Shown piece by piece: positions 1-64,000 of a stretch of 64,000 nt of DNA (positions within the stretch are counted from its first letter, which is position 1; each line of letters begins with the position of its first letter). The notes under the pieces were generated by a model, which worked only from the letters and a program-made list of their open reading frames with translations, made no database searches and had not been told where the DNA came from. The DNA lies in assembly GCF_963921235.1 (NCBI RefSeq), contig NC_086097.1, positions 18,292,001 through 18,356,000 on the forward strand. The letters are read 5' to 3'. The position numbers and the translations under genes were made by a program. Source of the DNA: Mobula hypostoma (lineage: Eukaryota).

Positions 1-70
1 CACACACAAACACACACACGTACACACACACAAACACACACACGCACACACACATACACATGCACACTAC
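1..70. repeat. (CA)n microsatellite, imperfect
   Basis: Run of CA dinucleotides with a few interruptions. Confidence 0.95.
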
Positions 71-356
71 ACAGTCCTCCAGCCCTAGGAAGGTACAGGC
101 CTCTGGGCCTCCAATATCCAGGCTTCAGTCATTGGTTTTTGAGTTCTGGTCAACTTCTGGGCTTTGGGTTTCACCCCTGGATTCACCAAGCCAGGATCCC
201 AAAAATCCAGGTTCAAACTCTGGGCTGCCAACTCACCGTGACTCAGGCCTCTCCACATCTTGGATGAACATTCGATCCCTGGATCTCATTGGATGTATTG
301 GGTGTGGAGGGAGCAGACGGCCATCAGAGTCTATTAGTAACAAGCTAAGATACAGG

Positions 357-580
357 AGGGCATGATAGTGTAGTGGTTAGTGTAACGCTATTACTGCGCC
401 AGTGACTTGGGTTCAATTGGGTCGCTGACTGTAAGGACTTTATATTCTCTCACTGCAACTGCGTGGGTATCCTGATTCCAAAGGCATACAGGCTATTCAG
501 TGAACTGGTCACATGAGTGTAATTTGGCGGCGCAGTCCCGTTAAGCCTTTAGAGCCATTACCATGCTGTATCTAAATAAA
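357..580 (+). mobile_element. tRNA-derived SINE (V-SINE-like), decayed
   Basis: A-box-like tagtgtagtggttag and B-box-like gggttcaatt, then a core similar to the copies at 1633 and 2552; A-rich end. Confidence 0.65.
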
Positions 581-1632
581 ATTTTTAAAAAGACCGATTT
601 TCTGCTGCTGACTCACTCCCCCAGGTGAGGGGTAAGAGAGTAAAAAAAAACTAAAGTCATTTTAGAAAAGACTCTTCAAGTTAACACAAGTTGGAACCAC
701 ATTCAAGTAAAGTGCGATATAAAGTGTGGTTGCCTGGCGATCACACAGAACACAAATCGGGCACAGTCCCCAGAGTTCCATTACATTAGGTCCTCAGCTA
801 TACCCACTGCATTTCACTGCAGTGTGCAAAGTGGCATGTGTGATTAGGCACCAGCTTAGATGAAATTAATGAGGATAAATGTAATTCTTCCATTATTAGA
901 GAACTGCTCAAAATGAAAGTACAGTGAATTAACCTTTAGCCGTTGAATTCATATATTTTCATATTCCCCGATTTAATATAAAAGGAAGTGAATGAGGCCT
1001 TAAAATGTAAAAATCTCAATAATACTACCATAACATTGAAACAAATTATTGCTGAAACATCAAACGCAAATGAATGCAGATATTCCAACACTGATCCTTC
1101 AAGTGCTGAGCAGGTGTACTTGGTTGAAGTTTTCTCTTCCTGGGCACTCCTCCCCCCCTCCAAGGTACAATCTATTGATGTAAATACTTCCAGCTGGAGA
1201 ACTCAGCCCTTAACCCTGGCTTCTCGATGAATTTAATTTCGATACGCATTGCTCTTGGTTTGTTTTTTGGAAGGTGCCTTTCAACATAATTCCTTTTAGT
1301 CGTCCTTTAATTGGGAAGATAGGAGAGTTTTTCTGATCCCTAACTGAAAGACTTGTCAGATTAAATTACAGGCAATAGATCACAAGTAGAAAGTTATTGA
1401 AACTGGTGACATGAAGCATGCTTAATTCATAAAGATACAAATCTATCTGAAAGGTTATTTTTCACTTCACTTCAAATTTATGGCTGCACTATTGAAGTAA
1501 TTGACAAATGGTAACAAACAGATTGTAAATGGAAACAAAATTCTAATAACTAACAAATAGGCACAATTGTTCTTTCATTTTTGTTCATTTTACTTCTTCC
1601 TTTTATGTGTCTTTCCCTTCTTCTCTCTCTCA

Positions 1633-1950
1633 GGGTAGCACAGTGGCATTACAGTTAGTGCAATTGCAATCACTGATCAGTTCTGATTCCCGCCACGGCC
1701 TGTAAGTTTGTATGTTTTCGTGTGACTGCTTGGATTTCCTCCGGGTGCTCTGGTTTTCTCCCACATTCCAAAGCTGTACTGGTTAGGGTTAGTACGTTGT
1801 GGGCATGCTACGTTGGTATGGGAAGCATGGCAGCATTTGCAGGCTGCTCCCAGCACAATCCTCACTGAACTGACAGGACGCAAATGATGAATTTCACTGT
1901 ACGTTTCAATGTTTTGACGTACATGTGACAAATAAAGCTAACCTGTATCT
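1633..1950 (+). mobile_element. tRNA-derived SINE (V-SINE-like)
   Basis: Core ggatttcctccgggtgctctggttttctcccacattccaaag; internal ggttagggttag; 3' tail catgtgacaaataaag. Confidence 0.75.
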
Positions 1951-2551
1951 TATCATATCTAACTCTCTAAATCTTTTCTTCTAACTTTTTATCTGCAATT
2001 TATCATCAGGTGTGGAGAAAAGCTAAAAAACCCTCATATGATGATATCAAGAAGGACTTTGATTTTCACTGCCTGTCTGAGCATCACAGCTCCCTCCAAC
2101 CCTTGTGCGCTTCCAATCCAAGATACTCCCACATCCTGAATGTTGTTCCTCCCACACAGCGAGTGGTTTCACTTCCTCATTCAGTCTCTCCTCTCTGTCA
2201 CTTCTGCCTCCTTCAATAAGCTCCTTAACCCCTGCTCCTTGCCAACCCACCCTACATGCTCAACATGAAATTTCATCTGACAACGTTCCTGGGAGGCACA
2301 TTGGAATTTACCATGTCAAAAATTATTATGTGGAGCATGTTGGATATGTGTTTTAAGTGATCGCAGTCATTTGTCATTTCTGTTTGTGAGCTTGTCGCTG
2401 TCTGGTTTTATATGGCACTCTGTAGAGTCAATAGATGTGGTCAGTAATGAAACATGATGCAGTAGGTTATCAGGTTATTCATATACTGTATGTCAATGCC
2501 TTTACAAAGTAAGCAGATGTACTGCAGAATCAAAAGCAGGGAACTCCTCAG

Positions 2552-3220
2552 GAGCAGTACAGTTAGTGTAACATTTAACAGTGCCAGTGATCTGGGTTCA
2601 ATTCCCAACACTGTCTGTATCTTCTCCCTGTGACAGCATGGGTTTCCTTCGGATGCTCCAGTTTCTTCCCACAGTCCAAAGACATATGGGTTAGGGTTAG
2701 TAAGTTCATAGACGTATGGGTTAGGATTAGTAAGTTATGGGTTAGTAAGTTCAGAGACATATGGGTTAGGGTTAGTAAGTTCATAGACGTATGGGTTCGG
2801 GTTAGTAAGTTATGGGTTAATAAGTTCAGAGACGTAGGGGTTAGGGTTAGTAAGTTATGGGTTAATAAGGTCAGAGACATATGAGTTAGGGTTAGTAAGT
2901 TATGGGTTAGTAAGTTCAGAGACATATGGGTTAGGGTTAGTAAGTTCATAGACGTATGGGTTCGGGTTAGTAAGTTATGGGTTAATAAGTTCAGAGATGT
3001 AGGGGTTAGGGCTAGTAAGTTATGGGTTAATAAGTTCAGAGACATATGAGTTAGGGTTAGTAAGTTATGGGTTAGTAAGTTCAGAGACATATAGGTTAGG
3101 GTTAGTAAGTTATGGGCACTTGTGGGCCACCCCCAGCACATACTCGAAGTGTGTTGGTCATTATTTAAGCAAATTACACATTTCACTGGATGTCTCGATG
3201 TACAAAGCTCATCTTAATCT
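2552..3220 (+). mobile_element. V-SINE-like SINE containing an internal minisatellite expansion
   Basis: Head with gggttcaattcc, core gggtttccttcggatgctccagtttcttcccacagtccaaagac, then the tandem array, then the normal 3' part. Confidence 0.75.
2680..3116 (+). repeat. Minisatellite of 30-bp and 15-bp units with telomere-like GGTTAG hexamers
   Basis: Units taagttca(t/g)agac(a/g)tatgggttagggttag (30 bp) interspersed with taagttatgggtta(g/a) (15 bp). Confidence 0.92.
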
Positions 3221-3589
3221 TAAAAGAAACCCTTTTATAGTTATATCAAGACCAAGGCAGCAATCTAAATTTCTGAATGAGCGATGAATCCGTGAACACT
3301 ACCTCACTATGCTCTCTTTTTGCACTACTTATATAATTTAAAGTTTTTACATATAGTTCTTATTGTAATTTAGAGTTTTCTTTTATTATTATGTATTGCA
3401 ATGTTCTGCTGCCACAAAATAGCAAATTTCATGACGTATGCCAGTGACATTAAACCTGATTCTGATTCTATTCTACCACACCACTCTGATCATACTGTCC
3501 ACCATAACACTTATAAAGAAATAAATCGATAAATGGATCCCTTACAACAACATGTCACTGGACGAATAAATCTCTTGGTACTGATAATC

Positions 3590-4757
3590 ATGGGTTTTAG
3601 TAAGTTGTTTAACAAAGTCCCTCACGGGAGGCTAATCCACCCACAAGATTAAGATGCATGGGTCTGTGGTGAATTGGCTGTTAGGATTCTGAACTAGCTT
3701 GCGTGTAAAAGACAGAGAGTAGTGGTTGAAGGGACTTTTTCGAGCTTATTCGACGTCTGTAATTGTTGGAGTTCCACAGTGACCTGTGCTGGGATCTCTG
3801 CTGATTGTAATGTACATAAATGTTCTGGATGAAAATGTAGATGGACGAGTTATAAATTTGTGGATGATACCAAGACTGGTGGAGCTATGGATAGTGTTAG
3901 AACACTGGCAAAGAATACAGCACAATATAGATCAGTTGCAGATATGGGCTGAGAAATGCCAGATGGAGTTTAACCCAGATAAATGTGAGGTGTTGCAGCT
4001 TGGGAGGGCAAATGCAAGGAGACAGAGCACTGTTAAGCGCAAGATCCTTAACAGAGTTGCTGAGCAGAGAGATCTTGGGATCGAAATTCATATCTCCTTG
4101 AAAGTGGCTACATTGGTTAATAAGGTGGCGAAGAAGGCTTATGGAATACTTGCTTTTATTAGTCGAGGCATTGTTCAAAATTCTGGAGTTTATGTTGCAA
4201 CTTGATAAAACTCCAGCTAGGCCGCATCTGGAGTATTGCGTAGAGCTCTGGTTGCCCCAGTTTAGGATGTGAGGCTTTGGAGAGGGTGCAGAAGAGGTTT
4301 TCCAGCATGTTGCTTGGTTTAGAGGACATGTGCTTTCACGACAGGCTGGATAAACTCGGGTTGTTTCCTCTAGAGCACCAGAAGATGAGGAGAAATCTGA
4401 CAGAGGCTTACAAGATTATGAGAGGCATGGATAGAGTGAACAGAAAGTATCTGTTTCCCACGGTTGAATTGTTTAATACAGAGGACATGCACTGAAGGTG
4501 AGAGGGGGACATGAGGGGTAAGTTTCTCACTCAGAGAGTCATTGATTCCTGGTATGGTGGTAGAGGCAAATACATTAGAAGCCTTTAAGAGAAGTTTGTT
4601 TAGACACATGGATGTGGGGAAGATGGAGGAATATAGACGTGGTTTTAGTGGGAGAGATTAGTGTTTGGGTGTTTTTGATTTGCTTTGTAGCTGGTTCGGC
4701 ACAACATTGTGGGCCGAATGGCCTGCTCCTATGCTATACTCTTCTATGTTCTATGTC
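3590..4757 (+). mobile_element. CR1 LINE 3' fragment (decayed RT C-terminal region and 3' UTR)
   Basis: ORF fragments IWAEKCQMEFNPDKCEVL and MERVQKRF; tail ttctatgttctatg. Confidence 0.9.
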
Positions 4758-5269
4758 TTAATGTCAGAGAGTGAAGATAGACTGAAGTACGTCTTAGGGC
4801 TGGATAAAGCATGTGGGAAGTGTGAAAGAGGCAAATGCAATGTCAGCTAGAGGAGAAATTCAAGCACAACAGCACACTTTCAAAACAGAGCACCCCCGGA
4901 CTACCAATACTGATGATGGAAGAGTGAGTAGGGAGATAGAGCTGCGTTACTCAAAACCAAGCGTCATCAATCCTGTCAACATCAATCAATACACACTCGC
5001 ATCAAGGGAAACCTTTCACAAGCAATTGTCCGACCGGAACTTTACAACCTTTGTCAGATCTGGACCTCAACATCACAGCACAAAAGGAACTAATGATGGC
5101 TGAAATTTTTGCCCCTGCAGAAGATGGCAGGCAAGATGTGAGAGTAATAAAGTCAGGAAACTCAATATTCAACAATCAAGCAAGAAATCCAAGAAAATAA
5201 ATCTATCTCTTCACTTGAAGAAGACAGGAGAAGGACATTAAGAAGATGAGATATATACACACACACACA

Positions 5270-5314
<45 letters not shown>

Positions 5315-5598
5315 TCAAATTTAAGTATATTTGTCACACGCACATCAAAACGTACAATGAAATGCATTGTTTGCATCAAATCAAACAGCGAGAATTGTGC
5401 TAGGCAGCCGCAAACGTCGCTTTGCTTCTGACGCCAACATAGCCTGCCCACAGTGAGCAGTAGAGAGCATCCCAACAAACTGCATCATTGCATGGTATGG
5501 AAATTGTCTGTGCCAGACAGGAAGGCTCTACTATGGGTAGTCCAAACTTCCCAATGCATCACCGGCATCAGTCCATCCGCCATCAAGGTCATACAGTA

Positions 5599-6863
5599 TG
5601 TAACCCTCTCACCATGGCTTGTAACAAACTTGGCTCGTTAGCGGACTACTAACAGCCATGTGACTCAGCGGTGAGAAGGTCAGTACGATTTGGATCTCCT
5701 CTGTGGATTGTCATCTTGTCATGGTGAAGATGCTTGTGTGGTCCTATGATCTGGAGAGCGATGCCATCTGAAGCTATGCTCCTGGTAGGGTCACCCATGG
5801 CGGTAAGGTCGAGGGTGAGGTCCCTGACAAAGAACAATCCAACCAAGACCTCAACGGTGGAACAGGCAGATGAAGTTACTTTGAACTCAATGGCTGTGAA
5901 GGCGGATGAAGGCTGCAACAAATCCATCAGCTCCAATTGTCGTGGTTTCCATGCCATTGGAATCAGTTGGTTGATTTGTGAAGTTTCGTGTGCTTCTTGG
6001 AGTGCAACGTCAAGTACAAGTTAAACAAATACGCGCACAGGTATCTTTTCTCTGTGGGCCACTTCTTCAGAATGAAGACCATCATCCTCGACCTCCAGGG
6101 ATAGCCACAACGACGACGATGACTTGGGTTCAACCAAACAGGAAAGTTGGAATGTTCTGGGGAGGGAATGAGAATTATGGTGAATGCTGTGTAAGTACTG
6201 CCCCATGCAAAGTTATTGTTTGCCAGGAAATAACATGTTGTTCACCAGAGTAAGATTACAGTGGAAGTATATTTATCAATATTCCAACTCTAACAAACAG
6301 TTAACAGAAAAGAAAAGTTACAGGTACACCAGACTAAATGTGCACATAAACGTTGGAGCTCATTTCTGTAGTATTTGGGTGTATTGCTTTACTCACAGTG
6401 CTGGACTCCCATCACCAGTCACAGGTCGAACTTCCCTCAAACAACATCACGAATAAACTGGCGAACTCACAAGTATTGGCACTTCCTCCTTGAAATCATT
6501 TGTCTGCACAAAGCTTTCCTTTGTACTCCAAGCAAATTTTCTCGTGCTTTCCTCTGCACCTCCTGGCAAAAGACCACAAACCAAACCACCATCCTTCAGC
6601 AATCTGATCCCGCCCAGCTCTCTCAAATCTTCCACAGCATCCCAGAGGGCAGAATGTTACAACACCTTACCTAAACAAACCTGAATGGCTGACACAACAT
6701 CCCTAGATTGGGCAAATGGCTCCTTTTGCTGAAGCCAAGTCACTAGTCTATGAAACTTAACTAATAGGACACACTGCTGATGCAGAAAAACAGCTAATAT
6801 AAAAATACCCCACAGCATAGCAGTAGAAATACAATAAAACATGTTCTGAACCAGGGCATTACA
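5599..6863. mobile_element. Probable solo LTR (Gypsy-type) with a nested insertion
   Basis: Termini TGTAA...TTACA flanked by a 4-bp direct repeat AGTA (5595-5598 and 6864-6867); interrupts the surrounding LINE. Confidence 0.6.
5610..6123 (+). mobile_element. Short non-autonomous RTE-like element
   Basis: Leader cttgtcatggtgaagatgcttgtgtgg...gctatgctcctggtagggtcacccatggc resembles recalled Rex3/BovB-type RTE leaders; (ACG)n-like tail; no convincing ORF. Confidence 0.55.
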
Positions 6864-7671
6864 AGTACAAAGTAGATACAGAAAGGTGCCATAAAAGGGA
6901 CCATGAAGGATCGCACTGACCCTGCTCATGGTCCGTTTGTCGCACTTTCATCAGGGAGGAGGCTATATAGATTCAATGCCAGGGCTACCAGACTCAAAAG
7001 TAGTTACTTTCCCCAAGCAGTAAAGCTGATCAACACCTCCACCCACTAACCCACCCCTCTACACACCCCACCACTATTACTTTATCATTTCCTGTCAGTC
7101 ACTTACGTCCAGACAGTTCTGTGCCTGTCGTCACTTTATGGGTACATGAGCATCTATCTATATAAGCTATTTTATCTATTTATATATTTATTGTGTTCTT
7201 TAAAAATTATTATTGTGTTCTTGATCTTATTGTGCTTTTCCATGCTGCACCAGCGCCCAAGTTCTCCTTTACACTTGTGTGCTGGGAATGACATTAAGCA
7301 GACTTGAATCTTAAATTTTGAACCTTGATGACGTTATATTTGAACGTATGCAGAATACGCAATAAGGTAGATGATCTGGAAGCACTGTTGGAAACTGCAA
7401 GGTGTGACATTGTGGATATTATTGAGTCATGGCTGAAAGAAAATCGTGTTTGGAAGCTTAACACCCAAGGACACACATGGTAGCAAAAGGACAGTCAGGT
7501 GAGCAGAGGAGTGGGTGACTCAATTGGTGAAAAATGACATCAAAACCTTTGAGGCCTTAAAGGCCTCTGAACAGTAGCCAGGACATAGGCTACATATTAC
7601 AAAGGGAGATTAAAAAGGCATGTAAATATGACAATATTATGATAATCATGGGGTATATCAACATGCAGGTA

Positions 7672-9136
7672 TAGTGTCTATAAAAAGTATTCATCCCCCC
7701 CCCACCCCAAGAAGTTTTCACGTTTTATTGTTTTACAACATTGAACCACAGAGGATTTAGTTTGGCTTTTTGACACTGATCAAGAGTGAAAGACTCTTTT
7801 GTATCAAAATGAAGACAGATCTCTTACAAAGTGATGTAAATTCATTACAAATATGAAGCACAAAATAAGTGACTGCGTAAGGATTCACCCCCTTTTATTA
7901 TGACACTGGTGCAACCAATTGGTTTCAGAAGTCACATAATTAATTAAATGGGGATACTGCTGGTGAGTCAGTATCCTGGCAAAAACTAACCATAAAGACA
8001 AAAGAACACTCCAAGCAACTCTGCAAAAAGATTATTGAAAAGCACAAGTCAGGAGGTGGATGCAAGAAAATTTCTAAGTCACTGAAGTACAGTTAAGTCA
8101 ATCATCAAGAAATGGAAAGAATATGGCACAGCTGTAAATCTGCCTGGAGCAGGTTGTCCTCATGCTAGAAGGGGACTAGTGAGGGAGGCCACCAAGAGAC
8201 CTATGACAGCTCTGGAGGTTACAAGCTTCAGTGGCTGAGATGGGAGAGACTGTGCGTACAACAACTGTTGCCTGGGTGCTTCACCAGTCATAGCTTTATG
8301 GGAGAATGGCAAAGAGAAAGCCACTGTTGAAAAAAACTCACGTGAATCTCAGCTAGAGTTTGGCAGAAGGCATGAGGGAGACTCTGAACGCAGCTGGAAG
8401 AAGGTTCGATGGTCTGATGAAACCAAAATTGAGCTTCTTGGCCATCAGACGGAATGTAATGTTTGGCATAAGCCAAACACCACATATCATCAAAAACTTC
8501 ACTGCAGCAGCCCCTGGAAGGCTTGTGAAGGTAGAAGGTAAATGAATGCAGCAAAATATAAGGAAATCCTGGAGGAAAATCTGATGCAGTCTGCAAGAGA
8601 TCTGTGAGTTAGGAGAAGATTTGTTTTCCAGCAAGATAATGACCCCAAGCATAAAGTCAAAGCTACACAGGAATGGCTTAAAAACAACAAAGTTAATGTC
8701 CTGGAATGGCCAAGTCTGAGTCCAGACATCAATCCAATTGAGAATTTGTGGCTGGACTTGAAAAGGACTGTTTACTCACGGTTCCCATGCAATCTGGCAG
8801 AGCTTGAGCAGTTCTGTAAAGAATGGGGGAAAATTGCAGTGTCCTGATGTGCAAAGCTGATAGAGACCTATCCACACAGACTAAAGGGGATAATCGCTGC
8901 CAAAGGTGCATCTACTAAATACAGACTTGAAGGAGTGAATACTTATGTTATTAATTATATTTGTAATTAATTTAGTTCACTTTGTAGAGATCCATTTTCA
9001 TTTTGACATGAAAGTCTTTTTCCTTTGATGAGTAACAAAAGAGCCAAATTAATGTTGTAAAATTTTGTGATTTAATGTTGTTAAACAATAAAACATGAAA
9101 ACTTCCAAGGGCGATACGTACTTTTTATAGGTACTG
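7672..9136 (+). mobile_element. Tc1/mariner DNA transposon, IR/DR type with ~220 bp TIRs
   Basis: TA then (c/t)agtgtctataaaaagtattc ... tactttttataggtactg then CA (mutated TA); inner repeats aaggattcaccccc and ggagtgaatactt. Confidence 0.92.
7990..8921 (+). pseudogene. Tc1 DDE transposase, frameshifted and partly deleted
   Basis: Motifs KTKEHSKQL, WSDETK (tggtctgatgaaaccaaa), FQQDNDPKH and [11 protein letters not shown]. Confidence 0.9.
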
Positions 9137-11124
9137 CAGACTGGAAAAATCAGGTTGGTGCTGGATCACAAGAGAGGGAGTTTGTAGAATGACTATGAGA
9201 TGGCTTTTTAGAGCAGTTTGTGGTTGAGCCCACTAGGGGAAAGGCAATTCTGGACTGGGTGTTTGTAAAGAAACAGATTTGATTAGGTGGCTTAAGAAAA
9301 GGGAAACCTTAAGAGGCAGTGTTCATAGTATGATCAAATTCACCCTGCAGTTTGAGAGGGAGACAAAGTCAGATGTATCCGTATTACAGTGAAAAAAAAA
9401 GGAAATTACAGCGGCATGAGAGAGGAGCTGGCCAAGGCTGCTTGGAAGGAGACACTGGCAGGGATGATAACAAAACTGCAATGGCTGGAGTTTTGTGGAG
9501 CCTTTCTGAAAGTGTAGGAAAAATACATCCCAAAGATGAAGAAATATTTTAAAGGAAGGATGAGGCAATCGTGACTGACAAGGGAAGCCAAAGACAGCAT
9601 GAAAGCAAGAGAGGGCACAGAATATAGCCAAAATTATTGGGAACTTAGAGGATTGGGAAGCTTTTAAAAACTAACGGACAATTAAAAATGCCACTGAAAA
9701 GCCTTCTGAAAATCTAAGTACACCACGTCTACTGCATCTCCTTTGTCTAACCTGCTTGTAATTTCCTAAAGAACTGCAGTAGGTTTGTCAGGCAGGATTT
9801 TCCTTTCAGGTGTCTCCTGATATTCTGTAATCTCATCCATAACAATCGATTCCAGCAACTTCCTAACCACTGATGTCAGGCCAGCAGGTCTACAGTTTCC
9901 CTTCTGCTGCCTTCCACCCTTCTTAAATAGTGGAGTAACATTTCCAATTTTCCAGTCATCCGGTACAATGCCAGAATCTATCGATTGTTAAAAGATCATC
10001 AAAAACCCGAGGGTGTATTCCATCAGGTCCAGGAGATTTATCCACCCTCAGACCATTAAGCTTCCTGAGCACCTTCTCAGTTGTAATTTTCACTGCACAA
10101 ACTTCTCTTCCCTGACACCCTTGAATGTCCGGTATATGTCTTCCACTATGAAGACTGATGCAAAATACGCATTCAGTTCCTCTGCCATCTCTGCATCTCT
10201 CATTACATTATCTCCAGCGTCATTTTGTATTGGTCCTGTATATATACCCTCGACTCCCTTTTACCCTTGAAATACTTAAAAAAGCTTTTACTATCTTCTT
10301 TGATATTAGTTGCCAGCTTCCTTTCATAATTCATCTTTTCCTTCCTAATGACCTTCTTAGTTTCCTTCCCCAAGTTTTTCAAAGCTTCCCAATCCTTTAT
10401 TTTCTCACTAGCTCTGGCTTCCTTGTATGACCTCTCTTTTGCTTTTACTTTGGCTCTGACTTCACTTGTCAGCCACGGTAGTGTCCTTCTTCCATTTGAA
10501 AATTTCTTCTTATTTGGAATATATCTGTTTTGCACTTCCCTCATTTTTCGCAAAAACTCCGGCCATTGCTGCTCTGCTGTCCTTCCTGTAAATGTCCCTT
10601 TCCAGTCAACTTTGGCCAGTTCCCCTCTCATGCCATTGTAATTTCCTTTATTCCACTGAAATACCGACACATTGGATTTTATTTTTTCCCTCTCAAATTT
10701 CAATGTGAACTCAATCATATTGTGATCACTGTTCCCTAGGGGTTCCTCACCTTAAACTCTCTTATCACCTCCGGATTATTGCACCACATCCAGTCCAGCA
10801 CAGCCGATCCCCTAGTGGGCTCAATAAGAAGCTGTTTCAAAAATCCAGCCCTTAGACATTCTACAAATTCTCTCTCTTGAGGTCCAGTGCAGACCTGGTT
10901 TCCCAATCCACTTTTATATTAAAATCCCCAAAGATTATCATGACATTGCCTTTCTGACACACCTTTTCTATCTCCTGCTGTAATTTGTAATCCACATCCC
11001 GGCTGCTGTTTGGAGGCCTGTATACAACTGCCATTAGGGTCCTTTTACCCTTGCCATTTCTTAACTCAACCCCTAGAGACTCTACACCTTCCAGTCCTAT
11101 GTCAATCCAATCCTACGTACCTGT

Positions 11125-11803
11125 AGGAGGGAGAAGTTGGCGGTGCGACGCAGCGCGTGCGGCCTCTCCAGTGAAATTATGTCATATTTGTTTAAATAGG
11201 GGCTGTGCACAATCATGATTTGATGGAGACAGACGTGAGAAGCACAGAGGAACATCTGGAGAAACTTCGGAAATGCCCGGTTCACTGTCGTTGCTACAGT
11301 GCGATTGAGAATCTCCAGAGGGAAAGGCCCCAAATCCTTGGCTTTGCCTGTTGCTAGCGGCTGGAGCTGGGGTCGAAGCGCTTGGCAGAGGTGGTGCTCG
11401 GTGCTCGGTGTTGGAGGGCTGGACGGAGGCTCGAAGTTTTCGGAAGGACTGAGAGTCGGATGGTGGTCGGGTGCTTCCATGATGCTGCATCGGCAAGTTT
11501 GCGGCGCTGGAAGCTCATGGCAGGGAGAGTTTTCTTCCTTCTACCGTCTGCGTGAGTAGTTAGGACTTTCGAGAGACTTTGAGACATTTTTTTACCGTGC
11601 CCATGGCCTGTGCTTCATCAAGTTACAGTATTGCTTGCACTGTTGTAATAATTATGTGGTTTTTGTCAGTTTTTCAGTCTTGGTCTGTCTTGTGTTTCTG
11701 TGATATCACACTGGAGGAGCATTGTATCATTTCTTAATGCATGCATTACTAAATGACAATAAAAGAGGACTGCGTGTCCTCATAATCTAATCTAATCTAA
11801 TCT
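11125..11803 (+). mobile_element. ~680 bp non-autonomous retroelement with (TCTAA)n tail, copy 1
   Basis: GC-rich head gagaagttggcgg; 3' end aaatgacaataaaagaggactgcgtgtcctcataatctaatctaatct; colinear with 60443-61130. Confidence 0.85.
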
Positions 11804-12634
11804 CCTTCAAATGACTTAATATTTTTTCTTATACACAGAGCCACACCACCCCCTCTGCCTACCAACCTATCTTTCCAATACACTGTATATCCTTGGATGG
11901 CGGCCATCATTTAGCCAAGTTTCAGTGATTGCTACAATGTCATACTTGCCAATCTGTAGCCGAATTTCAAGATCGTCCATTTTATTCCTTGTGTTGCGTG
12001 CATTCAAATATAACACTTTCAGTCTAGTATTTTTTGCTTTCTGTTTTAACTGCACCATATCTCTGTTGACCTGTAACTCATGCTACTGGCTGTGACTAAG
12101 CTTCATCTCCTGCCTGTTCTTTCTGTTGCATGCTATCTTTGATTTATTGCTGTTTTCCCCTTCCTCAGCCCTATCACTCCGATTCCCATACCCCTGCCAA
12201 ATTTGTTTAAACCTTCCCTAACAGCTCTATTAAATTTACCTGCTAGGATATTGGACCCCTTTGGGTACAGGTGTAACCCACCCTTTTTGTGCAGGTTGTA
12301 CCTCCCCCAACGTGTACCAAGACTTCTGGCTGTTTACCCTCTCCCTTTAGAATACTCTGCACCCAGTCCGAGATATCCCATACCCTGGCACCTAGGAGGC
12401 AACACACTATGCGGGTATCTCTATCAGGCTGACAGAACCTCCTGTCTGTTCCCCTCACTATGGAATCCCCCTATGACTACTGCATTCCTCATCTTCCTCT
12501 CTCCCTTCTGCGCCACGGAACCAGGCTCAGTGCCAGAGACCCGCTCGCTGTGGTCGTCCTCCGTCAGATCATCCCCCTCAACCACATCCAAAACGAGATA
12601 ACACAGGGGTACTCTCTATTATATGAGCTCTTAA

Positions 12635-15270
12635 CCATATAACCGTATAACAATTACAGCATGGAAACAGGCCATCTCAGCCCTTCTAGTCCATGCCAAA
12701 CGCTTACTCTCACCTAGTCCCACCGACCTGCACTCAGCCCATAACCCTCCATTCATTTCCTGTCCATATACCTATCTAATTTTTCTTTAAATGACAATAT
12801 CGAACCTGCCTCTACCACTTCTACTGGAAGCTTGTTCCACACAGCCACCACTCTCTGAGTAAAGAAGTTCCCCCTCATGTTACCCTTAAACTTTTGCCCC
12901 CTAACTCTCAACTCATGTCCTCTTGTTTGAATCTCCCCTACTCTCAATGGAAAAAGCCTATCCATGTCAACTCTATCTATCCCCCTCATAATTTTAAATA
13001 CCTCTATCAAGTCCCCCCTCAACCTTCTACGCTCCAGAGAATAAAGACCTAACTTGTTCAACCTTTCTCTGTAACTCAGGTGCTGAAACCCAGGTAACAT
13101 TCTGGTAAATCTTCTCTGTACTCTCTCTATTTTGTTGACATCTTTCTCATAATTCGGTGACCAGAACTGTACACAATACTCCAAATTTGGCCTTACCAAT
13201 TCCTTGTACAATTTTAACTTTACATCCCAACTCTTATACTCAGTGCTCTGATTTATAAAGGCTAGCATACCAAAAGCTTTCTTCACCACCCTATCCACAT
13301 GAGATTCCACCTTCAGGGAACCATGCACCATTATTCCTAGATTCCTCTGTTCTACTGCATTCTTCAATGCCCTACCATTTACCATGTATGTCCTATTTTG
13401 ATTAGTCCTACCAAAATGTAGCACCTCACACTTGTCAGCATTAAACACCATCAGCGATCTTTCAGCCTACTCTTCTAACTGACCTAAATCTCTCTGCAAG
13501 CTTTGAAAACCTGCTTCATTATCCACAGCACCACCTATCATAGTATCATCTGCATACTTACTAATCCAATTTACCATCCCATCATCCAGATCATTAATGT
13601 ATATGACAAACAACATTGAACCCCGTACAGATCCCTGAGGCACATCACTACTCACCGGCCTCAAATCTGACAAACAGTTACCCACCACTACTCTCTGGAA
13701 TCTCCCATCCAGCCACTGTTGAATCCATCTTACTACTTCCATATTAATACCTAACAATTGAACCTTCCTAACCAACCTTCCGTGTGGAACCTTGTCAAAG
13801 GCCTTACTGAAGTCCATATAGACAACATCCACCGCTTTACCCTCGTCAACTTTCCTAGTAACATCTTCAAAAAATTCAATAAGATTTGTCAAACATGACC
13901 CTCCACACACAAATCTATGTTGACTGTTCCTAATCAGACCCTGTCTATCCAGATAATTGTAAGTAACATCTCTAAGAATACTTTCCATCAATTTACCCAC
14001 CACTGACGTCAAACTCACAGGCCGATAATCGTTAGGTTTACTCTTAGAACCCTTTTTAAACAATGGAACAACATGAGCAATATGCCAATCCTCTGGCACC
14101 ATCCCCGTTTCTAATGACATTTGAAATATTTTTGTCAGAGCCCCTGCTATTTCCACACTAACTTCCCTCAAGGTCCTAGGGAACATCCTGTCTGGACCCA
14201 GAGACTTATTCACTTTTATATTCCTTAAAAACGCCAGTACTTCCTCTTCTTTTATCATCATAGTTTCCATAACTTCCCTATTTGTTTCCCTTACCTTACA
14301 CAATTCAATATCCTTCTCCTTAGTGAATACCAAAGAAAAGAAATTGTTCAAAATCTCTCCCATCTCTTTTGGCTCCACACGTAGCTGTCCACTCTGATTC
14401 TCTAAAGGACCAATTTTATCCCTCACTATCCTTTTGCTATTAATATAACTGTAGAAACCCTTTGGATTTATTTTCGCCTTACTTGCCAAAGCAACCTCGT
14501 ATCTTCTTTTAGTTTTTCTAATTTCTTTCTTAAGATTCATTTTACATTCTTTATATTCCTTGAGCACCTCATTTGCTTCATGCTGTCTATACTTATTGTA
14601 AATATCTCTCTTTTTCCGAACCAAGTTTCCGATATCCCTTGAAAACCATGGCTCTCTCAAACGTTTAACGTTTCTTTTCAACCTAACAGGAGCATAAAGA
14701 TTCTGTACCCTCAAAATTTCACCTTTAAATGACCTCCATTTCTCTATTACATTCTTCCCATAAAACAAATTGTCCCAATCCACTCCTTCTAAATTCTTTC
14801 ACATCTCCTCAAAGTTAGCCTTTCTCCAATCAAAAATCTGAACCCTGGGTCCAGACCTATCTTTCTCCATAATTATATTGAAACTAATGGCATTGTAGTC
14901 ACTGGACCGGAAGTGCTCCGCAACACATACCTCTGTCACCTGCCCTATCTCATTCCCTAACAGGAGATCCAACACTGCCCCTTCTCTAGTTGGTATCTCT
15001 ATGTATTGCTGCAAAAAACTATCCTGCACACATTTTACAAACTCCAAACCATCCAGCCCTCTTACAGTATGGGCTTCCCAGTCTATGTGTGGAAAATTAA
15101 AATCTCCCACAATCACAACCTTGTGCTTACTACAAATATCTGCTATCTCCTTACAAGTTTGCTCGTCCAATTCTCGCTTCCCATTAGGTGGTCTATAATA
15201 CACCCCTATAAGCATTACTACACCTTTCCCATTCCTCAATTCCACCCAAATAGCCTCCCTAGACGAGCCC
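12635..15270 (-). mobile_element. Younger 5'-truncated CR1 LINE nested in ORF1 of the older CR1
   Basis: Complete 3' UTR and tail at 12635-12750; long ORF2 segment; 5' junction near 15270. Confidence 0.9.
12753..15270 (-). pseudogene. CR1 ORF2 (C-terminal half of APE endonuclease plus reverse transcriptase)
   Basis: ORFs 14799-15299, 13467-14783 and 12753-13451 share one frame and are separated by single stops; motifs GVYYRPP, VGDFNFP, YRPVSLTS, DFSKAFDKV, PQGSV, YADD. Confidence 0.93.
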
Positions 15271-16029
15271 TTCCCTTCGTTTCCCTGACCGTCACCCACT
15301 CCTGCAGTTTCAGGGTGACTAACTCCCTGTAGCTCCTCTCTGTCTCCTTTTCACTCTCCCTAATAAACTGTAGGTCATCGAGCCGAAGCTCCAGATTCCT
15401 AACACAGTCTCTCAGGAGCTGCATCTTGGTGCACCTGGCGCAGATGTGGTCATCTGGGAGACTGGAAGATTCCCAGGATTCCCACATCTGACACCCAGAG
15501 GAAAATACTAACCCTACCAACATGCTCTCTATTCCTCAAAGAAATACAAAGATAAACCAAAGTCCACCTAACCACTTACCTCGCCGAAGCTCACTTTCGC
15601 TGAAGCCTGAATGAGCTAATGTCGGTTCTACCCTCGCCACTGGTCTACTCTGTTTATCCCTTCTGTACTTTTACTCAGTTTGTTGAGCTCAGTTACCGCT
15701 GCTGATAGGCTCTGCACAATGGGCTAACGCCCGTGAAGCTCTCATTTCAAATAACAGCCTCTGACCTGCGAGAAGCACTCCTTTATCGAGCACAGTTGCC
15801 ACTCGCTGATAGGCCCTGCACAATCATGACTGGAATTGTGATCAGCACAAATTGTTGTTCATGGAGCTTGTTTTTTGTACCCTATGATTGCCCACACATC
15901 ACCTTATCTCGACATTGCTGAAGGCAGGTCAGAGACACTGCAACCCATGTCTGATGTTAGATTAGCAGCCGTTCATAGACTCTAGAAGGTCTTGATCTTC
16001 AGCTGAAACTCAATCCCTTGTTAATTCCT

Positions 16030-16880
16030 GGAGAGTGATGCTGGAGAAGTAGTAATGGGGGACAAAGAAATGGTTGATGAACTTAATAAATATTTTTCAT
16101 CAGTTTTTACTGTGGAAGATAGTAGAAGTATGCCAGAAATTTGAGAGTGTCAGGGATCTGAAGTGAGTGTAGGTACTATTACTAAGGAGAAGGTGCTTGG
16201 GAAACTGAAAAGTTTGAAGCCAGATAAGTCTCCAGGACCAAATTCCACCCCAGGGTTCTGAAAGAGGTGGCTGAGGACAAATCTCAGAGTTGTATATGGA
16301 TAAATCCTTTGATAATAAATGAAGCTTCGAACCTTTGAAGAGATTGTGGAGGCATTAGTAATGATCTGTCAAGAATCACTAGATTCTGGAATGGTTCCTG
16401 AGGACTGGAATATTGCAAATGTCACTCTACTCTTTGAGAAAGGAGGAAGGCCCAAGAAAGGAAATCATAGGCCAATTAGCCTGACTTCAGTTTTTGGAAG
16501 CACATGATAAAATAGGCTGAAAGAAACATGGTTTCCGTAAGGAGAAATCTTGCCTTACAAATTTGTTGGAATTCTTTGAATAAGCAGGATGGTTAAAGGA
16601 GAATTGGTGGATGTTGTGTACTTGCATTTTCAGAAGGCCTTTGACAAGGTCTCACACATGAGGCTGCTTAGTAAGATAAGAGCCCATGGTATCAGAGGAA
16701 GGATGCTGCCATGGATAGAAGATTGGCTTCCTAGCAAGAGGCAAGGTGTGGGAATAAAGGGGGCCTTTTCTAGTAGGCTGCCAGTGACTAGTGGCATGGC
16801 ACAGGGGTCAGTGTTGGGACTACTTTTCTTCATGTTTTCAGTCAACGACTGGGATGAAAGAAGTGATGGCTTTGCTAATG
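16030..16880 (+). mobile_element. CR1 LINE RT fragment
   Basis: SGMVPEDWNIANVT, HRPISLTS, FQKAFDKV and QGSVLG motifs with frameshifts. Confidence 0.88.
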
Positions 16881-17045
16881 TCTTGGGTGACATACCAGAT
16901 CTCCTCAAACTCCTAATGAAGTATAGCTACTGTTGAGGCTTCTTTGTAACTGCATTGAATTGTTGTGCTGGTTGTGCTGATCTATACACGGGTAATCATT
17001 TATTGGTGACTGTTGGTATATGTGTATGCTAGAGTGCTTTATGCT

Positions 17046-17085
17046 CTGTGTGTTTGTGTGTCTGCGTGCTTATGCTGTGAGTGTG

Positions 17086-17125
<40 letters not shown>
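17046..17125. repeat. (TG)n microsatellite
   Basis: Direct observation. Confidence 0.9.
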
Positions 17126-17329
17126 TGGGGTGGAGATTGGGTCCTCACTAAAGTTTAGATCATGATGGTTCATGTCCGGGTGGCTGGTCATAGGCTGAGC
17201 TGAGGTTCCGTACTTCCCTCTGAGGAGAAGAGAGCCAATATACAGAGGAAGACTACACCAAGACCAAGTAGGTAGAAACCACAAAGACCAGCAGCAGATG
17301 GTTGGTATTAGTAATGACTCACAAAGGGA

Positions 17330-19240
17330 TAGACCATAAGAAAATGGAGCAGAGTTAGACCGTCGAGTCAGTTCCTCGATTTGATCATGGCTGATCCATT
17401 TTCCTCTCAACCCCTTCACCCCATAACCTTTCACACTCTGACTTATCAAGAACCTACTAACCTCTGCCTTAAATATACTCAATGATTTGGCCTCCAAAGC
17501 CTGTGGCAATCAATTCCACAAATTTACTGCTCTCTGGCTAAAGAAATTCCTTCTAATCTCCATTCTAAATGGACGTCCCTATTTTCTGAGGTTATGCCCT
17601 CTGATCCTAGACTCACCCATCATATGAAACATCCTTTTCACATCTACTCTATTGAAGCCTTTCAACATTCGATAGGTTTCCATGAGATTCCCCTTCATTC
17701 TTCTAAATTCCAGCGAGTGCAGACCCAGAGCCATCAAACGCACCTCACATCGTAAGCCTTTCAATCCCGGAATCAAAGTTCAAAGTAAGTTTTATTATCA
17801 AAGTACATACACATCACCAAATACAATCCTGAGATTTATTTTCTTGTGGGCATACTCAGCAAATCTATAGAATAGTAACTATGACAGGATCAATGAAAGA
17901 TCAACTTGAGTGTAGAAGACAACAAACTGCGCAAATGCAAATATAAATAAATGGCAAAAAACAACAAGAACATGAGAAAACAAGATAAAGAGTTCTTAAG
18001 ATGAGGTCATTTGTTGTGGGAACATCCCAATGGATGGGCAAGTGAGTGTAGTTATCCACTTTGTTTATGAGCCAGGTGGCTGTGGGGTGGTAACAGTTCT
18101 TGAACCTGGTGTTGCAAGTCCTGAGGCTCTTATACCTTCTATCCGATGACAGCAGCGAGAAGAGAGCATAGCCTGGTTGATGAGGATCTCTGACGATGGA
18201 TGCTGCTTTCCTATGACAGCGTTTCATGTGGATGTTCTCAATGGCTGGGAGAGCTTTACCCATGATGTACTGGGTTGAAACCACTACTTTTTGTAGGATT
18301 TTGCATCCAAAGGCATTGCTGTTGTGATGCAGCCAGTCAATGAATCTACAGAAGTTTGTCAAGGTTTTAGATGTCATGCCAAATCTCCGCAGACTCCTCA
18401 GAAGGTAGAGGTTCTGCCATGTTTTCTTTGCAATTGCATTTACGTGCTGGGTCCAGGACAGATCGTGTGAAATAATAAAATCCAGGAACTTAAAGTTGCT
18501 AACCCTCTCTACCTTTGATCCTTTGATGAGGATTGGCTCATGGACCTTTGGTTTCCATCTCCTGATGTCTGCAGTCAGTTCCTTGGTGAGAAGTGTGCTG
18601 ATGGAGATTGAGGATGAGATGTTGTCAGCAATCTTAACTGACTGGGGTCTTCAATTGAGGAAATCCAAGATCCAATTGCACAAGGAGGCATTGAGGCCAA
18701 AGTCTTCGAGTTTATTTATTAGTTTTGAGGGGATGATGGTTTTAGATGCTGAGCTGTAATTGATAAAGAGCATCCTGATGTATGCATCTTTGCTGTCCAG
18801 TGAAGAGCCAATGAGTTGGCTTCTGCCGTGGATCTGTTGTTCCAGTTGATAAATTGGAATGGATCCAAGTCACTTCTCAGGCAGGAGTTGATATGTTTCA
18901 TCATCAACCTCTCAAAACACTTCATCACTGTGGATGAAAGTGCAACTGGGTGATAGTCATTGAGGAAAGTCACCACACTCCTCTTGGGCACTGGTATAAT
19001 TGAAGGCTGTTTGAAGTAGGTGGGTACCACAGACTGCTGAAGCAAGAGGTTAAAGATATCAGTGAACACACCAGCCAGCTGGTCAACATTTTCATGAACC
19101 TTCTCTGAACCCCCTCCAATGCCAGTACATCCCTTTTTAGATAAGAGGCCTAAAACTGCTCACAATATTCCAAGTGAGGCCTGATCAGCACCTTATAAAG
19201 CCCCAACATAACATCCTTGTTTTCATCTTCCAATGAATAC
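17330..19240 (-). mobile_element. CR1 LINE 3' end, interrupted by a Rex1-like insertion
   Basis: MIPGLKGL...LGLHSLEFRRM at 17579-17776; host sequence resumes near 19089 (ttttcatgaaccttctctg). Confidence 0.8.
17776..19088 (-). mobile_element. Rex1/Babar-like LINE, decayed RT to 3' end
   Basis: FTDIFNLLLQQSVVPTYFK..IIPVPK..LNDYHPVALSSTVMKCFERL and KSLRTCNTRFKN; tail ttgataataaaacttactttgaactt on the minus strand. Confidence 0.85.
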
Positions 19241-19765
19241 TGACACTGGTTAAAAAACAGAGTTGAAACTATGAAAGGGTTAATAACCAAGAAGATGTGG
19301 CAACTAATCTATTTGCAACATTAACAAACCACAGGAATTTCGCAGCCATAAAAGGAGAATTCAGGACCATAGCTTTGTGAATTTATAAGAACACACACTG
19401 AAAAATAACTCTCTATATCACATTGTGGCTGCTGCTTAGAAAATCATTTGCAATTTGAAATTTAATTTGAATAAGTATTACCATTTCTGTCCGGCTGCAT
19501 TTTGATAAGCACCAACCACTCTGCCAGGAGATTTGGGGCTTTGTTCCAGATTATTCATGGATCACTTACATAAAAAATTTGAAGCACGGAGCGTTTTCAA
19601 CAATTCATTCTGGAATGCAGTTAAAATGACAAATATGCCCAGTGTTTCAGTTGCACTTACGGGAGGGACAACAAGTGAGCCTTTACACTGAAATACTGAT
19701 CATTTAGTAAGTGGAAAGGAAAACAGAGAAAAAGAAGCATCCATTTCCAGTAAAGGCTCATAATC

Positions 19766-20160
19766 CATAAGACCATGAGACCACAAGACATAAGAATTAG
19801 GCCATTCAGCCCACTGAGTCTGCTCCACCATTCCATCATGACTGATTTATTTTCCCTCTCAGCCTCATTTTCCTGCCTTCTCCCCATAACCTATGACACC
19901 CTTTCTAATCAAGAACCAATCACCCTCTGCTTTAAATACTGTATACTCAATGACTTGACCTCCATTATCATCTGTGGCAATGAATTCCACAGACTCACCA
20001 TCCTCTGACTGAAGAAATTGCTCCTCATCTCTGTTCTAAAGGGATATATCTCTATTCTGAGGCTGTGTCTTCTGGTCCTAGCCTCCCTACTATAGGAAAC
20101 ATCCTCTCCACATCCGCCCTAGCTCGGCCTTTCAACATTTGCGCCCCCCTCAATCTTCTG
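19766..20160 (-). mobile_element. CR1 3' end fragment
   Basis: ccataagacc-type tail and 3' UTR shared with other CR1 copies in the window. Confidence 0.8.
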
Positions 20161-20389
20161 AACAAATTCAGTTAATAATATGAGGTTTGCAAAAACTAAT
20201 CTTAATATTGATGACCACAAAATTAACTGTTCAGTGTTGGTTAGCACACAATAGAAAAGATGCTATTAAGCTGGAAAAAGGAAATTTATGAGGTTGTTGC
20301 TGGGTTGAGCTACTACCTTAAGGAGAGAAATTGAGCAGGTTGGAACTATTTTTCACTGGAGTGTAGGAGGATGAGGAATGATCAAATAG

Positions 20390-20862
20390 TGCTGCCACGA
20401 AGAGGCCAGACTCAGGTTGGAGGAGCAACACCTTATATTCCATCTGGGTAGCCTCCAACCTGATGGCATGAATATGGATTTCTCCAGCTTCCGGCAATGC
20501 CAACCCTTCACCATTCCCCCATTCCTGTTTCCCTCCCTTAACTCATCTCTTACCTTCCCATCGCCTTGCTCTAGTGCTCCCCACCTTTCCTTTCTTCCAT
20601 GGTCTTCTCCCTTCTCCTATCAGATTCCCTCCTTTCTCCAGCTATTTATCTCCTTCATCAATCAACTTTCCAGCTCTTTACTTCACTCCTTCCCTCCTCC
20701 TGGTTTCACCTATCACCTACCACCTTGCACATCTTCCTCCCCTCCCCCCACCTTCTTGCTCAGACTTCCAGTTTTCCAGTTCTGGTGAAGGATCTCGCCC
20801 TGAAATATCAACTGTTTATTCCTTCCTGGCCTACTGAGTTCCTCCAGCATTTTGTGTGTGTT
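20390..20862 (+). mobile_element. Penelope-like element 3' fragment inserted in a CR1 3' end
   Basis: EEQHLIFHLGSLQPDGMN (GIY-YIG C-terminus), pyrimidine-rich tract and decayed terminal motif; CR1 sequence on both sides (20240-21222). Confidence 0.8.
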
Positions 20863-21394
20863 TCTTGTATAAAAAACATTGAGAGATATAGTCATTGTGC
20901 ACAGCCTTTTTCGCAGGGCTGGAGAATCAAGAACCAAAGGTGAGAGGGAAGGGATTTAATGGGAATCTGAAGGGCAACTTTTTCACCCAGAGGGTTGTTA
21001 ATAGAAGGAATGAGCTGACAGAGGAAGAGACATTAACAATATTTACATAAATATTAACAAGGTTCATTAACAACATTTAAAGGCCACTTGGACAGGTACA
21101 TGGATAAGAAAGGTTTAGAGTCATATGGACCAAAGAGACTTAGCTTAGATGAGACTATTGGTCAGCATGGACCAGACGGAATGAAGGGCCTACTTTGGTG
21201 CTGTGTCACTTCATGACTCTATGTATAACCCTATAGCAGTTTTGTCATGAAACATCATCCTGTGTACTGATGTCCTTCAGGGAAGGAACTCTACTTTTGT
21301 CTTATTCTCTGTTGCATTCCAGAGCTCAACAATGTGGTGGACGCTTGACAAATGTTTGAAGTGACCTAGTAATCCACTCAATAATCAATAGTCA

Positions 21395-21912
21395 GGGGTG
21401 GTAATCGTGACAAGCTCCCACTTCTTATTAAATGCTCCCAATACATTCCCAGGCCAGAGACTTCATGTGTGGCTTAGCTAGTAAGCTTGGTGGAAAAACT
21501 TACACTGACAGGAGAAGGGGAAAAGGTGGGTAACTGGTGCCTTAAAACCAGTCGCTTCAGGCGGATGGGCCTTGCCAGTTGTGGTTGGCATCTCACTGAG
21601 GAGAAGGAAAACTCTGATCTCAAACCTCCACTGCCTTGTGGCTATACCCACTCATGGGGAAGGATTCAGGAGAAACTCCAAGGGAAAAATCCAGAACTGA
21701 AACTCCCTAAGGCAGTCCTACGTTGAGTTCAATGCTGACTGGCAACCCCTGAGATGACGCTGCTGCCAAACTGTATTGGTCTCTGCTGTTCCTTTGGCTC
21801 CATCAGATGCCTGGAGAGGGAGAGTTTGCTCTCCACATTGTATCGCCCAGGCTTACGTGTCTAGACAGATAATACACAACGTCCATGGTCGACCCTGTCT
21901 GACGCAGGCCCC
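21395..21912 (+). mobile_element. Short non-autonomous RTE-like element
   Basis: Contains ggagaaggaaaactctgatctcaaacc, a motif recalled from RTE 5' regions; GC-rich with no convincing ORF. Confidence 0.5.
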
Positions 21913-24900
21913 ATCCCCCATCGCATCATCTCAGTCATCACCACCTTCTGAAGAGGTGAGGATGGATGGGTAATCAGTGCTGGCATTGTCACCAATGCCC
22001 AGAGTCAAAGAAACAGATCTGAATGTACTTAACATCTTGAGGAAATGTAATCATCCGGAGTAAGAGTTCCAAAAAAGAAAACTGAATTTTCTCTCTGATT
22101 TCAAAAGCAATTGCATGGGACCATCTGTGGAACTCGAGAAGTTATGTATCACTTTGAGGTGTCATGCCATTCAGTTACTTTCACGTGCTTCAAGGGTAAC
22201 TTGGTTTAATCTTGGACCAGTCCCTTAAATCTTTTGCTTAACGGAAGTCTGTTGACACTAGCTTTAAACCTTCAGCTGTTTGAGGCACAGCTGGACTTTT
22301 TAACGGGGAATCTGGATTTCTTCCACCTTCTCAGGGTACATAACCATGGTAGTTAAATTATAACACGTATTCTGGAGGCTTGGCATCTTGATCAGCGATA
22401 AAGGTTCAATTCTGAGTGAGGCAGCTGGGAAATAACTCAATTGACTATATAACTCACAAATCAAGAAAAAGATTGATATTGATTGGTATTGATAAAGATT
22501 GGTATTGATAATGGTGGTGGTGAAATTAAGCCAAAGCCCTATTGGTTGACTGTTGTCCTTCAGGGAAGGAGCACAGCAGACCGAAATCTGGCCAATTTCT
22601 GACTCCAGGCTAACAGCAATGTAGCTGTCTCCTATTTCCCTCACAGATTGCCTCAGTGAATCAGAAGGGCAGTTAGGGATGTGCAGTAAACACTGGCCTC
22701 ACTGGTAATGACTTAAAGTCCACTGACGTGTGATAAACAGAACTCTAATTGAATTAGCTGAATATTCAACCATGACTGCCTTTCAGCAATGACATTTCTA
22801 TTGTTCCTAAAGAGATGGCTTTATATAATTACTTTCATATCCGTAGGACGCTGTGTGCTATTTGATTACCAATGAATTACAGTACTTAATGCCTGATTAA
22901 TATAGAATGAAACTATGTTATTGACACATAAATTTGGACACAGGAAGATCCCACAGGCAGCTTAAGATGAGTACTATTTAATCACGTGTGGGATGAACAC
23001 TGTTCAGGAAATGTTGAACAACATGCCAGGGTCTCATTTCTGTCTGTGTTACAATATGATCTGGATCTGGGCCGTACCCTCCAAATATCCGGACCTGCTT
23101 CTCAGTATTTTTTCACTGCCTTACTTTCCCTTTTCTATTTTCTATTTATGATTTATAATTTAAGTTTTTAATATTTATTAGCGATTTGTAATCCAGGGAA
23201 CGTGAAGCGCAGAATCAAATATCGCTGTGATGATTGTACGCTCTAGTATCAATTGTTTGGCGATAATAAAGTAAATATGTGGGTTTTGACCTTAGAAAAA
23301 ATGGCTTCGTGCAATAGTGTTTATTAAGTGCATCAAAAATCAAACTTACAAAAATTAGTGAGAATAGCAAAAAGACAACTACCAATAATTACAAAAAGCT
23401 ATCTACCAGAAAACACCATAAATAGCTCCATACTATTTTTGTTCAGTGTGTACACCCAGCAGCCTAATCTCTCCCTCTTAATAAAAGCCAATTGTCCCAT
23501 TTTTTTACGTACCAGGACATACCATTTTCAATTACCGATGAAGTTAAGACTATGCATGAATCAGAATATGATGCACCTCACAATGTGGTTACAATCATAC
23601 TGTAAAATAAACAGAAGTATTGACCCTATATAATATTTTATACAAAGAACCTATACAAATTTACATGTCCCCATTACCAAAGAAATGAAATATTCCACTG
23701 TGTATGGCAGGAAAGACACCAGAAAGCCACCGTATGCACATTAGCTTTGTTTAGGACCCACTATGAGAATATATCGGGGTGGTGGGTGGGAGAGATTGAA
23801 GTACGTACTCTCAGCACAAGGACAGCAGAATGACAAGGCAGTGTGTGTGTGTGTGTGTGTAAATGCCCACCTGTACAGTATGCATTTACCGAGAACTCTC
23901 CATCACAGTCACCTACTATCTCAGCCAAAAAAAAAACGTCTTGAGGAAGCAACTTCCCCCAGTAATTGCACCGAGACATTAGCTTAGATTGAATGTTGGA
24001 TCAAGTGCCATTATTGAAAACAAAATGGGGGGTGCCGTGTGTTGGGGCTGTTGATGGCGATTGAGGATTGGCTAATGGATAGAAAACAGAGAGTCAGATT
24101 AAACTAGTCATTTTCAGGATGGTTGTGTCTAGTGGGTGCTTCATGGATTGGCATAATCTCCATCAATGAATTAAGTGAGAGACTTGTGTGTAATATACAG
24201 TGTCAGTCTGCTGGAGATACAAAGCTTAGTGGCAGTGTGAACTGTGAGAGAAAACCACAACTGAAGATGGTTTTCCACAGTCTCTCCGGGGAACTATTTG
24301 ACTCATGGCAACTTTGCTCCAGAACAAAAGTTTATCCAAATGTCAATGGCTGGACAGCAGTGGACGGATGGTCCTTAGGAAGACCTGCTCACTCTCTGAT
24401 TTAAGTCCAAATGTGGATGGCATTCAAGTGACTGGGTCCATGACTCCGTTGCTGCAGGTTCTTGGCAAGAAGTATGACTGTGGTTTGTGGCAGGGTTCAT
24501 TAAATACCCTGCGGTGATGACTACCTCCTACCTATTTCTCAGGATAACTCGCACTCTCATACAATGCACCTTTTTGCATTCACTAAGATATCCATGAAAC
24601 ATATTGTAGCCTGGATATCGCAGCCCACACAGAGACAGGAAATAATTCAAGGACAGGTGTTCGGGAAGAGCTGGTATACAGAACAGCTGAAAGTTATCAG
24701 GATCATAACATTACAATCTTGTAATACGGTAAGCGGATGACTGGTTGCAATAAGCTTGGTTCAGTCTGTTAATGACTGTCACAGTGAGATTACTGGCATG
24801 CACTCAAACGCTTCCACACCATTTCAGTTATCCTTCCCAGAGGACAGGCCTGTGAAAGACCCACATGAGGGTGGCAGAACTAAATATCCTATTTTAATTA

Positions 24901-25354
24901 ATGCTTGCTAAAAAAGATCATTCCTTTCTCGCTTCTGTGTAGTATTTTATGAGCAGGCCTTTCTCAAGAATATCAATCAGCATCCTTCATTGGAATTGTT
25001 CACTGCTCTTCTGTGAACTGAAACATGTTTTGTCACAATAAACAGCTGGGTGAAAGAGTATTTAATCTGATCTCCCCCTCTATTGTTCAGGTATTCCTGC
25101 AGGGTAGCGGTAAATAGGTTCACTTCCTGAGATCAACACTCAAGATGCCGAGGGCAACTTGTAGATTGACAACAGCCAACTCCTGTTCAAAGGAAGAAGC
25201 AACATTAGAGAAACAACTTCTTGGCTGCTTGGCTGCTTTACATCTGAGATGGGACTTAAAAGTTTGAGTGCAGCATTAGAGGTGAGACTTCCAAGTTCCA
25301 CAGATGAAGTATGACTTTGAAAGTGTAATGTACAAAGTGGAATATCAGCACATA

Positions 25355-25825
25355 TGCAAAGAGAGCAGCATCCACCATCAGGAACACCCACCCACTAAGC
25401 CACACTCTCTTCTCGCTACTGCCATCAGGAATAAGGTACAGGAACCTTAGGTCCCACGCCACCAGGTTAAAGAACAGTTATTACCCTTCAACCATCAAGC
25501 TCCTGAATCAGAATATATAACGTCACTCACCCCAACACTGATCTGATTCCACAATCTATTGACTTAGTTTCAAGGACTCTACAATTCATGTTCCCGATTT
25601 TATTTATTTATTCATGTTATTATAATTTTCCTTTTCTTTTTGTATTTGCACAATTTGTCATCTTTTGCACATTGGTTGTTGTCTGCCTTTGTTTGTGTGT
25701 AGTTTTTCATGGATTCTTTGTATTTCATTGTTCTACTGTGAATGCCTACAAGAAAATGAATCGCAGAATAGCATTCGATGATATATACATACATTGATCA
25801 TAAATTTGGTCTGAAATTTGAACTT
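25355..25825 (+). mobile_element. Rex1/Babar-like LINE 3' end
   Basis: gcagcatccaccatcagg...accaccaggttaaagaacagttattaccc and tail tgatcataaatt...tttgaacttt. Confidence 0.75.
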
Positions 25826-27272
25826 TAGTCAGGCCTGGAATGTGACAAGCATTCAACGAGTAGAGTCTAGATTAGGCTATCTGAATGGTGAATGACTTTA
25901 GTTACAGCTCTTAACTTAATGATATTTGTATTCATTTAATGATGGGAATTCCACATTGTAAGATAAATATGATCAGTATCATCAAAATGGAAAAGTAAGA
26001 AGAAAGATTTCTGTGAATGTTACCAGGGTTGAAAGGTTTAGATTAGAAGGAGAGCCTGGATAGGCTTCTCTTTGGCATGTAGGAGACTAAGGAGTGGATG
26101 CTTATAATCAAGAGGAGCATTGATAAAGCAAAAGGCCATAAGATCTAGGAGCAGAATTGGGCTATTTGGCCCATCAAGTCTCCTCCACCAATCCATCATG
26201 ACTGATTTATTGTCCCTCTCAACCCTATTCTCCTGCCTTCTCAACATAATCTTTCACACACGGACTCATCAAGAACCTATCAACTTCTGCTTTAAATATA
26301 CGCAGTAATTCGGCCTTTACAACCATCTATGGCAATGAATTCCACAGATTCACCACCCTCTGGCTAAAGAAATTTCTGGTGAATAAGGTGAATAGCTACA
26401 GTCTTTACTCCAGGGTAGGGTAGGGGAGTCTAACACTAGATTTTTAAAATGGGAGGGGAAATATTTTAAAAATGGCCTAATGGGTAACCTTTTCTACAAG
26501 AGTGTGGTGCACAGCTGGAACAAGTTGCCAGAAAAAGTGGCAGAGGTGCACTTGATAAAATAGGTCATAGTCAGAATGGTTTTCTCAAGGGATAATCTTA
26601 CCTGACAAATCTGTTGGAATTCTTTGAAGAAGTAACAAGCAGGATAGACAAAGGAGAATCAGTTGATGTTGTGCACTTGGATTTTCAGAAGGCCTTTGAC
26701 AAGGTGCCACACATGAAGCTACTAACAAGCTACAAGCTTATGGTATTACAGGAAATATTCTAGCATGGATAAAGTTGTGCCTGATTGGCAGGAGGCAAAG
26801 AGTGGGACTAAAAGGAGCTTTTTTTGACTGACTGTCGGTGCCTAATGGTGATTCACAGTGCTCTGTGTTGGGAGCGATTCTTTTTATGTTATATGTCAAT
26901 GATTTGGATGATGGAATTGATGGCTTTATTGCAAAATTTGCAGACGATGTGAAGACAGGTGGAGGAGCAAGTAGTTTTGAGGAAACAGAGAGGCTATAGA
27001 AAGACTCAGACAGATTAAAAGAATGGGCAAAGAAATGGCAGATGGTATAGTGTCGGGAAGTGTATGGTTATGTGCTTTGGTAGAAAAAATGAAAAAGTTG
27101 ACTATTTTCTAAGTAGAGAGAAAATAGAAAAAGCTGAGATACAAAGGGAATTGGGAGTCTTTGTGCAGGATTCCTTAAAGGTTCATTTGCAGGTTGAGTC
27201 AGTGGTGAGGAAGGCAAATGCAATGTTAGCATTCATTTCAAGAGGACTGGAATATAAAAGTAAGGATGTAAT

Positions 27273-27912
27273 TGTAACAGCCTTTGCCCCAACTGACTCC
27301 CGTTGCCTAGGGTGAATAGTCATCGACCCCGCCAAACAACTCAAATGCCTTGGTGCGGATATGGTGTGAGGCGCCCAATGATCAGCCATGACACAAATAT
27401 CAAACAATATACCAAGTGCGAGTAATGAATTATACTTTATAGCAAATTTTGGTGATGGATTAGCTGCAACAACTAAAAGAAAAGGCGCCACATAAGCAAC
27501 TTATCAGTCTTGTGCACATAATATTTTAATACGTTGGAGCACACGCCTCTGATTCCATCCATAACATCTTTCCGAGGCTCTGGCCACCCCCTGAACCTCC
27601 GAGGTCCGGTATCTGCCGCCCTGGAATCACTGCCCGTTCCCCGCAAGTCTGTCCTCTCCGCTCGCCTCCCGAAAAAGCCCGCGCTCCTCAACTCAGCATG
27701 CATATACAAGATAACATAAGATGATTTCCATTGGCTAGCAAATGAATGCACTTCTCATTATCAGTAATATAACCCAAACAAGCTGCTAGAGAGAGAACTT
27801 TCTCAGCAGTTAACATACGAGAAGCCATTTCAGTATAACAGTTCAGAGAAGGCATTTTGGTAATAAGCGATTAACAGTTATCAGTCCAGCTAATATTACT
27901 GAGAACCCTACA
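27273..27912 (-). mobile_element. 3' LTR of a Gypsy retrotransposon
   Basis: TG...CA termini (tgtaacag ... accctaca); the adjacent 27913-27922 reads GGGGGGAGAA on the minus strand, a polypurine tract. Confidence 0.85.
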
Positions 27913-27922
27913 TTCTCCCCCC

Positions 27923-29210
27923 ACACATCCCTTCCTGCAGAACACGCAGCCCAATCCACATGCAGAAAGCAGTGATCTGACTCCCCAAAACAGTAGAGAT
28001 CACACCTTGTTCCCCGGGTGCTACATAGGCCAACCTCTCTGGGGGTTTCCGACTTCTCTGAGACCTACGTACCCCCTTGTCTAACTCTTCCGCTTCAGAC
28101 GCTACAGGGGACCCTTTGAAACTATGAGGCGAACCCTCCCCTGAGAGGTCACCCAAGCCCCTCTGCACCTCGGAACCCTCTATCTCTGGTTCAGGCCCTA
28201 CATCCTCTCCTTCAGCACCCTGCGGTACCACGGACTGCCCCTCACTAGCCCCTCTTACCCCGTCTAACCCAGTGAGGGAACGGGCAGCAGTTTCTTCCTC
28301 CATCACGGGAGCATCAGTCAACAGCAGAATGTACCAAACATCCCAGTCATCATCCTCCTAGTCAGTACCCCTCATAGGGGCTGGGCTTAGGCCCATCTCT
28401 CCTGGGGTAGGCACATCCTCCACCCTACGGGGACGCAGAGTCCTGGTACTGGGTGCAGCCGCCTCGTCAGACTCCCGCTCTACCTGTACATCTTGCCCCG
28501 GGGCAACAGGTGACTCCGATGGAGAATCTTGACAGGCCCTTTTCCATCCTCGGCCGCACCCGGAAAACCGGTAGGTTTGGCATCTCTCCACCACATAGGG
28601 CATGGCTGCCCAGCGATCAGTCAGCTTGTGTTTTCCCAGTAATCCCAGATTCCTGATGAGGACTCAGTCTCTCGGTGGGAGATGAGAGGACTTTACTTTC
28701 TGGTCATACCTCCTCTTATTTCCCTGATTCTGTCGGGCGGCTACCACCCCAGCCAACTCATAAGTTCTTTTCAGTTCTTTCCTCATATCAGACACATACT
28801 TCAAGTAAGGCTTCGGCGACACCTCACCCGCATCAGTCCCGAAACAAAGGTCAATAGGCAACTTTGCCCCACACCCAAACATAAGATAATAGGACGAGTA
28901 ACCAGTAGCTTCGTTGCGTGTACAGTTGTAACAGTGAACCAGATGCCCAATGTGTCGACTCCATCGATTCTTTTTGCTGATCTCCAGAGTCCCGAGCATG
29001 TCTAGTAGTGTCCGACTGAACCTTTCCGGCTAGGGATCGCCCTGCGGATGATAGGGTGTGGTCCTCGATTTCTCAACCCCCAGCATGCCCAGCAACTCAT
29101 AGATGAGCTTACTCTCAAAGTCCTGTCCCTGGTCGCTATGTGCCCGCTGAGGAAGGCCATAGTGCACAAAATACTTCTCCCATAGCACTTTCGCCACTGT
29201 AGTCACCCTC
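27923..29210 (-). pseudogene. Gypsy pol remnant (integrase core and C-terminal tail)
   Basis: Minus strand reads HSDQGQDFES, KSRTTPYHPQG, ERFSRTLLDMLGTL, HCYNCTRNEATGYS and RRSQRSRKPPERL. Confidence 0.9.
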
Positions 29211-30954
29211 TGGGCTTGTGTTCACTAGAATTCAGAAGAATAAGGGGTAACTCATTGAAACCTATTGAATGGTGAAAGGCCTTGATAGAGAGAATGTGGA
29301 GAGGATGGTTCCTATGGTGGAGAGTCTAGGGCCAGAGAACACAGCCTCAGTATAGAGAGGCATCATTTTAGAACAGAGATGAGAAGGAATTTCTCTAGCC
29401 AGAGAGTGGTGAATCTGTGGAATTCTTTGCCACATGCAGCTGTGGAGGCCAAGTCTTTATGTATATTTAAGGCAGAGGTTGATTGATTCTTGATTGGTCA
29501 GGGCATGAAGGGATATAGGGACAAGGCAGGAGATTGGGGCTGAGAGGAACGTCGGATCAGCGTGATGAAATAGCAGAGCAGACTTGAGAGGCAAAGTGGC
29601 CTAATTCTGCTCCCATATCTTATTGTCTCATGATCTAGGTGACTACAATGACAACACTTAAAAATTATCTGGAGAGGTACACAGATAGGAAAGCTTTAGA
29701 CCAGGTGGCAAACCTACAGATAACATGTCCAAGATGGCACATGTAAAGATCTTGTTGGCACAGGAGATTTTGATTGTAGGAATTCTCTTATCCCATTGGG
29801 AAATAGAAATCCGAACAGCAGCAGAATCTGTAAATCCCAGATCCGCTTCACCAGATACCTTCACAAAATATATTCCTAGATTCCACCAAGGGCTGAATGA
29901 TTCAGAAATCTATACAAGGCAAAGTATTCTTTAGAAAAGAATGGCGTTATCTTTCCACAGAACTGACAACCAAGAACACTTACAATCCTGTAGGGTGCTT
30001 GGAAACGCTCACCAACTTAAATGTGTTTACCATCATCTTAAGATCTGGTGAACATCATGGTTGCTTTGCATAATCACTAAAAGCTTCTCATAGTGCTTAT
30101 TAAGAATTTATGTCTGGTGTAGCTTGCTGCACCTTTCAGTAGGCTCTAACGATTGATTCCATCATAAATCAGATGATTTGTGGTAACTGTACCAGGTCCT
30201 TTTATTATCTAAAAAATACGTGTGTTACAAGAATATTTCTCTATCTCTCAGCAACAATTTTTACCCTAGATTTACTGCTGGGTTATCTAAGATTTTGGTA
30301 CAGATTGAGCCACTATAGTTGAAAATGAACTTCATAAAACTGTCTCTATACTGTTAACTTTTCTAATCTGATCTATTCATTTTTCTATTACTTCCATTCA
30401 GATCAACTGTCCAGTGATCTTTTTTTTCCTGGTTTATACTTCATGTTCAGATACTATCCTTGTCCTTTAATCCATGAAGAAATGAAAAGCAAAGGATTGC
30501 CATGGTGATCATTTACAGAGAGTGGACATGTTACCTTTGAAGCATGGTTTTTGTATTCTGTTTCTTCATTGACAAAAGAGTAATACACTGACGAAGGATT
30601 CCTGGTCTGTTATTGTTAATAGACCAAATCCTTCAGAGTCAAATGAAAAGCCGTTATCTGAGAATGCCTCATTAAGTATTCCCTCCAGGTAGAAGATAGA
30701 AGACAGTAGTTTGCTATGGTTACCCACCGCAGAACTAGATAAGAACAAATAACTTGGTACTAAATACATTTTTCCTCATCAATGACCAATCTGCCCATAG
30801 ATATTTTTGCAAAGAAATTTGCTGGTATTGTATTTTCAATGTCTTCATTCCATCTTATAACTTTTTATAATGTTGTTTGCATTGCAAATACATCCTGATA
30901 TTTAAGCATTTATGCACATTTTATTCCATATCTGTATTTGCAACTTTCTTTCTT

Positions 30955-31215
30955 TATTGACATACAATGCAGAAGGACCTCTTCTGGTCCTTCGAGCCAC
31001 ACCACCTAGCAAACCCCTGATTTAATCCTAGCCTAATCACAGAACAATTTGCAATGATGGTAGGTCTTTGGACTGTGGGAGGAAACTGGAGCACACAGAG
31101 GAAAGCCATGCGGGTTACTGGGAGAATGTATAAGCTTCTTCCAGTGGCGGGAATTGAAGCTGGGTCACTGTTGCTGTAAAGCGTGCTAACCACTATGCTA
31201 CTGTGCTGCCCCACA
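30955..31215 (-). mobile_element. V-SINE-like SINE
   Basis: tctttggactgtgggaggaaactggagcac is the reverse complement of the SINE core; tRNA-like head near 31150-31210. Confidence 0.7.
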
Positions 31216-31554
31216 GGCTTTATTCTTTACAGCTGTTGAATGTTGTTGCTCTTCTTTGCACGTCGTGACAACGCATCACAGCAAATTCCTAATACATGTA
31301 AATGTATATGACGAATTAATGAGCCTTCATCTTTGATTCTTGATAAGCCTTGATGTAACTTTAAAATCAGACTTCACTCTTGGCATTTGTGTAATATTCT
31401 TCACTCTTAAGGAGTATGACTTTTCAATAACATTAAAAATGATTCACTGAAACAACACAGACAATACTAACTCAACAAAAAGCACAATTATTATTACCTC
31501 AGGCGACGAAGCATCTCAGCCTTACGGTCTACAAGAAAAAAATATGCGAATTGC

Positions 31555-32035
31555 CTGGTAAACTGCCCAAGGCATCACTGGCTCCTGCCTACCGTCCATC
31601 AAGGACGTATATACAGAAAGGGGCTGGAAGAAGGCCAGCAATATCATGAAGGATCCCACTCACCCTGCTCATGGACTGGTTGTCCCACTCCCATTAGGGA
31701 GGAAACTATGCAGCATTCACCTCAGGACCATTAGACACAAAAGCAGTTATCTCCCCTAAATCGTCAGGCTGATCAACACATCCACTCCCACCCCTACCAT
31801 TACTTCAACACATCTCCTAGCATCACCTTATATACGTACAATCAGCTTCTGCATTGTGTATAACAGTAACTTGTATACTGAGTTTTATAGGATTGCTTTT
31901 ATATTTATATTGCGTTTTTATTGCACTTTTTATGCTTATATTTTTTATGCTGCCTTGGATCTGGAGTAACAATCATTTCATTCTTCTTTACACTCGTGTA
32001 CGGAACAATGACAATAAACAACCTTAAATCCTGAA
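31555..32035 (+). mobile_element. Rex1/Babar-like LINE 3' end
   Basis: Colinear with 6875-7310; tail aatgacaataaac. Confidence 0.7.
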
Positions 32036-32260
32036 ACGTAGTCCATATTCATGAATAGAACTTACAAAATACACAATCAGAACGTTGAACAATTCAAAAT
32101 TTCTTTTCAGGAATCATTTCAGAGCACCACTGCGTGTACAGCAGTGTTGAATCCATGCTTCCATCTTCATAAAATAAGCAACCTGCAGAAACAGATGGCA
32201 GAAAGCCCCTGGAATTGCTTGATGCTGAATATCACAGTGAGTGTGTAATAAATGGGCTCA

Positions 32261-32423
32261 CTAGCATAAGATGGGGTGTCGAGCATAATTGGCTGCAGAG
32301 TCCCGGAGTAGATCAATGTAGTTTCGACATTCAGCAAGGTTCCTTTTGACGAAGGAGAGCTGGGTGACAAGCCCTTCCTCATCATTGCAGCCAGAAGTAC
32401 TTGCTGGTGGGTGTTTAGTTCTT
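32261..32423 (-). CDS. Candidate terminal coding exon of an unidentified host gene (RTKHPPASTSGCNDEEGLVTQLSFVKRNLAECRNYIDLLRDSAANYARHPILC*)
   Basis: Unique non-repeat sequence; minus-strand polypyrimidine tract and AG (tttcttttccccttattcttttaatttgaag); 53 open codons to TAG; several retained CpGs. The acceptor is AAG and no partner exon was found. Confidence 0.35.
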
Positions 32424-33427
32424 CTTCAAATTAAAAGAATAAGGGGAAAAGAAACTAATTCTGATGGTATGGCATCATTGGAAGGAAAGCATGCCTCTTA
32501 TACCTCTTAGTACAGAAACGCAAGAGAAGAAGGGTTGTAGGTATTTAGCAATCAATACAACGCTGCTTCTCTGCTGCATAAATATACACATTACGTTATT
32601 TCAGCCTGCATGCACGCAAGAGCTTCTTTCTACCTGTGTGAATATTTTCCACCTGCATCATTTGCATAAAAAGCAATCAATCTGAGTAAGTGCCGCACCA
32701 ATTTTAAAATGTAAAGCTTCTGTAGACATGAAGATTTGAAGCGATCAATCAAAAAAAAACAGTTCAAAACAAGACTGTAATTTTTGTAACCTGAAGAAAA
32801 ATGTGTGCAAACTTTGAAAAGTGCTTGGATTATTTAAGTTAACCGAGTTAAAAATTCAAGAAACGTATTGGACATGAGGAGAATTTTAATTTTTATGATA
32901 ATGACTTTTCTATGTGGTGCAGAGGTATTTCATATTCAGCCTTTGAGTCTGGTAATATTTATTGCTACTAACATTTGGGAAAAGAAGTACTTTGTCTTGG
33001 ATTCCCACGTCATCTCTGTAAGCACAAACAATTATTTAGAGTGCTGAAGTTAAGGTTTACCGTTTACAGTGGGCCAATGTCAAGATCCAGAGAGCTTGGC
33101 CAGCTTAGTGTGTGAACTACAATGGGAGCAGGGTTAAGATGATCTTGTGACTGTTCTAGGAGCTTTTGATTGATAATCAATAGCACAGAAAGAGGTAGAA
33201 CCATGGCTACATTTGCGACGGTTTGACTTTTCTCAGCCCTTAATTGAATTAAATGTCAAATTTAACATTGGACAAATGAATCATATGATTCATCCAAAGA
33301 CATCCTGTGCTTTCCAAGCTATTCAGAGTGTTCGCAATTCCAGGTTCATCCTGTTGTAACTGTGAATGTAGTCACCAGAGAGACGTTGCTGGTAGATATA
33401 AAGTTTATTTGGGGGTGGGGGGGGGAG

Positions 33428-33430
33428 GAG

Positions 33431-33482
<52 letters not shown>

Positions 33483-33497
33483 AGAGAATGAGAGAGA
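33428..33497. repeat. (GA)n microsatellite
   Basis: Direct observation. Confidence 0.95.
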
Positions 33498-34839
33498 ACC
33501 TATTTTTCAACCATCTATCTTCTCCTCCTGAAAGGTAGGCTCGCTTTGGACATCCCCATTTATCAGGTTCTAATGTACTTTAGGGCAAATGTATATTTGA
33601 AGAGTAATATTTACTCAGTACAAGAAGTTTGGAAGATGTTTTCCTCTTTCTTCATCTGGAGTTCTATGAGTCCTTCCTGCACTTGCCCACCTCTGTGGCC
33701 TCTACCCAATCTCCTACCCTTCAAGCATGTCATTACAAGGCCACATGTTGCTTGCTAGATCTGGCTTCACCCCCTCACCCAACCCACTGTTGGCTGTCTC
33801 CGCTCTACACTCTCAGTCCTCATGCAGGGTCTTGATCTGAGATGTCAACCATTCTACTGCTTCCTACAACAGTTTGATTTTTTTTTTTTTGCAGTCAATT
33901 TGCATGTTATCAACTCCAGCAAACAGCAATGTAAAAGTATGTGATGAATAAAATCCATGATCCAGGACAGTTCTCTGCCAGAACAGTACACCTGAGAAAC
34001 AAGGTTTATTGAGTTATTCAAAAGGAAATGACCCTTTCAGAGCATCATTCCCTTGGTCTTGCAATGGTGTGCAGGACTAGTATTTCCAGAGTGGAATGTG
34101 AAGCTACTAATGTTTACTTCAGATACATGAGCACTGACAACCAATACATGGCTGGCTCCCATACCAACTAACATGCTGAATGGTCTCTGATCTCAGGTCA
34201 CAGCACATGAACATAAGAAACTGGAGCAAGGTCGGGTCATTTATATCACATTTGAACTGACGATAGTCTCAACTTCACTTTCCTATCTTTTCCTCATAAT
34301 CCCTAACTCACTTGCTGTCCATCATCAAACTCCCAAAATCCTATCCCTGTGAAGGTACCAAACTTTCTTCTTCATAGGTGCCTTGACCAGAAATCCAACT
34401 TCAACATCACTCCTTGTTTGAATTTCTCTGCTGCAAACTTAAAGTCATCAATGACAACTTTGTGTAGTTTTTTTTTCCTAGGAACATCTGAGTTTACCAA
34501 ACATTATTGCAATGCCTTGAATGTCCCCTTCTCTGCAGATGAGTTTTAATGAGAGACGCATTGATGCTTTTCCCAACTGATAGTTAAATAAGCAAAAATG
34601 CACAGCTATGGGGAATACAGAAAGGGATGCAGAATTACCTTTATTGAAGTGGGCATTGATTTAAATCAATTGTGAGAGGAAGGAGATTTAAAGGAGATCT
34701 GATGAGCAAGTTTTTATACAGAGAATGGCAGATATCTGGAACATGCTTCCCAATGAGATGATGAAACCAGATACAATTATTATGCTTGAAACGTGCAAGT
34801 AGGTAAGGCGTAGGAGGGTACAGTTTAGATTAAGTGTAG

Positions 34840-35074
34840 TGGTGGTGGTGGTTGTCCGTCATGTCTGACGATGACAAGAAACTTGTGCGGGAGAGTTTTT
34901 AAAGTGGAAACGGTATTGCACTGGGGCAGTTCTACTCTCCTGATCTCAGTTTAGGTCCAATGGTACAAACTAGCACCTCAAACTGGGGTCTTCCTTGGTT
35001 GCAGTAGATGACCATAACTGCCTTCCTGTCCATTGGATCTCGCTGTAGCTCTTATCCACCCAGTCCGACTTCAT
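34840..35074 (-). mobile_element. 5'-truncated non-autonomous element related to 52496-53196
   Basis: Degenerate TSD gattaagtgtag (34828-34839) and gattaggtgtcg (35075-35086); (ACC)n tail; shares ordered motifs with the 52.5 kb element. Confidence 0.6.
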
Positions 35075-36343
35075 GATTAGGTGTCGATGGGCAACGCGGT
35101 CTGCATGGTCGATGGTGTACTGAAGGACCTGTTTCTTGTTGTATGACTTTATGACTCTATTTTGCACAACATGGAGGTTTTCACTGTATGAAGAGATAAT
35201 GTAATAAACCATGGCAAATCCGTTTCCTCATATGTCAAATTTCCTCAGGTCCAGACTGTATTCATCCAAAGAATATTATGTTGTCTTGGTAAAAATAAGA
35301 CACATAATGCAGGATGTTTTGAAAAGCTACTGTTGCTGAACTAAGATAAGGACACACAACAGAATTGAAAAATCATTCCTGAGCAATTGAGATCATTAGA
35401 TCTCCTCCATTAACATCCATTACTGAGCACATTATAAAACCTCCAAACCCAGGAAGATTACCCTAAGTGAAGGGTATACGTAACTGTCTGTCAAAAGAGT
35501 CTTATTAAGTTCAAGAATGTCAACAAGCAGCAGAATATCATTGTATTCATCTGTATAAGTAAGATAGAAAAAAACTACTTAAATGCATCACCTCTCAGTT
35601 ATGTCACCATTTTATCCAGAAATGCAATTGTCTCGGAAACCACATTAGTGACTGATGCTGGTTAATATTTTTGAGGCTGAATTAATTTATTTTCATACTT
35701 CATGAATAAAAACTTTGTACATAATAAAACTCACCTTCATTTATAATTCCAGGTCACTTTATATCGAATGCACAGGATGGACTGCAGCACAACATATGTC
35801 TGGTATGAAACACGAGCAAAAGTAGGTCACACAGTCCTTTGAACTTGCTCTGTTATTCTGTAATACCTTGACTGCAATTTTACGTCAGCTATAACTTCAT
35901 ATAGCCTTTTCACCATATTCTCACAGAGCCCAAAAATGCATCAATCACAATCTGGGATGCACTCAGTAAATGAGCAATCACGACTATGAAGTTAGATGAC
36001 CCCAAAGGTTCTTTATCCTTTAAAAGAATAGGCTTCCCTTCATCTTAGTTCTACACCCTTTTCTGAGATCATGAAATTCCACCATCTATCATGGTTTTCT
36101 TGTGCTATGGGTCCTTGTTTGTGTATAAGTTCAATCACAAATGGACTATTACACAATCTACATTGCTGATGCTTGCAATGGATGTGATGTGTATGCAGTC
36201 AAAGAGTCAGGAACGCGCAGATATCAAACTAGACTGTCAATATGCAAATAACACAAGATGTGGAAAATGTTCGGAAGGTACTTGTGTGTAAGCAAGTACC
36301 AGATTGAGCCTATCGTACAAAAAATGACCATCATTCCTGAAGG

Positions 36344-36528
36344 ATATACTGGACATACAGTACTGAGCAAAATTCTTAAGTACATATATATAGATATACT
36401 GGACATACAGTACTGAGTAAAAGTCTTAGGTACATATATATATAGATATACTGGACATACAGTACAGACTAAAAATCTGAGGTACATATTTATTACAAGA
36501 GTGCCTAAGACTTTTGCACAGTACTGTA
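36344..36528. repeat. Tandem triplication (~55-60 bp) of one arm of a tiny palindromic MITE-like element
   Basis: Three copies of tatactggacatacagtactgag(c/t)aaaa(t/g)tctta(a/g)gtaca, followed by the inverted arm gtgcctaagacttttgcacagtactgta. Confidence 0.7.
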
Positions 36529-37114
36529 GTAATTTTATGTATTGCACCGTACTGCTGCCATGAGAAAAAAAGCCAAAAACAAATTTCATGACATATGTGT
36601 ATGATAAATCTGATTCTGATATGGATCCCTTCTGTGGACTGAGAGTGAGAAGGGGGCAAGGAGAGGGGAATCATGCTTGGGAAAAGGGGAAGGGAGAGAA
36701 GGAGGAGTGGGAAACACCAGAGAGACTTTCTGTAATGATTGATAAACCAATCGTTTGGAATCAAGTGACCTTGCCTGGTGCCTCAAGGCTGGGACACCCG
36801 TGCCACCCACACTCCCCCACCCCGGGGACTCCTTCTCTGCCACCTGTCACACAGCACTCCCACGGCACTCCACTCTCACCATTTCAAACATCCTTTGCTC
36901 CTGCCAGATTTACAAACCGACTCTCTGCTCCACACTGTGCAAGTCTGAGGCAACCTAGCTATATATATGTGTGTGTTCTGTATGTTTCTGTACAGTTCTG
37001 TAGCTGATGGAGGCACCTGTTACCAGAGAAAATTTGAAGAGATGAAATTGACTAAGGATATCGAGGTTGCTTTTTATTGTTATCTATTAATGAAACAGAA
37101 AAAAACACACTCAT

Positions 37115-37697
37115 AGAACCATACAGCACTATAGCACAGAAACAGGCCTTTTGGCCCATCTAGTTGAGCCAAACTCTTATTCTTCCTAGTCCCATCAATC
37201 TGCACCAGAGCATAAGCCCTCCATACACCTTTTATTCATAGTGGACAGTGAGGAAGGCTATAAAGCTTGCAGTGGGATCTGCACTTATCCAAACTTTTCT
37301 TAAATGTTTACAACAAACCTACACCCATCACGTTGACTGGCAGCTCATTCCACACTCTCATGGCCTCCTGAATGAAGGAGTTCCCCCTAAACATTTCACT
37401 CTTAACCCATGACCTCTAGTTTTAGTCTCAGCCAATCCCAGTGGGAAAAGCCTAGTTACTTACTGAAGCCACTTTCAAGGAGTTATAGATCTGTATTCCC
37501 AGGTTCCTCTGTGCTATTGCACTGCTTCAATGTCCCATCGTTCACTGTGTAAGTCCTACCTTGGTTTGTCCTCCCAAAGTGCAACACCTCACAAATTGGT
37601 TGCTTCATATTCCATCTGTCATTTCTCAGCCCATTTTTTCCAACTATTTCAGATCCCACTGCAAGCTCTATAGCTTTTCTCACTGTCCACTACACTC
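37115..37697 (-). mobile_element. CR1 3' fragment with internal deletion
   Basis: CEVLHFGRTNQGRTYTVN on the minus strand and a CR1 3' UTR. Confidence 0.8.
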
Positions 37698-39908
37698 CCA
37701 TGGGGAATGATGCCAGAATAAGAAGGTGGGGGACTTCCAGTAATTTTCTCCTCCCCCTTCCCTCTTCTTCAATTCCTCATTTAGGCATCGTACCCCTTCT
37801 CCTCCCCCTAGTGTTTTCCGTCTGTCTCAGAATGGGTCATTTCTGCTTGTCATCAAACTGGCTCAGTTGTTTTTATTCTAACTGTATAGTTAAGGCGGCA
37901 TATCACACAGCCCTGCTATTTATAACACCCAGGTGAAAACCCTTAGTGTGCTGTGAGAGACACAAGAGATTCTGCGAAGCTGTAATTCTTGAGCATTACA
38001 CACAAAATGCTGGAGGAACTCAGCAGGTCAGGCAGCATCTTATGGAGGGTCATTTTTTTTAGGGGTCATCGGTGGTGGGGTGGGGGTAGGGAATCGTTGC
38101 CAAAGAAGTAGGCCCAGGAACGGTGTGACAGTCTTTGGCTGAATGCTGGCTGATGCTGTAGATGCAGCCTGAAATGCTAAGTCCTTCCAGCACTTTGTGT
38201 GTATTAATGAGCTTTAACTGCCTACATTTAGACTTACGTATCAGAACAATTCTCTTTACCCTCTATAACCTTCCCCTACCTTCTTAAAGTGAATCCTAAC
38301 CTGCCTTGCTCTCTTTCTCCAATCTGTCAAAGAGACCTGGATTGGAAAAGTTGACTCATTTTCTTTCCACAGATGCTGCCTAAGCTGCTGAGTGTTTCCA
38401 GAATTTTTTGTTGTCGCTTCACTTGCCTTTTAATAACTGAGATACAGCACAGAACCGGCCCTTCTGGCCCTTCAATCTGTACCGCCCAGCAACCCTCGAT
38501 TTAACCCTAGACTAATCATGGGACAATTTACAATGACCATTACCCTACCGATGCGTCTTTGAACTGTGGGACGAAACTGGAGCACCTGGAGAATGTCCAC
38601 GTATTACACGGGGAGGACATACAGAATCCTTACAGATGACATCGGAATTGAAGTCCAAACTCCATTGGCCTGTTCTGAAATAGTGTTGTGCTAATTGCTA
38701 AGCTATCAGGGCAAGTGTTTGATTGTCTAAAATAATTGCAACCAGATAAGAGATTGTTCTTTGGAGAGATATCAAAGCCTCGATTCTGGACAGAATTCCC
38801 TGTGAAAGTTAGACACCTGTGACAAAATGGAGAACACTAAAGATTCTACATTGCTAGAAAACTTGAGCAACACATACAAGATTCTGGAGAAACTCCACAG
38901 GTCAGGAGTGAAATAAAGGGTCTTGGTCTGAAACATCGACTGTTTTTTTTCCCTTCCTTAAATGATGCCTGTCCTGCTGAGTTCCTCTAGCATTTTGTGT
39001 GTGTACGAGCAAACCGAAAATCCATGAGGAGTTGTGGTTCAAAGTAATAGACAATTTATTAAAAACCTGGCACCTACCAGGAGACAGGTCAAAGCTGATC
39101 TACATGAGCATGAATTTGATATAGCTTTTACATTCTCAGTTGGCAAAGTCACCAATAAAGCTACATTTTGAAAACTGAATGGTGTTTACAGAAAGACTTA
39201 ATTAAGTAGCAGACTAGGTCCTGATTACAGAATAAATTGATTAGCCATAAGTCTAACAGCAAATTCAATTTTCTGTTTCAACAATAGGTGCACACTTAAT
39301 TAATTAATTAAGTTTCTGAAACTTTGTCACTGGTGCATCCATATCTTTACTTCTAGACTTTGCCTGCAATTCCCTATTACCACTGTAGCACAATTCACGT
39401 TCTTATTTACTCATTATTAGCGCTCACATATTTGTTCTGCTACAACAGTGTGAGTTGTGGCTCAACCAGTGAATTAGCAATGCAACAGCAACTCGGTCCT
39501 GTCAATAATTATCATCATATGATAGCCAATAAGGCAAGATCTACCAATTCAGAGCTAGCGATACTTCCACCACCTGGAAAGTTCCAAATTGTATTGAATG
39601 AAATGATGATGAAAGTTGCCAGATTCTCATGAAAATTCAGCTGAAGCTGTTGCAAGAAGAGAATATGTTGTCTCTTTGTGTCTTGGTTCATATTTCAGAC
39701 GATTGGGACAATTGCTTCAAAAAGAAACTCCCTGAAGTGGTTAAGGATGTATGGCAAATGTGATCTGCCCAATATCAGCACAAAGGAAAGGAAAAATCAG
39801 AAGACTGCATTACCAGTAACCATCTGAATATGTCCTGTGAAGTAAATAGTGTACAAAACCCATCTGACAATAAGGTACTGTAGGTTTTCCAATCAGATCC
39901 CTTGTATT

Positions 39909-40247
39909 CATCATCATCAGGTGCCGTGCCCAGTTTGAGCTTTGACTGCCATGGCCCACACACTCCTGTTTCGGGTCAAGTGGATCAATTCATTGGTATT
40001 CATTTCCAGTTCTCTGAGTGCTGTCTCCAACATCATTTGTCTTTGTCTTCCTCTTGCTTTCTTCCCTTCAATCTTTCCCATAATTACCGTGCATTCTAAC
40101 TCCTCTTTCCTAATCACATGTCCAATGAAGTTACGTTGCCTTTTCCTGATCTCATACATTATTTCTCTTTTTGTGTTTGCTCTGTTCATGACATCCTGGT
40201 TAGATTTTTGTTTTGTCCATGATATTTTTTGCAATAAATAATTATTT
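39909..40247 (-). mobile_element. RTE-clade LINE 3' end with TSD
   Basis: ORF C-terminus KISWT..SNQDV...FIGHVIRK...GKIEGKKARGRQR; (TGA)n tail; 11-bp TSD tcccttgtatt at 39898-39908 and 40248-40258. Confidence 0.9.
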
Positions 40248-40559
40248 TCCCTTGTATTAGCTATGAATAAACTATTAGTGCCTTCAATGAACTATTAGTG
40301 ATTCTGCCTGAACATTTGGCATAGGGCTCAATGTGCATGAGGTCCATTGGCTGTTGAGCTGAAGGTAGGTGATGGCAAGAGAGGCTGAAAACCTTGAGTA
40401 AACAGAAGAGGCTCTGATATGGCTGCCTTTGCAAAAAAAAAATTGTCTGAGTAAATGCCACAGTCAGAAAGCAGACCACAATAGCTGTGCATAATAAATG
40501 AAAAATTTATTATTATAAAGGGAGAGATGACAGGAAGCTCAACACTCCCCCTGCAAACT

Positions 40560-42120
40560 ACACCAATATGCTCCGAAATCAGTCATCCAATATGCATGTG
40601 TTTCTTCTGGTGGAGGGGAGACCACGTTACGAGCGGCGAATGTAGTACACTAGATCAGTGGAGGTACAAGTGAATGGTTGCTTCACCTGGAAAAACTGTT
40701 TGGATCCCTCAGGATAGGAAGGTTCTAAGTGAAAGGATAGGTGTTGAATTGCCTGTGGTTGCAAGAGAAAGTGCTGTAAGAAAGGGGGGGGTGCTTTTGG
40801 GAACAGAAGAATGGACTAAGGAATGGTCCCTGTGAAATGCTGAAAGGGAAGGAAAGAGGAAGCTGTGCCTGGTGGTGGAGTATTGTTGAAAGTGGCCAAA
40901 ATTACAGAGAATGATCTGTTAATTGCAAAAGCTGTTGGGGTGGAAGGCGAGGACCAAGGAACTCTCTCCTTCTTCTGACCTGAAGGAGATGGGATGATTG
41001 CAGAGATGCAGGAAATGAATGGGATGTTGTCGAGGGCTTTGTTATGAAACCATGGTTCATGAAGAAGGAAGACACACCTATGGGAAGTCTTATCTTTGGA
41101 ATAAAAGCCATGGAGATGGAAGAACTTGGAGAATGGAACAGAGCTCTGACAGGAGGCAGAGAGGGACAAAGAACATGTGCGATCTACAAAGGGATCTTAC
41201 CACTAAGCTATTTTTTCCCTTTCCCCAATTCTCTGCTTTCCATGGGGAAGCTCTCTATGTAACTCACTAGTACACTTGTTCCTCCCCACTGATCTTTGTT
41301 CCGGTACTTATCCCTGCATGTAAGAGAAGTGCTTCACCTACCCCTACATCTTCTCCATCATCACCATTCATGCCTCCAAACAGTCCTCCCAAGTGAGGCG
41401 ACACTTCACCTGTGAGTCTGTTGGGGTCATCTATTGACTTGGATTTTCTTTGTGTGGCCTTCTGTACATAAGTGAGACCAGATGAAGACTGGGTAACAGG
41501 TTTGTTGAGTGCCACAAATCAGTAGTTCCCAGCGGCCACTCATTTCAATGTGACTACCCTTTCCCATTCAGTCCATAGTCTCCTCTATTGCCACGATGAG
41601 GCCACAGTCTGATTGGAGGAGCAAAAACCTATATTTTGTCTTGGCAACCTCCAACTTGATGGCATGAATATCAATTTTACAATTTTCTCTAAATTTCTCC
41701 CCTCCTCCCCCTTCGCTCTTTTCTCTTTTTCTTTTCCCAATTTTGCTCCCCTCTCATCCTTTCTCTTTTTCTCACTTGCTTATCACCTCCCTCTGGTTCC
41801 CCTTCTCCCTCCCTCTCTCTCATGGTTCACTGTGCTCTCCCATCAGATTCCCTCTTCTTCAGCCCTCCAAGTCTTCCAACTATCCCCTCCCAGCTTCTTG
41901 TTCTATACTCCCCCTCCCACCCCTGCACCTTACACCTCACCTAGTCTCACTTATTACCAGCCAGAATGAGCTTTTTAAACTCTCACACCTTCTTATTCTG
42001 GATTCTTCCTCCTTCTTCTCCATTCCTGAAGAAGTGCCTTGACCCAGAATGTCAACTGTTTCTTCTTCTTCATAAATGCAACCTGAACTACCGAGTTCCT
42101 CCAGCTCTTTGTGTGTGTTC
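40560..42120. mobile_element. Two decayed Penelope fragments in opposite orientation
   Basis: Minus-strand fragment near 40560-41130 and plus-strand fragment near 41270-42120 (caagtgaggcgacacttcacctgtgagtct; EEQKPIFCLGNLQLDGMN). Confidence 0.7.
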
Positions 42121-42365
42121 TTCAGGAAGAAAATGCTTGACTATAGGCCTCCCAATATGGTTGACCTTTACTGACTCATCAAGCCACTCAGTTCCGGGCC
42201 AGTTAGAGTTGGTGAATTAGTGACAGGGTTGCCTGTAACTCCCACATCAAAATAAAGAATAAATTGAATTGAATTGACTTTATTTCTTACATTCTTCACA
42301 TACATGAAGAGTAAAATTCTTTACATTACGTCTCTGTCTAAATATGCAATGTGCAATCATAGTAA

Positions 42366-43863
42366 TCTATCTATCTATATACTACTAAAACTCTCATGCT
42401 CTGTCTGTCTGTTTGTCTGTTTGTGACCTCCAATTAGCGCAAACGGTGCATTACAGCGACACTTTTTTTGGCTAAGTCGAATTAAAATGTGCTAACTTAC
42501 AGAATGCAGGCAAAGTTCAGGGTTATATATTTGTATAAAATTGCTCATTTGCCAAAAATCAACAGGCTGCCTTTCACCCGCAACCCAATCGGCCATCATG
42601 GAAATCAGGACGCCACAGCCCGACGCATGTGCACGGCCAGCCTCAGCAGTGCCTTGAGATGCTCACAGAGCCGCTTCCACCTTCCATGGAGACCGCGACA
42701 CCACAACCCGACGCATGCGCACGACCAGCCTCAGCAGCTTGGAAGTTTTGGTGTTACTGCTTCCTATCTTCTGTCAAGCATTAGGGTAAAAATATATGGA
42801 CGGCCTAATTATGCCGTGTAGAAAGAGAAGGGGGACATTATGGTCAAGAGATGACACCAAACGTCGTCTGGAAGTGGCAAGGAGAGGGAGAGAACAACAA
42901 TCGGATGAGGCCAGGGCCGCACGACTCAAAGAATCAGGACGAAAAAGATGAGAGGAGGAGAGGCATGCACGTCCCCAATATGACAACAATAGGCACAGAT
43001 AGAGGAGAGAACAAGAATCGGATCAGGCCAGGGCTGCAGGACTCCAGGATCAGAGAGAAAGAAAAAATGGTAGATGAGATGAAGAGATGAAGGATGAAAG
43101 GGCTGCGCATCTCCAGAATGACAAAAACTGGCAGAGAAGGAGGAGAGAGGAAGAGACAGAGGAGAAAAGGAAAGGTCAAGTCTAGAATATGCGGCACAAA
43201 GTAATTATTGCAAGACTTGCTGAAGACGACAATGGCCACTTTCGACGACAATACCTCGACAGAGAAAGAGCAAGGCAAAATGCACGACTCACATGCCGTC
43301 ACATGTCTGCTATTGTTGGTTAGATGACCAGAGTATGCCCCCATTGTCGTGCCTTACTATTCGCTGGAGAAACTGCACATTTCTGCTGTATGAAGGGAAA
43401 GGTCACGATAGGTAATTTGCAGCCTCTACCTAATGAACTCCTCAATTTGTACAGCGATGATGAACCTATTGCAAACGAGTTCAGGAAGAACATCAGACAA
43501 TACAATTGCCTCTTCCAAATGATATCCTTTGGTGCCAAAGAAGTCATTCCAACTAGGAATCAATGGAATCCTTCTGTGATTATCCAAGGCAAAATCTTTC
43601 ATTACATCGAACATTTAATTCCAGACCCGACCCAGCAAGCCCGATTCTTTCAAATTTACTTCATGGGTATTTAATGTCCATTCTGGTCACGTGTTTGTCT
43701 TGCTATGCATCTTTCTTCTTTAATAAGTTGAGTTTTTCTTCTTTAATTTCCAAATCAAAGAGATAGCAATAGCATTCAGGAAAATTTAATGTTTATTCTG
43801 GTCACATCCGGCTGCACTACCCTTCTCTCAAAGGGTGCCCCAACAGGTCACCCCGTTGTCTCG
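42366..43863 (+). mobile_element. Non-autonomous Helitron (~1.5 kb)
   Basis: 5' TC, 3' hairpin gggtgccc-caaca-ggtcaccc (43833-43853) and CTCG end (variant of CTRR), inserted between A and T with no TSD. Confidence 0.85.
42811..43674 (+). pseudogene. Helitron RepHel N-terminal remnant (charged repeats and zinc finger)
   Basis: MPCRKRR...EQQSDEARAARL repeats, then CPHCRALLFAGETAHFCCMKGKV, FRKNIRQYN, IQGKIFH and FFQIYF; no Rep or helicase domain. Confidence 0.85.
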
Positions 43864-44334
43864 TTTATAATAAATAGAACAGTCAATACAACATAGAAAT
43901 ACACTTAGTGTAAGTTAATCAGTCTGATGGCCTGGTGGAAGAAGCTGTCCCGGAGCCTGTTGGTCCTGGCTTTTATGCTGCGGTACCGTTTCCTGGATGG
44001 TAGCAGCTGGAGTAGATTGTAGTTGGGGTGATTTGGATCCCCAATGATCCTTTGGGCCCTTTTTTCACACCTGTCTTTGTAAATGTCCTGGATCATGGGA
44101 AGTTCACGACTACAGATGCAATGGGCTGTCTGCAACACTCTTTGCGGAATCCTGTGTTTAAGGGAGGTACAGTTCCCATACCAGGCAGTGATGCAGCCAG
44201 TCAGGATGCTCTCAGTTGTGCCCCTGTAGAAAGATCTTAGGATTTGGGCGCCCAAACCAAACTTCCTCAACCGTCTGAGGTGTCTTTTTCACCGTACAGC
44301 TGGTGACATTAAAATGGTAGATCCAAATTAAAAT

Positions 44335-45135
44335 GGATCTGTTTGTCCCAACACATTGATGCAAACACGAAAAGTTTTGCCAGCAGCTTTACATCATTAG
44401 GAGTTTGAGGAGATTTGGCATATCATCAAAGGCATATGCAAATTTCTGTACATGTACAGTGGTGAGCATTCTAACTGGTTGCATCATAGCCTGTTTATGG
44501 AATCTCCAATTCATAGGATCTCAAGCGGCTGCAGAGAGTTTTAAATTCAGCCATCCTCATCGCGAATCTGCAATGAACTTCAGTTTGCTGCTCTGCGAGA
44601 TTTACTCATCCGGGCACTGCGGCTGTGGCTCGCAACTATCAAAGTGCAGACTCACTTCTGTGAACTTCAGTTCTGAAAGCTATTTGCTTACTTTTCTTTG
44701 TTTTGTAGCTGCCTGTAAAGGTTGTATAAAGTATACATAACTTTGATAATAAATGTACTTTGAACTTTGACTGAGCACAAGCCTCCTCACTGTGAAGGAT
44801 ATCTTCGAGAGTTAGTGCCTCAAGGACTTGGCATCCTTTATTAAGGACCTCAAAGTCTTGGGCATCTGCTCTTCTTTTTACTACTGTCATGGTGGGGGTT
44901 CAGGAGACCCACACTCAACAAATCAGGAACAGCTTCTTCCCTGCTGCCGTCAAACCTCTGAATGGTCCATAAACATATGAACACTATCTCATATTTCCTT
45001 TTTATGTTCTATTTATTTATTTTGTAGCATATGGTAATTTTAGACTTTGCACTGTATAGCTGCCACAAAACAACAATTTTCATGACATATGTCAGTGATA
45101 AAAAAAAAAACCTGAGACTGTTTCTGATTTTGAGT
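44335..45135 (+). mobile_element. Rex1/Babar-like LINE 3' fragment with a nested short repeat
   Basis: LRRFG...SILTGCIIA; tails tttgataataaatgtactttgaacttt and catgacatatgtcagtgata. Confidence 0.65.
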
Positions 45136-45365
45136 TAACTCGTCAAAGCTGCGATTTGGCATTTACATCGGATTGATTTGAATTTGATGATGGCAACTTG
45201 AAGTTAGTAAACTGTTAGTGCATCTCTGACTTTGGATATCACTCAACAGTAATATCTGACTCTTTTCTCTGCTGTTATAATAGGTTGGAAAGCATTGTAC
45301 TACATGAGTTAGGTTTGAAGTTGCTAATGTGACTAAAAGAGAAATGAAACACACATGCCACTTTA

Positions 45366-45882
45366 CACTCATAACCACTTTATTAGGTACATTGGTACAG
45401 TGCTCATTAATGCAAACGTCTAATCAGCCAATCATGTGGCAGCAACTCAATGCATAAAAGCATGCAGACATGCATAAGAGGTTCAGTTGTTATTTAGACT
45501 AAACATCAGAATGGGGAAGAAATGTGATCTAAGTAATTTTGACTGTAGTTGGTGCCAGATGAGGAAGGTTGAGTATCTCAGAAGCTGCTGATCTCCCAGG
45601 ACTTTTACACACAAGCCTCTAGAGTTTACAGAGAATGGTGCAATAAACAAAAAAGACATCCAGTGAGTGGTAGTTCAAAAATGAGAGAGGTCAGAGGAGA
45701 ATGGAAGGAGTTGTCAAGCTGACAGAAAGGTGACAGTAACTCAAATAATCACGCACTACAACAGTGGCGTGCAGAAGAGCATCTCTGAATGCACAACCTG
45801 TCAAAGCTTAAAAAATGGATGAGCTACAGCAAGAGAAGACCACAAGCAGACAGAAGGAACCTAATAAAACGTCCGCTGAATG
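45366..45882 (+). mobile_element. Non-autonomous Tc1-like element
   Basis: TA|cactcataaccactttattagg ... cctaataaaacgtccgctgaatg|TA imperfect TIRs; decayed transposase N-terminus (atggggaagaaatgtgatctaag). Confidence 0.75.
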
Positions 45883-46464
45883 TACGTTGCAAATGTGAGT
45901 ATTTAATTAAAAAACTTGGCGGTTGACTCTGTCGTCAAGTCCACCCCAAATAATTAGGTTGATTAGCATTATGTGTTAAGTTAGAGTGAAAATGCAAATT
46001 GGCACCATTTACAGCAAAAATAAGACAAGTGCAATAACCTGCAAAACGGCTGAGATCATTATGACTGCTCCACAAGATATCGGCTTCATATGAAATAATA
46101 TTAAAAGTGGTTGCAAATAGAGTTGAAGAACATATATGCAAATAAGGCAGATGCAGATGGTTTGAACTTAACTGCCTGTTAACGTAATGCAAACAGATTA
46201 AATCAGGCCTTTCCAAAGAAAATTGAACAGGAACTTGAGGGAGAATATTGTAGGTCTGATTTTACTTTATATTTTTATTTAGAGATAACAAGCCCTTCGC
46301 TGCCAATGAGACAGCACTGCCCATTTGAACCATGTGACCAATTAACCAACTGACCCGCACATCTTTTGAACGTGGGAGGAAACTGGAGCACCCAGAGGAA
46401 ACCCAGTCAGTCGTGGGAGAATGTATAAACTCCATACAGACAGTGGTGAAATTGAATATGAATA

Positions 46465-47380
46465 GGAATTGATATGGTAGGAATTAAATGTTGTAATTGC
46501 ACGAGCCTCTAGTTTCCTCAGGCAGATCATTCTACATTTCCACCACCACCCTCTGCATGAAAACATTTCCCATCTCATCTTAAATCTATGCCCTCCTGTT
46601 TTATCTTTCCTATCTTGGGAAAATAGACTGTAACCTCTCACTCTATCTATGGCCTTCAGGATTTTATGAACTTCTGTGAACATAGAACGTAGAACACTAC
46701 AGCGCAATACAAGTCATTTGGCCCACAACATTGCGCTGACTTTGTAACCTACTCCAAGGTCAATCTGGCCCCTCTCTCCCACATAGCCTTTCATTTTTCT
46801 TCCATATGCATATCTACAAGCCTCCTAAATGTCCTCAATGTATCTGCCTCTACCATTACACCAGGGTTTGCACCTCTGCACCAAATACTTTTGTCTGATC
46901 ACCTTAAAAGTATGTCCTCTCATAGTAGCTATTGCTGCCCTGGGAAAAAGGTGTTGGCTGTTCATTTTATTCACACCTCTTATCATCTTGTACATCTCTT
47001 TAAGGTCACCTTCATCACAAAGAGAAAAGCTTTAATTCAGTCAACCTATCCTCATCCGATATGCTCTCTAACCCAAGCTGCATTCTGTTAAATCTTCTCT
47101 GCACCCTCTCTAAAGCTTCTGATAAAGAGAAGACCAGAAGTGAGCACTCTACTGCAAGGTCTCTCTTTGTCTCTTGTGCTCTACGGAAAACAGTCTCATT
47201 CTATCCAGTCTATCCTTATAACCTTGGTTCTTTAGTCCTGGCAACATCTGGATGAATCTTTCCTGCACATTTTTCAGCTTTATGACATCCTTCTTATAGT
47301 TCTGCAAGAAGATCTACACACAATTCTCCAAGCCTGATCTCACCAAGGACTTGTATCGTCATGATAAAACGTTCAAACCT
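46465..47380 (-). mobile_element. Cluster of decayed CR1 3' fragments
   Basis: EVHKILKAIDRV-like ORF end and CR1 3' UTR motifs. Confidence 0.65.
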
Positions 47381-47579
47381 AGTGACAGGGACTACAGAAA
47401 ACTACTAGATTTTTATTTGAGACCTCATTCAGTTAATTTGAAGAAGGAAAATCTGCTGTCCCTCACCTGGTCTATCACATATGTGACTCCAGTCCATCTT
47501 TGGTGATTATTATATGGCATAGTCTAAATGTTAACTCACTTCATGTTCAGTAACTGCTGGCCTATTCTGTAATATTTGA

Positions 47580-48062
47580 ATCCTGGATAGTCTCCAACCT
47601 GATGACAGGAACATCAATTTCTCTAACTTCTGGTAATTTCTCACCCCTCCCCCTTCACCCTTTTTCCATTCCCCATTCTGTTTTCCTCTCATCCCTCCTC
47701 TTCTCCTCACTTGTTTATCACCTTCTTTCACTCCCCCCTTCCCTTTTTTCCATGATCCTCTCTCCTGTCCAATTAGATTCCACCTTCTTCAGTCCTTCAC
47801 TCCTTCCACCTATCCTATCTCAGCTTACGACTTTATTCCCTCCCCCATTCAGCCATCTTTTCCCTCACCTGGTTTCACATCACCTGCCAGCTTGTACTTC
47901 CTCCCTTCTTTCCGCTTCTTTTCCAGTCCTGATGAAAGATGTTGGCCCAAAATGTTGACTGTTTATCTCCCTCCATATATGCTGCTTGACTTGCTGAGTT
48001 CCTCCAGCACTTTGTGTGAGTTGCTCAAGATTTCCGGCATCTGCGGAATCTCCCGTGTGTTT
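47580..48062 (+). mobile_element. Penelope 3' fragment
   Basis: ctccaacctgatgacagg, pyrimidine tract, agtcctgatgaaag...aaaatgttgact and ctgagttcctccagcac. Confidence 0.75.
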
Positions 48063-49194
48063 TTAAAACAAAAGCCCCTCTTCCCCATTTCTCTGGATCT
48101 CTGGACATCATCTGCAGCTTCTCATGTTTAGCTCTTCTGCTCAAGACAGCATTGTCTCCTCTCTGCTTCTGATACCATCCCTCCAGGGCTAGTGAAGTCT
48201 TTGCTATGGGTCTTTGGAAAGGAGGTGTCACTAAACTGAAAGGCTGGACAAGAAAGAGGGAGGCTGAACAATTATGGTTTTCTGGAAAAGTCATAAAGTA
48301 ACAATAGTAAAGAGAGAAACAAAGCTTAGCAGTAAAGACTTAAATTGCTGGTCATACCTTGTTCGTTAAGTACTAATTTGTATTAAATTTAACAATTATT
48401 CATCTGAATAGAATTAATATAACCTGTCAGTATGTGCCAGTAATTTGACAGTAATGACTTCAGATAATCAACATTAATTACCTGGAATGATGGTTGAAAA
48501 CTGCCATTATAGTAGTAATTTTGATAAATGGCAGGTTCTAAATATGCAATTTGCTTAATAGCTTCAAATTAATGCCTGTAGTTATTTTAATGAAAATAAT
48601 CCAATTCAGTGTGGAGCCAGAGGTGCTGCATTCAACCTGTCTGAGGTGATTCAACAAGTAGAAATAAAATCCGCCTTCGAGAATGCCACTGCTCTTTGTT
48701 AAAATCCTCATTTAATCATCCACCCAAACCCACGTCTCCAGTTTCCCCCCAAGGAAACAGACCCTTCATTCCAACTCAAACATGCCAATCAAGATGCCCA
48801 TTTCAGTTCGTCCTATTTGCCGCATTTAGTCCATATTCCTCTAAATCAGGAGTTTCCAGCCTGGGGTCCACAGACCACTCATTTCATGGTAAGGGTCTCT
48901 GACATTAAAAAGGTTGTGAACCCCTGTGCTGAATCTTTCTTATCCAATTTTCTTCTCCCATCAGTTATCATCTTTCCTGTAGAAATCTTTCCTGCCCATA
49001 TCCTTGGCCAATCCTTCACTCCTGCATGTCAAATAATTTCCCATAATCTCAGTTACTAGCAAGATCCTCTCCCTTGACCATGTTACTCTCAGCTCCAGTA
49101 GATTACTGTTGCTTTTTCAAGCAATTGTCACCATCGCTCAGTACCCTCACAGCAGCGGTGAGATAAATAGCAAACTCATCTGTTTTGATGGTTA

Positions 49195-49792
49195 CTGAGT
49201 CATAGAAAAGTACAACACAGAAGCAGGCACTTCAGCCCATCTAGTCCATGCTGGACCATTTAAACAGCCATGTCTGATCAGCCTGTATCTGGAGCATACC
49301 CCTACCATTCACGTACCTATCCAAACTTCTGTTAAGCGTTGAAATTGAGCTCACATGCACCACTTGTGCTGACAGCTCGTTCCACACTCTCATGACTCCC
49401 TAAGTGAAGAAGTTTCCCCTCATGTTCCCCTTAAATTTTTCACCTTTCATCCTTAACCCATGACCTCTGGTTGTAGTCCCACCCAACCTCAACGGAAAAA
49501 CCCTGCTTGAATTTACCCTTCCTATACCCATCATAATTTTGTATACCTCTAACAAATTTCCTCTCAATCTTCTTTGGGAGTGGTAGTTGTTAGACATGAC
49601 CTACCACACACAAAGCCATAATGACTATCCCTAACCAGTTCCTGTCTATTCAAATACTCATATATCCAGCCCTTTAGAATAATTTCCAATAACATACCTA
49701 GCACTGTTAGCGCTATATGATTTCAGCTTTATTTTTAGAGCCTTTCTTAAACAGCAGAACAACATTAGCTATCCTCCAATCCTCTGGTACCT
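49195..49792 (-). mobile_element. CR1 3' fragment with internal deletion
   Basis: RRLRGNLLEVYKIM...KFKGNMRGNFFT. Confidence 0.8.
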
Positions 49793-50299
49793 ATGGTGTT
49801 GACTAAAAAATAGGTTTTGTCCACCACAGTGTGAAAACAAAACTTCCAGCACTTCTTCAATAAAGGAGCAGATTTCTGGAGCATTAGTCATGGCTTCATG
49901 CAGAGCTCCTCCAGTTTCATTGTGGTTCCTGGAGCACAGATTAAAAATTTTGGAGATCATGGGAAGCAGCATCCAATTAAGAGATGGCAACAAGTTCAGA
50001 GAAATGAAAGTGCTGTTGATTTTCTGTAATAACAGCAGCAGGCAGACACTGGGCAATATTCACCAAAGGTTCTGTGCAGTCTCTGAGCACTGGGATATAT
50101 TTGGCAGCTCTTCCAGACAGCAGGACTTCTCTGGAGCCATTAAGCTTTGTCAGAAGACTGCAAACTAACAATTTGTCACCCGTTTCATCCAAGCGAATTA
50201 ACTTGAAAAGTGAGAGTTTTCTCTGTATTATGGAAGCATAAAGATGACAGTTTTATTCAAACACGAATGGTCTGAGAATCAGATTTGGAAGTGTCTGAT

Positions 50300-51900
50300 G
50301 TTCAAAGTCAAAAGTGAAGTCAAGTTTATTGCCATATGTACAATTGCATGTTATAGAGAAGCTGACCCATATCAAGCATCTAGGTAGGTTATTTTCTGCG
50401 CTGCATCAATAAAAATTGGTAAGGGTCAATGGGGAACATGCCAACATTCTTTAGCCTTCGGTAGGTGTGGAGATATTGATGAGTATTCTTGGCCACGGTG
50501 CCAATGTCATTAGACCAGGATGGGATAGTGGTGATGTTCACTCCTAGGAACGTAAAGATCTCGCCCTCTCAACCTCAGCACCATTGATACAAACAGAAGC
50601 TTGTGAACCAGTCCATTTCCTGAAGTCAATGCCCAGCTCTTTTGTTTTCTGACACTGAGTGAATGGAAGTAGCGGTTTCTGAACCTTGGTGTGGGACATC
50701 AGGCTACTGTACTGTCTGACGAAAAATAGTTGTGAAAGGATCACATGGCCCAGGTGATGGGAATCTTTGATGATAAATCTTTGGTTCTTGATGCAGCGCC
50801 TCCTGAAGATACTACCTATGATGGGCAGAATCCACTACTCTCTGCAGCCTTTTATGTCACTGTACATTCAAACTGCAGTACCAGACCACAATGCAACCAG
50901 AAAGGACATTTTCAATAGTACATCTTTAGAAGCTTGTTAGGGTGTTCAATGACAAACCAAACATCCTTCTAATAAAGTAAAGGTACTGACACACATTCCT
51001 TATGATTGCATCTATGTGCTGGGCCTCAGACAGGTAATCCGATGTGTTAACGCCCGGGAATTTAGAGTAGTTGACTCTCTCCATTGCCGATCCCCCAATA
51101 TAGAGTGATGCAGGTTCATCTTCCTTCCCCTTCCTGAAGACAACCATCAGCTCTTTAGTTTTTCTGTCATTGAGCAAGACGTTGTTTTTGTGGTGTCACT
51201 GTCCTATCTCAGTCCAGTAAGCTGACTTATTGCCACCTACGATTAAACCAACAGTTGTATCATCGGCGTAGATGGCGTTGGAGCTGTATTTGTGAACACA
51301 ATCATGTGCGTATAGAGAATGGATCAGGGATTAATAATGCAGCCTTGAGAACAAATTGTGTTAATGGTCAGGAAGGCGGATGATGTTGTTACCAATCTTC
51401 ACTGATTGAGGTCAGCCACAAAGGAAAGTCAAAAAGTCGAGCACCTAGTTGAAGAAGGAGGTCCAGAGGCCCAGGTCTTGAAGCTCAACAGTGAGTTTGA
51501 ATGGGCTGACTGTGTTGAACATTGAGCTATAGTTGATAAGCAACAGCATGACATACGAGTTCTTGCTGTCAAGGTGTTCCAGAGCAAAAGGAAACACCAG
51601 AAGAACTACATCCACTGTTTACCAGTAGTGGCTGGCAAATTGGACCAGATCTAGATTTCTTTGATACAGGAGTCGATTCATGCCATAAGCAGCCTCTCAA
51701 AGTCTTTATTATGGTTGATGTAAGTGCCAGCAGATGGTAGTCATTGGGGCAGGATGCCATGCCAGAGGAGTCAGAAGGTACCTTTTTGAAGCAGGTGGGA
51801 ACCACAGCACAGGGGTGAGTGGTTGACTATATCTGCAAATACTTTGGCCAGTGGGATATATGGAATGCATATCGATATGGTCCGCACAGATCATTAGTAC
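50300..51900 (-). mobile_element. Old Rex1/Babar-like LINE fragments
   Basis: KTKELGIDFRK, KTKELMVVFRK and VPTCFK...NDYHLLALTSTI. Confidence 0.75.
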
Positions 51901-52503
51901 TTGGCCAGGTCCTCTGTCTGGACCAGATGCCTTTTGTGAATATACTCTCTTGAAGAATGCCTTCTAACATTGTCACAATAATTCTGTTATTATTCACAAT
52001 TTGTGTCCTAATATGACAGCTGAAAAATGTAACGCTGTGTGTTACCATTAGTGGGCCAATCGATAGGTTTGTATAAGTTCCCGTAAGTGCTACCTCACTG
52101 CTGATATTGGCCTGTTTATTCTAATTGGTTTCCAAATTCCATTAAAACAGCACTGAAAGGAATTAATATGTGAACTCTAATCTTGTGCAGCAGAGATTAA
52201 AACCATTAATGTTTTTTTGATAGAGAAGAGCATCTCTGTGTTACTTTTTTACAGGCAATTTATGGAGCAGCATTTAAGTGGAGGTGACATGGGAGAGAAA
52301 AAATAAAGCTCTTGCCTGAAGTAGCTCAGTGATATCATTAAAAATGAAATCACAGACCAATTATTTGCACTATGCCAGTGTTGCCTGCCTTGCATTTGTC
52401 AAGCTTAAGAGCAATCTGCTCTCTATTCAAACTTCCTGTGTGCTCAGAATGGGAAAGATTTTATATTTACGATTACACCAGTAAGACAGTAATGGGAGTG
52501 TAT

Positions 52504-52688
52504 GGGGTGTCAGGGAGGGGTAGCACCTCTGGTGGGGGAACATGTCGCGTCCTTTTCAGGGTGGTTAGTCCACCTTTGGTCCCCACCTGGCACTCAGCTC
52601 TCACCTGTGGCTCCCTGTAGCTGTTTGCATGCGACAGCGGCCACACCCTGGGCAATGGCTTCGACAAGCCGGCTAAACCAGGTGAGGG
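52504..52688 (+). ncRNA. Putative HDV-like (delta-class) self-cleaving ribozyme
   Basis: Manual fold gives P1 GGGGUGU/ACACCCU with G1.U wobble, P2 CUCACCUG/CAGGUGAG, P3 GGC/GCC, L3 UCCCUGU, P1.1 CC/GG, P4 GGCUU-cgac-AAGCC and J4/2 GGCUAA, all in the canonical order. Confidence 0.75.
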
Positions 52689-53010
52689 TAGCCGACGGGT
52701 CTCAAACCCTCGGTGAGGTAGGGAGTTGCCTATCCCAGCATGTGAAGACAGGCTCTGGCAGATTGAGCAGACGAGACCAATGGAAGGTCCAACGGTCAAG
52801 GAGGCGGTCTCTGCAAGCGTCGTGGAACGTGTAGAACAGGACAAGACACAGAAGATGTCCTGGTCATCCACTGCGCCCAGTCCCATCTCCAGCCGTCTAG
52901 ACTCTGTCTTGCCACTGGATCCAGATGGGAATTGGGAAGAGAGAGTGAGGCTGACGCTGCGCAGTTCTCCCTTACTTAAATCCAAATCACGCGCTAGTCT
53001 CGACACCATC

Positions 53011-53152
53011 AGCCAGCTGGTGGTGCAGTGACATCAGTGCCGGACACCAGGAGCGAAGGTTCCCAAGTTCAAATCCAGTCGAGCTGCTCCCAGGCATGCT
53101 TTTCATTCGTGCCGGGTTGAGTGTCAAGCTAGCAACTCAACCTCGTAAAGAG
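53011..53152 (+). mobile_element. tRNA-like Pol III module (SINE head) inside the ribozyme-bearing element
   Basis: A-box-like tggtgcagtg and B-box-like aagttcaaatcc at tRNA-like spacing. Confidence 0.6.
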
Positions 53153-54049
53153 TCCTAATGGTGTCGAGGTCTTCATTGATGGCGATGGACGAACCTTAAG
53201 ACAGTAATGGCAAGGGACAAAGATAAAGTAGGTGCAAAAGCTCTAAATTAGCCTGAAGTCTGTTTTAAGAAGTGATTCAGCAAAAGTCAATTAGAAACAG
53301 CCACTTGTTGATAAACCAGCCTTGACAATAGGAGACAATTAAGAAGGGGTTACAAAGGGAAGAATTAGGAAACTGAGAGCCTCCGCATAACACGATGTAT
53401 AGAGAGTCACCTGAAGCCAAAAAGGGAAATTGCAACAGGCTGGGAGAGTCAGAGTCATGGAAAAGTACATCACAGAAATAGAACCTTTGGCCCATCTAGT
53501 CTGTGCTGAGCCATTTAAGCTGCCTACCCCCATCGAACCGCACCAGCACTATAGCCCTCCATACCCATGCACCACTTTTGCTAGCAGCTCATTTCAAACC
53601 TTCATGAATCTCTGAGTGAAGAAGTTTCCCCTCATGTTCCCCTTAAACTTTTCAGCTTTCACCTGTAACCATGACCTCTTGTTGTAGTCCCACCCAAAGT
53701 CAGTGGAAAAAGCCTGCTTGCATTTACTCTATCTATACCCCTCATAATTTTGTATATCTCTGTCAAATCTCCTCACAATCTTCTACATTCCAAGGAATAA
53801 AGTCCCAACCTATTCAATTATTCCTTATAATTCAGGTCCAGACCCGGGAACATCCTTATAAATTTTCTCTGTACTCTTTCAACCTTATTTACATCTTTCC
53901 TGTAGGCAGGTGACCTAAACTGCACAGAATACTCCAAATTAGATCTCATCAACGTCTATTACAATTTCAACATAACATCCCATCTCTTGTGCTCAATATT
54001 TTGATTTTTGAAGGCCAAAAGCTTTCTTAATGACCCTGTTTATCTATAG

Positions 54050-54965
54050 ACGCAAACAACAGGAATTCTGCAGATGCTGGAAATTCAAGCAACACACATC
54101 AAAGTTGCTGGTGAACGCAGCAGGCCAGGCAGCATCTCCAGGAAGAGGTACAGTTTGCACTTATCCTTGTAAGCAGAACAAGTGCTACACATGCCCATAC
54201 ACTTCCTCCCTTACCACCATTCAGAGCCCCAAACAGTCCTTCCAGGTGAGGCGACACTTCACCTGTGAGTCGGTTGGGGTGATATACTGCATTCGGTGCT
54301 CCCGATGTGGCCTTCTATATATTGGCGAGACCCGACGCAGACTGGCAGACCTCTTTGCTGAACACCTACGCTCTGTCCGCCAGAGAAAGCAGGATCTCCC
54401 AGTGGCCACACATTTTAATTCCACATCCCATTCCCATCCTGACATGTCTATCCATGGCCTCCTCTACTGTAAAGATGAAGCCACACTCAGGTTGGAGGAA
54501 CAACACCTTATATTCCGTCTGGGTAGCCTCCAACCTGATGGCATGAACATCGACTTCTCTAACTTCCGCTAATGTCCCACCTCCCCCTCGTACCCCATCT
54601 GTTATTTATTTTTATACACACATTCTTTCTCTCACTCTCCTTTTTCTCCCTCTGTCCCTCTGAATATACCCTTTGCCCATCCTCTGGGTTCCCCCCCGCC
54701 CTTGTCTTTCTCCCCGGACCTCCTGTCCCATGATCCTCTCGTATCCCCTTTGCCAATCACCTGTCCAGCTCTTGGCTCCATCCCTCCCCGTCCTGTCTTC
54801 TCCTATCATTTTGGATCTCTCCCTCCCCCTCCCACTTACAAATCTCTTACTAACTCTTCCTTCGGTTAGTCTTGACGAAGGGTCTGGGCCTGAAACGTCG
54901 ACTGTACCTCTTCCTAGAGATGCTGCCTGGCCTGCTGCGTTCACCAGCAGCTTTGATGTGTGTTG
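54050..54965 (+). mobile_element. Penelope-like element: inverted terminal segment, GIY-YIG region and 3' terminal repeat
   Basis: 15-bp TSD cctgtttatctatag (54035-54049 and 54966-54980); 54078-54153 is the reverse complement of the 3' terminus. Confidence 0.92.
54155..54572 (+). pseudogene. Penelope GIY-YIG endonuclease domain (open frame, RT missing)
   Basis: C..NKCYTC...VIYCIRCSRCGLLYIGETRRRLADLFAEH...VATHFN...EQHLIFRLGSLQPDGMN. Confidence 0.92.
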
Positions 54966-55389
54966 CCTGTTTATCTATAGCACCATTTTCAACAAATTAT
55001 GGACCTGTATTCCCAGACTGCCTTGTTCTACCACATTCCTCAGTGTCCTACCACTCACTGCTGGTTGGTCCTACCAAAATGCAACACCTCACACTTGTCT
55101 GTATTAAATTCCATTCAATGAGGTTAAAGATTATAACATTGAAATTAAAAGGATAATACAGAAAGCAAAGAAAGTGCATGAAAAATATTTCCAAGGAAAC
55201 CTGGAACTATTTCCTAAGAACATAAGAGGCAAGAGAAAAAAATACCTGAGAAGGTTGAGGATGTAGGTAAAATTCATAATGAATATTTTCAATAAAGGAG
55301 GGTTGAAAATGCCACTGTTATAGTTAAGGAGGAAGTGTGGAAATTTTGGATGGGCAAATGAGACAAAAGAGGAAGTATTACAAAGTTTA

Positions 55390-56650
55390 AGACCATAAGA
55401 CATAGGAGAAATTAGGCCATTCAGTCCATTGAGTCAGCTCTGCTATTCCATCATGGCTGATTTATTATCCCCCTCAATCCCATTCTCCTATCTTCTCTCT
55501 GTAACTCTTGACGACCATACTAATCAAAAACCTATCAACCTCCATTATAATTATAGCCAATGACTCGGCCTCCCCAGCCTTCTGTGACAATGAATTCCAC
55601 AGACTTACTATGTCTGGCCAAAGAAAATCCTCCTCATCTTAATGGACATCTCTCTATTGTGAGCCTATGCCCTCTGATCCTAGACTACCCCAGTATTGGA
55701 ACCATTCTGTGCATGTTCATTCTATTTAGGCCTTTCAATATTCAATAGGATTCAATGAGATGCTTCCCTCATCCTTCCAAATTCCAATGAGTACAGGCCC
55801 AGAGCCGTCAAATGCTCCTCATACCCTTTCATCCCTGGAATCATTCTCTTCAACCTTCTCTGAACCCTCTTCAATGCCAGCACATCTTTTTTTGGATAAG
55901 GGGCCCAAAATTGCTCACAATACTCAAAATGCAGTCTGACAAATGCTTTATAAAGAATTAGCATTGCATCCTTGCTCTTATAGTCCTCTTGAGATGAATG
56001 CTAGCTTTGCATTTGCCTTCCTTACTTCCAAAAGCATCGTATCTGTAAGTTAAACCAGGTAATTTTGCACAAGAACTCCCAAGTCTCTTTGCACCTCTGA
56101 TTTCTGAATTTTCTCCCCACTTAGAAAATTGCCTGCACCTTTATTCCTTCTAGCAAAGTACATGAACATACATTTCCATATACTGTATTCCCTCTGCCAT
56201 ATCTTTGCCCAATCTGCAAATCTGTCTAAGTCCATCTGCAAACTCCCTGCTTCCTCAGCACCACCTGTCCCTCTGCCTATCCTCATATCATCTGCAAACT
56301 TAGCCACAAAGCCACCAATTCTATCATCCAAATTGCTGATAGTTAATGTGAGAAGAAGTGGTTCCAACTTTAATCCCTGCGGAACACCATCAGTCACTAG
56401 CGGCCAACCAGGAAAGGACTTTATTCCAACTTTATTCCTACTCTGTGCCGCCAGCCAGTCAGCCAGTCTTCTGTCTATGGGCTCTTACCTTGTTCAGCAG
56501 CCTCATGTGAGGCACCTATTCAAAGGCCTTCTGAAAAGTCAAGTAAGCAACATCCATTAACTCTTCTTTGTCTATCCTTCCTGTTATTACCACAAAGAAT
56601 TCAAGCTGATTTGTCAGGCAAGATTTCCCCCTAATGAAACCATGCTGTGG
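55390..56650 (-). mobile_element. CR1 RT to 3' end fragment
   Basis: QHGFIRGKSCLTN, GVPQG, KFADD and LYKAFVRLHFEYC. Confidence 0.88.
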
Positions 56651-57019
56651 AAAACTTGCCTGAAAAGTCTGTTGGAACACTTTGCATCTCTGAATGTGGA
56701 TAAATAAGCCAGCATCAGATAGAATAGATCCAAGATTATTAAAATAAGCAAATAAGGAAAACATAGAATCATTTTAACTACATTTTTTTCAGTCTTTCGT
56801 GGTAATAGGTATGGTTCTGAAGAACTGGAAGTTTGTTAACATTCAGCAAGAGATGAAGAAGTAAACCATGTAAATACTAACCAATTGATTTAACTAGCTT
56901 TGGACAGACTATTGGAACGCATTCTAACAGAGAGTGCATATACTTATCTGTGAAAGCAAAATTTAATCAGAAACAATCAGCATGAATGCAAGACCATCAG
57001 AAACAGTCAGCATGGATGT

Positions 57020-57487
57020 AAGACCATCAGACATAGCAGCAGAGTTAAGTCATTCGGCTCATCAAGTCTGCTCTACCATTCCATCATGGCTGATGTATTA
57101 TCCCTCTCAACCCCATTCTTCTGTCTTCTCCCCATAACCTTTGATGCCCTTGCTAATTAAGAACTTATCAACCTCTGGCTTAAACATACCCAATGACTTG
57201 GCTTCCACAGCTGTCTGTGTCAATGAATTCCACAGATTCACCACCCTCTGCTGAAAGAAATTCCTCTTCCTCTTTGTTTTAAAGGGATGTCCTTATATTC
57301 TGGGCCTGTGCCCTCTTGTCCTAAACTTCCCCACTATTGGAATCCTCCTCCGCACATCCACTCTATCTCGTCCTTTCAATATTCAATAGTTTTCAATGAG
57401 AACCCCCTCGCCTCACATACAGACCAAGAGTCATCAAACAGTCCTCGTACATTAATCCTTACATTGCTAGGATCATTCTTGTAAACC
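57020..57487 (-). mobile_element. CR1 3' end fragment
   Basis: 3' UTR similar to the copies at 17330, 19766 and 55390. Confidence 0.8.
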
Positions 57488-57639
57488 TATATAAGAATAG
57501 GACTTGTGAGGTTACCCAGTTATTATTCATCCAAGGCATGTGAGTTCAGGGCAGCAGAATATGTTAACTGTGGGCAGCAAGGGGACATGTTTCTGTATGT
57601 AAGGTCAACAGAAGATAGAGGGAAAAGGGATAGGCAGCC

Positions 57640-58980
57640 AGTGCAGAGTGCTGCATCAATATTAAGTATATTGCTTTGGATACTGTTGAAGTGAACTAGC
57701 AGAACTAGCCACAGCGACTGGATTAGAACTGGGTCAGGCTCTGTGGCTCAGAAGGGGAGTGGGGAGAAGAGGAGTGCAGTAATGATAGGGGATTCAATCG
57801 TTAGAAGTGTGGACAGGATGTGAAAGAGACTTTCAGATGGTATGTTGCCTGCCAGGAACTGAGATCAGGGATGTCTCAGATCAAGTTCTCAGCACTCTAA
57901 AGGGGGAGGGTGAACAGATAGAAATTGTGGCACATATTTGCACCAATGACATAGATAGGAAAAGGGAGGAAGTCCTAAGAGAGAATATAGGGAGTTAGGC
58001 AGAAAGCTGCAAAGCTCTAACTCAAGGGTAGTAATCGCTGGATTTCTGCCCATGCCACCCATCAGTGAGGGCAAAAATAGGATGATTTGGCAGATGAATT
58101 TATAACTGAGGAATTGGTGCAGGGTTTGAGATTTCTGGATCAATGGGATTTCCTCTAGGGAAGGTAAGACCTGTACAAAAAGGGACAGGTTACACCGGAA
58201 CTCGAGAGGGACCAGTTCCTTGCGGGCAGGTTTGTTAGAGGTGTTGAGGAGGGTTTCAACTAATTTGGCAGGGGGATGGAAACAAGAGTGATGGGGCTAA
58301 GAATGGAACAGTCAGTAACCAAGTATATGTAATGTGTGGTAAGAAAATTCAGAGGTCAGATATGCAAAGGGATTTGGGAGTCCTCGTGCAGTATTTCCTA
58401 AAGGTTAACTTGTAGGTTGAGTCAGCGGTAAGGAAGTCAAATGCAAAGTTAGCATTCATTTCCAGAGGACTAGAATCTAAATGCAAGGATATAATTCTGA
58501 GGCTTTGTAGGGCATTAGCCAGACTGCACTTGGTGTGTTGTAAACAGCTTTAGTCAGTTTTGGGCCACATCGAACAAAGGCTACGCTGGCATTGGACAGA
58601 GTCCAAAATAGGTTTATGAGAATGATTTCAAGAATGAAAGTGTTAATGTCTGCAGAGTGTTTGAAGGCTCTGGGCCTGTACTCATTGGAATGTAGAAGAA
58701 TGAGGGATGATCTTATTGTAACGTATCAAGTATTGAAAGGTCTAGATAAAGTGGACATGGAGAAGATGTTTCCTGTAATAGGGGAGTCTAGGACCAAAGG
58801 ACATAACTTCCGAATAGGAGGACAACCTTTAAAACAGATATAAGGAGGAATTTCTTCAGCCAGAGGGTAGTGAATCAGTGGAATTCATTGTCACAGAGGG
58901 CTGTGGAGGCTATGTCATTGGGTATATTTAAAGCAGAGTTTGACAGGTTCTTGAATAGGTTGTGAGTCAAAGGTTATAGC
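57640..58980 (+). mobile_element. CR1 ORF1 esterase remnant joined to an ORF2 3' remnant
   Basis: IGDSIVR (ataggggattcaatcgttaga) and VCCLPG..HICTND, then RVQNRFMRMI...LGLYSLE. Confidence 0.8.
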
Positions 58981-60442
58981 ATCCTGATGAAATCTCTCAG
59001 GCCAAAACAGCGACTGTTTACACTTTTCCATAGATGCTGCCTGGCTTGCTGAGGTCCTTCAGCATTTTCTGTGTGTTCCAAAGGTTACGGTGTAATGGAT
59101 ATTCACTTCCAGGGCCTGGGGATGTCATGTCTTTTGCCAGGCTTAGCTTTCTAAACACAGTATGTACCTCTTATAAGATAAAGCAGTCCAAGTTAAACTT
59201 CCAACTATATTGTTTGTTTAGTTTCTGGTCATAAACGGGAGCCTATGGCAAGCTGTAATCAGTTTGAAGTTTGAAAACACAGCTTTGCAAACACGCTCTC
59301 TATATAGCAGATGCGTTGTCTGTAGAAAATAGGATGTTGGTTTATCACTACTCAAGAAATGCAGTATAAGACAATTGGTTATTTAATTTGGATTATTTCA
59401 AACAGAAATTGCTGGCTAAATTGCATAGCTCAAAGAAGCTTGCAAACCCTACAGAGTCAAATCACTTGCATATTAGTAATTTATCTACCAATGAGATAGG
59501 AGTTTTATGTACTCAAAGAAGTTGGTTTTACAAACTAGTTGTGGGTAGTTAGGAACTGTGTCTAAAGAGGCTTTTAGACTCTGTAAAAAGGGTATCTGAT
59601 GAAATGTCATATATATGTGAAGTCACTCAAGTGGCAAAGAAATAATATAAATGTAAAGAGCAGTTCATGCTCATTAGGAATGGGATAGGGAACATTAAGC
59701 AGAATGAAAGAAACACGGGGTGAACTAGAATCCATTCCTCTGGCTTCAATTTCTGCGATGAACTTTTTATTCATCGGTATCATTGGTATGTCTTTTTAGT
59801 TTATCAGAATGGTACCCGTGTTTTGGAAATCATTTGTGTTTTAGAAATGTTTGTAATTTGGAAATGTTTAAGATAGAATAACTCTGTAAGAACCTTGTTT
59901 AGATTTAAATGTGTATCACGGTAAATAACGGAACTGTATTTTAAACTATTTTGTTAACTGCAAGTACCTTGTCCTTGGTAGAGACAGAGGTCCCACTGCT
60001 TAAATAGTGGGTATTGGCAGCTAAGCTCACAGTGGAGAATAAACAGGGAAGTGAATTAATCTTTAAAGGTTGGGTAGTTACAATATAACCTCCCTTTAGT
60101 GAGGTTACTTATATCGAATAGGGCTTAAGGACTTTGAGTTTAGAACTTCATGTTCAGCAAACCTATCACAATGGGGAGAAGGCAGGAGAATGGAGTTGGC
60201 AGAGGTAATAAATCAGCCACGATGGAATACAGGAGCAAACTTGATGGACCAAATGGCCTAATTCTGCTTCTATGTCTTATGGTCTTATAACAAGCCAAAG
60301 AATCTGAATGTGAAAGGAAAAATCCGAAGGGAACAACTACAGCAAAATACCACGGATGGGATGTTTGCATAACATTAAAGTGAGCGATTAATGTGACGAT
60401 GGTATTGAACGTCTTGTGTTCTTCGACAAGATGTTAAATCTT

Positions 60443-61130
60443 AGAGGAGGAGAAGATGGTGGCGCAACGCAGCTCGCAGCGGCCACTCCGGTGGTGTTGT
60501 CTGTCATTTGTCAAGTAGGGTGCCATGCCCAATCCTGATTTGATGGAGACGGACGTGAGTGTATGGAGGAACATCTGGTGAAACTTCTGAAATGCCCGCT
60601 TCGCTGCCGCTGATACTGTGTGATCCAGAATCTCCGGAGGAGAAGGCCCCGAGTCCTCGGCTTTGCTTGTTGCTCAGCGGCCGGGGCGTGGTCGAAGTGC
60701 TCGGCAGAGGATGGTGCTCGGAGAGGCTGTGTGGGAGGGGCTGGTCGGAGGCTCGAAGTTTCCGGACGGACTCAGAGTTCGCTGCGGTCGGGTGCTTCCA
60801 ATGGTGCTGCATCAGCAAGTTGGTGGCGCTTGAAGGTTCATGGCAGGGAAAGTTTCTCCCTCCTGCCACCTGCGTGAGATGATGAGTCTGTCGGGACTTT
60901 GAGACTTTTTTTTACCGTGCCCATGGTCTGCTCTTTATCAAATTATGGTATTGCTTTGCACTGTTGTAACTATATGTTATAATTATGTGGTTTTGTCAGT
61001 TTTAGTCTTGGTTTGCCCTGTGTTTTCTTGTGATATCGTTCTGGAGGAACGTTGTATCATTTTTTAATGCATGCATTTCTAAATGACAATAAACGAGGAC
61101 TGAGTGTCCTCATAATCTAATCTAATCTAA
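60443..61130 (+). mobile_element. ~680 bp non-autonomous retroelement with (TCTAA)n tail, copy 2
   Basis: Head gagaagatggtggcg and tail cataatctaatctaatctaa; colinear with 11125-11803. Confidence 0.85.
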
Positions 61131-61308
61131 ATCCCCTCTCAAGGCCAGAATTTACTGTCCATCTCTTCATAAGTGGGCCAGAAGTCAGAAAGAAGCAAAA
61201 TTGGGTAGGGTTGGCTGACTACCCTCTCTGAAGGATCATGGAGCATCAGATTTAAAATTAGGATTAGGTTTTATTTGTCACCTGTAAATAAAAACGCAGA
61301 AAAATGTA

Positions 61309-61503
61309 AACACGAGGAAATCTGCAGATGCTGGAATTTCAAGCAACACACATAAAAATGCCGGTGAACGCAGCAGGTCAGGGCAGGCAGCATCTATAGG
61401 AAGAGGTACAGTCGACATTTCGGGCCGAGACCCTTCGTCAGGACACCGAAACTTCGACTGTACCTCTTCTTATAGATGCTGCCTGGCCTGCTGCGTTCAC
61501 CAG
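61309..61503. mobile_element. Palindromic mini-Penelope insertion with a hammerhead-like motif
   Basis: Flanked by gcagaaaaatgt direct repeats; inverted arms; minus strand 61410-61444 reads gtc-CTGACGA-agggtctcggccc-GAAA-tgtc-gac. Confidence 0.8.
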
Positions 61504-61514
61504 CAGAAAAATGT

Positions 61515-61757
61515 GTCATGCACAGCAGTCCGAGGTGTGCTGGGGGCAGCCTGTAAACATTGCCATGCTTCTGGTGCCAACGTAGTATGCCCACAACTTA
61601 ATAACCCTAACCTGTATGTCTTTGGGATGTGGGGGGAAACTGGAGCACCGGAGAAAACACACATGACCAGGGGAGAATGTACAAACTTACAGACAGTTGT
61701 GGGAATTGAACCCTGACCTTACAGTTGCACCGTAAAATGTTATGCTAACCACCATTC
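61515..61757 (-). mobile_element. V-SINE-like SINE
   Basis: tctttgggatgtggggggaaactggagcaccggag core and tRNA-like head (gggaattgaaccc). Confidence 0.7.
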
Positions 61758-61759
61758 TA

Positions 61760-63354
61760 CAGGTGTCCCCCGCTTTTCGAACGTTCGCTTTACGAAACCT
61801 TACTGTTACAAAAAACCTACATTAGTACCCTGTTTTTGCTTTCAGAAGGTGTTTTCACTGTTACGAAAAAAAAGCAGCGCGTGATAAAAAATTCAGCGCG
61901 CAAAAAAATCAACGCGCGATGAAGGGCAGCGTGCGCTCCGAGCAACCGTTTGCAAGATGGGTTCTATGGTGTCGGAAAAGCCTAAAAGAGCTCGTAAGGG
62001 TGTTACACATAGCGTAAAACTAGAGATAATTAAGCGTTTCGATTGTGGTGAACGAAGTACTGGACAAAGTGAGTTTGGCTGGTGGAAGCTGACGAACATG
62101 ATGTTGAAAAGGTTTTGGCATCCCATGACCAAGAACTGATAGATGAAGAGCTGATGCAATTGGAAGAGGAAAGGATAACAATCGAAACTGAATGCAGTAG
62201 TGAAATGAACGCGAAGCAACTGCGTGAGATTTTCACTGCAATGATAAGTACGACTTTAATTTTGAAAGGGTACGTAGGTCTAGGGGATATTTGCAGGATG
62301 GTTTGAGTCCTTATGAAGAACTGTATGATAGAAAAATGCGTGAGGCTCAGTAGTCAAGCAAGCCTTCCACAGCAGCCACAGCAGACGACGAACTTCGACC
62401 TTCGACATCGAGGCGGGCAGTCATAGGAGAAGATGAGCTGCCTGCTCTAATGGAAACAGACGAGGAGATGACACCCCAGTGTCCCACCACCCCAACCCCC
62501 AGGCCACAGACAGATACTGTACTGATTCGCAGAGAATGCAGCAGTAGCCGGGAGGCACACAGCACATCTTTAAGAAAAAAGCCGAAATAAAGATGCTAAT
62601 TAATTAGGTGCCGCCCCACACTTAAATGTCGGCCCAGATCAAAGGCGATGCAATCGGCAATCAGCACTGATCTGGGCCAACAATTACGTGCCGGGCATCC
62701 CCTAATTAATTAGCATGTTTATTTTGGCTTTTTTCTTAAAGATGTGCTGGGTGCGTCCCAGCTACCGATGGACCCCTGCATGCTTCGCGGTTCGGTATCT
62801 GTTGGCGGCCCGGAGGGTGGGGGCCACTGCACCACCCAACCTGCGACGACTCAGTCTAACACACCATCATCAGTCTGCTCGGCGCTGTCCCGATTCCGGT
62901 AAGTGATATTACACTGTACATACATTATTTCTACTTTATATAGGCTGTGTATTTTTACGTGTTATTTGGTATGATTTGACAGCTTCATAGTTTAAAGGTT
63001 ACTGGAGAGTGCTTGCTTCGTGTTTTTGCCAACAGCGCTTGCGTGAGATTTTCTGCCGACGGTGCTTGCGTGAGATTTTCGCTACAGAGAACAGTTCAGT
63101 AATCATTGTGGAGAAGTATTTCTACTTTATATAAGCTGCGTATTTATCATATCACTCCTGCTTTTACTATATGTTACTGTTATTTTAGGTTTTATGAGTT
63201 ATTTGGCATGACTTGGTAGGTTATTTTTGGGTCTGCGAACGCTCACAAAATTTTCCCATATAAATAAATGGTAATTGCTTCTTCACTTTACGACATTTCT
63301 GCTTACGAACCATTTCATAGGAACGCTCTACCTTCGGATGGCGGGGGAAACCTG
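61760..63354 (+). mobile_element. Tigger/pogo-type DNA transposon, internally deleted
   Basis: TA|caggtgtcccccgcttttcgaa ... ttcggatggcgggggaaacctg|TA; remnants KRARKGVTHSVKLEIIKRFDCGE (N-terminal HTH) and DVEKVLASHDQELIDEELMQLEEER (C-terminus); no DDE core. Confidence 0.88.
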
Positions 63355-63761
63355 TACTATGGCAGTAGATGGATTTTCACAACGGTTTTGCGAGCTCACA
63401 GTCACTTTCATTATTAATAGTTCTTAATTCCAGATTTACTTAACCACATCAAAATAAGACCACCAGCTGCTTTGGTTGGTTGTGAAAGTAAGACCCTAGA
63501 CCAATGGATGCCTTCAGGATGCTGGTTCAGTAATTTAATGTCTCAAACAGTGTTGATAAAACAGACAACTATTTCAGAATTAAATATGAATAAAAATAGT
63601 GATACTGCCTCAGACAGTTCTATCTGGGAAGCTGTATGTACAGTAAAAGATTAGGAAGCTACTGTCAGCAAGGAGCATATTGAAGTTGAGACTTTATGCT
63701 GGGGGAGGCCCTGAGCTTAAGGAAAAATGGAATATGCTGGTAAGCCAAGGCTACCAACCGA

Positions 63762-63860
63762 GTTCTCATGAAGGGTCTCAGCCTGAAATATCGACTGTTT
63801 ACTCTTTGCCATAGATGCTGCCTGGCCTGCTGAGTTTCTCCAGCATTTTGTATGTGTTAC
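63762..63860 (+). mobile_element. Penelope terminal fragment
   Basis: atgaagggtctcagcctgaaatatcgactg...agatgctgcctggcctgctgagtt. Confidence 0.7.
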
Positions 63861-64000
63861 TACCAACGATAGAGGCTGATTTAATGAACAAACCAAAATA
63901 TGCTCAAGACAAATTAGCTAACAGAGGTGGGTTAGAGAAACATATTTGTGGGAGGGGAGTGGATTAGATCATCATCCTTTTCCCAGGATTGGGAATAGAG

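What the first reader, a model, noticed from the sequence alone, without database searches (positions are those of the whole stretch)
52504..52688. Complete HDV-like self-cleaving ribozyme fold at the 5' end of a non-coding retroelement, with a hairpin inserted in L3
Seen in sequence: every element of the nested double pseudoknot is present in order. P1 5' GGGGUGU (52504-52510) pairs with ACACCCU (52643-52649) as 7 bp starting with a G.U wobble. P2 is CUCACCUG (52600-52607) with CAGGUGAG (52679-52686). P3 is GGC (52609-52611) with GCC (52640-52642). L3 is UCCCUGU (52612-52618), whose CC (52613-52614) can form P1.1 with GG (52650-52651). GCAAU then leads into P4 GGCUU-cgac-AAGCC, followed by GGCUAA with the candidate catalytic C at 52673. 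The ~85-nt J1/2 can fold on itself (GGUGGGG 52531-52537 with CCCCACC 52581-52587). Established knowledge: genomic HDV has GGGCAAC...GGCGAA and antigenomic HDV has GGCUAA at these positions, and HDV-like ribozymes process the 5' ends of R2, RTE and L1Tc/ingi retrotransposon RNAs. Inference: the two deviations (U52616, U52656) are both TpG and fit CpG decay. The ~19-nt hairpin GCUGU...ACAGC (52620-52638) at the 3' edge of L3 is atypical and may define a structural subclass. The predicted cut (52503/52504) lies 8 nt inside the TSD-defined 5' end.
Basis: partly seen in the sequence, partly recalled or inferred. Interest (0 to 1): 0.88.

Follow-up and report, generated by a model that had tools for sequence, protein, structure and literature searches.

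The report
Self-cutting RNA heading a fish-like SINE
A short non-coding jumping element, present in thousands of copies in this large vertebrate-type genome, begins with a well-preserved hepatitis-delta-type self-cutting RNA fold that most likely trims the element's own front end; this is a known trick of such elements, here with an unusual extra hairpin in the catalytic loop.

Summary
A post-hoc HDV descriptor hits this site once in the window, against 2 hits in 300 shuffles. The locus is one copy of a young non-autonomous non-LTR family A (1519 exact 29-mer hits). An older family B has 632 hits. A and B keep P1, P2, P3, the L3 letters U-CC-G, the L3 hairpin and GGCUAA unchanged. They differ where HDV-like ribozymes are known to vary, with compensating changes in P4 and the J1/2 rod. 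The HDV-like reading is therefore supported in silico.

Three details need correction. First, the P1 5' heptamer is duplicated (GGGGUGUAU GGGGUGUC). Copy ends and target-site duplications place the RNA 5' end at the first heptamer (46 of 49 copies). The likely cut is thus 52494/52495, not 52503/52504, and the second heptamer closes a P1.2-type helix.

No Rfam model matches, and no raw RNA reads were available. Cleavage is untested. I rate this a new variant of a known kind, of moderate interest.

The parts
52482..52495 (+). 5' copy of the target-site duplication TAAGACAGTAATG(G). The last G is ambiguous with the element's first G.
   Evidence: (family D14)
52495..52501 (+). First P1-type heptamer, GGAGUGU in this copy and GGGGUGU in the family majority. 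Proposed true P1 5' strand, with the cut predicted 5' of G52495. It is followed by the linker AU at 52502-52503.
52504..52514 (+). Positions 52505-52514 form the 5' strand of a 10-bp P1.2-type helix.
52515..52585 (+). Interior of the J1/2 domain, a rod-like hairpin. GGGG 52517-52520 pairs with CCCC 52581-52584, ACC 52525-52527 with GGU 52578-52580, and GGUGGG 52531-52536 with UCCACC 52569-52574.
52586..52595 (+). 3' strand of the P1.2-type helix, CCUGGCACUC. It is followed by the linker AGCU at 52596-52599.
52600..52607 (+). P2 5' strand CUCACCUG
52609..52611 (+). P3 5' strand GGC
52612..52619 (+). L3 5' segment UCCCUGUA (majority UCCCCGUA, family B UCCAAGUA). Contains the U20-like U52612, the P1.1 CC at 52613-52614 and the G25-like G52617.
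52620..52638 (+). Hairpin inserted in L3: GCUGU-UUGCAUGCG-ACAGC. The loop holds the palindrome GCAUGC. G52639 follows the hairpin.
52640..52642 (+). P3 3' strand GCC
52643..52649 (+). P1 3' strand ACACCCU (majority ACACCCC)
52650..52655 (+). P1.1 GG (52650-52651) and J1.1/4 GCAA (family B has UACA)
52656..52671 (+). P4: U/CGGCUU-CGAC-AAGCCG. Family B has CCGCUU-CGAC-AGGCGG.
52672..52678 (+). J4/2 GCUAAAC with the candidate catalytic C52673. G, C, U and the two following A are identical in 30 of 30 close copies.
52679..52686 (+). P2 3' strand CAGGUGAG
52687..53011 (+). Non-coding body shared with the ~565-nt family A. The part up to about 52874 is also shared with family B.
53012..53156 (+). 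145-nt module present in a composite subfamily only. It sits in the loop of the 3' hairpin CUCGACACCAUCA..UGGUGUCGAG and contains GTTCAAATCC.
53157..53196 (+). 3' end of the element, ...GAUGGACGAACCU. No triplet tail in this copy; standard copies end in (AAC)n or (AACC)n.
53197..53210 (+). 3' copy of the target-site duplication

Best explanation
The stretch is the 5'-terminal HDV-like (nested double-pseudoknot) self-cleaving ribozyme of a non-autonomous non-LTR retroelement.

Proposed mechanism (inferred):
- The element has no recognisable promoter of its own and is transcribed as part of longer host transcripts.
- The first ~190 nt fold. P1 forms between the first GGGGUGU heptamer and ACACCCC.
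- The second heptamer plus CAGG pairs with CCUGGCACUC just before P2. This closes a rod-like J1/2 domain (a P1.2-type 'pinch' helix).
- C52673 in GGCUAA acts as the general acid. The RNA is cut 5' of the first G, at 52494/52495 in this copy.
- The trimmed RNA is then copied into new sites by a partner LINE's reverse transcriptase. That enzyme would recognise the 3' hairpin and the triplet-repeat tail.

What is shown and what is not:
- Shown: the fold, its conservation pattern, and the position of the copies' 5' ends.
- Inferred: cleavage, its exact site, and the partner.

In this particular copy the first heptamer carries a G-to-A change.
For: 1. All helices and junction motifs are present in the right order. 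A post-hoc descriptor gives 1 hit in the window against 2 in 300 shuffles.
2. The family is large and young. The exact 29-mer has 1519 hits with 0 in the control, and 40 of 40 scored hits are 96-100% identical. The older family B has 632 hits at up to 2 mismatches, control 0, with 72-91% pairwise identity over aligned segments.
3. Between A and B the two heptamers, P2, P3, the L3 hairpin, P1', GG and GCUAAAC are the same. The differences fall at L3 positions 4-5 (CC versus AA), J1.1/4 (GCAA versus UACA), P4 and the J1/2 interior.
4. Double-sided changes in the 63-row alignment (48 A, 15 B):
   - P4: G-C in 41 rows versus C-G in 14.
   - J1/2 rod: G-C 46 versus A-U 11; A-U 44 versus G-C 11; C-G 38 versus U-A 13.
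   - Three wobble-compatible one-sided changes.
   - 63 cells changed on both sides, against a shuffled mean of 24 (0 of 500 shuffles reach it).
5. 5' ends in an unbiased sample of 49 distinct copies: 24 have an intact first unit, 10 have one substitution, 12 lack or differ in the first 1-3 letters, and 3 lack most of it.
6. TSDs: of 35 copies with a shared word of at least 9 nt, 13 end exactly at the first G and 27 end between 3 nt before and 4 nt after it. Family B copies also carry both units.
7. Constrained folding of the nested part favours 'first heptamer = P1 plus P1.2' over 'second heptamer = P1'. The values are -62.5 versus -51.6 kcal/mol for an A copy and -69.0 versus -56.4 for a B copy.
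8. Copy L080 is a snap-back product whose junction requires a cDNA 3' end that copied the first heptamer.
9. Literature:
   - HDV-like ribozymes cut the 5' ends of R2, R4/Dong and other non-LTR RNAs. Duplicated P1 strands are discussed as giving two possible cut sites and 5' extension of J1/2 (PMC3774820, abstract and sections 12, 16, 18).
   - A helix in J1/2 accelerates large HDV-like ribozymes about 1000-fold (PMC4908430, abstract and passages).
   - Use of such ribozymes by LINEs and non-autonomous SINEs is reviewed (PMC6765202, passages).
Against: - No Rfam family matches, at gathering score or at E up to 10. RF00094 finds nothing in the whole genome.
- The family majority closes P1 with G-C. 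For HDV itself a G1:U37 wobble is stated to be specifically required for full activity (PMC1874588, introduction passage).
- A 20-nt insertion in the catalytic loop L3 has no precedent in the papers I could search. It could be inactivating.
- P1, P2, P3 and the L3 hairpin show no family-level covariation. They simply do not vary, and the A/B comparison amounts to about one evolutionary contrast.
- Copies of a retroelement decay neutrally, so high pairing percentages within a family say little.
- G-to-A variants at positions 3 and 6 are commoner in the first heptamer (22 of 100 listed copies) than in the second (7 of 100). This could mean the second heptamer is the more constrained one.
- No RNA evidence for cleavage exists. 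Only assembled contigs were available. Two low-depth contigs from an RNA library run from unlike upstream sequence into the element.
- The window copy has an A-C mismatch in the proposed P1.
Confidence: 0.6

Rival explanations
1. The second heptamer (52504-52510) is P1, the cut is at 52503/52504, and the first unit GGGGUGUAU is only a 9-nt leader.
For: - In this copy the pairing is 7 of 7 with a G.U closing pair, against 6 of 7 for the first heptamer.
- The descriptor finds this register.
- The nucleotide at -1 would be U, the best -1 base for HDV (PMC1874588, abstract).
- The second heptamer varies less than the first, 7 versus 22 of 100 listed copies.
- In this copy the two conformers are nearly iso-energetic, -49.7 versus -50.8 kcal/mol.
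Against: - RNA cut there would lose the first unit. Yet 46 of 49 unbiased copies keep at least 6 nt of it.
- TSDs end at its first G.
- The older family B has the unit too.
- Only 3 of 49 copies start at or after the linker.
- In intact copies the competing P1.2 pairing makes the alternative 11-13 kcal/mol more stable.
Confidence: 0.15
2. The fold is a relic or a purely structural 5' module, for example a protein-binding or exonuclease-blocking pseudoknot, that no longer cuts. The precise 5' end comes from transcription starting at the first G.
For: - The majority has G-C instead of the wobble required in HDV (PMC1874588 passage).
- The insertion in L3 is unprecedented in my searches.
- No Rfam hit.
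- No RNA evidence of cutting.
- L1Tc combines an internal promoter with its ribozyme in the same 77 nt (PMC3383444, abstract in the listing).
Against: - The letters kept between families A and B are those needed for catalysis: U, CC and G of L3, and C of GGCUAA.
- The letters that changed are those known to be free (PMC3774820 section 16).
- P4 changed with compensation.
- The 5' end coincides with the start of a P1 strand.
- ARAGORN found no tRNA in 52400-53000. That does not exclude other promoter types.
Confidence: 0.17
3. Chance resemblance to the HDV fold in a GC-rich repeat.
For: The descriptor was written after seeing the site, and 2 of 300 shuffled windows also gave a hit.
Against: - The real site exceeds the descriptor, with an 8-bp P2, a 6-bp P4 and GCAA / GGCUAA junctions.
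- It lies exactly at the 5' end of a retroelement.
- It is kept between two families that differ by about 23% elsewhere.
Confidence: 0.03

Closest known systems
R2 / R4-clade 5' ribozymes and their non-autonomous SIDE derivatives (Eickbush and Eickbush; PMC3774820, PMC3414825)
   Same: - An HDV-like fold occupies the first ~180-200 nt of a non-LTR element.
- It has a long J1/2 (23 to over 700 nt in R2), a short P4 and active-site letters close to HDV.
- It cuts the element out of a co-transcript.
- Duplicated P1 strands with two possible cut sites are discussed.
- Non-coding derivatives ride on the same ribozyme.
   Different: - The copies here are dispersed, with 7-14-bp TSDs in varied sites, not in 28S rDNA.
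- They carry a triplet-repeat tail.
- L3 carries a hairpin.
- No autonomous partner was found.
- No sequence-level or model-level match was shown.
Large HDV-like ribozymes with a structured J1/2 (drz-Agam-2 type, linked to RTE elements; PMC4908430; Ruminski 2011 cited via PMC6765202, not read)
   Same: A helix (P1.2) closes the J1/2 insert next to P1 and P2. The ribozyme is associated with 5' ends of dispersed non-LTR elements that lack promoters.
   Different: - Here the P1.2 5' strand is a copy of the P1 strand itself, so two registers compete.
- L3 has an insertion.
- Activity is unknown.
L1Tc ribozyme and its non-autonomous NARTc/SIDER relatives in trypanosomatids (PMC3185411, PMC4035085)
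   Same: The HDV-like ribozyme occupies the very first nucleotides of both the autonomous and the short non-coding elements.
   Different: The L1Tc ribozyme is a minimal 77-nt form that doubles as a promoter. The host group is different and there is no sequence likeness.
Genomic and antigenomic HDV ribozymes
   Same: The helix order is the same. I recall those HDV letters and have not checked them against a record here.
   Different: - J1/2 is ~90 nt.
- L3 has a hairpin insertion.
- The family majority has a G-C closing pair.
- The setting is a retroelement, not a circular RNA.

Membership tests
HDV-like self-cleaving ribozymes (nested double pseudoknot) | Helices in the order P1-P2-P3-(L3)-P3'-P1'-P1.1-P4-P2', with P1' directly after P3' | tested here: met
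   All strands pair as required at the stated coordinates. The descriptor hit is unique in the window.
HDV-like self-cleaving ribozymes (nested double pseudoknot) | P1 of about 7 bp whose first nucleotide is G at the cut site | tested here: met
   GGGGUGU with ACACCCC/U. Two candidate 5' strands exist.
HDV-like self-cleaving ribozymes (nested double pseudoknot) | G.U wobble closing P1 at the cut site. This is required for full activity in HDV proper (PMC1874588 passage). I could not establish whether it defines the wider class. | tested here: inconclusive
   This copy has G.U. Most copies have G-C:
- C at 52649 in 22 of 30 close copies.
- T in 4 of 48 unbiased family A rows.
- C is the majority in the contigs.
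HDV-like self-cleaving ribozymes (nested double pseudoknot) | L3 carries U, CC (for P1.1 with GG after P1') and G at HDV spacing | tested here: met
   UCCCYGUA in family A and UCCAAGUA in family B. U, CC and G are identical in 30 of 30 close copies.
HDV-like self-cleaving ribozymes (nested double pseudoknot) | L3 is a simple closed loop of about 7-8 nt | tested here: not met
   A 19-nt hairpin plus one G lies between the eighth L3 letter and P3'. It is kept in both families.
HDV-like self-cleaving ribozymes (nested double pseudoknot) | Catalytic C in J4/2 | tested here: met
   C52673 in GGCUAA, identical in 30 of 30 close copies. The role is inferred from position only.
HDV-like self-cleaving ribozymes (nested double pseudoknot) | Site-specific self-cleavage that depends on divalent ions and on the catalytic C | not testable with these tools
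   No experiment was possible. The only runs available were contigs.
HDV-like self-cleaving ribozymes (nested double pseudoknot) | Match to curated covariance models (Rfam HDV-type families) | tested here: not met
   0 matches at gathering score. 0 HDV-type matches at E up to 10. RF00094 gave 0 matches in the genome. These models allow for neither the long J1/2 nor the L3 hairpin.
5'-terminal ribozymes of non-LTR retroelements (R2, RTE, Baggins, L1Tc and their non-coding derivatives) | The ribozyme starts at the element's first nucleotide, so the cut makes the element's 5' end | tested here: met
This holds for the first heptamer: 46 of 49 copies, and TSD ends in 27 of 35 within -3 to +4 nt.
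5'-terminal ribozymes of non-LTR retroelements (R2, RTE, Baggins, L1Tc and their non-coding derivatives) | Hallmarks of target-primed reverse transcription: TSDs, variable 5' ends, 3' tail | tested here: met
   TSDs of 7-14 nt, (AAC)n/(AACC)n tails, and small 5' truncations.
5'-terminal ribozymes of non-LTR retroelements (R2, RTE, Baggins, L1Tc and their non-coding derivatives) | An autonomous partner that shares the 5' ribozyme or the 3' end | tested here: inconclusive
   None was found in about 300 kb of fetched loci plus the window. A pattern search for a third continuation after the A/B breakpoint gave 22 hits, all variants or singletons.
Large HDV-like ribozymes with a P1.2 peripheral helix | A stable helix in J1/2 that brings the ends of P1 and P2 together | tested here: met
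   A 10-bp helix, 52505-52514 with 52586-52595, lies 2 nt after the first heptamer and 4 nt before P2. It is kept in family B with altered pairs. This is in silico only.

The most novel reading that the evidence does not exclude
The L3 hairpin turns the catalytic loop into a three-way junction and defines an active, undescribed structural subclass of HDV-like ribozymes. Current descriptors and Rfam models cannot see it, so similar ribozymes may head many vertebrate SINE/LINE families unnoticed. In addition, the duplicated P1 strand may work as a built-in conformational switch. It can pair either with P1' or in the P1.2 helix, and this would set whether and where the RNA is cut. The palindromic loop GCAUGC of the L3 hairpin could let two element RNAs pair.
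Probability: 0.3. Interest if true: 0.65.

Novelty: new variant of a known kind. Interest (0 to 1): 0.5.

Why it matters
If the ribozyme is active, HDV-like 5' processing would be in use by a very abundant non-coding retroelement in a large vertebrate-type genome. HDV-type ribozymes are otherwise known there mainly from CPEB3 and a few repeats.

It would also show that the catalytic loop L3 tolerates a whole helix at its 3' side. That would widen the search descriptors for this ribozyme class.

The thousands of naturally mutated copies, two families of different age and the duplicated P1 strand form a ready-made data set. It could test the Eickbush model of how cut sites shift and J1/2 domains grow.

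If the ribozyme is inactive, the element is an ordinary SINE-like repeat with a fossil ribozyme.

Tried and rejected
- Rfam scans of the window at gathering score, of 52300-53300 and of 52590-52700 at E up to 10: no HDV-type match. RF00094 on the whole genome: 0 matches, 84 of about 46,579 first-look candidates scored.
- Sequencing runs: 24 runs, all kept as contigs, 2 on record as RNA. Laying X1, X17, X10 and X19 could not show RNA starts, as table 6 was empty. The two RNA-library contigs of X17 (depth about 2) run on into unlike upstream sequence. This shows neither cleavage nor its absence.
- Partner LINE. BLAST of the 3' parts of A and B against all fetched loci and the window gave only element fragments. 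The pattern TCMTGGTCATCCACTGCY... for a third continuation gave 22 hits and no recurrent new sequence. ORFs near the family B fragment at 34845-35040 showed nothing LINE-like.
- ARAGORN found no tRNA in 52400-53300. The bacterial promoter and terminator scan found nothing and does not apply to this organism.
- Subfamily test. I asked whether first-heptamer variants travel with other diagnostic sites in 76 copies. It was inconclusive because nearly all informative columns are recurrent CpG changes.
- I first took 53012-53156 for a private insertion. That is rejected. A second copy, L111, has the same architecture and its own TSD.
- One search used a mis-designed pattern that could match family B only (0 hits). 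One search is the corrected count.
- Papers not obtainable: Ruminski 2011, Perrotta and Been 1996, and the supplements of PMC3774820, which list P1 and L3 of 18 R2 ribozymes. These could settle whether G-C closing pairs or long L3 loops occur in active relatives.
- The search of earlier findings holds nothing for this genome or sequence.
Full report
What is in the sequence

- P1 GGGGUGU 52504-52510 with ACACCCU 52643-52649: 7 pairs, the first G.U.
- P2 52600-52607 with 52679-52686: 8 pairs.
- P3 GGC with GCC.
- P1.1 CC 52613-52614 with GG 52650-52651.
- The hairpin GCUGU...ACAGC at 52620-52638.
- P4 52657-52661 with 52666-52670, extendable by U52656.G52671.
- J4/2 GGCUAAAC with C52673.

A 14-nt direct repeat, TAAGACAGTAATGG, flanks the element at 52482-52495 and 53197-53210.

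I wrote a descriptor after seeing the site, so it is post hoc. It finds this site and no other in the 64-kb window on either strand. It finds 2 sites in 300 dinucleotide-preserving shuffles. The plain minimum-free-energy fold is not unusual (z = -0.39). It nevertheless recovers P2, P4 and the L3 hairpin.

No Rfam family matches at gathering score or at E up to 10. RF00094 finds nothing in the whole genome.

What the element is

The window lies in a 3.48-Gb assembly of 200 contigs.
- Family A. The first 211 nt have about 2761 first-look candidates, and 40 of 40 scored hits are 96-100% identical. An exact 29-mer from the 5' end occurs 1519 times, with 0 in the reversed control. Standard copies are about 565 nt. 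They have no long ORF that I could see, end in a 3' hairpin followed by ...GAUGGACGAAC and an (AAC)n or (AACC)n tail, and are flanked by TSDs of 7-14 nt.
- The window copy. It shares positions 1-517 with these copies. It then carries a 145-nt module (53012-53156) in the loop of the 3' hairpin. I first read this as a private insertion. However, a second copy on another contig (L111) has the same ~700-nt architecture and its own TSD. It is therefore a composite subfamily.
- Family B. Loose ends in the laid contigs pointed to an older family, which I fetched by pattern: 632 hits at up to 2 mismatches, control 0. B copies are about 540 nt and 72-91% identical to each other over aligned segments. 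They share the first ~380 nt with A at about 77% identity and then differ. A 5'-truncated B copy lies in the window at 34845-35040 on the minus strand.
- No autonomous partner was found.

Does the conservation pattern fit a ribozyme?

Copies of one family decay neutrally, so the useful contrast is A against B. In the 63-row alignment of 48 unbiased A copies and 15 B copies, the following are the same in both families:
- the two 5' heptamers;
- P2 and P3;
- the L3 letters U, CC and G;
- the L3 hairpin;
- P1', the following GG, and GCUAAAC.

The differences are these:
- L3 positions 4-5: CC in A, AA in B.
- J1.1/4: GCAA versus UACA.
- P4: CGGCUU-CGAC-AAGCCG versus CCGCUU-CGAC-AGGCGG.
- The interior of J1/2.

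The R2 study describes the same places as free to vary. In R2 only the catalytic C and four other positions are rigidly kept, and the L3 G is needed for activity (PMC3774820, sections 12 and 16).

Pair counts:
- P4: G-C in 41 rows against C-G in 14.
- J1/2 rod: G-C 46 against A-U 11; A-U 44 against G-C 11; C-G 38 against U-A 13.
- Three one-sided changes keep a wobble.
- Cells changed on both sides number 63, against a shuffled mean of 24 (0 of 500 shuffles reach it). Slid controls give 16-39.

Each of these is in effect one event on one branch, so the support is real but thin. P1, P2, P3 and the L3 hairpin never vary between the families. That speaks for constraint but not for pairing as such.

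Where is the cut?

The 5' end of the family reads GGGGUGUAU GGGGUGUCAGGG, so the P1 5' strand is present twice, 9 nt apart. The evidence points to the first.
- Copy ends. I took the first 50 places of the exact 29-mer in contig order, without regard to what lies upstream. They represent 49 distinct insertions. Of these, 24 have the first unit intact, 10 have it with one substitution, 12 lack or differ in its first 1-3 letters, and only 3 start at or after the linker.
- TSDs. Of 56 distinct copies with 3-kb context, 5 had no recognisable 3' end and 6 had no shared word of at least 7 nt. Of the 35 with a shared word of at least 9 nt, 13 end exactly at the first G of the first unit and 27 end between 3 nt before and 4 nt after it.
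- Family B. It carries both units too, so the duplication has been inherited for a long time. RNA cut at the second heptamer would have lost the first unit.
- Three-unit copies are rare: 9 exact hits genome-wide.
- Copy L080. It joins the reverse complement of the ribozyme's 3' half, at P1', to the first heptamer. This is what a first-strand cDNA ending in the complement of the first heptamer would produce if it folded back on the internal GGGGTGT and primed on itself.

The second heptamer has another partner. GGGUGUCAGG (52505-52514) pairs over 10 bp with CCUGGCACUC (52586-52595). This helix lies 2 nt after the first heptamer and 4 nt before P2. In family B it is kept with U.G changed to U-A, and with A-U replaced by C-G beside a bulged A. 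It would close the J1/2 domain into a rod.

[quoted passage not shown] With P2 and L3 held open, 'first heptamer = P1 plus P1.2' is more stable than 'second heptamer = P1'. The values are -62.5 against -51.6 kcal/mol for an A copy and -69.0 against -56.4 for a B copy.

The R2 study describes the same situation. A duplicated P1 gives two possible cut sites, cutting at the inner one removes the duplication, and a fixed duplication extends the 5' end and enlarges J1/2 (PMC3774820, section 18).

In the window copy the first heptamer is GGAGUGU, with an A-C mismatch at position 3. The two conformers are nearly equal here, -50.8 against -49.7 kcal/mol.

Points against, or unexplained

- The G.U wobble. 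C stands at 52649 in 22 of 30 close copies, T occurs in only 4 of 48 unbiased A rows, and C is the majority in the contigs. The source elements therefore had G-C. For HDV itself the wobble is stated to be specifically required, with changes to either base lowering activity (PMC1874588, introduction passage). I could not find out whether active HDV-like ribozymes with G-C exist. The supplement that lists R2 P1 strands was unreadable, and two key papers were not held.
- The L3 hairpin. The insertion lies after the eighth L3 letter. I recall that the corresponding U27 of the genomic HDV ribozyme can be deleted without loss of activity, which would make this a tolerant spot. My searches found no natural HDV-like ribozyme with a helix in L3. 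An unchecked note of this scan mentions a phage HDV-like ribozyme with a large insertion in a core loop (e1-5805702).
- Heptamer variants. Among the first 100 of 957 pattern hits, G-to-A at positions 3 or 6 occurs in 22 first heptamers and 7 second heptamers. I could not tell whether these are subfamily markers or recurrent changes.
- No RNA evidence. All 24 runs were kept as contigs, and no starts could be read.

- U52616 and U52656 are indeed CpG decay products.
- The J1/2 pairing that shows covariation is GGUGGG 52531-52536 with UCCACC 52569-52574, and GGGG 52517-52520 with CCCC 52581-52584. It is not GGUGGGG with CCCCACC, although that pairing is possible.

Comparison and verdict

The element works like the 5' ribozymes of R2/R4, RTE, Baggins and L1Tc and their non-coding riders (SIDE, NARTc). 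[quoted passage not shown] Membership in the HDV-like class is met for helix order, P1, the L3 letters, P1.1 and the catalytic C. It is not met for a simple L3 loop or for any curated model. It is open for the closing wobble and for activity.

I file it as a new variant of a known kind. The fold is very probably a true HDV-type ribozyme (about 0.75). The full statement, including the cut at 52494/52495, has confidence 0.6.

Noticed in passing
L080:1340-1600 (minus strand of the locus): A family A copy whose upstream side is the reverse complement of the ribozyme's own 3' half (P2'-J4/2-P4-J1.1/4), joined exactly at P1' to the first heptamer. This looks like a snap-back of the first-strand cDNA on the DNA version of the P1 helix.
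   Followed up: partly
window 53012-53156; L111: A 145-nt module containing GTTCAAATCC sits in the loop of the element's 3' hairpin in a composite ~700-nt subfamily. Two copies with separate TSDs were seen. The module alone has about 4971 first-look candidates in the genome, so it is shared with another abundant repeat.
   Followed up: partly
window 52625-52633: The loop of the L3 hairpin, UUGCAUGCG, contains the self-complementary hexamer GCAUGC. It is kept in family A, and in the family B copies that have not lost the CpG. It could allow loop-loop pairing of two RNAs.
   Followed up: no
window 34845-35040, minus strand: A 5'-truncated copy of family B (last ~190 nt) ending in ...GACGGACAACCACCACCACCAC.
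   Followed up: partly
first heptamer of family A copies (window 52495-52501): G-to-A at positions 3 and 6 of the first heptamer is frequent: 6 and 16 of 100 listed copies. The same positions of the second heptamer show 3 and 4 of 100. These are not CpG sites. The cause (subfamily markers or a recurrent change at the cDNA 3' end) is unknown.
   Followed up: partly
flank base before the first G in 24 copies with an intact first unit (L063-L110): The base at -1 is T in 18, A in 5 and C in 1 (one of the T is the snap-back copy L080). This may reflect target-site choice. U is also the best -1 base for HDV cleavage.
   Followed up: no
window 52660 (P4), run X10: In the contigs of a more distant organism (D), T52660 is C in most of the depth (37.3 of 45.9). 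Whether its partner A52667 also changes was not shown in the truncated table.
   Followed up: no
window 54086-54154 and 54901-54969: 69-nt inverted repeats, 96% complementary, enclose about 750 nt. They look like the ends of another mobile element just downstream.
   Followed up: no
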